From Felis catus (taxonomy: Eukaryota), in NCBI RefSeq assembly GCF_018350175.1, contig NC_058372.1, positions 120,590,001 through 120,654,000 on the forward strand: DNA of 64,000 nucleotides. Reading direction: 5' to 3'. Below the pieces are notes generated by a model that worked only from the letters and a program-made list of their open reading frames with translations, did no database searches and was not told where the DNA came from. Positions 1-64,000 of this stretch are shown in pieces. Made by a program: the position numbers and the translations under genes. The first letter of the stretch is position 1; each line of letters starts with the position of its first letter.

Positions 1-370
1 CTCCCTTGCCAGTTCCTTGGCAAATCAGACCATGTTACACTACAGCTTAAAACCCATCACTTCCTCTAGCGCTTGGAAGAAAATCCAAACTCCCTTCTGC
101 GTCTACAAGGCACTGAAAGTTTAAGGCCTGACTTTCTCTCCAATTTCATCTGGTGTCACTCTTTCCCTTGATTAGATCAGGACGCTCCATCCACGCTAAT
201 GCTTCGGCATAGCAAACGCCTAGCATATCTTGTTCCCTCTGCCCGGAACACTCTCTGAACATCCCTTCCACTCCCATAGCTTTCAGTTAACAGCTGAAAT
301 GTTACCTCCTAAGAGTCATCACCCCAGTATGACACAGACATTACTTTCCAGTCAAGCCTCGTCTATTTTC
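1..370 (+). mobile_element. Ancient L2 LINE remnant
   Basis: Degenerate L2 3'-region phrases (aaaatccaaactcc...aaggc; gttccctctgcccggaac; aatgttacctcct). Boundaries approximate. Confidence 0.5.
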
Positions 371-689
371 TTCACTTATACCTAACCAAGCTACAATCAT
401 TTAATATTATTCGAAAATAAGTTAGTACAAATATTGCAGCAAAATGGAAATTCCATTCATCTACAGAGCTTTTTAAATGCTCAGATATTTTTTGAATACT
501 TAGAGTAGGAAGCAAAAGATCAAGAGCCATCCTTAGAGACCCAATAGATAATAAAATACCCAAGTGCTTGCATACTCCCAAATGCCCTGAAGTCAGCCCT
601 TGCCTTCATTTTCAAACGGATAGTGGCATTATCATTTTTCATCCACGATTCACACCAATCAGAGACCAGATACCCATGACCCCGCCTTG

Positions 690-1180
690 TGGCCTTTTAT
701 TAAATCAGAGCTGCCCGTCGGCCTCTTCTGTGGCCAGAGGCTTCTGGCTGCAGCTGAGCTCGGGAGCAGAGGCCCGTGCCAGCCTGAAGAGTGGGACTCC
801 GGGGGCGCCGCGGGGTTCTGCGCTGCCTGGCGCTCCCCAGGCCGTTACCCGAGTCTCGCTCCCGCGGGCAGCGCCTCTCAGGCCACCCCCGAGAGCTCAT
901 CGGACCCCAGCGCGGCCGTTCAAACTGGCGAGTGTGCGCCTCTCGGGGTCCCCGGATTCCAGGGCTACTTGGGCGCAGAGCCGTGAAAGAGTCTCAGTCC
1001 CCAGGCGCCCAGCTTTCGAGCGACCGCCCTCCTACGCCCGTCGGCCTGAGCCACCGTTTCTCCTGCTGGGCTCCCCAGCCCTAGCCTGCAGCCGCCCTCG
1101 CCCCGGTCCATCCTTCCAGGATCTGACTGCGCCGCGCATAAGCCTCTGAAGTGCTCGGGCTCCCAGGCGGAGTCCTGACC
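690..1180. promoter_or_regulatory. Upstream CpG island (possible alternative promoter/first exon of TBPL1)
   Basis: GC- and CpG-rich block separated from the main island by an AT-rich spacer; candidate donor TGA|GTAAGG at 1196. Boundaries approximate. Confidence 0.55.
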
Positions 1181-1254
1181 GCAAACCCAAGTTGAGTAAG
1201 GAATATAGGGAAGGGAGAGGCGACAGAAGTGTGACCTAAGCTCCCTGCCTCTAT

Positions 1255-1322
1255 CTGTCTATCTATCCATCCATCCATCCATCCACCCACCCACCCTTCT
1301 ATCGATCTGTCCATCCATCCTT
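1255..1322. repeat. (ATCT)/(ATCC)n tetranucleotide microsatellite
   Basis: tctatctatccatccatccatccatccacccacc... Confidence 0.9.
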
Positions 1323-1919
1323 CCGCTATCATCTCCTGCCGCTGTATTTTAGGACTAGAATTAGAATTCCTTAATGAGAGGTTTATCATGACGTCGTAAA
1401 TTAACGTTTAACTGAAAAAGCGAAAATAGGACTTTTTCAGACAGAAAAGGTCTTAGAAAATAAATTTACTTGTTGAGAACTAGTTTTGCTAATTGCGTTA
1501 AATGGTGGACCTTGAAGTTGAACGAGCTAACGAGAAAGTTCTAAGGTTTTGACAAAAAAATTAAAGTCCATTTATACTATACTGTATGCCAGGAACAACG
1601 AACTCATGTTTAGAGATGAGCTAGAAAGGTACAAAGATCACGCAATCTTTTCAAAACCTTTTTAGGCGGTCCTCCAGCAAAAGAAGTCTAGCCCAGTAGC
1701 AGTCCCTGCCCCCAACACCCGGACGTCGCCAAGCCCAAGAGCGGGAGGGGCCTACCTTGGGGGACTAGGAAGGAGGAAGGGAAAGTGGGGAAAGGGGCGG
1801 GGGAAAGTGACGGGAGCAGTGAGAGCCGGAAATGAGTGGCTAGCGAGGAGCCCAGGGGCGCCCTGTCCGGCGGCGCTCTAGCCCCCGCGCACTGTCTCTA
1901 TGTTCCCCCTGCGTCTGGT

Positions 1920-2152
1920 CTATTTATTGTCGCGGGGAAGAAGCGGCCGCCCAGTACCCGGAACAACAAAGCACGAAAGACGGAGCTCGAGCCTCGGGGG
2001 CTCCTAGCAACGGGTCGGGGCGGGAGTTCCATGGAGACTGGGGAGCGCGCCCGCCTCATCATCATCCTTGTCCTCCAGCTTATCCTCCGCGTCCGACGTA
2101 ACCGGCAGCAGCGCTGCCGCCGCGTTCTCTGCCGCCGCCCCCTCTTCCCACG
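1920..2152 (+). other. TBPL1: TBPL1 exon 1 (5' leader; start position approximate)
   Basis: Ends CCCACG|GTAACC (donor at 2153). Joins the exon 2 acceptor TTTCTCAG|GATGTG at 28931. The TSS cannot be determined from sequence. Confidence 0.75.
2031..2152 (+). CDS. Upstream ORF in TBPL1 leader, exon 1 part (42 aa when spliced; completed by 28931-28937)
   Basis: ATG at 2031 (ttccATGG) reads METGERARLIIILVLQLILRVRRNRQQRCRRVLCRRPLFP, then CG|G ATG TGA across the splice junction. Translation is inferred, not shown. Confidence 0.6.
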
Positions 2153-2674
2153 GTAACCCCGTAGGCGACCCTGGGCGGGGGGAGCGCGGGCGACCGGGCG
2201 GCCTGAGCGCCGGGTGCCGGGCATCTGGGCGCCGGGGCTGGCGTGTGCGAGCCGGGCCGTACGGTTGGTGGGGTGTGCGGGGGCGGACGACCCGAGGAGG
2301 GGAACTAAGGTGGGAGGAATTGGTCCGGGGGCCGAGGGAGGGTCTACTTCTTAGGGAGGACCGGGTGATATTTGGGGAGCTCATCAGGGATAACGGCGTG
2401 GGGGGCGGGGCGTCCCTGCCTGCGAGCTTAACCGAGCGGGGTGTAGCAGAAGAAAAGAGGTGTTTTATTTTTCCTGTTAGCCACCCCTGGGAAAGACAGA
2501 AGGGAGATTCCCCATCCGTTTCTGTGAAGCCCTCACCCTGGAGAAGAAGAATCGTGCAAAGATGCTAGGGGTCCATTGCTTCCCAGAAAACTTCCAGCGG
2601 CCTCTGCCGCGGCGGGAATGCTACCAAATAGCATCTTCCCCGGTTACTGGTGCCGGCGATGCCAACAGCCCCGC

Positions 2675-2676
<2 letters not shown>

Positions 2677-2718
<42 letters not shown>

Positions 2719-2724
2719 TACTAT
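2677..2724. repeat. (TTA)n trinucleotide microsatellite
   Basis: About 15 TTA/ATT units; source of the poly-Leu and poly-Ile ORFs in the track. Confidence 0.95.
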
Positions 2725-3553
2725 TACCCAAATTAGGTTTGATGAAGGGTCCGGAACTGAGGAAGATAAAATGAATTGTGGGCAGAGCTAAGCGAGGATC
2801 AGAATTGGGATAAGCGCTTAATGATAGACCGTAAGAGCCCTAAAAGTAATTTAATTGAGAATGACGGTTTTTAAGACTCCTTCAGCCGCGGTGTGCATCT
2901 GCGGGCTCTGTCAGTGTGCTCATTGCAATAAGACTCAGACTGCAGCCAGCCAGTTCACATCTGTGAGCTCTCTGGCTGCGTCTGTCACCTGCAGTTGCAA
3001 AGCGACACTGGCAGTTAACCAGCGTGGGCTTCTGTATTTAGGGTTAAGAACAGTGCCTTAAAATTGGCTGAAGGTAAAAAAGAGAGAGAAACAAGCCTGG
3101 TGTGATTTTTGTGTGAAGAACCAATTACAGAATCCCTGAGAAAATTGAAAAATAGAAATACAAGGAAAAGATTTAGCAGTCGGAGCGTAGTCTGCTGTCT
3201 CTTTTAAAGTTTGAGAAAATGGCAGGCCATTCAAATGGAGAAGGGACTTTTATCGCTATCTGGTTTCAAGAATTATTTGCAGTTTGATACCTCCAGGTAA
3301 ATATTTGTCAGCTTATATGATCTCTGTGCTTTACATCACTATTTAGTGGTTTTATACTTTCCCAAATCATTCCAGGTCAGTAAATGAGGTTTCCCTATGG
3401 CATACTGAAATGGCCACATATACCTTCAAGAGAATATCATCTTCATGTCCAGTGAGAATAAAGCTCTTTATATAAAGTTGAGGATTAACAATGAAAATAA
3501 AACTGATAAATCACAGAAGCAATTATGTCAACCACAGCTTCTGTTTGTCTCAA

Positions 3554-3585
<32 letters not shown>

Positions 3586-4770
3586 GGCTAAGCTGGCTTG
3601 TCTTAAGCAAAATGTGTCATCCTTATTCTCAGCCCCCTCTTTTCATACTCTTTGCCTTCAAGATCAGAAATTAATGGTCTGCTAATAAGTGCTCTTGATT
3701 GGTTCACTATAGCCAGAATAGCGTTTTTAACACAGGCGTTTTCCTGGAGTTGGGGTTCAGTATCTCTTGTTAAAGGACTTTCACGGATGTGCAAAGAGGT
3801 GGGCAGTTATCTTTAATGGAAAGTATAAACATTGGGAGATTTAGAGTTGCTTAAGATTCTAAGAGGAAAAACCCAAGATTGTCACCTTTAGGTTAATGAA
3901 TCAAGGATTGTTTAATCTTTTCATAAAGCTCTTCTTCTATGAAGGATATCCTGGGGGAGGACCACACTTGAAGCTGTTGGATGTTGAGTCCCAAGATTTC
4001 CATAGTGCACATGAGACTTAAGTGAATTCCCTCAATCACAGGGTTGCCATCACATACTTCACCTAGACCTGTTTGTGGTTCCCTGTCTGTTCCGTGTTTG
4101 AGTGGGGGTCAGGCCCTAGCTTCCACCTTTAGTAGCAATCCAATTTCTGTGTTCCCTGCTCTCTACTGTAACATTCCCAGTGTTTGGTGTTGTTTTAGTT
4201 CCTATCCTTATTTAATCATGTAACAGTCCAAATGATTTTTTGGGCTATTTGTATTGTTTGTTTCTTACGGAGTTTTCGGTATACATCCTTGGGCTATATA
4301 CCCTTTTCATTAATGTTAACTTTGTTGTATTTTCCTTCTTCTGTATCCCTCCCCTTTATTTGTAGAATTGAAGTGGTCATGTCAGATGTTATGTATTCAT
4401 TCTGTTTGTGCAGAACAGCAGGTTAAGAGCCTCATGCTGGGACTGTATTGAAATAAAGCATGTAAAAAATATTGTCACTTTTCAGAATTAAAAGGTGTTT
4501 TACAAGTTCAAGTGGTAGTACTATAATTATAGACACAGTCACTTTTTTAAAGGTTAAAAGTATTGTAGAGCTCACTGTGTTTTTAATTGAACCTCAGATT
4601 TTCATAATTTTTATTCTGAAAACCTTCTTAGTATCAGTCTTTTCTGATAATTTTGCATCTGAATATTTAACTGAAATTACATTTTGCCAAGTTTGAGGGA
4701 ACAATTTAAGTGATTCCCACAAATTTTTCTTTATGTGGATAATTTTTATATCAAAACTTTTGTGGATATA

Positions 4771-5235
4771 CAGTAGTCCCCTCTTTATCTGTGGTTTTAC
4801 TTCCTGTGGGTTCAGTTCCCCCTGGTCAGCCAGGGGCTGGAAGCAGACAACCTTCCTTCTGATGTATGGTCGGAATGTCAGTAGTAGCTTAATATTAGGT
4901 TATTAGGTCATAGGGCCTACGTCATTCACCTCATTTCATCTCAACATATATGCATTTTATCATCTCACATCACAAAAAGAAGGGGGAGTATAGTACAATA
5001 AGATATTTTGAGAAAGAACACATNNNNNNNNNNNNNNNNNNNNNNNNNNNNNNNNNNNNNNNNNNNNNNNNNNNNNNNNNNNNNNNNNNNNNNNNNNNNN
5101 NNNNNNNNNNNNNNNNNNNNNNNNNNNNNNNNNNNNNNNNNNNNNNNNNNNNNNNNNNNNNNNNNNNNNNNNNNNNNNNNNNNNNNNNNNNNNNNNNNNN
5201 NNNNNNNNNNNNNNNNNNNNNNNNGGGACCTACTA
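4771..5235 (+). mobile_element. MER44/Tigger7-type non-autonomous DNA transposon (interior partly N)
   Basis: TA|CAGTAGTCCCC left TIR, internal GAGTATAGTACAATAAGATATTTTGAGA, right end GGGAC(C)TACTA|TA. Confidence 0.85.
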
Positions 5236-6792
5236 TATACGTGTATAGAATGTGCAGAATTTGCTCTAAAGTAGAGCAAATACATATGAAATATGCAACC
5301 GAATGTTATTGGAGAATGTTATTTCTTATCATGGATGTGGCACATCACTTACAATAAATATTGTATAATCTAGTTGAATGGGTGTCAGCATTGTTTTTAG
5401 GCGAAGGAGCCGGTAAGAATCTGGTGATTGATTTCCTTCCGTTGCATCATTGACCATGTGATGAAATTATTATTGCTTTGAAAAGTGAAATTTAAATTGA
5501 TTTTAGAAGAATTCATAGTAGAATGTTTCCCCCGTGTGTTTAACTGAAGACCTGTAGTGCTTTGAAAATTTAGCTGTGTTGTGACATTTGAATTAAAAAA
5601 TAAGATTTCCTGAAACGTACACTCAGATTTGTTACACCTTTTATATGCCTAATGCCGCATCGAGTATGTAAAGCTGGATGAAAGGTGTTTCTCTTCAGGT
5701 GCTTTTTGTGCACTTGTAGATAGCAGAGAAATGGACATACCGTGAATACCGAAACACGACACACAAATTTGTGTTTTGAATCCCTTGTTACACACTGCCC
5801 GGTGCTATTGATGTACAGATTTCATCATGCCTGATAAAATTAGGACTTTCTGGAGGATCAGGACTATGAGTTGCCATCCTGTTGTATGCTAATGTCATGC
5901 AGGTGTGTGTACATATTTTGAAGATTAACATGTTAATAAAAGGGTATATTTATTTTCTTTGACTTCGGAGGGTAACCTGGTAGATGAGGGGAACCTTTAA
6001 TTATCTAATCTAATTAGTAATCTAATTCTTGATGCCTACAATTTCAGTTATTTTGGGGTTTTTTTTGTTTTTTTGTTTTACTGGCTGCAAATTATAAGCA
6101 AAAACTTCTCTAACATGATTGGGGATTTTTTTTTTTTTTTAAACCAGTTCAAACAGTAAAAATAATGATTTACTGCCTTGAGTAGCTCCAGTATTTGCTC
6201 GCATGAATACCACCTTGGGAAATTTCGAAAGGGTGAAAGAGTATATGCGTGTTTGAGGTCTTGCCAGGCTACGTATACAAATTTGACTTTTGTGATACAA
6301 CCTTTTATTAAGAAGAAAGATACGGAGTGTGTGTGTCTGTGTAGTTGTGGAAAAACCAAGATTCTAGAAATAGGTCATTAGTGAAAAAGAATCAGTTTGT
6401 ATCAGAAGTTATATTCATCTGGTCTTATCTTGTGATTGGTGATAAAACTCAAAATTTGGCTTCGATGGCTTGTTTTGTATGGGACACCTGCTGCTAGGGA
6501 TCCCATTAAATGTTAAACACACTAAAGTGAGTTCTGGGACAGTTCGGATGGGCCTTCGTGCAGGAATCAATAATGAAACTGTTTAAAATTTCACGAAAAA
6601 AAAAAACAACACAGCACAAAAGTTTGGCTGGCAACTTCAAGCATGTAGTATTCATTCATCAAGCAAGAGTACTGAAAATCAGATTGTGTACTGAGGACGC
6701 TTTTGTCAGGACATGTGTGGATGAGGACTCTTACTGTTTTAATTGTATTTAGCACCATAGAGATCTGCTTATAAACATTGGTCCGTGGTATG

Positions 6793-7029
6793 TTTTTTTG
6801 TTTTGTTTTGTTTTATGTCTGTTTATTTTTGAGCGAGCGGGAGAGACAGAGCAGAGCTTGAGCAGGGAAGGGGCAGAAAGAGAGAGAGGGAGAAACGGAA
6901 TCGGAAGCAGGCTCCAGGCTCTGAGCTGTCAGCACAGAGCCTGCCTGATGCATGACTTGAACCCACAGACTGAGATCATGGCCTGAGCTGAAGTTGGATG
7001 CTTAACTGGCTGAGGCACCCAGGCGCCCC
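6793..7029 (-). mobile_element. Can-SINE
   Basis: Reverse complement of the GGGGCGCCTGGGTG head, (CT)n body and A-rich tail. Confidence 0.92.
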
Positions 7030-7229
7030 TGTTTTTGGTTTTTAACTCCCTCGATGAGAACGCATAAAATTTTAAAAGAAGTAAAAATTTGTTTTTGTTA
7101 ATTAAATAGTTCCAAAGAATCAGGTGCGAGCCTTCTTTTGTTGATAAATTACAGGTATTTTCATTGTGAGGCAGAACAATTTTAGTCAAAATCAGTTATA
7201 CTGTTTTCTTAGGATTAGTCTTAATATAG

Positions 7230-7450
7230 CACTTAACAGTATGGAATCAGGATACAGGCTGTCTGTGTTCAATACAGTGGCCGTGCTGCTTTTTGATGAT
7301 GTGGCCTGAGTAATTTATTTCACTGCCTTGATTCCCCAGTTGTTTCAACTACAGTATGGGACTAATCCTTGTACGACCCTGTAGGATTGCTGTGAGAATT
7401 AAGTGAAAAGCATTTGGAACAATGCTCAGCATAATTAGGTGAACAGATAT
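7230..7450 (+). mobile_element. MIR remnant
   Basis: ggaatcagga...gtaggattgctgtgagaattaagtga...gcatttggaacaatgctcagcata, typical MIR 3' half. Confidence 0.6.
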
Positions 7451-8691
7451 TCCCTGATGCTGACAGCAGTGGTACTAGGCAGCACATTAAAGGTGAACCA
7501 GCTATATAGTTTGTGTCCTTCATATGGAGGCTTTCTGTTAAAGCACTGGAATTCTTGATGTGTGATTACCAACTTAGACTCATCCCTGCTGTTAGGTTCT
7601 GGGGGGAGGGAAGCACTTTTGTTTTAATTTTGAATTATCACACAGGCATCTGGTTAGCACTTACGGCAGATGGACTAAGTAAAAAGAGACATCTCTGTTT
7701 CTTGGGAAAGGAAGGCCAACAAAGCCTGATCTGGCACCACGTTGCAGCTATTGAAATGCTATTACCCTGTGGACTTGACCACTTGTTTTGCTGTATGGTG
7801 CTTCTGAATAAGAGCAATAGACCCTGATGGTTTTATTTAGCAGAATTCCTCTTTCTTTAGAGGACACTATTTTTGCTTGTATAACCTTAAATGGTGATAA
7901 ACTTGAAACTTGTTGGTGTCTTTGTCAGGCCATTTAACTTGTGTTTTCTGTTATCACTATAAATGTCCTACATTGTAGCTTTCTTGTAATTTTAGAAGTA
8001 GCTGAGACTGCTGTTCTGCTCCAGTAATTCAAGTGACTCAAGGATGACCGCATAGAACTGGAAAATTATTTGTTTATGGTAAGGCTAACACCAGATACCG
8101 AGGCTTACCTAATCAGGGGAATAGCTTGATAATTGTAGTTTTGTTTAGGCTGTTATTAAAATGGTTAACTTTTTAAAGCGAAGTACAAATGTTTTAGTTT
8201 AGTTAGAAGGACATTTGAAACTGCTGACTAGAAAATAAATGTTTCTGCTTAAATACAGTGAATTGCAAACTGTTCTTTTCTGTTTTGGCTGACATCCAGG
8301 TCTTGGTTTTTAGTTGAAATAATGTTTTCATAAAAGGTATATTACAGAAGTTTATATGAAACGTGCTATTAAAAATATGTTTTGCTTTAAACGTACAGGG
8401 GTCGAGTTTTATAACCCTTCCATCTTGTGCTGTTTTGTTTAAGTTGGTTTTTATACTATTTCTCCCCTAAGAAGATTGGCGTATATGCTTGTATGTAGAG
8501 ATGTGGCTTTTGTTTTCCTGTTTAAAGAGAGGGAAGTTTAGTTGATGTTCTTGATTTAGTTGAGTAGTCCTTTCGTTGACTAGATTGATATAGTATTGAT
8601 ATAATATTGTTAACATTATTCCTATAGCCATCATGGATTCTGGATCTGAAAAATATTGAGATAAGCAAAGAAATGATCGTGGCTATTTCAT

Positions 8692-8783
8692 GGATATCTA
8701 TATCCATATGTATCTATATATATCTCTGTAGATATCTATATCCATAGATATATATCCATAGATATATCTATAGAGATATATAG
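8692..8783. repeat. AT-rich self-complementary low-complexity repeat
   Basis: Units of GATATC/ATAGAT/TATCCA; 19-bp inverted arms at 8717-8735 and 8764-8782. Confidence 0.85.
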
Positions 8784-9680
8784 TTTATACATACACACCT
8801 CCATATATCCTTTTAGATATTCTAAGGACTATAGTGGGAGATTTTTACGAAAACAGGTCTCCAAGGTGTTAATATTGTCCAGAATAAAAGCCCGTTTTGA
8901 AATAAAGGTCTGACTGACACATGGTTAAATGTTCCCTAGTGTTCTTTCCACCACACTTTTTCAGGGACAGGTGTTGCTGACCTTGAGATATAAAGATAAT
9001 AAAGCTAATGTGTAGTCTAAAAGCACAAATACGAAGATGGAAATTTGGTTTTTGACTACGGTCACCATTTATAGAACCCATCGTTGTTTGAACCTCAGCT
9101 AACATTCCTGGTAAGCCTGAACCTTCTGTGGAATAAGAACCACCCCAGTCCTTGTAAATTGCTGCAGAGCCTCTTTCAAGGTACAGAGCCTTTTCTTTTC
9201 CTTACCAGCTGATGGCTACAGTGAGCTTCTTGGCTGTCTCCAGTTATTCGTATGCATGTGTAACCCGGTAAAGTTGTGATGAGCATCCTTTAATTGCACG
9301 GCTTGACCATATATATCCCAGAATCTCTGCTGGGGCAGGTTAGGGTAGATGTGGATGGTACAGCCTTCTTGAAGGCATAGTCACCAGTTCATGAGACCTG
9401 CCTCAGCACAACGTTGGTATGCTAATCTCAAAGGTACACTAGATTTCTTAACCCAGTTCTTTCCTCCTTTTTTGGTGATGGTGGCAGTTAAGGTATGTGA
9501 CACAGCTGAACAGTTTATGACTGACGAACAGCCATGCGAATAACTCTTTTATCATCTCAGCAGCATACTGCTAGTGTGAATCCTTCGGTTAGTAAAGCTG
9601 AGAAAACCTTTGGCTGGCCAGTGATCTTGAAAATTCTCCTTCAGTGCATAGTACAGTACCACTTGGATAATTGTTTAATT

Positions 9681-9720
9681 TGTGTGTCTATTAAGAATGT
9701 GTGTCTATTAAGAATGTGTG
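9681..9720. repeat. 17-bp tandem duplication
   Basis: tgtgtgtctattaagaa x2 followed by tgtgtg. Confidence 0.9.
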
Positions 9721-12700
9721 CCTTTTAATTTACTCTTTCTAGGCTTTTTGTTTGGGGCCGATTAAATTGGAAGAGTTTCAAATGTCTGAAGCGACATTCT
9801 TAATTCGTCTTGTGTTACATCCTCACTCTTACTTTGTAAAGAGTGGAATGATGGCTTTATTATCATATTCATTTAATTGCGCGACTGGTAGGCTGGAAGC
9901 AGCTGACCTGTTGGCTGGTCTGTGACCAGCTACCATGGAATGAACTTTGGGTATGGATGGTTTAGGGCTCATAGGACTCCTGGGGTTAAAATGGAGAACG
10001 TAACCCTTAGGAGAAAGGAAAGGGAATATATACATCAAAAACGTTAAGGATCTGTGTGGGTGTTTTAATTAAAATAATTCTTTCTTTACATCAGAAACAT
10101 ACTTCTGTGTTTGTAAAAGCTCCTGAAACACAGTTGCCCTTCAGGATTTGGGGGTCTAAACTGAAACCAGTAATAACTTGTTAGGTGTGTGAACACTAAG
10201 CAGAACATACCAGTAAGTTAAATAAAGGACATAATAGATGCTGTTAGAGAACTTGAGTGGTTTGGGGCTACTAAGCTTCTTACCTGTTACAGTGAAAAAT
10301 GTCTGCCCTTCCTACTTACTCCCCAACCCCGCAATTCGGTTTTTCACTTGTTCTTGAAGTATTCATCTAATTTAGCAACTATTTGTTGAGTTGATGGCCA
10401 AGTGCCAGCTAAGCCAAATTCTAAAGGTTACACATTTATATTAAACAGCTCTCTTCAAGGCTGTGGCGCCTATAGCACACGGTTATCATGCAGACGGTAC
10501 CTCTGCGGTACCCTCTGCTCGGAGAGCTCCTCTTAGTGTTTCGTGACTGGTTCCTTCTTATCCTACAAGATCGCACGTTAAGAATAATTTTTCGTCTCTG
10601 AGGAACTTAAGAGGCCTGCCTGCATCATTCCTCCTAGAGTTTCTCTTGTGTCCTCTTATTCCCTTCACAACATAGATCACATTTTCTTAATTATTTTAAT
10701 TGCTTATCTGTTCATTGTCAGATTCTTCCACCGGAATACAGCTGCCGTGAAGTTTCCTTCTCTGACCGTTGTTCTGAGCTGTCTTCCCAGTGTTCAGCTA
10801 CAGTGCTTGGTTCGTATCAGTTGTGGATTCAATGAGTCTACCCACAAGTAAGAGTCTGTTAGTGAAGCAATGAGGAAAGGGCATCCTAGGCAAATTTAAA
10901 ATTAAGAAAAGGTCTGCCGGAGGAGAAATAGTTGAGATTGTTAAGGTGTGTTGGAAGTGGAAGAAGATTAGGTCACAAAAGGTAAATTGGAGGCTCGAAG
11001 CTCACTGCATTCCAAGCCAAGCAAGTTAGATTCCATGTGTCCGTGCAAGAGAGCCAGACTTTTCCTTAAGCAGGGGTGTGGCACAGTTAGGAAGAGAGCT
11101 TATTTGTTGGATGGACTAGATTGTGGGTACTGCAAGCAGAGTTCCATTAGAAGGCCGTGGTCATAAGGACATGTGAAAGCCTAAAATAAAATGTTGATGC
11201 TTCGGATGCAGAAAAGAAGCAAAGTGGAAAGTTGACTGGGTATAAGAGAAAGAAGAGCTGAAGGATGATTGATTCTGAAATTTCTGAGTCAGGTGTTGAG
11301 TGAGTGTTGGAGGGTGGCTCCATCAACTGAAATTAAGAATTAAGAGACCACAAGTATTTCTGAGGGGATTAATTGATTTTGGATATGTTGGTTTAAGTTA
11401 ACGAACATACCGCACAGCCAGTGAAGAAAATGGATTCAGATCTCTGATAGGTTAGGATCGATGTAGGAGTCATAAACTCAGAGATAACAGTTGAAGCTTG
11501 GAAAGCTTATAGAAGAAAAGGGCTCTTAAATTCATCGAGAATATGAAAAACAAATGGCCTCAGGTACACGTCCAGATTTGTGTGTGCACAATTTCAGGGG
11601 TTCCTCACCTCCGGAACCTATTGTTGAGCTTTTCAGGAACTGTCCTGGGATTCAGTGAAGAACTTCCAATTTGCGGAGCAGAAAGGTATTGGAGATGGGA
11701 GGAGAACGTAGGGAAAGGTGCCTCAGAAGCCAAAACTAGGGGTGGTGAGGGAGAATTTTGAGAGTCAGGAGTGCCCCGTGCTTTATGCTCTGGAGAGGTC
11801 CATCAGGAGGGAGTTTGAACTGCGACATCAGATTCAGCAGTGAGCCGCTCGTTCCTAAACATTTCATAGCATGCAGAGGCACAGGGCAGAGTGTGACAGT
11901 TTCATGCATGAATCGAGTTAAGGAAACAATGCATGGTAAACAGACTACAGAAGTCTTGATGTTCTCTAACGATAAACAGGCCTGATATGAGAATAGAGTC
12001 CATTTTAAGGACCTGCCGAAAGGGAAATTCCATGATTTTGATGACCTGTTGTGGTGTTGCAGCCCAGTGGTTCTCAGCTGGCTACCCACTAGAAACAACT
12101 TGGCAATGTTTTCAAAAATTAGGGCCCCCGATGAAGGTTAGTTAATCAATATCTCTGGGGGTTGAGGCTTTCTGTAGTTGTTATTTTGTTTTATCTTTTA
12201 CTTAGTAGTTAAGAGCTAGTGTTGCAGTCAGAAAACTTCATTATCATTCTTGATTTGTGTTCTGTGTAAGAATACTTTCTTTTACTTGTATGTTATCTAA
12301 TTACTCAGTTTACTGTTGTGCTGTTTTAAAATATTTTGTCTTTCTCACAGACCTTAATTTCCAGTTTAAAAAACGTGACTCAGCCCTCAGTCAATTAAAA
12401 GATCTGACAGTTCTGAGTAAATTAAGACGTTCTTAATGGTGCTTACATGTGGAAAGATACTCATTCTGTAACCCTGTTTGCTTTTATTTAAGTATGTTAC
12501 TTTTTTACTAAATAGTAAAAACTGCTTGTTACCTAGAAAAGTTTGAACTCTGTATTACTATTTTCCAACTAGCTAATTTATTTCATAATTCTACCTTCCT
12601 TTTCTTAAAATGGCACTCATACATGGCATAGACCTTAAGCAGGTTGTCTACACTAGAGCACACATTTTATACCAAGGGTAAGCCTGTAAAAGCAGTTGAA

Positions 12701-13520
12701 AGGAAACCATCAAAATAGAAAATTTCTCATGTTGTGTTCTACCTTGGGGTGCTTTCTCTTGATTACATTCTTGGTGAGCTGTCGGCATTCAAGTTTGAAC
12801 CCTGCATTCACATCCCTGACCTAAAAATCAGAATACAGAATACGGAGAACTTTGAATTTTATGGGTGTCAACCCTGACACCAACCAGAAGGTGAAAGAGG
12901 GGTTGTTCAGCTTACTAGCCACCTAGGGAGATAATATTTATACTACCAAGAAAATGATAATCTTTTTAAAATTATGTGGTTTTATTAGCTTATTAGTGGC
13001 TTAATTAGTTTCACAAAGTGTGGTTACTTATGAGTAAGTTAGGACAGATATCCAGATTCTCTATAAAGTGACAGACGTAACTAGTTTTTGAAATGATGGC
13101 TCACAGTATGGGAGAATACGACATATAAGACTGGGGAGAAAACCTATGCCATACACTTGAAATGAACACAGTAGATTTACACTTTAAGCGAGATGAACAT
13201 GATACACAGTTTTGTTGCAGTTTAGTTTCCAAATCTGTTGTACCTCTAATTTTCCTGTGTTTGCAGGTACCTAGCTAAGTAAAAGCAAAATATATATTTT
13301 GCAATATGTAATAGACTTGGTCAGATTCTTTTTCCCTCTCTCTCCTTGTTCCCCTTCTCCCCTAACCCCAACCCCCCCCCCCCCCAGAAAAAAACTGCAT
13401 AATAAGCACTTGGTTTGAAATGGTTTTATTATTGGGGATTTTTAAAAAAATCACTGTTAAATCTATTTTTTTATAATACTAAACAGACACATCAAAATTA
13501 TATTCTTTATTTTTCCACTT

Positions 13521-13580
13521 GCTTTTTTCTTTTTTTCTTTTTCCTTTTATTCTTTGTCTTTTTTAGAGTTTATTTATTTT

Positions 13581-13638
<58 letters not shown>

Positions 13639-13808
13639 CAGAGTGGGGGAGGGGCAGAGAAAGAGGGGGAGAGAGAGAGAATCCCAAGCAGGCTCTGCAC
13701 TGTCAGTGCAGAGCCTGACTTGAGGCTCCAGCTCACAAACCACAAGATCACGATCTAGGCTGAAATTAAGAGTCAGACACTTAACCGACTGAGCCACCCA
13801 AGCACCCC
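13521..13808 (-). mobile_element. Can-SINE (older subfamily) with expanded (GA)n
   Basis: Head GGGGTGCTTGGGTGGCTCAG on the - strand at 13808. Confidence 0.9.
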
Positions 13809-13817
13809 GAATCCCAC

Positions 13818-13956
13818 TTTTTTTTTTAAAGAGAGAGAAAGCAGAGGAGAGGGGCAGAGGAGCCTGACATAGGGATCAATTCCATGACCCTGAGCTCATG
13901 ACCTGAGCTGAAATCAAGAGCCTGATGCTCAACTCACTGAACCACCCCGGTGCCCC
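13818..13956 (-). mobile_element. Can-SINE, internally deleted
   Basis: Head ...accaccccggtgcccc at 13956 with a shortened body. Confidence 0.8.
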
Positions 13957-14097
13957 TCTACCCCTTGCTTTTAGACTTGAAAGAACATGATTTGTTTTTG
14001 TTTTTGTTTTCCAAAGCTTGAGGACCACAGCAGATAACTGGAAATCCTTTCCAGTTTTGAACACTTCTCTATTCATGGAAGATAAAGAAAGGAGATG

Positions 14098-14333
14098 ATA
14101 ATAACAATGAGAATGGCTAAGTTTGAATGCTTACCAACTGTTAGTACTGCACTGTGTTTTGCATGAAATTTCAATTTTTGCAACACTCCAGGATAGGTCC
14201 TATTACCTGCCTTATTTAATAGATGAGGACATTTAGGCACAAAGGCATTAAATAACTTACCTAGGGTCACACAGCTGATAAATGGTAGGGTCTTGATTTA
14301 ACCCAAGTGATCTATTCCAGAGTCTGAGCTCTG

Positions 14334-14335
<2 letters not shown>
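14098..14335 (-). mobile_element. MIR remnant
   Basis: atagatgaggacatttaggcacaaaggcattaaataacttacctagggtcacacagct = MIR core, reverse orientation. Confidence 0.7.

Positions 14336-14337
<2 letters not shown>

Positions 14338-14381
<44 letters not shown>
14338..14381. repeat. (TG)n microsatellite
   Basis: About 21 TG units. Confidence 0.95.
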
Positions 14382-14384
<3 letters not shown>

Positions 14385-15876
14385 GCTTTTTAATCTCAAG
14401 CTAACAGTTAAGCTCTTCCAGACATTTTATTGAATGTGTTTAGTGTCTTGGGAACTATGTTAAGGTTTGGGTGTAAAAATAAGTAAGATTTGATTATGTG
14501 CTTGAGGAGTTTATTGTCTACCAGGGAGACATAAATAAATACGAAATTTTACTATAGTGTGGGGAAATCCTGTGATAGTGGTTTGCATAGCAACATGGTA
14601 CTGGGACTCAGAGTAGGGACACCCTGGCTCAGTCTTAGGGATCGGATGTCTCAGTTCCTTTGATTTCTTATTTTATCCATCGTGGTTTTAATTACCTTCT
14701 CTACTCGGGTTTTCAGATTTTTACCTCTAATCTGGACCTGTCCTGAGTGATGGACTCTTACCTAATTGTCTGCTCTGTACCTCCCTATGGATGTCTTCTA
14801 AGTTCCTTCAACTCAGCATTCCCCAAACAGAATCCTCACCATCGCTCCTTGTCCTGTCTGCTCTGCAGCTTGCTCTCCTTCCAGTGTTTCTGTAAATAGT
14901 ATGTTAGGCAACAAACCTGGAGTCATCCTCCACCCCCTTTTCCTCTTTCTGTATCAGCCACAAAGCTGGGTTCAGTCATCTAGAAATGTCACTCTTCTGT
15001 CTACTTCTTTGCATCTTCATCCACCCTGTCTCCACTGCTTCCCTCTCTCACCAGGACTGCTGCACTGGACCCTGACTGAGTTTCCTGCCCGTTCTTATCA
15101 TCCAGTCCATTCTTCCATTACAGAAGTGCCGGGGATATATTTTTAAAAAGCAAATACTTCATGTCATTTCTTGCTTCTCTTTTAGTTCATTGCTCTTGGG
15201 ATGAATGTGAGAATGTGAAAATCCTTAACGTAGTCTGGAAGGCATGACCCCTCCGTGCGTCTCCAGCCTGGTCTTGTGCCACTCTTTCCACTTGAGCTGT
15301 GCTGGCCCTTCTTCAGGTCTGAATAGTCTGTACTCTTAACTCACCTTAGAGCTGAGAACACCTGCATTCCCTCTACCAGGTCTTGCTCAGGCCTGGATCC
15401 CCAACCCCCCCCCCCCGCCCCGCCCCCAGCATGAGGCCTAATGCTTAGATTTCCAATTCATTTCTACAGAATTGATTGAATGAAGGGGATGCTGAGCTAT
15501 AGAACAAATAGGAGTGAGACAGGTGAAGAATTTTAGCAAAGGAATAGCATAAGCCGGCAAAAGATTAATATTCTTTAACATATAAGAGCTTGTACAAAGC
15601 AGTAAGAAATCTCAGAAGGAAAATGAACAAAGAATCGGAGACAGTTAACAGAGTAAATACAAGTGGTAGTATTTTAAAAGTGTACTCTTATCAGTATTCA
15701 AGGAATTTCACCCTCACCAGTTAATTCACTATTGGTTTTTCTTGTATCTCAGATTGTCAAAGACCTTTTCAGAATACTTTGTTGGCGAGCTATGACAGAA
15801 TATACATGTGATCTCAGTCTTGTTTAATATGCAGATAAATGTAAGGATTCAGCAGCCTAAAAACATGTGCCTTTTT

Positions 15877-16115
15877 TTTTTTTTAATTTTTTTTTTTTCA
15901 ACGTTTATTTATTTTTGGGACAGAGAGAGACAGAGCATGAACGGGGGAGGGGCAGAGGGGGAGGGGCAGAGAGAGAGGGAGGCACAGAATCGGAAACAGG
16001 CTCCAGGCTCTGAGCCATCAGCCCAGAGCCCGACGCGGGGCTCGAACTCATGGACCGCGAGATCGTGACCTGGCTGAAGTCCGACGCTTAACCGACTGCG
16101 CCACCCAGGCGCCCC
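15877..16115 (-). mobile_element. Young feline SINE (SINEC_Fc-type)
   Basis: 15-bp TSD AACATGTGCCTTTTT at 15862-15876 and 16116-16130; CpGs largely intact; 12-nt internal duplication. Confidence 0.97.
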
Positions 16116-16280
16116 AACATGTGCCTTTTTGAGCATGGGGGAGGGGGGACCTTAGTAATTATAACTGTGGTGGGACTTGTTTTTCTTTGAGTATTTTGTA
16201 TGTGATTGGAAAATGACATGGTATCTTCCTTAAAATCCTGCATTAAGGCCATTTGTTTGAAATATTAAGAAAGCTATCCA

Positions 16281-16492
16281 TTGGGCGCCTGGGTGGCGCA
16301 GTCGGTTAAGCGTCCGACTTCAGCCAGGTCACGATCTCGCGGTACGGGAGTTCGAGCCCCGCGTCGGGCTCTGGGCTGATGGCTCGGAGCCTGGAGCCTG
16401 TTTCCGATTCTGTGTCTCCCTCTCTCTCTGCCCCTCCCCCGTTCATGCTCTGTCTCTCTCTGTCCCAAAAATAAATAAACGTTGAAAAAAAA
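16281..16492 (+). mobile_element. Young feline SINE (SINEC_Fc-type)
   Basis: 14-bp TSD AAGAAAGCTATCCA at 16267-16280 and 16493-16506. Confidence 0.97.
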
Positions 16493-16814
16493 AAGAAAGC
16501 TATCCAAAGTAAATTTTGTTCTTCATAAGGAATTGGTACACTCAATTTCTCATCTTTTGAGTTTGAATCCGCAAATTTCAAGTTATATTCGGTAAAATAT
16601 ACTTATTTTCTTGTTATCCACAGTAATACATTAGTTGATGTTAGCATTGACTAATATGGCGTTAATTGGGCACATTATGATTTGGGAGGTGTTCATTAAT
16701 TTCTCAAAACAAATCATGTGAAGAGTAAATGGTGTATGCATTTTGCAAATAGTGTAGGAATGTTCAGAGCCAGCCCACTTTCACAAAGCTTCCACTAGGA
16801 TCCAAGTTCTCTTA

Positions 16815-17005
16815 CTTTATTTCTGAGAGAGAGAAAGAGAGCCTCTGCTCAAGCACTGGGGAGGGGCAGAGGGAGAGAGGGAATCTTAAGCAAGCTCCAT
16901 GCTCAGTGTGGAGCCCAACCCGGGGCTTGATCTCAAAACCTTAGATCGTGACCTGAGCTGAAATCAAGAGTCAGACACTTAACCAACTGAGCCACCCAGG
17001 CACCC
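16815..17005 (-). mobile_element. Can-SINE (older subfamily)
   Basis: 13-bp TSD CCAAGTTCTCTTA at 16802-16814 and 17006-17018. Confidence 0.92.
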
Positions 17006-18579
17006 CCAAGTTCTCTTATTTTACAGATAGATTTTAGTACATGATGAAATAGTGAAATTCTTAAGTGGGCTACTATTTAAACATTATTAATATGAGGTAG
17101 ATATTAGATTATTCTTAAATTGCAAAAATACTTTTTTTTGTTTTAACTGGAACTTTTTCTTTGAGTGTAAACCATTGATTTGCCTTTCATTAAGCACACA
17201 TTCAGAAAATCATCAAGTTAAATTAAATTAAATTTTCCTCCATTATTTTTTAGGCACCATCACAAATATTTTTACTGACTGAAACATAAAAATTTTCCTT
17301 TCTATTTTTTTTAAATAGATAGTTGCTGGCAACCCACCACTTGTTGTTAATTTCCATAAAAACAGTATTTTTGTAGTTTTCTTAATACAGATTTAAAAAC
17401 CGTTAACAGTTCATTTTGATGCAAGGTATTTACATGAATGCTACCAGCTTGCTGGTCTTCAGAATTGTTATTTAGACTAAGTCATAGGTGGAGGCAAAAG
17501 TAATGAAGATACTCTCTGTTTAACTCAATGTAATCATGGTCTGTACATCAAGTACTTTTTGCTTTATACTTAAATACTTGTTGAATGTTTTATGTAATAT
17601 GGATGGCATAATATATAAGCTTTTCCTTTGGAAAGTACAAGGGTTTTTTTTAGGCCAGGCGTCCTGTTAGTAAAATTTTCTTTCTGTGGCTAGAATGCAA
17701 AAATGCCAGCCCTAAAGATGGGTCCCGGAAGTGCACCAGGTGACAGAATGATAGAATGTCACCCTGCCACACGGGTTCAAGGTTTGCAGCTTCGTCCATG
17801 TGCCTGTGCTGTTGCCCTGTAGTGCTGCCAGTCTTCTCCCTCCGCTGCCCCTTTGAACATACACGCATGTTGAAGGCAAAGCGGGAAGTTGAGAATTGGG
17901 ATGTTAATTAACTAAACTGACACAGTAGCTCTAGAACTGAAATAAAAATTTAGTGTATAATGCCTAGTTTGTCAGTAGCCTGCCTTCATCTAAGATGTTA
18001 GAATCTGGGATTTGAGAATTAGGTGGGACCTTAGAAACCATCTAGTCTCATCTTATACTCAATCGAAGACTCATTCTATAACATTCTTAACTGTTGGTTA
18101 ATTCTCTAGCCACACCTTCCCCCCCCCCCCCCGCCTCCTTTTGTGACACTTGTCTTCTGTGGAGTCCCCTGCTTTGCAGTGGTATTTGTTTATCGGTGTG
18201 GCTTCATGAGATCTGCTTCCATGTGACTTTAACTGGTTCTGTCAGTTTCCTTTTTATTCAGATATTTGAGAACAACTGCTATCTTTTCTTTCCTGCGCTA
18301 AATGTCCTGAGACTTCCCTCACACACTATTTTTATATCTCATACCATCCTACTTCCCTCTGGATATCTGGTTATCATTGCCCTCTTTAAATGACAGTGTT
18401 TGGATATTGAGACGTTTTGGTAGCAAAAAAGGCTATAGGCGCTCCTTTGCTGTAGGTGCTCCTATCTAACCTAGGTTCTGTTTGTTTTTTAAGTAATATA
18501 ATCACAACTTCATGTTGTCTTAGTATGGCCTAGTGTGAAGTAAAGTCTTTTCTTAAACACTTTTTAAAATTATTGTGGA

Positions 18580-18771
18580 GAGGCACCTGGCTGGCTCAGT
18601 CGGTTAAGCATCGAACTTCGGCTCAGCTCATGATCTGACCTGGGTTCGAGTCCCACATCAGGCTCCGTGCTGACAGCCTGGAGCCTCCTTCGGATTCTGT
18701 ATGTCCCTCTCTCTCTGTCCCTCCCATGCTTGTACTCTGCCTCTCTCTCTCAAAGAAAAATAAACATTAAA
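18580..18771 (+). mobile_element. Can-SINE
   Basis: TSD AAAATTATT(G/A)TGGA on both sides. Confidence 0.92.
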
Positions 18772-19310
18772 AAAATTATTATGGAAATTTTCAGAGAGAA
18801 TTAAAGGGAGAATAGTATAATGAATACCCATCTGTATGTCTATCACGTACATTTAACAAATGTTAAGACATGCAACAGTAACGTGACATTTTTTTGGTCC
18901 TAAAATACAATTATATTTACTGTCCATATCTATTCTGTATCCCAGAATAGATTGTCCAAATTTGTTTGGTTCCTGTAGCAGGATTCCAGCATCTAGGGAG
19001 TCATCTGAAACTTTATCCAAATCTATGTTAGTGAGTTCAGATAATGAAAAACACTTGCATTTTAACGTAAATTATAAACACGACATGCCTCCCTGAATAT
19101 TTTGGTAGTGTCTCTAAAAAATAAGCATATTTGTCTATGTAACTAGTCTGTCATTGCACATAACGAAATGAACAGTAACTCCCCAATATATGTATCACCC
19201 AGATCCATACTGATGTCCCTCAAATATTTCCTACAACTGGTTTGTTCAAACCAGTGTTCAATCAAGGACCATGACAAACATATTTTATGTATTTTAATAA
19301 AAATGTAGGT

Positions 19311-19497
19311 GGGGGGCCTGGGTGGTTCAGTCGGTTAAGCATCCGACTTCAGCTCAGGTCATGATTTCACAGTCCATGAGTTCGAGCCCCGCGTCAGCTG
19401 GGGCTGTGCTGACAGCTCGGAGCCTGGTGTCTGCTTCAGATTCTGTGACTCCCTCTCTCTGACCCTCCTCTGTTCATGTTCTGTCTCTTTCTGTCTC

Positions 19498-19525
<28 letters not shown>
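19311..19525 (+). mobile_element. Can-SINE with long poly(A) tail
   Basis: Head GGGGGGCCTGGGTGG; A-tail of about 27 nt. Confidence 0.92.
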
Positions 19526-19528
<3 letters not shown>

Positions 19529-19589
19529 GGCTTTAAAATTTATCAGTGTTGCATTTTATTTTATTGATACAGCCTAATTGGGCCAGCCC

Positions 19590-19786
19590 AGGAATTAACA
19601 GACTTTTTTTTTTTTCCTTAAACACCAGATGGTAACTATTTTAGACTTGTGGGTCATCTGGTTTTTGTCATAACTGCTCAGTTGTGCCACGTGGTCATTA
19701 GGTAACACTTGAGCATGGCATGTTCCAATAAAACTTTTTTTTACAAAATGGCCACTGGTCCATTGAATAATTTGCTGACCCCTGCC
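19590..19786 (-). mobile_element. MER58-type hAT/Charlie MITE
   Basis: catgttccaataaaacttt...acaaaa and terminal tttgctgacccctg resemble the reverse complement of MER58A. Confidence 0.65.
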
Positions 19787-20559
19787 TAATCTGCGGCGAT
19801 CTCCATTTTTTTCTCTCTGTTAATATGGCTTCTCAAGGTTTGCATCGGTTCATGAAATAATACTATTTGGTTATAAAATTCAACTACCTGTGAATCCATC
19901 AAGCAGTAATAGCTGTCATTTAATTAATGCATGCTGTGTGCTGTATGGACATAGATAACCGTACTTAATCCTTCACAGCACCTTGGGGGGGGGGGGTGCG
20001 GTGATACCGCCAGTTTCCAGACGAGAAAGGGAAGAAGTAAGGTTTCTCCTGTCCCATGAAACAGATGTGAAAGAACGTTGGCTTTTTCAAAGGCACAGTG
20101 TTAGCTGGGTTACAGGCGTGTGCTGAGGGACTGTCAAGTCGTCCGTTGGAGTCAGGACACAACGCCTGTGTCCTGACGTGCTATTTTGAGAGCTTTATGA
20201 AGAATATGAGGTTACTTTGGATGGCATGCCTCACCTGTAGAAAAGAGCAATCTCCAGGAGACCGCGAGGGTTCATGTTGTGTGCAAATGGGTCTAAATCC
20301 AGTCTTCCCCTACTTTTGCCATTTCTCAAATCATGGAGGGTGATCTTGTGGTTAAAGCGTTGGAGGCCGCTCTCCCGGTGTCCTCAGATGCAACTTGAAT
20401 ATCCTCGGAGTAGCTAAGATGTTATTTTTCTGTGCTCTGTTTATTTCGTTTTGTTCTCCTGGCCTTTTATTAGGTTTTGGGGGTATTTTTGCCTTGTTTT
20501 TACGAAGAGTGTTTTTTGTGGCCTTTCAGTTTCAATATCTTTCCTGGTGTGGAAAGTAT

Positions 20560-23146
20560 AAAATGTACTAGAGCTATTACTGGTCTTAATGCGCTCCACA
20601 GATACCGCGTTTTTGGCAGACGGGACGTTTGTGACAACCTTGCACCAAGCAAATCTGTTGGCACCATCTTTCCAACAGTTAGATGATTCCCTCGGTGTTT
20701 CAGACTTACTCATTATTACTGTGTTTGTTGTGGTGATCAGTGATCTTTGCTGTTACTCTGTAGTTGGTTTGGGGCCCCGTGAAATGCTCCCGTTTAAGGT
20801 GGCAGACTTGACACGTATCGGGTGTGTCTGCTCCACCAACTGGTCGTCCCCCTGTCTGTCTCCTCGCGCCCCCCCCCCCCCCCCCCGTGCCCTGAAACAC
20901 AATGGTATTGAAATTAGGTCAGTTTGTAGCCCTCTGATGACCTCTAAGTGTTCAAGTGAAAGGAAGAAATACACTCCCTTGAAATCAAAAGCCAGATACG
21001 ATTACGCTTCGTGAGTGTCAAAAGCTGCAGTAGGCCAAAAGCTAGGTCTCTTGTGCCAGTTAGTCAAGTTGTGACCGCAAAGGAAACGTTCTTGAAGGAA
21101 ATTAAGACTGCTACTCCAGTAAACACATTAATGGTACGAAAGTAAAACAACTGTATTGCTGATACAGAGAAAATTGTAGTGGTCTGGATAGAAGGTCGTA
21201 CCAGCCCCGACCTTCCCTTAAGCCAAAGCCTGATCCAGAGCAAGGCCCTAACTCTCTTCAATTCTGTGAAGGCTGAGAAAGATGAGGAAGCTGGAGAAGA
21301 AAGTTTGAAGCTCACAGAGGTTGGTGCATTTAAGGAAAGAAGCCATTTCCATGACCTAAAAGCAGGGTGAAGCAGCAAGCGGTGATGTAGAAGCTGAAGC
21401 AAGTTATCCAGAAGATCTAGCTAAGATAATGAAGATGGTTACATTAAACAACAGATTTTAAATATACACAAAATAGCTTTTGATTGCAATGAAATGCTGT
21501 TTAAGGATTTCATAGCTAGAGAGAAGTCAATGCTAGCTTCAAAGGATAGACTGACTCTCCTGTTGGGGGCTGATATTGCTGGTGACTTTGAGTTGAAGCC
21601 AGTGCTCATGTACTATCCCAAAAATCCTAGGACCTTTAAGAGAAGCTACTCTGCCTGTGCTCTATAAATGGAACAATAAAGTTTGGGTGAAAGCACATCT
21701 ATTTNNNNNNNNNNNNNNNNNNNNNNNNNNNNNNNNNNNNNNNNNNNNNNNNNNNNNNNNNNNNNNNNNNNNNNNNNNNNNNNNNNNNNNNNNNNNNNNN
21801 NNNNNNNNNNNNNNNNNNNNNNNNNNNNNNNNNNNNNNNNNNNNNNNNTTTTATGCCTGCTACCACAACATCCATTCTGTAGCCCATGGATCAAGGAGTC
21901 AGTTCAACTTGCAAGTCTTATTGTTTAAGAAATACATTTCCATANNNNNNNNNNNNNNNNNNNNNNNNNNNNNNNNNNNNNNNNNNNNNNNNNNNNNNNN
22001 NNNNNNNNNNNNNNNNNNNNNNNNNNNNNNNNNNNNNNNNNNNNNNNNNNNNNNNNNNNNNNNNNNNNNNNNNNNNNNNNNNNNNNNNNNNNNNNNNGTA
22101 GAAGTTGGTTTCAATCCTCATGGATGACTTTAAGGGGCTCAGTACTAAAGTGGAGGAAGTAACTGCAGGTGTGGTGGAAACAGCAGGAGAACTAGAATTA
22201 GAAGTGGAGCCTGGGGGCGCCTGGGTGGCTCAGTCGCTTAAGTGTCCGACTTCGACTCAGGTCATGATCTCGTGGTTCACAAGTTCAAGCCCCGCGTCAG
22301 GCTCTGTGCTGACAGCTCAGAGCCTGGAGCCTGCTTCCGATTCTGTGTCTCCCTCTCTCTCTGACCCTCCCCCCATTCATGCTCTGTCTCTCTCTGTCTC
22401 AAAAATAAATAAACATTAAAAAAAAAATTAAAAAGAAGTGGAGCCTGAAGATGGGACTGAATTGCTGCAATCTCATGGTCAATCTTGAATGGCTGACGAG
22501 TCGCTTCTTAGGAAGAGCCAAGAAGGTGGTTTCCTGAGATGGAATCTACTCTTGGTGAAGATGCCGTGAAGATTGTTGAAGTGACCAACAGAGGATTTAG
22601 AATATTACATGAATTTAGCTGATAATGCAGTAGGTTTAATGGATTGAGAGGACTGACTTCAATTTTGAAAGAAGTTCGACAGTGGCTACCTACTATAGGG
22701 AATGCATCACCTACTATAGGGAAATCGTTCATGAAAGGAAGATCCGATCCATGTGGCAAACTTTATTGTCTTAAAGAAATTGCCGCAATCACCCCAGTCT
22801 TCACCCCAATCTTCACCCCAACTGCTTCACTCTGATCAGTCAGCAGCCATCAACATGGAGGCAGAACCTTCCATGTTCTCCTTTTCCTTTCCGCCAGCAA
22901 AAAGATTGACTTGCTAAAAGCTCAGATGGTTAACATTTTTTAGCAATAAAATACTTTTAAAATAAGGTTTATACATTGATGATTTCAGATATAATGCTGT
23001 TGTATAATTAATAGACTATAGTATGGTGTAAACATAACTTATAGGCACTGAGAAACCAGAACGTTTATTTGACTTGCTTTATTGAGTTACCCGCTTCATC
23101 ATGGTGGTCTAGAACCAAACCCACGCTATCACCTGTGGTCTTTGAT
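20560..23146 (+). mobile_element. Near full-length decayed Tigger1 (pogo family) DNA transposon
   Basis: 5' region gcgctccacagataccgcgttttt; transposase start ATGACCTCTAAGTGTTCAAGTGAAAGG at 20937 (MTSKCSSERK); multiple stops and frameshifts; 3' end taaacataactt...ggtggtctagaaccaaacccacgctatc. Confidence 0.9.
22214..22433 (+). mobile_element. Can-SINE nested in Tigger1
   Basis: 14-bp TSD AGAAGTGGAGCCTG at 22200-22213 and 22434-22447. Confidence 0.95.
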
Positions 23147-23354
23147 GCAATTTGTCTTAAAAGCCAGGAGGTGGCGGTGTTTTCCAAGTAATGCTTTAAG
23201 GTTGCAGTTTGTGAGGGTTACTGAAGTAATGTTTTTGAATACCACTGAAAAGTCAGAGAACCTAAAACACACAATGTGTTCTTATTCCTAAAATCATTGA
23301 GTGAGGAAGAAGCTGCTTCAGCCTCTATGAGGAATTTTTTCTAAGACTATTTAA

Positions 23355-26030
23355 AAATTTTTATTGAGATACAATTGACATATAATATGTTTCAGGTATA
23401 CAACTTAATNNNNNNNNNNNNNNNNNNNNNNNNNNNNNNNNNNNNNNNNNNNNNNNNNNNNNNNNNNNNNNNNNNNNNNNNNNNNNNNNNNNNNNNNNNN
23501 NNNNNNNNNNNNNNNNNNNNNNNNNNNNNNNNNNNNNNNNNNNNNNNNNNNNNNNNNCCACCACACTATGTCATTAGCATCCGTCACCACACATAGTTAC
23601 ACATTTATTTTCTTGTGATGAGATCTACTCTCTTAGCTTTCAAATATACCACATGGTAGTATGAACTCTAGTCGCCAAGCTGTACATTATATCTCCAGGA
23701 CTTACTGGTTTTATAACTGGAAGTTTGTGCTTTTGGCCACAACGGTAATGGACTTAATAAGAAGCTAGAAATATGATAGTTCCTGAAGTTAGGGCAGGGG
23801 CAGTTTTGAATTCTGCTTTTTATTAGGAGGAAATATTTGACAACTCATAGTAGGCATACTTGGAGCACAGGACGAAACACCTGATTAAACCATGCCTTAA
23901 TGTTAGGCCCTGTGCAGTGAGAAAGTCATTGATAATTCTATTTATATCAAAATAGAGTTAACTGTGCTTTTCATATATATATTGTTTTTCTCTAATGTAT
24001 ATTTTTCTATACTGTAGAAAGATTCTAATATTTATGTTGTTTTTCTATACTATACAAAAAATTGAAGAAATTAACTTTTTAATATTCCTATATGAAAAAA
24101 CTATTGGAATCTTTTACATTTCAAAACTTGGAGTTGAATTTTTCTTTTATTTCTACCATGTTTGCTTTTTTAGTTATATTATTTCTACTTTCATTTATCA
24201 TTTTCTTCCTTCTATTTTGTGGTTGTCCTATACTTGATTTCTTGGATCGAATGCTGAAGTCATTTATGTTTGTCCTATACTTGATTTCTTGGATCGAATG
24301 CTTAAGTCGTTTATATTTGTTTTCTTTTTTATGGCCGAGAAGTATTCCATTTTGTATATATGCCACATCTTTTTTTATCCATTCACCCATCAGTGGACAT
24401 TTAGGTTACTTCCATAGCTTGGCTATTGTAAATAATACTGTGATGAATGTAGGGGTGCATATATCTTTTCAAATTAATGTTTCCCCTTTCTTCAGATGAC
24501 TGTCCAAAAGTNNNNNNNNNNNNNNNNNNNNNNNNNNNNNNNNNNNNNNNNNNNNNNNNNNNNNNNNNNNNNNNNNNNNNNNNNNNNNNNNNNNNNNNNN
24601 NNNNNNNNNNNNNNNNNNNNNNNNNNNNNNNNNNNNNNNNNNNNNNNNNNNNNNTTGTTAACAACCATTCTAACACATGTGCAGTGATCTCTCATTGTGG
24701 TTTTGAGTTGCTTTTCCCTGATGATTAGCGATGTTGATTGAGTATCTTTTCATGTGCCTGTTGGCTATCCGTATGCCTTCTTTGGAAAAATGTCTCTTCA
24801 GTTCCTCTACCCATTTTTTAATCAGATTGTTTGTTGTTTTTGCTATTGAGTTATAAGAGTTCTTTTTATTTTCTGGATATTTACATCTTACTGAGTATAT
24901 GATTTGCAGCAATTTTCTCGCATTCAGTAGGCTGCCTTTCATGTTGTTTGCTGTGCAGAAGCTTTTTAGTTTGATGTATCGCTCGCTTGTTTTTGCTTTT
25001 GTTGCCTTTGCTTTTAAAGTTGGATCCAGAAATTCAGTGCGAAGACTGGTGGTATCATGGAGCTTACCACCCGTTTTCTTCTAGTTTTATAGTTCCAGGT
25101 TTTACATTCAAGTCTTTAATCCATTTTGTGTTATTTTTACGTGTGGTGTAAGATAGGAGTGTAGTTTTATTCTTCTGAATGTGGCTGCCCGGGTTCCTCA
25201 GCACCACTTCTTGAAGAGACTGTCTGTTCACCATTGTGTGTGCTTGCCTCCTTATTCATACATCGGTTGACTGAACGTGCATGGGTTTATTTTGAGCTCT
25301 CTATTCTGTTCTGATCTCTATTACTATAGCTTTGTAATATAGTTTGAAATCGGAGTCCAGCTTTGTTCTTTCTCAAGATTGCTTGTGTGGTTCCATNNNN
25401 NNNNNNNNNNNNNNNNNNNNNNNNNNNNNNNNNNNNNNNNNNNNNNNNNNNNNNNNNNNNNNNNNNNNNNNNNNNNNNNNNNNNNNNNNNNNNNNNNNNN
25501 NNNNNNNNNNNNNNNNNNNNNNNNNNNNNNNNNNNNNNNNNNNNTTGTTTTTCATTTTCTTTCATCAGTGTCTTACAGTTTTCAGTGTACAGGTTTTTCA
25601 TCTCCTTGTTTAAATTTATTCCTAGGTATTTTGTTCTTTTTGATGCAATTATAAATTGAGTTTTTAAAATTTCTCTTTCTGATAGTTTGTTGTTAGTATA
25701 TAGAAACAGAACAGATTTTATATATTGATTTTGTACTTTGCAGCTTTTCCTGAATTCATTTATTAGTTATAAAAGTGTTTTTGGTGGAGTCTTTAGGGTT
25801 TTCTATGTATAAAATCATGCCATCCACAAAAAGTGACAATTTTACTTTTTCCCTTTCCAATTTGGATGCATTGTCTTTTTCTTGCCTAACTGCTCTGGCT
25901 AGGATTTCCAATATTGTGTTGAATGCAAGTGGTGAGAGTGGGCATTCTTGACTTGTTCCGGATCTCCGAGGAAAAACTTTCAGCTTTTCACCATTGAGTA
26001 TGATGTTAGCTGTGGGGTGAATCTTTGTTA
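23355..26030 (-). mobile_element. Old L1 fragments (3' UTR and ORF2 3' end), antisense to TBPL1
   Basis: ttattgagatacaattgacatataa (L1 3' tail, reverse); tttatccattcacccatcagtggacatttagg; gctgtgcagaagctttttagtttgatg; cttttcaccattgagtatgatgttagctgtggg. Interrupted by other sequence at about 23750-24320. Confidence 0.8.
24223..24316. repeat. 47-bp tandem duplication (slightly diverged)
   Basis: ttgtcctatacttgatttcttggatcgaatgct(g/t)aagtc(a/g)tttat(g/a)t x2. Confidence 0.9.
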
Positions 26031-26140
26031 ATATCCAGCACTGCTTTCTTGTTTTACAAGATAGCTAAATTGACTGCAAGTGGGTTTTTTGTTTGTTTGT
26101 AATGCTTCAGAAATGTGGAGTCTTTTGTGTAGGATGCCTC

Positions 26141-26367
26141 TTTTTTTTTTTTAATTTTTTTTTTTTAACGTTTATTTATTTTTGAGACAGAGAGAGACAG
26201 AGCATGAACGGGGGAGGGGCAGAGAGAGGGAGACACAGAATCGGAAACAGGCTCCAGGCTCTGAGCTGTCAGCACAGAGCCCGACGCGGGGCTCAAACTC
26301 ACGGACCGCGAGATCATGACCTGAGCCGAAGTGGGCCGCTTAACCGACTGAGCCACCCAGATGCCCC
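26141..26367 (-). mobile_element. Can-SINE (feline)
   Basis: Poly(T), then aacgtttatttatttttgagacagagagagacag... ending cccagatgcccc. Confidence 0.93.
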
Positions 26368-28294
26368 GCCTGATTCTTTTTTAAGTACTGACTCCATATT
26401 CTGTCCTTGATTTAAAACGTATTAAAGCAATAGTGTTTTCTGAGGCTGCTTGCCAGGTTATATTCATCTAAAATATGAACATTGAGTAACTTAGGATGAA
26501 CGACGCCTATGATCTCATTTTTAGAGTTTAAGTTACTAAAGTACAGGCACAATTGTATTAATTTCAAGTCTTCTTTGCAGTCACCGAGATTTGCTTTATA
26601 CCTACTTTCTTGACTTATTTTTACCCTACATATTGTCCTGGTATTCTCGCCTTAATTTGTTTTAATTTATTTTAATGTAAAAAACAAAATCTGTGTAAAA
26701 CAGTAAATTTGACAGTTTCTTCATACGAGTTTCTTTTTAAGTAGTGCTTTCTGTAGCCTGTCTCTTGGGATGTGCATCCGTTAGGATTAGGCTTGGCTGC
26801 ATATGACAGAAATTCAGCAGGTGAGGGCCTTGAGATGGAAATTGATTTTTCTCCCACCTTCATCAAGTCTGGAATTAGGAAGTACAGGGGTAATAAGGAA
26901 TTCCATTGGATTAGGGGCTCGGGCTTGCTCTGTCTTACTGTTCCACTGCCCTTATCTCATAGTCTCATGATCAGATGGCTACTTGAGCTCCCAATTCTTA
27001 CATCTAAAGTCCAGGCAATAAAAGTGAAGAAGGGTAGGAAGGCCAAAGGGGTCTTGGCTGGCTTAGTCTGGTCACTCTAAGCAATCTTTAATTCGCAAAA
27101 GATACAAAACTATTTCATTTTACATTTCGTTAATCGTGACAGGATCGTGTGGCCCCTTGGCTCTACCTGTTCCCAGGGAGCCTTGAAAGTATGGATACTA
27201 TTTTATTTCTCGCAAACACCTGGGTTCTGTTCACTGTGCAGGAAGGGTGGAACGGATGTTGGGGTACGCAGCTAAGAGCCTCTTTACCTCAGTTATTTCA
27301 TAGTTTTTACAGGAAAATAGAAAACCTGGTGAGGTCTATATGGCTCAGCATCTGGGCTATAATATAATCATGGGAAATGGTAGTAAGAGATCTCTGCTTA
27401 TTGATTATTTTATCCATATTAACTGTCATTTTTGTGTTATTATTGCCAAATATGTATGCTAAGTACTTTTTATACACTCTGTATAATCCCCACAACACGT
27501 TCTAGTAGGACACTATATGCCATGCCACAAATGAGAAAACCGAGGCACAGATAGATTGCATACCTTTTTCAGGTTCTCGTACCTGGTGTGTGGGGAGTCA
27601 GGATATTGATCCTGCTGTTTAAGATCAGTGTTGATAACTGCCTCCATCCTCTTTAGTAATCCGTCTACTTGTATGTGCACTGCTACTCCTGCCCTATCCC
27701 TTGTACGTAAAAATCATTTGAGTTGTCTTAGAGATACACAGAAAACAACAAAACAAGGAGATAAGCAGATTGAAGGGAACATAAAAGTCAGAAATTGGTG
27801 AAGCGGAGATACAGGTGGTGCACAGAACTGAAGGCTCCATCATCGTAGAGAGGTGCCACAGGTCTGGTCTGACTTGTGTTCTGTCAGATCCCAAACGGCA
27901 GGAAAACAAGCTTGAATTTTCTGTATCGGGACCCTTGGCATCTTCGTTGTTTTAGTCATACAATAATTTGAATCCTTATAAAGAATACTAGTTTATCATA
28001 TTGTAGCTGCAAGGGATCCCCAAGATCATTACAATGGTATTGTTACTGTTTTCTGGTATTCTCTTTGTGGGTTAGGTGAACTAAATTACCATTACTTGTT
28101 TTTTAAGATGTGGAAACCTGGTCAGAATTTTGTAACTGGAAATGGGTCATATGCTTACTGGTAAAAACTGGGGCTCTTTTTTGTTGGTTCATTTATAGAA
28201 ATGCTCGTATCATAGTTTTAAAAGGATACAGACCTTGAAAGACTGTGATCCTGACGAAAATGGTGTGCTATTTGTGAGAGCTTCTTCCTACACT

Positions 28295-28400
28295 CATAGA
28301 CTCGTGAGCTCCTTGATGACAAAAGATTTTGCCTTACTCATTTTTTTCCTGGTGTCCTCAGTGCATAGAAGGTATTCAGTAAGTGAATAATGAATGGCTG
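28295..28400 (+). mobile_element. L2 3'-end remnant
   Basis: tagactcgtgagctccttga...tcagtaagtgaataatgaatg resembles the L2 terminus. Confidence 0.55.
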
Positions 28401-28974
28401 ACTGGTAAATGAGAAAAATCTATTAATATTATAATTAATATTTCTGCTTCTTTAAACAGGTAAGTCAGTTACCTAAAACAGAGGAAAGACAGGTCACCCT
28501 TCTTTTCCCCCTGGCAAGTTGTATGAGGCGGGTTACAGTACCACTAATGATTGGACATTGGGACCACAAAGTCCCACCCTTAAACTTGGTGTGTTTGGAG
28601 AATTGCCATAATTATGATACACCTGAAACATAGTGGTTGTAAAGGGAAGTAGCAGGAGACAAGTCTGGTAGGCTCCTGGCACGTAAATGTTACTTATTAA
28701 TTGTAAGGCATAAAAGGTCCGGATTTTGAAAGATTCTGTACGACATGTTTGTTATCTTTTTAAAAATGACATTTTTAGTGAGGAAAAGAAGGGACGTGAT
28801 TTGGTTTGAGTCACATTTGAAAACTAAATAGTGTAATTCATTTCTTATATTTTAATTTTCAAGACTATTTATGAAAAATAAATTAACAGGATATTTAAGT
28901 GTAATTACTTTATTTTGTTTTCTTTCTCAGGATGTGATCTTCGTGGTGGGAAGCTCAGTTTTTAAACTACCCCA

Positions 28975-29109
28975 ATGGATGCAGACAGTGATGTTGCATT
29001 GGACATTCTAATTACAAATGTAGTCTGTGTTTTTAGAACAAGATGCCATTTGAACTTAAGGAAGATTGCTTTGGAGGGAGCAAATGTAATTTATAAGCGT
29101 GATGTTGGA
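28975..29109 (+). CDS. TBPL1: TBP-like protein 1 (TRF2/TLF), exon 2 coding part; exon begins 28931
   Basis: Translates MDADSDVALDILITNVVCVFRTRCHLNLRKIALEGANVIYKRDVG, the TBPL1 N-terminus; acceptor AG at 28929-28930, donor GTAAGT at 29110. Confidence 0.97.
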
Positions 29110-31097
29110 GTAAGTATCTAAATTTTGGCGTGTGGGCTACATAGACTGGTTTTGTAGTGCTATAAATGATATACTAAAATATATTCACTTACCGATAGTT
29201 TAAGAGCACCTTACCAAGTGCCGGCTGTACTCAGTACAATATGGAGCCCTGTAGAAGCCCCCCCCCCCCGCTCCCATGAAGTGCCAACTTTTGCATATAC
29301 ACATCTCGAAGTCTTAGCAAAGAATTCACAGGCTACTAGACATTTTTTTCTCTTAATTTCTTTTAACTGAAGAAGGGGACATCTGTACAGTGGTATATAC
29401 TTAATTCAAATATAATTTTTTAGTTGCATGAATGATGCATGATACGAATGAGGTCCTAATACATATGTTGTGATTTTTGTAGTATGTTGTCATACCCCTC
29501 TTTATTTAGCTAAAATAAAATAGTTGGTATTCTTAGTAACACATTGCTGAAAATAATATGATTCATATCCTAACCTGGATACTTTCAATTTTAGTTTTTG
29601 TTAGACCTCTACTCTTTAAAATAAAAGCATTGATAACTTGCCTTTAACCTTATTGAAGATTAACATTAGAAGTGACAATACGTGTTCATTGGATTTTGTA
29701 AACCACATGATGTTGAGATGTGTATCTTATACATTTATTATGAAAATTATGAATGTATATGAAGGCTCCAAGCTCTAAAAATTAGGTGCCAGTATACCTC
29801 AGTAAATTATTAGTTCTTAGTACTACAAACTAAGTTAAGGGGAATTGAATTCAATTAAAACTTAATAGTGACACAATTAAAGATTTTCAAGTTCATCAGC
29901 AATGCCATCGTCACCTAAATAAAGGAAGGAATATGTCCGCTGGAGAAGGTTAGCGAGTAAAAGGCCTCGTGCTGCTTTGGATCTTGTGTGTGCCATGGGA
30001 CAGGGAAGTCATTTTTCCTAGGAAGATGAACTGAAAAGGCTGAGTTGATGGTAAGCAGGTGGTGAAAGGCACTTAAGTGCAGAATAAACTCAGTTTAGTG
30101 TTTCCCAGCCACTTGTGTGTGAAATTTTATACTATCTTTTAGTTCAGATTTTATTTTGACTCTTTGGGAAATTTTATCCTTCCAGATTTAATAGCTTTGA
30201 TAATAGGTGGGTAATACGGTATTTGACAGAGAAAGGGCAAAACTCAAAATGCCAACGGAAGTTTGAAGGAGAAACGTCTGATTCATATGCTATCGTAATC
30301 AGTATACATTTACTTCTCCTATGCACAATGGGCATATAATTAATATTTCCATAAATGAAAAACTACAATGAAAACTTAAATTTGTTCTCTTGGACCTTCG
30401 TCCTTGACCGACTTATGCTCATTCTGTAGATAATTTCATTCAAACCCACAGCTTTAAATGGCTCTCATATCTAAAGAATCTAAAATTACATCTCCAGCTC
30501 CACCGTTTCCCCTGCATTCAAGATTTGTGTATTGAACTTGAACATGTAGTAGGCATCTCAACTGTAAGGTACAGAAAGTAGCGATGAGTACCATGAAGCA
30601 GAATAAAGCAAGGTAGGAGGTGGGGAGCGACAAAGGGACGGGTGCATTGATGGAGTGGTCAGGGAAGGCCTCTCTGACATCTGGTGAGAGACTTGAATGA
30701 AGTGAGAATATTGAGGGAAGAACATTCCGGATGACAGTAACAATTACTGCAAAACCCCTGAGGTGTGAACAGGTTTGGCATGTTTAAGGATCCATTTATG
30801 TGGATTGCGAATCGCAAATTCCAGTTATGTAACCAGCGGGGAATGAGAGTTGGAAAGTGTACAGACTCGTGGCGTATTGATTTCAAGTATATAGTAAGAG
30901 GTTTATGCAGACCTTGTATTTTTGATTAATTGAATGTCCTTTTGGATGAATATGTTCTTTGTGTTCGGTATGGAGCTCGATTTCCGAATGGATGATTTGG
31001 AGAACAGTTATTTATTTCAGGCGTGGGTAAGCGTCGAGTAGTCAACTTGTATTAAAATGGCCACGTAGAGCAGCACCGTAAGTGAAAATTAATATTT

Positions 31098-31247
31098 NNN
31101 NNNNNNNNNNNNNNNNNNNNNNNNNNNNNNNNNNNNNNNNNNNNNNNNNNNNNNNNNNNNNNNNNNNNNNNNNNNNNNNNNNNNNNNNNNNNNNNNNNNN
31201 NNNNNNNNNNNNNNNNNNNNNNNNNNNNNNNNNNNNNNNNNNNNNNN
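31098..31247 (+). other. TBPL1: N run inferred to contain TBPL1 exon 3 (83 nt, KVLMKLRKPRITATIWSSGKIICTGAT)
   Basis: The visible exons total 478 nt; the 561-nt CDS needs 83 nt with phase 0 in and phase 2 out. I found no such exon in the readable sequence 29110-31383, and this 150-nt gap is the only unread part. Inference only. Confidence 0.7.
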
Positions 31248-31383
31248 GACTTTTAATGTTTCCTTTGTACAAGGGGAGGACGTTTTCCTGGACTTAAAAT
31301 CATGTGTGTCGTTTGTCATGTTTGTCAGTATAAAGTTTATTTCCTGTGTGACTGATAATCTTTTCGTTTCCTTAAAACCGTAG

Positions 31384-31447
31384 TGAAGAAGAAGCAAAAT
31401 TTGGTGCCAGACGTTTAGCCCGCAGTCTGCAGAAACTAGGTTTTCAG
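31384..31447 (+). CDS. TBPL1: TBPL1 exon 4
   Basis: tag|T GAA GAA GAA GCA AAA TTT GGT GCC AGA CGT TTA GCC CGC AGT CTG CAG AAA CTA GGT TTT CAG|gtaat = (S)EEEAKFGARRLARSLQKLGFQ. Confidence 0.97.
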
Positions 31448-32157
31448 GTAATGTTTTCAAAAAAAACATCCGAACCGCAAATATGGAAGGATTTAGTTTG
31501 TAAAGGTAAACTTTTTAATTTAATAGACGGAAGAAATCACACAAAAACTTCCTCACGATTGGCCTTTTTCTTACCGTCCTTCAGTACAAAAATTACGCAG
31601 TGAGCTTACCCACGTGAGTCCTTGCAAGGATCCTGGCTTTTTCACTGCCCCCCTTTCTCAGGGACGCTTGTTACCTTACACGTGACCTGCCTTTTCAGCT
31701 CTTCAGGTTGTTCACTCCTCACACGCACACACCAAGTCATGTTTTTGATGACCTCAAGAGTAGTTTGTCAGGATGATGAGTAGGGAGTAGGGCCCTACGT
31801 TCAAAAAGTTGAAGCGCATTTGTTTGTATTTATAGATAGCTATCACATAAATTATAAAGAAGAAAAAAGATATTAGAATGGAACTTGCCTAGATCTATAC
31901 ATTTTGTGGCTAAGAGTAAACCGTGTTCCTACATTTTATGGTTAGTGACAGCGTTACCATTATAACAGGAAATTGTGATTATTTAAAAATATGCAGAACT
32001 GACTGAATCTGTGCTTGAGAAATAACAGCATTTGCTGGTGTAAGTTGAAAAGGATTCACATGAATAACTAATACTAAGTATACACCTGTGTATAAGAACT
32101 CAGAAAAGGCTGCATTTTGTAAAATCAATCAGCTGTATTAAAAATGACATGAATCCT

Positions 32158-32338
32158 GGGGCACCTGGGTGGCTCAGTCGGTTGGGCGTCCGGCTCTTGA
32201 CTTCGGCTCAGCTCGTGGCTGATGAGTTTGAGCCTCACATTGTGCTCTCTGCTGTCAGTGTAGAGCCCGCTTCAGATCCTCTGTCTCCTGCCCCTCCCCG
32301 ACTTGCGCCCTCTCAAAAATAAACATTTAAAAAAAAAT
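32158..32338 (+). mobile_element. Can-SINE
   Basis: GGGGCACCTGGGTGGCTCAG head and A tail. Confidence 0.9.
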
Positions 32339-33382
32339 AGCATAAGTCCAAAACAAAATGCACAGTGTTTGAAAACGGACATTGTAAGATTGGCCTGCTG
32401 TGTTAGATCCACAGTTTAGTCCACAGAAAGTGCATACTGGTTGGTGGGCTCTTACTTGTAAAGTGACCATCACTGGGAGGTTAACTTTATCAAATACCAT
32501 TTTATGGAGGCATACATTTGGTAAAATTGCTATGTAGTATGGACTTGTTGTGTCACTTGCAAATGATGAGTCAACGAAAGAAAAATAAAGATGTGCTGTG
32601 GTCCCTGAAGAGATGGGCCCAGGCTGTGTGGAATTCAAATGAGCAGTTGTGGGAAGTTGAGTTTCTCTGTGTCTTCCTCAGTCTTCCCCGAGGTGGAAGA
32701 TACTAGAAAGGCGCCGGGGTACTGATGGTGGGAGAGGGGGAGGGTTGGTGCCTAAGAAAAGTGGCAGTATTGAGAGTCGTGACTGATGGTGGGGCCACTT
32801 TGGACAGCGTAGTGACTTTCATCAGCTGCCTTGTGCACGTACTCCGATGGAAGATAGTTAACCCAGAATTGTGGTTTTACTGGGAACGTTTCAAAAGATA
32901 ATAAACTGCTCCATCCAAGTTATTGGTAGGAGTGGCTGAAGTTACTTTTCAGCCTTGGACCTTGTCTTAGTATAACATTAGACGTGTCGAGAAAAATCCC
33001 AGTTAAAAACACCATTTTCTCACTCTACCCTCCCGGAAGAAAACGTCTAACTAAACTCGCAGAAAGGTCATTTTACCTTACTCCTATAAGCAAAAGTCTG
33101 ACCTTTCAGAGCTCAGTGTACACGCAGTACTCAGTATTGACTCAGCGTATACTCAGTATTTACTTATTTAAGTGGCAACTTCCATTTTGACTCTTGAGAA
33201 GGATAACTCTGCTTTAATTTTTATAATCACTATTCTTTCTCCTGTCCCAGCAGATTAAATATCCCACTTAAAGTTTAAAAAAATACAAGATAAGATTCAA
33301 AAGACCCAGATGTTTTAATCTTGCAAATCTCTCAAGTTTTATTTAATTTTTTGATGAAGTTTTTGACCTTTTTCTTTAATTA

Positions 33383-33703
33383 CAGTGGGCCCTTGAACAA
33401 CACAGGTTTGAACTGTGCGGATCCACTTATGTACAGATATTTTTTGATAAATCTATTACNNNNNNNNNNNNNNNNNNNNNNNNNNNNNNNNNNNNNNNNN
33501 NNNNNNNNNNNNNNNNNNNNNNNNNNNNNNNNNNNNNNNNNNNNNNNNNNNNNNNNNNNNNNNNNNNNNNNNNNNNNNNNNNNNNNNNNNNNNNNNNNNN
33601 NNNNNNNNNNNNNNNNNNNNNNNNNNNNNNNNGGAGTCAGAAGTTATGCGTGGAATTTTGACTGGCAGGGGCACTAATCCCTGCATTGTTCAAGGGTCAC
33701 CTG
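33383..33703 (+). mobile_element. Tigger2-derived MITE (MER8/Tigger2a-like; interior N)
   Basis: TA|CAGTGGGCCCTTGAACAA ... TTGTTCAAGGGTCACCTG|TA: inverted termini with TA duplication. Confidence 0.88.
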
Positions 33704-33887
33704 TATGGTAGTAAGAAGTCACCGAAAACTAAATCAGTTTGTCAGGTGTTGTTTTTCTTTCTAGTTTGTTCTTACTTTTAAGGATTGAAAGAGTTACTTA
33801 TAGTTCCCCTGATGAACAATTTCTATTTTCTGATGAGGAATTTTTTTGTTGCAAAATAATTCATTGAGTTGTACTTCTCTCCTGAAG

Positions 33888-33991
33888 GTAATATTTACAG
33901 ATTTTAAGGTCGTTAACGTTTTGGCGGTGTGTAACATGCCATTTGAAATCCGTTTGCCAGAATTCACAAAGAACAATAGACCTCATGCCAG
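33888..33991 (+). CDS. TBPL1: TBPL1 exon 5
   Basis: aag|VIFTDFKVVNVLAVCNMPFEIRLPEFTKNNRPHA(S)|gtaggt; 104 nt, phases consistent. Confidence 0.97.
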
Positions 33992-34090
33992 GTAGGTCTT
34001 TGAAGAATCAGGACAACTTACCAAATTTGTAATTGTTTGTCAGCCTATAAATATTTATATTAATTGTGGTTTTTTTTTTTTTTTGTACAG

Positions 34091-34185
34091 TTATGAACCT
34101 GAACTTCATCCTGCTGTGTGCTATCGGATAAAATCTCTAAGAGCTACGTTACAGATTTTTTCAACGGGAAGTATCACAGTAACAG
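34091..34185 (+). CDS. TBPL1: TBPL1 exon 6
   Basis: tacag|(S)YEPELHPAVCYRIKSLRATLQIFSTGSITVT(G)|gtatt; 95 nt. Confidence 0.97.
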
Positions 34186-34451
34186 GTATTTTATGATACT
34201 GAAAGCAGGCGTATGGCCAATTATGGTTTGAATGAAGTGCTTATATCCAAATATAAATATTGTCTCATTGTCCCCCTTCAGTCACTTCTGCCCTACAAAG
34301 GGAACCAGTCTCCTGACTTTTAAAACTGTAGTTTCGTTTTGCCTGCTTTTTCTACTAGTTTTAAGTCTTATACATACTGTTTTGGGTCAGTGTTCTTTCA
34401 TTCATTATTATCTAGTGAGATTCATTCGTATTATTCCACGTAGCTGTAGAT

Positions 34452-34512
34452 CCATGACCTAAGCCAAAATCAAGAGTCAGACGCTTAACCCACTGAGCCA
34501 CACAGGCACCCT
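34452..34512 (-). mobile_element. Can-SINE 5' fragment
   Basis: catgacctaagccaaaatcaagagtcagacgcttaacccactgagccacacaggcaccc. Confidence 0.75.
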
Positions 34513-35546
34513 AAGAGAAATCCACTTCATAAACTTCATAGAGGTTTTACCTAAGCAAAATACTCCTGTATCACTGGTGCCTATTTATCACGTCTTATGT
34601 GTATTTTGTTATGTATCTTCTGAGTCCTAAGTATTTGAAAGGGGTGGTTTCAAAGACAAGGCATAGATGTCAAAGGATCACATTAGCACACAGGATGGTT
34701 TTTAAAAGTACTGTGTGTATAAATTGTACGGAGACATCACTTGAGAGTTAGGCCCAACCTTTGACTAAATTGGATTCAGGAAAATTTCTTTGGTGTCCTT
34801 GAATTTTTCTTTTTATTCCTTTAGTCCTTAAGAGAAAATACACGTTACCAACACCTTTAGACTCTGAACAAGTAAGTTTTAGTTTTGACTGATTCTATGG
34901 GTTTTCACATCTTCCTTGGAGACTTTTAAAACCTACTGCCAGAGTCATGCCGAAATCTTAAAATGGAGTGTGGGGGAACAAATCCATGTTCTTTCTTGTC
35001 TTCTTTCAACTGCCTCTTCCTACATTTTGGAGCCTAGGCCTCTGGCAGAGCCCCAAAATCTGTTGAGAAGTCCCCATTAAGTGTAGAGTTTATGATGCAT
35101 AGGTAAAATCTACATTTGAGTTAATAGGTAACTAAACAACATCACAAACTGAAGACAGTTAGGTTGATTAGTATGCGTTATATATTTACATCTGGAACAT
35201 CCTATGAAATGTTAACAATTCAGTGAACAGATACTGAGTGGTTCCCATAGGCAAAGCACTATCCTATGTGGGGGAAGGGAGAGGAATCAGGAAAGAGCAG
35301 ACCCTGATGATAGCATGTGGTCAGTACCTTCAGAGAGTTCACAGTGGGTACAATATGTGTGTTTTTAAGATCTTTCAAAAGAGTTAAGCGTACGTTAGTG
35401 AAACCATTTTTATTAAAATGTTTTATGAAAATATTTGGTCTTTTTTTATGTTTCCTTTTATCTATTCAAGTGGAATATTAAATTTTTTAAAAACTAGTTA
35501 TTCCTAGCCTTATATGGATTAATTCATATGTAGCGTTACCTCATTC

Positions 35547-35548
<2 letters not shown>

Positions 35549-35591
<43 letters not shown>

Positions 35592-35602
35592 TGCGCGCGC
35601 GC
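35549..35602. repeat. (GT)n(GC)n alternating purine-pyrimidine tract
   Basis: About 19 GT units followed by gcgcgtgcgcgcgcgc. Confidence 0.95.
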
Positions 35603-36160
35603 CCCTATTTACTGAGTGAACTGTGAGGATGAATGGCCAGGTTAGTAATACACGTGGGGGTGGGTAGTGAGTACTAATCTGCGGGGCGTTTTAGACCAGT
35701 TAGCTAGTCACAGCCCTCTGATTTCCCAGAACTTTGGAAGCAGGCTTGTTGTACTTCACTGGGTTCCTCAGCACTCCTGTGAGCGTCAGAGGCGGCCTAA
35801 CCAAAGCCAGACTACAGCGACCAAAAGGCTAGTGCCCAAAATGTCTACTCCCGTTTATCATTCCTTCCTTTAATCAGTATCTCACATCGCTTCTTATTCT
35901 CCTTCACGGCAGTCTGTGTGTGGTTTTTATGTACACTGTCTTCACCCTGGGGCCCGAAAACAAGACGAATCACGTCATTGGTGTTTCAGATTGCCTCGAA
36001 CTGTTCAGAGAGAATTTTATTCTCTTGGTTTTTGCTGTGACCGTCTGACTATGTAAAGTGTAGATCTTTTTAAAAACAGCCCCATATATTTTCAGTTCTG
36101 GGAAATCCGCGTTCCTGGCGCTCTTCTCACCCCTTCCTCTCTCTGTTGTGTTTGGTACAG

Positions 36161-36240
36161 GGCCCAACGTAAAGGCTGTTGCTACTGCTGTGGAACAGAT
36201 TTACCCGTTTGTGTTTGAAAGCAGGAAAGAAATTTTATAA
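36161..36240 (+). CDS. TBPL1: TBPL1 exon 7 coding part (stop TAA 36238-36240)
   Basis: tacag|(G)PNVKAVATAVEQIYPFVFESRKEIL*; total CDS 561 nt (186 aa) if exon 3 is 83 nt. Confidence 0.97.
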
Positions 36241-36771
36241 TTCATCGCTTAATTGGTTAGAATCCCTAACTGAGCACCTTTTAAAACCTGCTGCACATTG
36301 GACTCAAAACAAAAGGAAAACTGGACCAACAGTAATTGAGGAAATAGACTCTTTTATTCATTCACGGCTACAGTGTAAGCTCCAGGCCCTTTGGATTTTA
36401 TTTCAGACCTTGCTGTAATATAAAAAGGAAGTTTACAAGACATGACATTGCTGCTTTTACAAAAGGACATTCTATTTATTTTCGCAGTAATTCTCATGTC
36501 CCCGAAAGCAGAGCTGTCACAGTGTGCACTACCTTAAATTGTTCTGTTGTTGTCATTAGTTNNNNNNNNNNNNNNNNNNNNNNNNNNNNNNNNNNNNNNN
36601 NNNNNNNNNNNNNNNNNNNNNNNNNNNNNNNNNNNNNNNNNNNNNNNNNNNNNNNNNNNNNNNNNNNNNNNNNNNNNNNNNNNNNNNNNNNNNNNNNNNN
36701 NNNNNNNNNNNNNNNNNNNNNNNNNNNNNNNNNNNNNNNNNNNNNNNNNNNNNNNNNNNNNNNNNNNNNNN
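36241..36771 (+). other. TBPL1: TBPL1 3' UTR (end probably inside N run 36562-36771)
   Basis: Follows the stop codon. No AATAAA in the readable part, so the proximal poly(A) signal is probably masked. Confidence 0.6.
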
Positions 36772-36945
36772 CTTTTTGATCTATGCAAGCTTANNNNNNN
36801 NNNNNNNNNNNNNNNNNNNNNNNNNNNNNNNNNNNNNNNNNNNNNNNNNNNNNNNNNNNNNNNNNNNNNNNNNNNNNNNNNNNNNNNNNNNNNNNNNNNN
36901 NNNNNNNNNNNNNNNNNNNNNNNNNNNNNNNNNNNNNNNNNNNNN

Positions 36946-37917
36946 TTCTAGGGAATGAACCGGAGTAGAACTTTATAGATTAAGCATAATGTTTTATGTT
37001 GCTAATTTAATATGATAGAAAATGTTAAATATCTTTTAAAAGTTACAGAATTGTAGTTTTAAAAAGCAAAACCTCTTACCTATGAGATGGATGTGAGAAA
37101 GAAGCTGTGATGGGTTGCACCTCGTATGTACTTCTGTGATTCTGGTAAGACTCAACTCTAGTTGTAGGAAAGTAGTAATCCGGGGTTGGTGTTCGAGGCT
37201 ATACCAAGAGTCTTGTCAGAAGTTGATACGTTGTGCTGTTTTAACAAGAAGTGCCCACAAGCTGCCTCTGTGCCACAGTATAATTATAATATAGTTCAAC
37301 TTGAACTTGAAAGCCATTTTGCAAGACATGTCTTTCCCCTTGCTGTGTCTTATTTAATGGAGCTGAAGAGTGACTGCCTATCCAGGATCTGGGATTGCTC
37401 CTCTTAAAATGACAATAAATGTGCATGTGTGAAACACTGGCTCTCTGGCTCACCCGCGTGAGCCCTGGGATGGTGGCGTGCGGATCAGGCTGCAGTTGTG
37501 CTCCACCCCTGGGGTGAGGAATTCGGTAGAACCAACAGTAATTTCAACGCGAAGTGAAGTTGAGTGGAGAGTGCAATTGGCTTCTCAGTAGAAACCTACT
37601 AGAGACAGTATTCCAACACAATCCGCCACTAAAACCTGAATTTCCAAAACGTTTTGAAAGCTTCATGAGAAATGGCCGCGTCCTAACCTCCATATTCGAG
37701 TCCATTTTCCTCACCATCTCATAAAGTCTCCCAAACCTCACTTACGTCCTGCACTGAACAACACACGTTATTTTAGATTTATTTTTATCTTCTTTCCTCT
37801 CGATGCCTTTCCCTACTGTGCCTCTCTTAATGGCGGTGGGGGGGGGGGGGGGACAAAGGCTAACTTCTATATTTTCTTTCTTGTGAAAGACTTCTGATTT
37901 TCAAACTTCCGTGTGCC

Positions 37918-37965
<48 letters not shown>

Positions 37966-40559
37966 TTTACATCGTGTTTATTTGCTTCACGTTAAGAGCC
38001 AATAGGATAGGTAGACCTCATAAAATACAGAGGATACCATTCCGTGAAGAAGTTACAGGTTCCGGGCAGACTATTTTAAAAATCGAGATTTTCCACTTAG
38101 CTTTAATTAACAGTAACAAGTGACCTGTTTTGTAACGTTCCCCCCAAAAAGAAATGTAGGAAAGGGGGGGGGGGACATGATTATATGGCCAATGTGCGGA
38201 TCCAGGTGTTGTAATATTTTCAGCATTCGAGTGACTTGAAAAGTGGGTAGATCAGTAGCGCATCAAAACGCTTTCTCAGAAAAGAGGAAGAAAGACAATC
38301 TAACCAGTTTAGGTTTCAGGGCTGCTGTGTGAGCGTCACCTGGCAAAATGTCCTGGCTGACCCACTAAACTTAACAAAGCTGGGAAGAATGAGCGTGTCT
38401 GAGGTCTTCTGCTGGCTCTTCACAAGTGCTGTAAATTTTTTGATAAATAAAAACTGTGAATATATACATACACATTGTAAGTATTCCCCCTTTTTTATTT
38501 TTGAAAACCAAAAAAAGCTCTGATTGGGGACATGTTGGGTAAAAGTTGGTTCGAAGACAGAATTATTTAGTCACGGACTCAGGGTAATAAAAGAAACGTG
38601 TAAGAGTGTTTAAGATACCGAAGTTGAAATCACCAGTGATAAACCACCTAAGTTTATGAACAATTTCCTACCCATTTATGATGAGTGGCTAAAACAAATT
38701 GCTAATGTATACATAGTGCTCAGACTTTGAAGGGAACATGTAACAGTTTTGTTAAATATCTCACAATCTGGGACGCTTGGCAAAGAAAACAAATTTGTAT
38801 CAATTCCCTGTCTTGATTAAAAAAAAATCTCAGCATCTAATTCCACTGAAGATTCATAATAAATTTCTTAAATTGATCCTCTAGAACACACTTCCTTTTT
38901 CCAAAAAAAAAAAAAAAACACAACCACCCAACACATGCTCTAACTTGCATAGGAAATATGCTGTGGTAGAAGGAAGGTCTCAAGTCTCCCTTCCTCATAA
39001 CTTTCCCTGCCAATTTTCATTATGTAATTCGTTTCAGAATCAGGACTTTTAGTCATTCTCCTGAGTCTCTGCTAGGACAGTTTCCCTATTATACAGATTT
39101 GTAGTCTTTCCATTTTGTTGTAGGGAAATGACTAGGTCATATACCCTTCTGTCAAACTGGGACAGTTTGTTTGGGCCCAGTAGGAAAATCCCAACCTAAA
39201 TAACGAAGGGTTTTGGCTCTTAGGATTCTCTTTTCTTCAGGTCAAACGTAATTGGTTACTCTTTTTCAAGTTAGGTTATTCGTGCCTTAAGTCTTTGTGT
39301 GCCTCCCATAGCTTATAATAGTCACTTAATGGGTTACTCCTGAAGTGGGTCAAGATTCTTTATTGTAGGTTCTCTGTCGTCATATCCAAATTGGTAAAAT
39401 GCCCCACCAAGTCCTAATATTCAACTGGAGAAATGCAGAGGAAAGCAATTCATTGTTGTGGTAAAAACTCAAGCTTCTGGTATAGCTGGTGACCTCTGTT
39501 TCATCATAGAGAAGAACATAGGGAAGGAGTTGTCCTGATGTCCTATGTCTGCAGTCATCTGAAAGTCAGCATCAATTCTAGCCAGTATGCCATGACCCGA
39601 GGTAGTGATATTCCTGAGGAGTGCAAAGAATTGCGGGAAACTATGGATCGCTATTAAGTCATGAAAGCCTTACAAGGAGAGAGTTTTATAAGCTTGACTG
39701 CGTAACTCAAACCTAATTGATTATAGAGATTTGGATAAATAACCTAATGGCCTGACTCCTTTTCTGATGTTTTACTAACAGCTACTACTAAGTATATATG
39801 GTCCCAGGATTTGGAAATTGCCTTTTCTATTCATATATATTTTTTTAAATGGATGGAAAAGTGTCTGTTTTTCTTAACTATGGCAGAATTGTTTCTTTTA
39901 ATATGTGATAATACATAAAATTTATAAAGGGGTATTTTGCATTACACTGTTGTTCATAATTCATAGAATGAGCTGCATAATCTTTGTACTTGTTGAAATA
40001 TAATTAGGAATTATCACTGAAATCCTAGCCAGGATCCTATCCTAATCTAAAACATAGGTGCAATTGTCCACGTTGTGTCCTGTTCTTTTTTACAGAAGAC
40101 CCAGTGTAAGTACTGTCATAGTGGGCAAAAAAAAAACCCTGTAAGCTCGTGTCCCGGCCACTTATGTGTCCGGATAATAAAGCTGCGACTGGCCTCCGTA
40201 CGTACATACCTTAAGGCAGAAGTTGATCGCATTACTAGTTCATAGTTTTTCAAAGGCTGCTATGTGAAAAGGGTGGGAAGTATTGAACCAGCCAGTATTT
40301 TTCACCTAGTATCCTACTCAGAGTAAGAGATCACTTGGGATCTTGCACCCCATTTACGCTTTGACAGGTGGACATGAAAGGTTGTCCTTATCATTTCAGG
40401 GGGTCCCTCTAAAACTAGCTCCGTGACCCTAAGAAAACATGGGGGTGGCCAATAGGTGTTGGTACAAAGACACCCTTCTAATTTGTCAACACTTGGAAGG
40501 TCTGAGGCCATTAGGTCTCCGGAGAAAGCCACCTTGCTCGTCCCCTACCACACCGCTTT
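36946..40559 (-). other. SLC2A12: SLC2A12 long 3' UTR (distal end uncertain, probably near the N runs)
   Basis: About 3.6 kb free of SINEs, downstream of the terminal coding exon on the - strand; consistent with the long GLUT12 mRNA. Confidence 0.55.
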
Positions 40560-40665
40560 TTACACTCCAAGAGCTGCTCTTGGGGGTTTTCTTTTTTGAA
40601 GCTGTTTTGGCACTAATTCCTCTTGATGATGACTCATAAAACAAATGTTGTTTTTCACAAAGTTC
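40560..40665 (-). CDS. SLC2A12: GLUT12 terminal exon, literal reading frame (the ancestral frame would end at 40511)
   Basis: ctttcag|G AAC TTT GTG AAA... = (G)[27 protein letters not shown], then PRAALGV* (TAA 40562-40560). One base over, the frame reads [23 protein letters not shown] to 40511. Confidence 0.9.
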
Positions 40666-41161
40666 CTGAAAGAGAAAGAGGCACGAATGAAAATGTCGTT
40701 CTTAATTTATAGTACCGGGGTAGGGGGGGAAGGGTGCAGGCTTTTTTTTTTTTTTTAAACCACCCCGGGCCTCTCATGTGTTAGCTAAGCAAAAAAGACA
40801 TTTTCATTGTAAAGCCCTGACGTATCCTGACATTCAGTACCCCACAGAACTTGGGTCGATTTCATGCAAAGGGTAAAATGGGGGGGGTGACTTCTCCGAA
40901 CACAATCAAGGCATTCCTACCAGCAGAGTCCAAGGACAGTATTACACAGAACTAATGGCGATAACGTCCCAGATCCTATTTTGTCTCCACTTCTCGAACC
41001 CAATTAACATGCCTGTTTGTATATCTACGTTGTCTGCCTTCTGCATTATCCCCTTGCTCCGGCATTAATAATTTCTTTTCCTACAGGATTATTCCCATGA
41101 TGGGATTATTTCCCATAAAAATATGCCCTAGTATTTTACGTTCATTTAAAAGTGAAACAAA

Positions 41162-41358
41162 GGGATGCCTGGGTGGCTCAGTCAATCGAGCATCCGACTT
41201 CGGCTCAGGTCGCCATCTCACGGGTCGTGAGTTCAAGCCCTGCATCAGGCTCTCTCCTGTCAGCGCAGAGCCTGCTTTAGATCCTCTGTCTCTGCCCCTC
41301 CCCCCTTCTCTCTCTCCAAAATCTACATTAAAAAATAATGGTTAAAAGAAAAAAAAAA
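41162..41358 (+). mobile_element. Can-SINE
   Basis: GGGATGCCTGGGTGGCTCAG head and A tail. Confidence 0.9.
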
Positions 41359-41389
41359 GCCACCTTTGAACCTCCTCTTTCAAAGATCT

Positions 41390-42860
41390 TTTCCTGTAAT
41401 TTAGCCAGTTAAGTGGCTACTGTGCACCTAGTACTACGCTAGGTACTGAAGATAGCGTGGATATAGAGTCCTGCTTTCAAGGAGCTTACATTTTAATAAA
41501 GGAGGCAGGCACATAAGCACCTGATTTCAAGTAGTGAAAGTGCAAATGAGAAAAGTAAACGGAAAGAAAAAAAAGAAGGAAAATAGTTGGGAGAGAGGCG
41601 ACTGTATCCCGCTGGCATCGCTCCCAAGAGGTGACATGTGATCAGAAACTGTAACGAGAAGGTAACCATGTGAAGCATTAGAAGCACTGTGTTTTCAGAA
41701 AGATCAGAGCATGGTGAGTACACGAACGACAAGACGGGGTCGGGGAGGTAGGTGGCAGCCACAGTGAGAAGCTTGCATTTTATCTGAAATGTAATTTGCA
41801 CCATAGCATTTTGAGCTGAGGAATGACATTTGTAAAAGATCAGGCTGACTGCCCCATGGAGGGCAGACTGTAGAGGGCCAGGGCTGGAAGACCAGTGTGG
41901 AGGTTAGTGTAGTCCAGGAACTCCGAATGGTACTGGCTCAAAGTGTCAGATTCATGTATGTCATGCCGACAGATTTAACGAGACCTAGTGACAGTATAGA
42001 TGTGGAGCACAGTGATTATCGTGGATGAATCCTAAGCGTCTGGCCTGAGGAGCCCCTCCCCACTACCCCCAGGCAGAAGGCTTATGGAGGAGGGTGTGTG
42101 CATTTGGGTGAGGGGGTCTGAGAACCAAGAGTTCTGTGTAGGTCATGTCAAGCTAGAGACGCCTATTAGACATTCCAACCAAAGATGTTAAGTAAGCAGT
42201 TAGATTTGGAAATTTGAAAGTCAGGTAAAAGGTCAAAACCTGGAGATAGAAGACATTTGGGAGTCCTCACTTTTTGGATGGCTTATAATGCCTTAGGGAT
42301 AGGTCTAAGAAGTAGACGTAGGTATAGATCTAAGGACTGAGTCCTGGGCACTACTGGGTTTTTTATTTTTTATTTTTTCTAATCTTTATTTTTGAGAGAG
42401 AGGGGGACACAGAGTCTGAAGCAGGCTCCGGGCTCTGAGCTGTCAGCACGGAGCCTGATGTGGGGCTCAAACTCACAGTTCGTGAGTTCATAACCTGAGC
42501 CCGAAGTTGGACGCTCAACCGACTGAGCCACCCGGGTGCCCCTTGGGCACTACTGTTTTTAAAGGTATACAGGAGGAGGGGGAGAGGGAGGAAGCAAAGG
42601 AGACCACGAAGTGACTAATGAGGTAGGAGGAAAATCAGGAAAGAGTGGTATTCCAGAAGACAAGTGAAAACAAGTGTTTGCAGATAGGGAGCATGAGGAG
42701 CTGGGCAAGTGCTTCTGGGAAGTCGAGTAACGGGGACTGAGAACTGTCCCCATGTTTGATAACTTGGAAGTCCTAAGTAGCCTTCGGAGTAAGAACATGA
42801 GCAAGTCTGAGTGGAGTAAGTTCAAGAAAGAATGGAAGGTGAGGACACAAAGACAATACA
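41390..42860 (-). mobile_element. L2 remnant (interrupted by a SINE)
   Basis: gtcctgctttcaaggagcttaca; gcagactgtagagggccagggctggaagaccagt; gaccaagagttctgtgtaggtcatgtcaagctagagacgcctattagacattccaa. Boundaries approximate. Confidence 0.6.
42357..42542 (-). mobile_element. Can-SINE
   Basis: 12-bp TSD TGGGCACTACTG at 42345-42356 and 42544-42555. Confidence 0.92.
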
Positions 42861-42865
42861 GAGTA

Positions 42866-43105
42866 CAGTAAAACCTTGGTTGGCGAGCATAATTCGTTCC
42901 AGAACGTGCTTGTAATACAAAGCACTTGCATATCAGTGCGAATTTCAAGAACCATTGGCTCAGTTGTGATCACGTGACATTCGGTGTCACGTACTACTCG
43001 TATTGCAAGACATCGCTTGGATATCAAGTTAAAATGTATTAGAAATGTTTGCTTGTCTTGCACAACTCTCGCAGAACAAGTCACTCGCCATATAAGGTTT
43101 TACTG
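42866..43105. mobile_element. 240-bp Tc1/mariner (Tigger-like) MITE
   Basis: TA|CAGTAAAACCTT ... AAGGTTTTACTG|TA: perfect 12-bp TIR with TA duplication. Family not assigned. Confidence 0.88.
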
Positions 43106-43202
43106 TACTTGAGAACTGAAAAGTAGGCAGGGAAGGGGTGGGTTCCTGGAGGGAACTTGAAGTCTAGGGAGGTATATTGTTTATGACGGTAAATACTGCA
43201 GC

Positions 43203-43203
<1 letters not shown>

Positions 43204-43233
<30 letters not shown>

Positions 43234-43248
43234 GCGTGTGTGTGTGTG
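43204..43248. repeat. (TG)n microsatellite with CG interruptions
   Basis: Seen directly in the sequence. Confidence 0.9.
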
Positions 43249-44545
43249 ATGATAACCTCCCAGAAGGGGGAAGTTGCACTCAGCGCATAAAGGGAAGAGC
43301 TGGCATAGATGGACATGGGCATAGATGTAGGTACTTTAGTGGATGGCATGCAGGATGAGTTGGTCTCTCTATTTCTCTTTTGTCAGCGAACTGAAAAGGC
43401 AAGATCGTCGGCAGAGAGGAAGTGGGAAGGGTACTCAAGGCTTGAGGAAAGAGTATAGAGTGTAAGGTAATCCTCTTGGAGAGGAGGGAAGTCAACTCTC
43501 TGGGCAACGTGCGTTGTAGGACTCGCCCGAAGACCTACTGGAGATTTGTGTTCATAAATCTAAAATCAGTCTTGTCAACACGGTTGTGTGTCTTCTTCAG
43601 CCATGCTGCGCCCCTTGGGTGCAGGGATAACATAATAAATGGTTTCATCAGAGTTGGGTTTTCCCGAAATGATGGAGGAAGCGAAGGCAGGGAAAAAGGA
43701 GTGGTGGTGGTCCATGAAGTCTGAGCAGGGGAAGCCGATGGCTACTCAGTGGATTCCAGGCCCTGGTGTGGCGTGGATTTGTTGCGGTGCTGGTGCTTGG
43801 GAAAGTGAGCTGGGACGCAGAGGGGTCACAGGGCGAGGGGTAATGACAGTCCGTGATACGACCATCCTGTTTGCTCCCCTTCCGAGCAAAATGACAGAAG
43901 GGCTGTAGCTGATTCCCTCACTTCGTGAACTTCTGTCCCATCTCAAGCCTCAAACCTTCCATCCTGTCACTCCACTGAGACTGTGCCTGACAAGCATGCG
44001 GTCACCTTACTCTTTGTACTTGACCTCTCAGCAGCTTTTGGCACCATCTGGTCCCATCTTCCTAGAACACTTTTTTTTTTTTTTTGGCTTCAGTGATCCC
44101 GTGGTCTCCTGGCTTTCCCCCAAACTCACTATCAGCTCCTTTTCAGTCTTTTTGGATACTCCGTCTCCTCTGTTGGATCTCTAAATGTCGGATTAACCTA
44201 GGGCTTGGTTCTGGACTTCCTTCCCTTCTCTCAGCTCTTTGACTAGATTTCATCCGGTTCCACAATTTAAATGCCATCTACAAACTACATAGCAGCCCAA
44301 TCTGACCCTGTCCCTGAGTGTCTTTCAGACTTATTATATATTGCACAGCTGGCTAATAATATATCTCCCTGATGCCTAATGGTCATCTCAAAATGAATAT
44401 ATCGAGAATAGTACTCTGGACTCTCTCCATCCCGGAAACCTAGTCCTCCTTGTGGCTACCCTATTTTACCATCCACGTAGTTTCTCAAGCTAAACATTTA
44501 GGTGTCATCCTGACTACTTCATTGCCTTACTCTTATATCCAATTC

Positions 44546-44578
44546 ATTCATTCATTCATTCATTCATTCATTCATTCA
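44546..44578. repeat. (TTCA)n repeat (probable L2 tail)
   Basis: About 8 TTCA units. Confidence 0.9.
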
Positions 44579-45910
44579 ATAACTTTAGCTGAGATCAATT
44601 AGCCAGTGAGGCTGATAAAGAAGTTCTCTAAGAAATAAACCTTAGGGCACAAAAACTTTAAAATAGTGGGAAGATACAACGGAACCAGTAGAGGATGCTG
44701 ACAGGAGACAACCAGGAGGGGAGGGTGGTCCTCGAAGGCAGTGAAGCCAACTATTTCAGGAAGAAGGGCATGCTCACCTCGGTCCAATTCTGGGAATGGT
44801 CACCACGCTAGCCATTAAGATGAGGAAGGAGAATTGACCACTGGCTTTAGCATTGTAGGGGTAACTGGGATGCTAAAAACAGCAATTTCTGTAGAACGGT
44901 GGCCATAAAAGTCTTACTGGAGCAGGTTCATAAGAGAATGGGAAAAGAGGAACTGACAATGAATATGCTAGAATTTGCTATAAATGGTAGCAGAAAAACA
45001 GCAAAAGCCAAAGAGAAAAGTGGAATCAAGGCCATTTTTTTTTTTTCAGATGGGGAAAAATTGCACAGGGTTTCCCTGCTGGTGAGCATTTGAGATAAAG
45101 GGAGAGGTAAAATGGGCATGATGCATGGGTGAGCAGAGAGAACTGTCAGAGAATGTCCTGGAAAAGGCATGGGGGGAGAACATGAAGTGATTGGCCTCAA
45201 ACAGGAATGCTGAGGCTAACAGAGAAAACCCAGAGGGATGGTGGCGCATTTGGATACAAACGCGTGCGGGTTGGTGTGCCAGGTTATGGAAGTGTCCATT
45301 TTTCTCAGTAAAGTCAGAGGGGCAAGGCCGTCAGTGGGAGTGAACAGGGCTAAGGAAGAAGGGAGGTTTCCAGACAGAGAAGGCAGTATGGAGCAGTTGT
45401 CTAGGAGACAAGCAGTTAATGGACCAGGGACACGTGCGATCGCCAGGCAGCAAGCACTGAGGGCCATTTGAGGTCAATGATCGTGATTCGAAACGAGAAA
45501 AACCCAACACCGCGCTTGTGTGCTTTCTCAGCCACGCTCCGCTGTGCGACTGCAGAGGCTTACTTGGCACACCTCAAAATGTAAATCAGATCATGTCACT
45601 CCCTGCTTAAAATATTTTAGTGGCTTCCTATTGTACTTAGAATGAAATCCAAACTCGCTGGGCCTGCAGAGCTCTGTACGCTCGTCTCTACCGACTTTCT
45701 GACTAATCTCACACAGATTTCAGCTTCCTGGGCTTCCTGCTGTTCCTGGAGCAGGTCAAGTGCGTTTCGGATTAGCCTTTGCGCTGTTCTCTCTGCCCGA
45801 ATTCTCCTTCGCCCTATCTTGGTTGGCTCTTTTATTATCACATAGATTTTATCTTAAATGTTGCCTCTCAGAATAACCTTCTCGGATCAGCTGATCAAAA
45901 ATAGCCCCCT

Positions 45911-46138
45911 GGGGCACCTGGGTGGCTCAGTAGGTTGAGCATCTGACTCTTGACTCTTGATTTTGGCTCAGGTCATGAGGTTGAGGTTCGTGAGATCGAG
46001 CCCCGTATTGGGCTCCACACTGACAACAGGGAGACTTGCTTGGGATTCTCTCTCTCCCTCTCTCTCTGCCCCTCCCCCACACTCGCTCACTTCTCTCTCA
46101 AAATAAATAAACTTTAAAAAAAAAACAAAACCAAAAAA
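45911..46138 (+). mobile_element. Can-SINE (older subfamily)
   Basis: GGGGCACCTGGGTGGCTCAG head; aaataaataaactttaaaa tail. Confidence 0.9.
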
Positions 46139-46977
46139 CCTAGGCCCTGATTAGGAGGCTCTCTTATTGTCATGTTTTAATACGGCCTTTTTGCTTGTTG
46201 AGTAATGTTGCCGTAGCACCTAGAACAGTGCCTGGCACGTATTAGATGCTCAGGAAATATTTATCAAATCAGTGAATTTGGGTGAATGAATGAAGCAATG
46301 ACCTGCTGGAAGCGGAAAATAACCTAAGTCTCAGAGCCAAAATATTTCCAAAACGTTAGCTTGTTAATTTTCTCCATTTGTTCCCGCTTAAACTGAGGAA
46401 AAGCATCAAAGTCACAGCTGAAATAGCAAATATGGCAAACATCCCATTTGGAGTTTGTGGCTGGCAGGGCAGAAGTTCAAAACAAAATCCTTTCAAATTA
46501 CATTCTTGCTGAAATCTTGTCCGACCTCTCAGCTGAGTCACTGCTTATTTTATAAGAAACTTAACAACCTTGGGAGAATGTTTTCTCAGCCTCGCGGAGA
46601 TGGAAGCACAAGCCCCGAACTCCGGAGATGAAGAAAGAGAAGTGCTAAGCGCGGTATGCAGGCTCAACTTCGAAGTTAATTTGACATTATAAATGGCTTC
46701 CTTTCTTACTCCTTAGGAAGTCATCGGGAGATACATGTCAGGACTATCTCTTTCCATGGTGGCAAAAAATGATTCACTTGTTTCATAGACTCCTAAATTT
46801 GCAAAGACTTGCTTGATATAGCAGCGTCCTTCCGCAATCTCTAAGCTCCCTTAAGCTTCCGCGTCCAAGCGAGCTCCCTGGGCTTTCTGCTGCCCCGCAT
46901 TTACTTAGCCGGTTGGAGAACCATTATGTATTTTATCTTTTTATTTTTGTCGCCGACATTTCCCTCCAGGGAACCTT

Positions 46978-47158
46978 TTTTTTTTTTAAATATATGAAAT
47001 TTATTGTCAAATTGGTTTCCATACAACACCCAGTGCTCATCCCAAAGGATGCCCTCTTTCATAGCCGTCACCTACCCTCCCCACCCTCCCACCCCCCATC
47101 AGCCCTCTGTTCTCATTTTTTAAGAGTCTCTTAGGCTTTGGTTCTCTCCCACTCTAAC
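46978..47158 (-). mobile_element. Heavily 5'-truncated young carnivore/feline L1 3' end
   Basis: Poly(T) then aaatttattgtcaaattggtttccatacaacacccagtgctcatccc; perfect 16-bp TSD CCCTCCAGGGAACCTT at 46962-46977 and 47159-47174. Confidence 0.9.
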
Positions 47159-48694
47159 CCCTCCAGGGAACCTTGTCTAATGTACAGACTTTGGCCAGTC
47201 TGCACAATTCGGGCTGCTTACATTTTCATTTGAAAAGCCTTTGCCAACCTGCTTCTTCGAGCTCAGATGAACCACAGGCTCTCTACTACTAGATAAACAG
47301 CAGTTAGCCAAGGGTTCCCAGAGCAACTCTTTCCGCCCTCCGTACTGGGTTTCCGCACACCACACACCCTAGGAGATGCCTTCACTGCTGCTGTGAATTT
47401 CACGTGCAGGATTGGTTTGCCACCTCCTCTCTTATAATTCTCCGCATCAGAGCTCGCATCTATTTTTGGCCTCCAACACCTGGTACCCGTGTCGTCTTGT
47501 CGAGGGTTCACGGTGCTTTGGCTTCTGGATTCCTCTTACTCTGCCGTTTATCACTTGAGGTTCGGATTTAAGTGTGAATACCTTGCGTGACTCAAAAGTA
47601 ACAGAAATGTGATTCTTTCGAAAACCTTTCATAATCCAGGCTTTACTGATTTAGACGGATTCCTTCCCCACCCTGACGCTGAATGAGTAAGTTTTGTTGC
47701 GTTTTAGACAGCCAAATCAGATACTGCTAGGGAATGTCTTATTCTGGAGGTCTATTAGATAGAAAGATTGGCTCTTCTGAGGGTTTGTCCTCAAATTTTT
47801 ATTTGGTTTGCAATTGGATACATTCTGACAGCCCCGTGTGAAAAATAGATCTGAAAGTTTCTTAACCTTAGCTCATCCAGAACGTTCCTTCCACTTCCAA
47901 GTTAGACTTAAAAAGTTAATTCCTAACTGCTTTCTCCCTGCCTCAATTCTGTAGTGTTGTTCACGAGAATTTTAACAAACCTTAATGTTTTAAAGGAATT
48001 TCACACCCCCAGCTAATAAATGGGTAGTTAAAAAGTGCTTACGCACACGGTGGACGGACTTACCATGAAGCCAATGACACACAAGCCCCAGGGTCCCTCC
48101 CTGCACAGCCTCTTCCAAGACCTACATAGTCACACCTAATTTCACATTCATAATTTGTATTTTTTTTTTCCTTCGACAGGGCCCCTCAAAAGCTTAGGCT
48201 CCACGAAATGTGGATCAGCCCCCACTTACATCCCTATGCACTGATGTGTTGAGGACCATCTTCCGACCGACACCGGTCTCTCCGCTCCCTTGGTCCATTT
48301 GCATGTCCCAGAGGCACCTCACAGACAGTCCGTACAGACTGAGTTCAGGGTTGTCCCTGAGCCCCGCCGGGCTCCTGCCCCCCAAACCTGCTCCTCCTTC
48401 TCCTGGTCTTACGAGGGCACATGTCACCATTGTGTATGGGGTTAGTTCTCTAAGCTTGAGGGAGATTTGCTCCTTTCCCTTGACCATCTTTTCCAATCCA
48501 GGTCTAAGTTGTCTGGTTCCATCCCGACACGCCAACCAGCCCCATAGTTTTCTGTCTGGTTTCGTCAACACACTCCCATCGGTCTCCCTCACTCAGCTGC
48601 CCCTCCACTTCCATTCTCTGTATTTGGCCAGAGTCCTCCTTCAAAAATCGGTAACTCTTCCCTCCTGTTCGGTTACTTTATTTTTTCATGTTCA

Positions 48695-48899
48695 TTTTTT
48701 GAATTTTTAATGTTTATTTTTGAGAGACAGAGCATGAGCATGGGAGGCACAGAGAGAGGGGGAGACACAGACTCTGAAGCAGGCTCCAGGCTCCGAGCTG
48801 TCAGCACAGAGCCCGACTCGGGGCTCGAACCCACGAGCCGTGAGATCGTGACCTGAGCTGTGGTCAGATGCCCAACCGACTGAACCGCCCAGGTGCCCC
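48695..48899 (-). mobile_element. Can-SINE
   Basis: Ends ccgcccaggtgcccc. Confidence 0.92.
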
Positions 48900-50034
48900 T
48901 AAACATGCCCCACTGCCTTTAGCACCAACTCCAAACTCTTTACCAAGAAGGACGAGCCCCTTCCTGACTGTTCTCTGCCTTCTGCTTGGCACTCCTGTCT
49001 CAATCCTCATATCCTCTCCAGACCACACCAGCGAGTATACTGGCCTCCGCGTGTGATCCCCCTGTGTCTCGCACATACACCTCTTTGCCCAGGCAACTCC
49101 TTCAGGATTCTGCTTCGGTATTATCTCTTTCAGGAAGATTTTATAGATGAGATCCTCCAATATAGGCGATCTTCCTTGGAGCCTGCCAACAACGCTAAAT
49201 ATTTGTAATAGTCTGTTTTCTTGCCTGCCTTCTAAAGAAGCTATGGATTCTTTGTCTCCTGCGTTTTCAGTTCTTTCCTAGAACGGTGTCTGGTGGAGAG
49301 CAGATGGTCAAAAAAGAGTTGAATGAGTAAGATGAAACCGTGGGGAAGGGAGTGGTGTGGTATAGCCAGTGGTGTGTATAGCCAGTCGGGCTCACTTATC
49401 TGAACACATACCTCTGCCTCTTCCCATTGCACAGGCTCCATTCAACTGTAGATGAAACCACACCCTACAAGCCACAGATCAACACCTATTGTGCTCCACA
49501 CGGTCATCCAAGCTCTAATCCCCCCACACAATGAATTCAGCATTGGCCTTGTTCATAGGTTATCAAATTGAACAGCGGATACTTTTCCACCATCCTCTAG
49601 GAATCAAGATTATGCTAGGCACCACACAGAGGTTCCGGAAGAAAGACAATGGGCAGAGGCCACTCCTGGAAACCAAGACTTTACCACTTAGTTAAGGAGG
49701 GGGAATCCCTAGAGTCCTAGCTACGCCAGTAGAGAAGAAAATGGGACTCGAACATGTGAAAAATCCAGGAGAGAGGAATGCTATCCAGGGCTGGGGTTAT
49801 GCAGGGCTTCTAAGATGAGGCTTTGCATGGTCTCTCAAGGCATAAGGATGACCGGCTAAATCGGCGATGGTAACTATAATGTAGGAAGAGAAGTCGAGAG
49901 AAAGAAATAAGTATCAGTGAGGCAGGAGGGAAGCCAGGAAAGAAAAGTGTTTCACAGGAGCTAAAAGAGAATTTCAAAAAGAGTAGGTGTGGAAGAGTCA
50001 ATGTGGTTAAAAACAGTTTTTTGTGTGCGTGTGT

Positions 50035-50485
50035 CCATCTCATCAAGAGATTAAGTCGATGTCTACAGCCCTTGATTCTGGGCTGGCCTTGGGACTTGTA
50101 AGATGCTAGAGAGCAATGCAGGTAATGCAGTGTGACTTCCAGAACGTATACCCCACAGGGCCTTATAGCTCCGGCTCCCACCGCCGTGGAATGCTGCCCA
50201 GAGTCTGACGTGTGAGGAAGCCATGTTAGATTGGAGGCTGAGGCCACGTGAAGGGCAATGGGGGCTCCCCACTGAGTCAGCACCCGCCGCCATCCTGTGG
50301 GTGAGGCTCCCTTACACTGTCACTATGGCGGTCCCTCCTGCTGATGGAGACACATGAGTGCAGCCAGGCTAACCCAGCAGAGGCACCGCCCAAGCAAGCC
50401 AAAGAATCCTGGGAAATGGGAAATGGTGTATCTTAAGCCACCACACTTGGGGATGGTGCGTTCCACCTGAACAGACAGCTGACGT
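50035..50485 (+). mobile_element. MaLR (MLT1-type) solo LTR remnant
   Basis: ccttgattctgggctggccttgggacttg...gtgtgacttcc...atcttaagccaccacacttggggatggtg...gacagctgac follows the MLT1 layout. Subfamily not assigned. Confidence 0.6.
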
Positions 50486-50926
50486 GAAACAGGTGACAGG
50501 GAAGAATGAGAAGCGAAGAATGAACAGCAGATTGGGAAGTCTTTAGCGTCCGGGCATCTAAGTCCCCGAAAAAGGCCTTGAATCTGAATCAAGTATTCAG
50601 ATGAATGCATAAAGTTACCAAGGTCTGAGGCTACTAGTTATTGGAATCAGGTATCTGTGACAGTCCTGTTGAGATTCTGTGCTCTCCAAGAAATCCAGTC
50701 GGTTGGTTTCAACTAGCATAGGGCCAGGCAATGTGCTGATCAGGCCAAGGGTACAGCAGGCTTTCCTGACAATTACATATCTTCGTAAATGAGTAACCTT
50801 CGTTTTCATTGTGTTTTTTTAAAAATGGGGGCCTTATCTGTATTAAAAAGTAATCCTACAATTTGATGTTTAACTTACAGCCTGAATTAAGAGAAAAGTC
50901 CTTCTGCTCACTTAAGTGAAATATTT

Positions 50927-51152
50927 ACTTATGTATTTATTTATTTTTTAACGTTTATTTATTTTTGAGACAGAGAGAGACAGGGCATGAGTGGGGGAGG
51001 GTCAGAGAGAGAGGGAGACACAGAATCGGAAACAGGCTCCAGGCTCTGAGCTGTCAGCACGGAGCCCGACGTGGGGCTCGAACTCACGGACCGCGAGATC
51101 ATGACCTGAGCCGAAGTTGGATGCTTAACCAACTGAGCCACCCAGGCGCCCC
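50927..51152 (-). mobile_element. Can-SINE (feline)
   Basis: 15-bp TSD TTAAGTGAAATATTT at 50912-50926 and 51154-51168. Confidence 0.95.
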
Positions 51153-51188
51153 TTTAAGTGAAATATTTTAAAGAGGCAAACCACTCTT

Positions 51189-51408
51189 GGGGCTCCTGGG
51201 TGACTCAGTCCGTTAAGCGTCTGACTCTTGATTTTGGCTCAGGTCATGATTTCACAGTTGGTAAGATCGAGCCCCGGGTTGGGCTCCATGCTGACAGCAT
51301 GGAGCTTGCTTGGGATGCTCTCTCCCTCTTTCTCTGCCCCTCGCCCCCCTCTCTTTCTCTCTGTCTTTCTCTCTTTCTTCTCCCCCCTCAAAAATATATA
51401 AATAAACA
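51189..51408 (+). mobile_element. Can-SINE (older subfamily)
   Basis: GGGGCTCCTGGGTGACTCAG head. Confidence 0.9.
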
Positions 51409-51917
51409 TGGGGAAAAATGCAAACCATCTAAAAGTGTATAAAATACAAACAGAAAGTTTTCCAAACCCTACTCTACATGAATATGTATACGTCCAGCTA
51501 CCATCAAATCACCTATCAAGTATGTTCTTCCTTCAGGCAAAAGCTGAAGCATCACGGTGCCCACATTTCCTGTAGCAATCATACATTTTTCTCCAGCGCA
51601 TTGAAAGACTTTCTGGAAGAAATTCCCAAACTGTAAATAAGTCGTGCCCTCCCCGTATATTGAAACCCAAGAGCAAGAATCTCTCCATGTTCAAGTGTAA
51701 TGATTTAATCCGAGGAAGAACGAGTTCCCCTTCATTCCTGGCCCCTGTGCATCACCTCCTTGCCCTCAGTTGAGCAGTCAGAGCTGTGAGCTCTGTTAGC
51801 AAAATCAAAGAGTTTTCTATGGCCCCTGTCTAAGTTAAATGGTCTAAACAATCTCTCTATGTGAGATGCGTTTCACCAGTTTTCTGAATGCTATCCCTGC
51901 GAGAAACTTTATCTTCT

Positions 51918-52139
51918 TTTTTTTTTTTTAATTTTTTTTTCAACGTTTATTTATTTTTGGGACAGAGAGAGAGCATGAACGGGAGAGGGGCAGAGAGAGA
52001 GGGAGACACAGAATCGGAAACAGGCTCCAGGCTCCGAGCCATCAGCCCAGAGCCTGACGCGGGGCTCGAACTCACGGACCGCGAGAGCGTGACCTGGCTG
52101 AAGTCGGACGCTTAACCGACTGCACCACCCAGGCGCCCC
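51918..52139 (-). mobile_element. Young feline SINE (SINEC_Fc-type)
   Basis: ttcaacgtttatttatttttgggacag signature; flanked by TTTATCTTCTT. Confidence 0.95.
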
Positions 52140-52652
52140 AAAACTCTTTATCTTCTTAAACTCGTTTTGATTGTGCCGCATTTGGAATGACTGCAGTCAC
52201 TGAAACTCGAGTGTTCCTGATAATCTTAGCCTTAACAGGTGTTTAGGGCTTAAAGACAACCTACAAGTGTAATAGGAATAGAAGCCTGTGGTTCTGGCAC
52301 GGGATGAACATGGCATTCCAAGACTTACCTGAAACCCCAAACAAACAAACAAACAAACAAAAAACCCCTCCTGGGTGGGGGACCTAGGGAGACGAGAGAG
52401 GTTCTTTGAACATTTCTGAAAAGAGCTTTGAAAAGTTCACCTGTTAGAAAGCACTGGTTATTCTAACTCCTTCGCTTAGTCACCCAGATTCAACGCATGG
52501 CCCTAAAACCTGCAGTTGTGCTCTGAGATATGGCTTCACACCGTAGGGAATATCCTGAAATAATTTCAGACGTTATCATTATTCGGTTGTACATAAAAGC
52601 TGCATTTTTTGGACCAGAGTGTTGTGCAGAGAGCAATGCATAGAATACTTAC

Positions 52653-52785
52653 CCTTTGGCCAGCTCCGCTGATATCTGTTCCAAAGAGCATCCCTTCGTC
52701 TCAGGTATAAACACAACAACAAAAACCAGGGATGCGAGGCTCATGATCGTGTATATAAAGCACACCCATGGCAAGCCAATGAGAT
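52653..52785 (-). CDS. SLC2A12: GLUT12 penultimate exon (last TM helix and PETKG motif)
   Basis: tgtag|(D)[43 protein letters not shown](G)|gtaagt; 133 nt; contains the sugar-porter PETKG signature. Confidence 0.97.
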
Positions 52786-52826
52786 CTACAAAGGACAAAA
52801 GAGACTGATTAAAAATGTGGGTTTTG

Positions 52827-52877
52827 CTTTTTGTTTTTTATTTTAGAGAGAGAGAGAGAGAGAGGGAAAGCAGGGGA

Positions 52878-52923
<46 letters not shown>

Positions 52924-53046
52924 CCTAAGCAGGTTCCACCCTCAGTGTGGAGCCCAACACAGGACTCGATCCCAGGACCTTGGGATCATGATCTGAGCCG
53001 AAATCAAGAGTAGGACACTCAACTGACTAAGCCACCCAGGCATCCC
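52827..53046 (-). mobile_element. Can-SINE (older subfamily) with expanded (GA)n
   Basis: Ends gccacccaggcatccc; aaaatgtg flanks both sides. Confidence 0.9.
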
Positions 53047-53613
53047 TCAAAATGTGTTTTGTGTTGCTTTGACCCACTTTGTGGACAGCTGCTTCTTAGA
53101 GCATATAAAAAACATGTGTATTTCCGAACACGCTGGTAGAGTATATATCCAGGGAAACAGCAACTACAAATTAAAAATACAGTCAACCTCTGTAAGTTTC
53201 ACGTTTACCAACTACCCCAGCTTGCCCTGTCAAAGTAAATAGAAGCCTTGTGGCTACCACCATTTAAATCCAATGCCATTGTGCCATCTTCCTGCTGAAT
53301 ATGCTCATTGCAAAAAAGAAAAAAGACCTCAAACAACACAGAAACGGAGAAAGCAGAAGGTAAAATATCTCCTCTCTCTCTCTCTCTCTCCTCACCCCAC
53401 AGTCCCCCTCCTGGGAGTACTGGCTGTAGCAGTTTGGTTTCTATTTGGTGGATATTTTAAAAGACATTTATACAGATGCACTTTTCTTGAAATGAGCTCA
53501 CCCGTCTTTACCCTGACTCAAATACGTCACTCGTGTTGGCAATATTCATTTTAGTAGCTGGCAGCATTTTTGTGATGCGTCTTCCTGGATTCAGAGAAAA
53601 AAGTGATAACTCC

Positions 53614-53824
53614 TTTTTTTTTTTTTTTTAACGTTTATCTATTTTTGAGAGACAGGGTGCGAGCAGGGGAGGGGCAGAGAGAGAGGGAGACACAGAATCC
53701 GAAGCAGGCTCCAGGCTCTGAGCCATCAGCACAGAGCCCGACGCTGGGCTCGAACTCACAAACCGAGAGATCATGACCTGAGCCAAAGTCGGACACTTAA
53801 CCGACTGAGCCACCCAGGTGCCCC
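53614..53824 (-). mobile_element. Can-SINE
   Basis: Ends cacccaggtgcccc. Confidence 0.92.
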
Positions 53825-54309
53825 AGAAGTGGTAACAGTTCTAATGAAAGGCATTAGCTTGCTAAGATTCATCAACAAGAAGCCGCATCCTCTCCTGCCA
53901 GCCTGGTGTTTCCTCTGACTCCTTCTGGTCAAAGATACAGTCCTTTTGTAGTTACTGACCAAGGTTCGAGGCAAGTTAACTGGTGAGAAGCGGCCCCCAG
54001 GGCACCGGAGCCTGGCATGGGCACTGCGTTGCCCCGGGCTTAGCGGCAAGAAGTCCAGCCTGGCGGGGACTTGTGGGAAAGAAACTGGCTCTTAACAAAC
54101 ACAGGCTCAGACCGACCTCAGCCAGAGACAGTGCAAACAGCCCTTAACAGCCGCAGCCACGAATCCCGACTGGTCAGTCAGGGAAAAGTGCAGTGGGGAG
54201 GTTTGGTGAATGCAGTGTGGAAAGATCTGGGCATATTAACCACCTGCCAGTCAGTGAGGTGAGGAGGAGCAGGAAGAAGGGACAGTGCTGCAGTTCTTTG
54301 GACAGTTTT

Positions 54310-54538
54310 TTTTTTTTTAATTTTTTTTTTTAACATTTATTTATTTTGAGACAGAGAGAGAGAGACAGAGCATGAATGGGGGGAGGGGCAGAGAGAGAGG
54401 GAGGCACAGAATTGGAAGGAGGCTCCAGGCTCTGAGCCATCAGCCCCGAGCCCGACGCGGGGCTCGAACTCACGGACCGCGAGATCGTGACCTGAGCTGA
54501 AGTCGGACGCTCAACCGACTGAGCCACCCAGGCGCCCC
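54310..54538 (-). mobile_element. Can-SINE (feline)
   Basis: 11-bp TSD TGGACAGTTTT at 54299-54309 and 54539-54549. Confidence 0.95.
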
Positions 54539-55074
54539 TGGACAGTTTTAATTAAAGTCCCATCCCTTGTGCTTTCCTTGCTGCTGGCACAGGCTTTTGC
54601 CCCAGTGAGGGCTTAATAAAGTGCTTGTAGAATCGGTCGTCCTTTCCTCTCTGGGACATAAAACCGGAATATAGACAGTGGGGGAAAAAAAAAAGGTCAC
54701 CTCATCGAACTCGTCCTCTGGTCTGTTTGAACACTTTCAGTAACATGGAGTTGATGAGCTGATGGCTTCAGAGATTCTCACCGCACAGTGGGCTGGCCCA
54801 ACTGTTACAAAGACCTTCCTCACCCATTCTGAAGTCCAAGTACTACCTTTCAAGAGCTCTGGCTCTGGTCCTGCTTTGCCCTCCGGGTCAGCTCTCCAGT
54901 CCCTTCGTCATGACAGCGTGACAGCCACGCAGGCACCCGAGCGAGCTCCCATCCATCCTTTCCCTGAGCATCTTCTCGCCCCAAACACCCAGGACTTTCG
55001 CAACTTTTCTGCACAGACCGTGGGGTCACAATGCCCATCCAGGTGCCCTCCCGTGCTGGGTACACGGCAGCCCT

Positions 55075-55306
55075 CTTTTTTTATTTTTAATTTTTTTTAA
55101 ATGTTTATTTTTGAGAGAGAGAGAGAGAGAGAGACAGAGTGTGAGTGGGGGAGGGGCAGAGAGAGAGGGAGACACAGAATCCGAAGCAGGCTCCAGGCTC
55201 TGAGCTGTCAGCACAGAGCCCGACGCGGGGCTCGAACCCACGAACTCTGAGATCGTGACCTGAGCCAAAGTCGGACGCTCAACCGACCGAGCCACCCAGG
55301 CGCCCC
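55075..55306 (-). mobile_element. Can-SINE (feline)
   Basis: Ends gccacccaggcgcccc. Confidence 0.93.
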
Positions 55307-55886
55307 TTGGGAAGCTGACTTTTGAAAGTAAGCACAGCCTTCCCTGTTCTCAGCAAATTCGTGTCCTGCCCCTTTGCTTTTATGAGAGACCTACCTCGGT
55401 ATCTGTTTTTGCTAACTGAGAAAAATCCAGAGAGGATTTTCGCTCTTAGGAAGTGCGAGTTGCTTTGCTTCCGGCCATTTTGGCTTCTGAGTGGTTTGGT
55501 AGACACACTCTACTTTCGAACAGCGGGAGAAACCTGTATCGAATTTCAAACGCAGCCCGGTGAAATGTCATCTACAGGTTCATTCCAGGATTTTTAAGTG
55601 AATGTGCTTTCCCAACGTTTGTTCTAAATGCAGGAGAACTTCTGAATGTGCATTAGCTCATCTTACACATTAGCTAGCCTTCCCAGAGACTTATGTCATC
55701 TTTTCCCATCCCTGATCGTTTCCATTCTTTTTTCTATTTTTTAATTACAATTTTAAGTCTAGTTGACACACAATGTCACACTGGTTTCAGGTATCAGGTT
55801 AGTGATTGGACAAGTTGACACATTATGCCATGCTCACTCCATTTTTGCATGTATATTTCTTTTCTGCACATCAAGGGGCAGATAAG

Positions 55887-55888
<2 letters not shown>

Positions 55889-55923
<35 letters not shown>
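55889..55923. repeat. (GT)n microsatellite
   Basis: About 17 units. Confidence 0.95.
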
Positions 55924-55925
<2 letters not shown>

Positions 55926-56469
55926 GATGAAAGGTACCGGCCTATGCACGTGATCTGAGAAGGACACGTATGGTTGGTGCTAATGACCAGTTTCTTTGTT
56001 TCCTTTAATCTTAGGCTATTTCTAAAAAACGTGGGACGTTTGAAAATGTTATGTAAAAACCCAAACCATGGTTAATGAATAACTCCAAAACTGAATTTCC
56101 AAAAGTAGATGTACTCAAAAAAAAGTGGTTGACAAGTATTCAGAAGTATAGATATAGACCTTTTCGAGTACACATCCACTTTTCAAAATTCATATTTTAT
56201 ATGTATTTTTTAATACGTATATCAGATACACATATAATGGGAAAAGGAAAGGAAGAAAAGAGCTCCTTAGTAATTTTGGAAGATGCTGGGGAACTGTCTC
56301 ATTATTTTGAAAACTAGAAAATCAAGAGAAAACGTCAAGCATTTACCTTGCCTTTTTCCTACGATTCATCCTTTAGGGCAGGCAAATAACTAATGAGAAG
56401 AAATTCCTCCTTAGAGAAATATCAATGACAAAAATACAGAAGGAGCGATGCAATGAAAATAACGGATCT

Positions 56470-56706
56470 GGGGTGCCTGGGTGGCTGAGTCAGTTAAGCA
56501 TCCGATTTCAGCTCAGGTCACGATCTCGAAGTTTGTGAGTTCGAGCCCCTGTGTGGGGCTCTGGGTTGATGGCTCAGAGCCTGGAACCTGCTTCAGATTC
56601 TGTGTCTCCCTCTCTCTCTGTCCCTCCCCTGTTCGTGTTCTGTCTTTCTCTCTCTCTCTCTCTCAAAAAAAAATGAATAAAATATTAAAAAAATAACACT
56701 TAAAAA
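56470..56706 (+). mobile_element. Can-SINE
   Basis: TSD AAAATAACGGATCTGGG at 56456-56472 and 56707-56723. Confidence 0.95.
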
Positions 56707-57544
56707 AAAATAACGGATCTGGGTGATGATCCTCGAAGGGGCCTGAATGACAAAGTGGGACACAGACAGACAAGCAGACACACAGGGTGTGCCTTTGTGG
56801 CAGGACACCCGCCATCATCTGTGAAGGAATTCATAGACAAACAAATGAGAAAATCTAAATCTGCTCTCAAGCCTCGAGATCTAAAGAGCAGTTCTCAGGA
56901 AACCCAAAAGACAGAAGGCCACGTGACATGACTGTAATCAGCAAAACCCAGCGTGGGGAAAACTCTTTGAAACAAATGACCCAGTTTCTTCATTACAAAT
57001 CCAAAGATGGGCAGGAAAGGGAGGAAATGGAGATGAAACCTACAAATTAGGAGCCATGTCAATCAACGGCAGATTGTGTTATTTGGATCGTGATTCAAAC
57101 AAAGTATAAGAAAACATAAAAAGTGTATAAAAGACATAAAAATAACAGAAAATATAAAAAATAACTATAAGACATGGAAGAATGTGGATACAGACTCGAT
57201 ATTTGATACTAAGGGATTACTGTGAATATTTTTATTTCTGATAATGACCTTGCAGGTATAGGTTTTAAACGCCTGATCTTTTAGAGGTCCACGTGGAAAT
57301 TTTATAGACAAAATGACGTCCTGTCTGGGATATGACCCAAAACAATTCGGGGAGAGAGAAGCTGGGGTTATAAACGAATTCAGAATGATAACTTTAAATT
57401 GGGTGGTCGGTACATCAGATACATCCTCTTTATGTTTGAATGTTTTAAAAAGGTCCACAGTGAAATGTCTTTTAGGTGAGTGTGCTTCCCCAACATTTGT
57501 CCTATGAGCACAAAAGGTGTTAGAGGCAAACAGCAGGTCCTTAC

Positions 57545-57667
57545 CGGTCACAGTCAAAAATGTCAGAGAGATGATGAGATTGATGCCCCAGTTCATGCTA
57601 GAAGTTAAAGCCATGGCTCGTCCTCTAATTCCAGCAGGAAAAATCTCGCTCAGTAGTAGCCAGGGCA
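57545..57667 (-). CDS. SLC2A12: GLUT12 exon (third from last)
   Basis: ttctag|(x)[42 protein letters not shown](D)|gtaagg; 123 nt; sugar-porter SEIFP..RG motif. Upstream exons lie beyond the window. Confidence 0.97.
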
Positions 57668-58549
57668 CTAGAAGAAAGGGAAGAGAGGGTGGGGAGCAGC
57701 GAAATTATCAAACACCCATTGAAACGGAGGGCCAGCCCCCTGACCTCCGACCTCGGCTCTGGCCCTGAGTGGTCTATGGTTGGAGAGCAGGGCTGGGTCC
57801 TTCCTTGGCAGGAGGGAAGAGGACAGGCTTCCTGCTCCTCTCCAGCCAAGTGAGAAAGGATTCGGGAGAAACACCAACAGAGCCTGACAATCCTGGAGGA
57901 GGGGTGGGGCAGGGGTGGGGGGCGGGAGGACAGAAAGCGCTGGTATGTGACACAGGACTGAGAAATGCAAATGGGAGGGGCAGTGGCTGGGGCCACCTGC
58001 CAGGGAGCAACCAGAGAGGCAGCTTGGGACCTCTGCCAAGCACGGAGTCTCAGGGCCAGACCAGCGCTCTACCTGCTCCATGTCTGGGCCCTTCCCTATA
58101 ATTTCCTTTGCCCCTGACCTTGGAGAAATCCAACATCATAGCCAATGAGTGGGTAGGAAATGGAGCCACGAAGGCAGGAGGAAGGAGGCCGTCTTATTCC
58201 CCCTTCTCCCACTTGGTCTTCCTGACCTGGGCAAGCTGAGCAGACAGAAGGTCTGAATTCAACAGAGCTCCGAAATTTGATTATTATACTTGACTTAATG
58301 TTTGAGTGTCTGAAAGGAGACTCTGGTCGGCACAAAAACTGACCAGAGCACTTTTGATTCTCTGGGAGTGACGGGGAGCATTATAGGACCCTCCTGATGG
58401 GATCAGGAGGGGCGGCCGAGGGGCAAACGCACTTGTCTTCTGCTTACAGCCTTTCAAGTCCCATCTGCCCTCATAAAGGCGCTACGAGTTCGTACAACGG
58501 ACGGAGCGCGTCCCGAAACTTACTTCAAACGAGTCTCCTCAAATCTCAC

Positions 58550-58700
58550 ACGATAGGAACTATTACTATCCCTCTTCACAAGAGAAGAAACTCGGGCTGA
58601 AAGAGTTAATAATTTGCCAAGGTCACGGCGCTCACAAGTGGCACGGGTGCCACTGAGTCCTGGCGGTCAGTCTGTGAAACTCATGCTTTTTAATCACGGT
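58550..58700 (-). mobile_element. MIR remnant
   Basis: gagaagaaactcgggctgaaagagttaataatttgccaaggtcac = MIR core, reverse orientation. Confidence 0.7.
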
Positions 58701-59272
58701 GCTCTCTTGCTGGTGGCTCAATAAATATTTGTTAATGAATAAGTAAATGTGGAATCTAAGCCTTTGATTCTGAAGAAAGAAGGACGCAGGAGCTGCCCCA
58801 GCCCGGGCTCACTGCTGGCTAAGTCACCTTGTGTTGGAAAGCCATCAGTCACATACAGCCCAGATGTACCGTCCTAGCCCAGTGGAGGTGGGGGGTGGGG
58901 GCGGGGAGAAGCTTGAAGCCAGGGAGGGGCCCCACTGCGGGCAACCACTGGGAGGGATCATGTGGGAACCAAGCTGTCAGCTGTGCCTCTAATTTAACAA
59001 CTTGGCTCGCATGACAAGAGCAGGCTCTGGGCTGAAAACATCTGCTCATAGTAAATTTGCTGTTTCAGAGTAAGAAAAACAAATTGAATTATAGAAGAGA
59101 GCTGGAGAAACATTTTTTTTTTTTTCTTGATTACCTTTTCCACGTGAATCCGTATCGAGTTACCTTTAGGGCATGGAAGATACTTTTAACAAAAGGAACA
59201 CGATGATCATTGTTTTAATTAACAGGGAATTCAAAGTCAACATTTTGTACCCCTCCCCTCCGCTTCCTACTT

Positions 59273-59305
<33 letters not shown>

Positions 59306-59682
59306 AACTTTATTGTGTTCTTGCAGATTACACCCGAGGTAGGATCACTTTGCTCTTAATGAGACCAAAGCAGTGCTCAGGTAACCTTGTCTGGGGCTTT
59401 GTTAAGACTGGGGATCTGGCTCTGACAGTTGTGTGATTCTAGCAAAGTCTTTGTAATGACCTGCCCTTGGACAAATGCAAGATGAATTTATGTATATGCA
59501 ATTTCTTTGGAGCTAAATAATCTACACCACAGACCAATCCCCTCTGCCCCTTTCTGCCATGGTTTTTTGTCAAGGTACAGCGGAGGGTCTCTTATCACCT
59601 TTTGCTCTAGCAGCCATAAGGAGGAGGTGGGGGATGGGTCACTCTTTCATTCTGGTTTCTGGAGGAGTTCGCACAAGTTTGC

Positions 59683-59897
59683 TTTATTTTTTTAAAAACT
59701 TTTTAAATGTTTACTTATTTTTGAGAGGGAGAGACAGAGCATGAGCGAGGGAGGGGCAGAGAGAGGGAGACACAGAATCCGAAACAGGCTCCAGGCTCTG
59801 AGCTCTCCGCCCAGAGCCCCACTCGGGGCTCGAACTCACAAACCGTGAGATCATGATCTGAGCCGACGCTTAACCGGCTGCGCCACCCAGGCGCCCC
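59683..59897 (-). mobile_element. Can-SINE with small internal deletion
   Basis: gatctgagccgacgcttaacc lacks the usual aagtcgg. Confidence 0.92.
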
Positions 59898-61199
59898 TCA
59901 CACAGGTTTTTCTTGGTCTACTTTCATCCCCACTTCATCACCTCTGAAACTCCCTCCTTCCCTCCCCAGTTTCATCATGACCTCCTCTTGGAATTATTTG
60001 GTGGGATTTTGGAAAATCATTGCTGGGGTCATCAGACCCATGCTGACATCGGATGAAAATGAGCTGATCTTTCTGTTGTAGAAAGTGGTAGAGCTCGCCA
60101 ACAAGAAGATGGGACAGTTTCCTAAAGCCCTAGTTACAAGCACTCAATCTGAACTGTCAGAGGCTTCCTGAAAGGACCCACAGTCTACACTGAAAGCCTG
60201 GGTACTAGGTGTGCATTCAATTCAGCACCTGAGCCAGCGTCGTGGGCCGTTGAACCAGTCAGTGAGCAATGAACTGAATGTTGAGAGAGGGACTTTCCTT
60301 CGTCTCTGATAAGAGCTTGTCAGGCAAACCTTGCGCCTGATGTTTCCAAAAATAATGCATCACTGTGGAAAGCTTCCACTTCTTTTTTGATCTAATAGAA
60401 AGAATTCAAGAATCGATACCTTGGCTTATCTAATATTGACAAACTGGGTGCTGTAGCAGTTGACAAGCATTTTGACAAGGATGGTTCAACCTCCCGATAA
60501 GAAGCCTGTTAAGTCAAAAACAAGGATTTTAATTGTTAAAACTATTGTTAAGATTGTTGATATTATTTTAACAATGAGTTCAGCACCCTAAAATCACAGA
60601 CTTCCAAAATCAGAAAATGAAATGAAGTTCTGAAGGTGGTCCTTGCAGCAAGGGAAAACTTCCTGGAAGGATAAGAATCTTTCCACGGCAGCCTCAGGAG
60701 CAAGATGATGAAAAGCCTCCACGTTCCCTGGGAAGGGGCCACGAATACCCAAAGCGGAAAGAATGGAGAAGCTCTGTATCAGTTCACAAGGAAGGAGCGC
60801 GGAGATGTAAAATGTCACATGGGGATTTACTATGTTGATATTGGTAATGGCAAGTAGAAGTCTTCTGAAAATCACCAACGTTGCGTTCTCATGAGATGGC
60901 CTCATCGCCCTCCCAGGGAAAATTGAGGTATTGTCACACGGCACCGTGAGGAAGTGCTGGCTCTCTCTGGGAGTCCTTGTTCTCCCCTTCCCTGATGACA
61001 GAGCCAGAGGGGATGCTTTGTGCCCACCGCATAGCGAACTCTTCTACAATGAGTGCCACCGCTACAGTTTAGCAGACCCTGAAACAGTCCTCCTTGATTT
61101 CTGTTATTCCACCTTTAACCCTGACGTTCCAGGACTACCTTGGCAATTCGTGCCTCCATAAATGTCAGTCTGCACATGCCTTTTTTTTAATGTTTATTT

Positions 61200-61420
61200 T
61201 TTTTATGTTTATTTTTGAAAGAGAGAGAGAGACACAGAGTGTGAGTGTGTGTGTATGGGGGGGTGGTGCAGAGAGAGAGAGGGAGACACAGAATCCGAAG
61301 CAGGCTCCAGGCTCTGAGATGTCAGCGCAGAGCTTGATGTGGGGCTTGAACCCACGAGCTGCGAGATCACGACCTGAGCTGAAGTCGGCCACTTAACCAA
61401 CTGAGCCACCCAGGCGCCCC
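61200..61420 (-). mobile_element. Can-SINE nested in the tail of the adjacent SINE
   Basis: TSD AATGTTTATTT at 61189-61199 and 61421-61431. Confidence 0.88.
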
Positions 61421-61474
61421 AATGTTTATTTATTTTTGAGAGAGAGTGAGAGAGACAGAGCACGAGCAGGGGAG

Positions 61475-61510
<36 letters not shown>

Positions 61511-61635
61511 TGAGGCAGGCTCCAGGCTCTGAGCTGTCAGTACAGAGCCCAATGCAGGGCTCGAACTCACGGACCACGAGTGCGCAACCTGAGCCAAAGT
61601 CGGATGCTTAACTGACTGAGCCACCCAGGTGACCC
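61421..61635 (-). mobile_element. Can-SINE (host element; tail remnant at 61181-61199)
   Basis: TCTGCACA flanks the whole pair (about 61169 and 61636). Confidence 0.88.
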
Positions 61636-62319
61636 TCTGCACAGGTCTTCAAGGCCTTCTTTTGTGGCTGCGAGGATAGAGGAGATTTTGGACTTGCCAG
61701 GACACAATTTGTCCTCAAGTATTGGAACTTGTATTTCACATGCTACTGAATCACCACGGCTGCCCGTCAGAACGCGGCTGACCCGGGTGAGATCTGCAGA
61801 CAGTGTTGACGGCCGGACACAGTGTCAAAAAATATGTTGACGTATCTCCATGTGCCGTGGAGGACAAGGACTTGCATTGGTAGGGGCCATCAGTGGAGAT
61901 GACCCAGCCCACCCGAAGGTAAACTGCCTGCTTATCTCCACCCCCTCCATATGAGCCACCAAGGCTATCACTTATCAGACCTGCAGCTCTCCAGGCACGC
62001 CTTCCATTTGCCTTGAGCTTCTCCTGAACCTCCTGGCATGCCAGCTCCAGGTTTGAAAAGTTCGTGGAGGTCTTAAACTCTTACCAGAGAATTCCTAGCA
62101 ACTTTGGAGGAAGTTCTACACTCAGGGTGCAGAACTTTCAACAACCTGACTTGCTGAGAAATCAGTGTTCCACACTCTGCAGAAGTAAAGCTAAATCCCA
62201 TGACTTTTATTGCCTATGCAAACAGCGCAGGGCACACCTAGCTCTCTGTCTGCCAAGAGGTCCTTTAAATATGAATGTGAGAGGGAAATAGGCCCATTTC
62301 CTCCCAACCAGATGTTTAA

Positions 62320-62532
62320 TTTTTTTTTTTCAACGTTTATTTATTTTTGGGACAGAGAGAGACAGAGCATGAACGGGGGAGGGGCAGAGAGAGAGGGAGA
62401 CACAGAATCGGAAACAGGCTCCAGGCTCTGAGCCATCAGCCCAGAGCCTGACACGGGGCTCGAACTCACGGACCGCGAGATCGTGACCTGGCTGAAGTCG
62501 GACGCTTAACCGACTGTGCCACCCAGGCGCCC
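62320..62532 (-). mobile_element. Young feline SINE (SINEC_Fc-type)
   Basis: 17-bp TSD CCCAACCAGATGTTTAA at 62303-62319 and 62533-62549. Confidence 0.97.
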
Positions 62533-62917
62533 CCCAACCAGATGTTTAAATCCTGGCTTCGGAAGTTCCCTAAATAGGATAAGTATACTTTTTAAAAGTA
62601 CCCTGCACTGTAGAGCACCATTTCCAACATCAGTGATGACGCAATAGCTTTCGCTTATTTTTATTTTTATTCTTATATTCTCCTTTCTCTCAGTCTCTCT
62701 GAGTTTTGCTCATGCCTGGCCTCTTCTCAAATATTTTATTCAAGAATACTATTTTGTATTACTTAAACAAACCAAGAAAAGCAACAAAAGAAAGTCTCAA
62801 TGTTCCCTAATCTTTCTATCTTCATGATCTCTAGTCAACACCAACTGATTTTTTGAAAATATTGTAGGGGAAATTGGAATAAATCGAATAACCCTCTGTT
62901 TAAAAAATGCCAGAATT

Positions 62918-63130
62918 GGGGTGCCTGGGTGGCGCAGTCGGTTGAGCGTCTGACTTCAGCCAGGTCACGATCTCGCGGTCCGGGAGTTCGAGCCCCGCGT
63001 CAGGCTCTGGGCTGATGGCTCAGAGCCTGGAGCCTGTTTCCGATTCTGTGTCTCCCTCTCTCTCTGCCCCTCCCCCGTTCATGCTCTGTCTCTCCCTGTC
63101 CCCCAAAAAAAATAAACGTTGAAAAAAAAA
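62918..63130 (+). mobile_element. Young feline SINE (SINEC_Fc-type)
   Basis: 20-bp TSD TTTAAAAAATGCCAGAATTG at 62899-62918 and 63131-63150. Confidence 0.97.
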
Positions 63131-64000
63131 TTTAAAAAATGCCAGAATTGATCATGGAACTCCTTTGTGAGCAGGAACCAGTTGGAAATAAGAAAAAGCT
63201 ATTGGCAGTGGTCTTCAAACTTTCTTCTTGTGTAACCTTTAAAATAATTTGAAAAAACTAAGTACTTTCTTTCTTTATAAGCCAGCATCAAACTCCCTTT
63301 CACCATAAATTTAGCTGATAGCAAAGAATGCAACTTCTATGGTATTATTCACTCTAATATAAAATAGAACACTTATTCTATGAAATACCATACCTATCTG
63401 ATATTCATCATCATCCATTTAAAAAATACAGGAATGAGGTACTTAACACCAATTTTATATAGTTTTTCACCTTGAACTTGGTATTTTATCCTTTTGTAAT
63501 GCATTTATAAACTTGAAAGTCTTTTGGTCACTCCATCATAATTCTCTGAAAAAAAATTACCTTAAATTGAAATTTTAGGGATTTTTTAATTTCCCCTAAG
63601 AGATTTTGGTATTTTTTCCCTCGGGTATTAACACAATAATTAATACAAAATGGATGAAAATTATAGAAATATGTTACAAATCTTTAGAAATAATTATCAG
63701 ATATGAAAAGTGAAATGTATTGAAAAAAAAAAGCCTCCCTTAATTGACCGGGGAGTTTTTTCTTTATCATGTATGTGTGGGTGAATGTCACTTCTAGAAC
63801 AATATGGTACATTTCTACTCTTTAGATGAAATTTATTATTCTCAAGGATAATGAAAAAAGATGGGGAGTTGAAGAAATTTTATAACAGCAGTATCACTCA
63901 GTTCTTTGCATTAACAAAACAAGTTTTTTGTAATGATATATCAGCTCATAACTTGGTTAGATCATTCTTTAATTTTGTTGAAAGTAAATTATTGGAAATA

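What the first reader, a model, noticed from the sequence alone, without database searches (positions are those of the whole stretch)
40511..40665. +1 frameshift in the last GLUT12 exon swaps the C-terminal tail (loses the dileucine, ends in -ALGV)
Seen: the + strand has a run of five G at 40582-40586 (CCCCC on the coding strand). Read in frame from the splice acceptor, the exon gives ...[15 protein letters not shown] (TAA 40562-40560). One base over, the frame is still open and reads [23 protein letters not shown] (stop 40513-40511), which aligns with the human tail as I recall it (QEQLLECNKLCGRGQSRQLSPET). Acceptor to ancestral stop is 155 nt; frame arithmetic requires 154. Established: GLUT12 was described with dileucine motifs in both termini, and cytosolic tails steer GLUT trafficking; a stop in the last exon escapes NMD. 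Inference: if real, this animal makes a GLUT12 16 residues shorter, without the C-terminal LL and ending in L-G-V, which fits a class II PDZ-ligand pattern. That would be notable in an obligate carnivore with unusual glucose handling. The abandoned frame differs from human at about 5 of 23 residues versus about 3 of 44 in the preceding exon, which is compatible with relaxed constraint but not proof. A homopolymer sequencing or assembly error is an equally serious explanation.
Basis: partly seen in the sequence, partly recalled or inferred. Interest (0 to 1): 0.7.

Follow-up and report, generated by a model that had tools for sequence, protein, structure and literature searches.

The report
Cats and hyenas share GLUT12 frameshift
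One extra base in the last exon of the glucose transporter gene GLUT12 gives this cat a protein 16 residues shorter with a different tip, the same tip that public gene models show in other cats and in hyenas; it is likely a tolerated change rather than a carnivore adaptation, because rabbits, manatees, elephants and bats appear to have lost the same tail separately.

Summary
The frameshift is real. Five C (coding strand, 40582-40586) shift SLC2A12 exon 5, giving a 602-aa protein ending [11 protein letters not shown] instead of the 618-aa caniform form. Of 14 fetched feliform models that read exon 5, 12 end in [R/G]AALGV (Lynx, Leopardus, Herpailurus, Panthera, Neofelis, Hyaena, Crocuta). The other 2 are RefSeq 'LOW QUALITY' models. 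The abandoned frame differs from those two at 3/23 and 4/23 residues, against 3/595 and 2/595 in the core, as expected of 3' UTR. The functional story is weak. The C-terminal LL is present in only 41 of 73 genera with an intact tail (absent in mouse, pig, whales, orangutan) and is not a [DE]xxxL[LI] motif; the N-terminal motif is kept. Tail-changing lesions recur in about six other lineages, herbivores included. The '-GV' end is pre-encoded in the shifted frame of the ancestral codons. Against pure neutrality: where intact, the tail is about as conserved as the core. No read-level count over the run was obtained; mongooses, civets and fossa are untested. No paper on it was found, and no earlier scan finding.

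The parts
40582..40586 (-). C5 run in SLC2A12 exon 5; one C more than the ancestral frame allows (the +1 insertion)
   Evidence: frame arithmetic; caniform and other mammal proteins read KRKPQEQ here
40560..40665 (-). coding part of exon 5 as read now, ending [11 protein letters not shown] and stop TAA
   Evidence: same ending in Leopardus P0133 (1 difference in 602 aa) and Panthera P0126 (4 differences)
40563..40583 (-). new 7-residue tail PRAALGV (PGAALGV in hyenas)
40511..40582 (-). abandoned ancestral frame [23 protein letters not shown] and old stop; beyond 40560 it is now likely 3' UTR
   Evidence: 3/23 and 4/23 differences from two felid models against 3/595 and 2/595 in the core
40666..40687 (-). 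splice acceptor of exon 5 (AG at 40667-40666, 17 of 19 pyrimidines)
40601..40623 (-). only AG in the scanned stretch whose use would restore the old tail (first exonic base 40601); weak, 5 of 19 pyrimidines
   Evidence: 1 of 12 AG sites in 40560-40720 gives the old frame
40659..40661 (-). Phe codon replacing a Tyr that is invariant in 73 of 73 genera with an intact tail; shared by cats and hyenas
52653..52785 (-). SLC2A12 exon 4 (133 nt; last TM helix and PETKG...SLEQI), intact
57545..57667 (-). SLC2A12 exon 3 (123 nt), intact; exons 1 and 2 lie beyond the window (L005, L003)

Best explanation
A one-base C insertion in the last exon of SLC2A12 replaces the final 23 residues of GLUT12 by 7 new ones (602 aa instead of 618), the same ending is found in gene models of five felid and two hyaenid genera, and it is likely a single old, tolerated change that leaves a working transporter. 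Shown: the insertion, the intact rest of the gene, the shared tail, and the fast drift of the abandoned frame. Inferred: replication slippage in the C run as the cause; origin before the split of Felidae from other feliform families (36.5 Mya, CI 28.9-46.5, PMC3065456); escape from nonsense-mediated decay because the stop lies in the last exon; sorting still directed by the retained N-terminal EGPALL motif; at most a modest effect on trafficking or turnover.
For: 12 of 14 feliform exon-5 models end in [R/G]AALGV; the other 2 carry RefSeq's LOW QUALITY label, and for Lynx canadensis a second model (P0002) ends in ALGV. All fetched caniform and pangolin models that read exon 5 keep the long tail. 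The core is almost unchanged (1-4 differences from Leopardus and Panthera), so the gene is not decaying. Tail-to-core divergence ratio is 26 and 52 for window against the two corrected felid models (Fisher p 8e-4, 2e-5), against 0-4.1 in 16 control pairs with intact tails. The Cys/Tyr difference between window and Lynx in the old frame falls on the last codon of the new frame, which is Val in both (P0001 against P0002). LL is present in 41 of 73 genera; goat, cow and chicken are reported to lack it (passages of PMC3665807 and PMC4592010). Mouse lacks it too, and mouse Glut12 cloned in pEGFP-N1 reached the apical membrane and served in transport assays (passages of PMC8786643; that this vector tags the C-terminus is my knowledge). 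Tail lesions recur in sirenians and elephant, leporids, Myotis, phyllostomid bats, lorisiforms and camels.
Against: Where intact the tail is not junk: 0 of 23 differences for pig-hippo, chimp-Aotus, Moschus-Odocoileus and Microcebus-Prolemur, and column conservation of 0.63-0.97. So its loss may have an effect. Feliforms also changed an otherwise invariant Tyr, and sirenians and elephant an invariant Cys, in the proximal tail, which could mean rewiring rather than indifference. Two papers suggest, without a test, that lack of the LL relates to low insulin sensitivity in ruminants. A single origin is untested: no Herpestidae, Viverridae, Eupleridae or Nandiniidae exon-5 model was among the listed proteins. 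The other lineages' lesions are read from protein models only. No protein-level or read-level evidence over the site.
Confidence: 0.68

Rival explanations
1. The tail swap changed regulation: losing the LL, two cysteines and the terminal RQLSPET, and gaining a free L-G-V end that binds a class II PDZ protein, keeps more GLUT12 at the cell surface in feliforms.
For: Intact tails are conserved. AALGV is unchanged in all 12 feliform models. Three lineages end at the same GV (feliforms ALGV, leporids LLGV, sirenians ADGV). Reviews state that N- and C-terminal dileucines retain GLUT12 inside the cell (passage of PMC12279597).
Against: GV-stop is what the ancestral codons give in that frame: a camel splice model in the same frame ends VLGV (P0029). 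Sirenians have D at -2 and elephant stops earlier. Invariance of AALGV has P about 0.14-0.37 under neutrality (assumed tree lengths). Hyenas differ at residue 2 of the new tail. The LL is not in a [DE]xxxL[LI] context and is missing in 32 of 73 genera. None of the 15 listed of 18 papers holding GLUT12 and PDZ announces such a link in title or abstract start (listing only).
Confidence: 0.14
2. The same C insertion arose twice, once in the felid stem and once in the hyaenid stem, because the C run is a slippage hot spot.
For: It is a homopolymer site. The same region was hit in other mammals. Hyenas read PG where cats read PR. A precedent exists: an identical UGT1A6 stop in felids and brown hyena was judged independent (passages of PMC3065456).
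Against: Same base and same position (KRKPP) in both families, whereas the other lineages' lesions differ in place and kind; both hyaenid genera sampled carry it.
Confidence: 0.15
3. The old tail is still made in part, through the cryptic acceptor at 40601 or a +1 ribosomal slip on the CCC-C codons.
For: The old frame is still open to the old stop in the window and in two other felid models; one AG would restore it.
Against: That AG has 5 of 19 pyrimidines against 17 of 19 for the real acceptor. Staying open is expected by chance with P about 0.4-0.75 (assumed divergences). The old frame drifts far faster than the core.
Confidence: 0.04
4. Homopolymer error in this assembly.
For: The site is a 5-base run; RefSeq treated it as an error in two felid models (LOW QUALITY label); no read-level count was obtained.
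Against: Same tail in models of seven genera from separate assemblies; 14 runs hold all 44 sampled words; UTR-like drift of the old frame.
Confidence: 0.01

Closest known systems
Mammalian GLUT12 (SLC2A12), class III facilitative glucose transporter
   Same: Five exons, intact core, N-terminal [DE]xxxL[LI] motif EGPALL, PETKG...SLEQI helix and proximal tail; 92% identical to caniform orthologues over 595 residues.
   Different: Last 23 residues replaced by 7; no C-terminal LL; Tyr to Phe in NYVKNN.
Other mammalian GLUT12 tail lesions seen here (leporids LLGV, sirenians AADGV, elephant, Myotis, phyllostomids, lorisiforms, camels; in-frame LL deletions in orangutans and Echinops)
   Same: Last-exon change of the distal tail with an intact core; leporids and sirenians end at the same GV.
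   Different: Different positions and lesions; separate origins inferred from their scatter over the mammal tree; DNA not examined.
Ruminant and chicken GLUT12 lacking the C-terminal dileucine (PMC3665807, PMC4592010; passages seen)
   Same: Natural loss of the C-terminal LL in a working GLUT12.
   Different: There by substitution within an intact tail; here by frameshift, with loss of the whole distal tail.
Felid diet-linked gene losses Tas1r2 and UGT1A6 (PMC3065456; passages seen)
   Same: A fixed frame-changing mutation shared by cats, with a match in hyenas.
   Different: Those inactivate the gene; here 595 residues are intact and conserved, and herbivores show parallel lesions.

Membership tests
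GLUT12 / SLC2A12 orthologue | Highest similarity to named SLC2A12 proteins, five-exon open frame, single locus | tested here: met
   top hits are SLC2A12; 1 difference in 602 aa from Leopardus P0133
GLUT12 / SLC2A12 orthologue | N-terminal [DE]xxxL[LI] sorting motif | tested here: met
   EGPALL in the window's gene; motif in 7 of 7 feliform genera and 74 of 92 genera, most misses being N-truncated models
GLUT12 / SLC2A12 orthologue | Sugar transport by the 602-aa form | not testable with these tools
   needs an uptake assay
[DE]xxxL[LI] dileucine sorting signal (for the lost C-terminal LL) | Acidic residue four places before the first Leu | tested here: not met
   context is P-Q-E-Q-L-L; Pro at -4 in 68 of 73 genera; motif definition as in the abstract start of PMC2730553
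[DE]xxxL[LI] dileucine sorting signal (for the lost C-terminal LL) | Conservation of the LL across orthologues | tested here: not met
   41 of 73 genera
Class II PDZ ligand | Hydrophobic-x-hydrophobic at a free C-terminus (pattern recalled, not from a call) | tested here: met
   L-G-V-stop
Class II PDZ ligand | Conservation beyond chance | tested here: inconclusive
   AALGV invariant in 12 of 12 feliform models, but P 0.14-0.37 under assumed neutral tree lengths
Class II PDZ ligand | Binding to a PDZ domain | not tested
   no candidate partner known; needs a binding screen
Diet-linked felid pseudogene (Tas1r2, UGT1A6 type) | Inactivating lesions with a decaying frame | tested here: not met
   core intact and conserved
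Diet-linked felid pseudogene (Tas1r2, UGT1A6 type) | Restriction to hypercarnivores | tested here: not met
   parallel lesions in rabbit, hare, manatee, dugong, elephant, camel; long tail kept in sea lion, seal and mustelids
Programmed ribosomal frameshift or alternative acceptor keeping both tails | Second frame under purifying selection | tested here: not met
   tail-to-core ratio 26-52 against 0-4.1 in controls

The most novel reading that the evidence does not exclude
The GLUT12 tail is a conserved regulatory module that mammals have switched off repeatedly by frameshift into a pre-existing short frame ending in GV. In cats and hyenas the switch, together with the Tyr-to-Phe change, removed a retention or phosphorylation element and created a PDZ-binding end, so that feliform GLUT12 sits at the surface independently of insulin. 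At least seven natural tail variants would then form a ready-made series for mapping what the GLUT12 tail does.
Probability: 0.12. Interest if true: 0.6.

Novelty: new member of a known kind. Interest (0 to 1): 0.3.

Why it matters
It is a clade marker for feliforms and a clean natural truncation of a transporter tail whose role is asserted in reviews but was not shown in any passage I could read. It also has practical uses. Two felid RefSeq models appear to have 'corrected' a real mutation. Reagents aimed at the extreme C-terminus of human or dog GLUT12 would be expected to miss the cat protein (inference; that such antibodies exist is recalled, and searches found no source). It does not, on present evidence, explain feline glucose handling.

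Tried and rejected
Read-level test: no G4/G5 count over the run was obtained. The lay on 40450-40575 gave 1 RNA read (99+% alike) in about 2% of one run and no contigs in the other 3 of 4 runs, which is too little to use. RNA and small-share rows were not used as evidence. Structure prediction of the Leopardus 602-aa form on a 40-sequence alignment failed (mean pLDDT 34.5), so it is no evidence on the tail; no GLUT12 structure was among the 20 PDB matches. A search of shorter proteins found no feliform tail fragment among 9 hits. Meerkat models were found only as isoforms without exon 5 (P0012, P0014, P0155), and only 15 of the 81 members of the main carnivore cluster are listed, so meerkat, domestic-cat, cheetah and puma full-length models may exist unseen. 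The two primary papers on GLUT12 dileucine sorting (Flessner and Moley 2009; Aerni-Flessner 2011) are not held; only their titles were seen in reference lists. Searches for a general precedent and for the antibody epitope gave nothing usable. Earlier-findings look-ups gave no match by sequence and only unrelated microbial notes by words. Rejected: assembly error, pseudogenisation, carnivory link, restoring acceptor, ribosomal frameshift (reasons above).

Full report
Observation. The minus strand carries SLC2A12 exons 3, 4 and 5 at 57667-57545, 52785-52653 and from 40665. Exons 1 and 2 lie in the neighbouring genome stretches L005 and L003. All four introns have GT-AG ends. Exon lengths 115, 1332, 123 and 133 put exon 5 in phase 2, and the spliced frame gives 602 residues ending [15 protein letters not shown] at the TAA 40562-40560. 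The run of five G at 40582-40586 is present. One base over, [23 protein letters not shown] runs to the stop at 40513-40511. The locus is single-copy.

Is it real? Yes. Among 304 fetched proteins, 211 read exon 5 in frame and 14 of these carry the feliform NFVKN signature. Twelve of the 14 end in RAALGV (Lynx, Leopardus, Herpailurus, Panthera, Neofelis) or GAALGV (Hyaena, Crocuta). Full-length models are 602 aa (P0126, P0130, P0133) against 618 in sea lion, bear and mustelids. The other two (P0001, a Lynx; P0132, name cut off, N-terminus Lynx-like) are 618 aa and labelled LOW QUALITY PROTEIN. To my knowledge RefSeq uses that label when it alters a model against the genome, and a second Lynx canadensis model (P0002) ends in ALGV. 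Fourteen of 24 listed sequencing runs, from 6 studies, hold all 44 sampled 31-mers of 40300-40800; 8 of the 14 are flagged as possible sources, and runs are ranked by share, so this shows presence and not fixation. With random sampling the chance that no word spans the G5 is 0.065. A direct read count over the run was not obtained. The lay on 40450-40575 returned one RNA read and no contigs.

Is the old frame abandoned? The window's old frame differs from P0001 at 3 of 23 and from P0132 at 4 of 23 residues, while the 595-residue core differs at 3 and 2 (ratios 26 and 52; Fisher p 8e-4 and 2e-5). In 16 control pairs of mammals with intact tails the ratio is 0 to 4.1. The controls are more distant pairs, and the two felid comparisons are not independent of each other. 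That the old frame is still open is unremarkable: P about 0.38-0.75 for assumed neutral divergences of 0.10-0.03. Of 12 AG sites in 40560-40720 only one (exon start 40601) would restore the old tail, and it has 5 of 19 pyrimidines against 17 of 19 for the real acceptor.

Age. All caniform and pangolin models that read exon 5 keep the long tail. If the insertion arose once, it predates the split of Felidae from other feliform families, given as 36.5 Mya (CI 28.9-46.5) in PMC3065456 (passages). Four of the six feliform families have no exon-5 model among the listed proteins. The same paper judges an identical UGT1A6 stop in felids and brown hyena to be independent, so two origins in a homopolymer remain possible.

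Does the tail matter? One model per genus was taken for 92 genera; 19 with an altered tail were set aside by eye (7 feliform, 12 others) and 73 aligned. The LL is present in 41 of 73. It is FL in pig, hippo, whales and ruminants, LP in mouse, rat and hamster, LS in rhinoceros and colugos, and deleted in Pongo (both species) and Echinops. Its context has Pro at -4 in 68 of 73, so it is not a [DE]xxxL[LI] signal. The N-terminal motif is kept in 7 of 7 feliform genera. Papers on goat and chicken report the same absence of the C-terminal LL and only suggest a link to insulin resistance (passages of PMC3665807 and PMC4592010). Reviews state that dileucines retain GLUT12 inside cells (passages of PMC12279597, PMC7462842 and PMC6929180). 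The primary papers they cite name the N-terminal motif or the [DE]XXXL[LI] motif in their titles and could not be read. Altered tails also occur in manatee and dugong (KRVPRAADGV), elephant (KRAPR), rabbit and hare (QEQLLGV), Myotis, Phyllostomus, Otolemur and camels. For Desmodus and Nycticebus the evidence is partly a LOW QUALITY label, and Sciurus has only a short extension. These are protein models; their DNA was not examined. Several are herbivores, and carnivorous seals and mustelids keep the long tail, so diet does not explain the pattern.

Against simple neutrality. Where it is kept, the distal tail is about as conserved as the core (0 of 23 differences in 4 of 16 control pairs), with column conservation 0.63-0.97 against mostly 0.9-1.0 for the proximal [13 protein letters not shown]. 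Feliforms changed the invariant Tyr of that stretch to Phe, and sirenians and elephant changed its invariant Cys to Arg. The tail is therefore best called constrained but repeatedly dispensable.

The PDZ idea. L-G-V fits the class II pattern (recalled). But GV-stop is what the conserved L-E-C-K codons give one base over, so any shift of this phase upstream ends there; a camel splice model does too (P0029). Sirenians have D-G-V and elephant stops earlier. AALGV is unchanged in feliforms, which has P 0.14-0.37 under assumed neutral tree lengths of 0.20-0.10. No binding test was made.

Mechanism. Likely a slippage insertion in a C run, giving a last-exon stop that would escape nonsense-mediated decay (general knowledge) and a transporter with all membrane helices, the PETKG...SLEQI helix and the N-terminal sorting motif intact. 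The sequence facts are shown; cause, date, expression and function are inferred.

Novelty. No paper was found for SLC2A12 with Felidae or with carnivor and frameshift; the 7 papers each for SLC2A12, frameshift and cat and GLUT12 and feline do not concern it by their listings, and passages of PMC11123172 and PMC8786643 confirmed that for two. The library lacks most subscription journals, and supplements of large comparative-genomics papers were not searched and may list it. The short form already stands in public gene models. Verdict: a real, apparently undescribed feliform tail swap, one of about seven in mammals, of modest interest unless a trafficking effect is shown.

Noticed in passing
window 40659-40661 (-): Cats and hyenas have Phe where 73 of 73 other genera have Tyr (NYVKNN); felids also have Gly for Ala at the exon 4/5 junction.
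   Followed up: partly
proteins P0101, P0103, P0185-P0188: Elephant, manatee and dugong combine a tail lesion with Arg at the otherwise invariant Cys of NNICF.
   Followed up: partly
proteins P0001, P0132, P0190, P0192, P0172, P0183: RefSeq LOW QUALITY models of Lynx, rabbit, Otolemur and Phyllostomus read through tail lesions that other models of the same genera show as altered ends; these look like corrections of real mutations.
   Followed up: partly
proteins P0060, P0239: Both orangutan species have an in-frame 4-residue deletion that removes the C-terminal LL.
   Followed up: no
window 57165-57704 (-): Exon 3 reads on in frame into intron 3; this read-through end appears as an isoform in Felis catus UniRef (P0008), Panthera (P0135), Suricata (P0014) and a Logan protein (P0136).
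   Followed up: no
window 57545-57667 (-): An isoform skipping the 123-nt exon 3 in frame (561 aa in feliforms, 577 or 573 in caniforms) is annotated in many carnivores; it would lack membrane-embedded sequence.
   Followed up: no
window 39902 and 39364 (-): First polyadenylation-like hexamers downstream of the new stop (ATTAAA, AATAAA); 15 such hexamers lie in 34000-40560, use unknown.
   Followed up: no
protein P0201: An unnamed Logan protein in the Myotis cluster reads the shifted frame (TSRAALGV) and then returns to the old frame, suggesting two compensating indels or an assembly fault.
   Followed up: no
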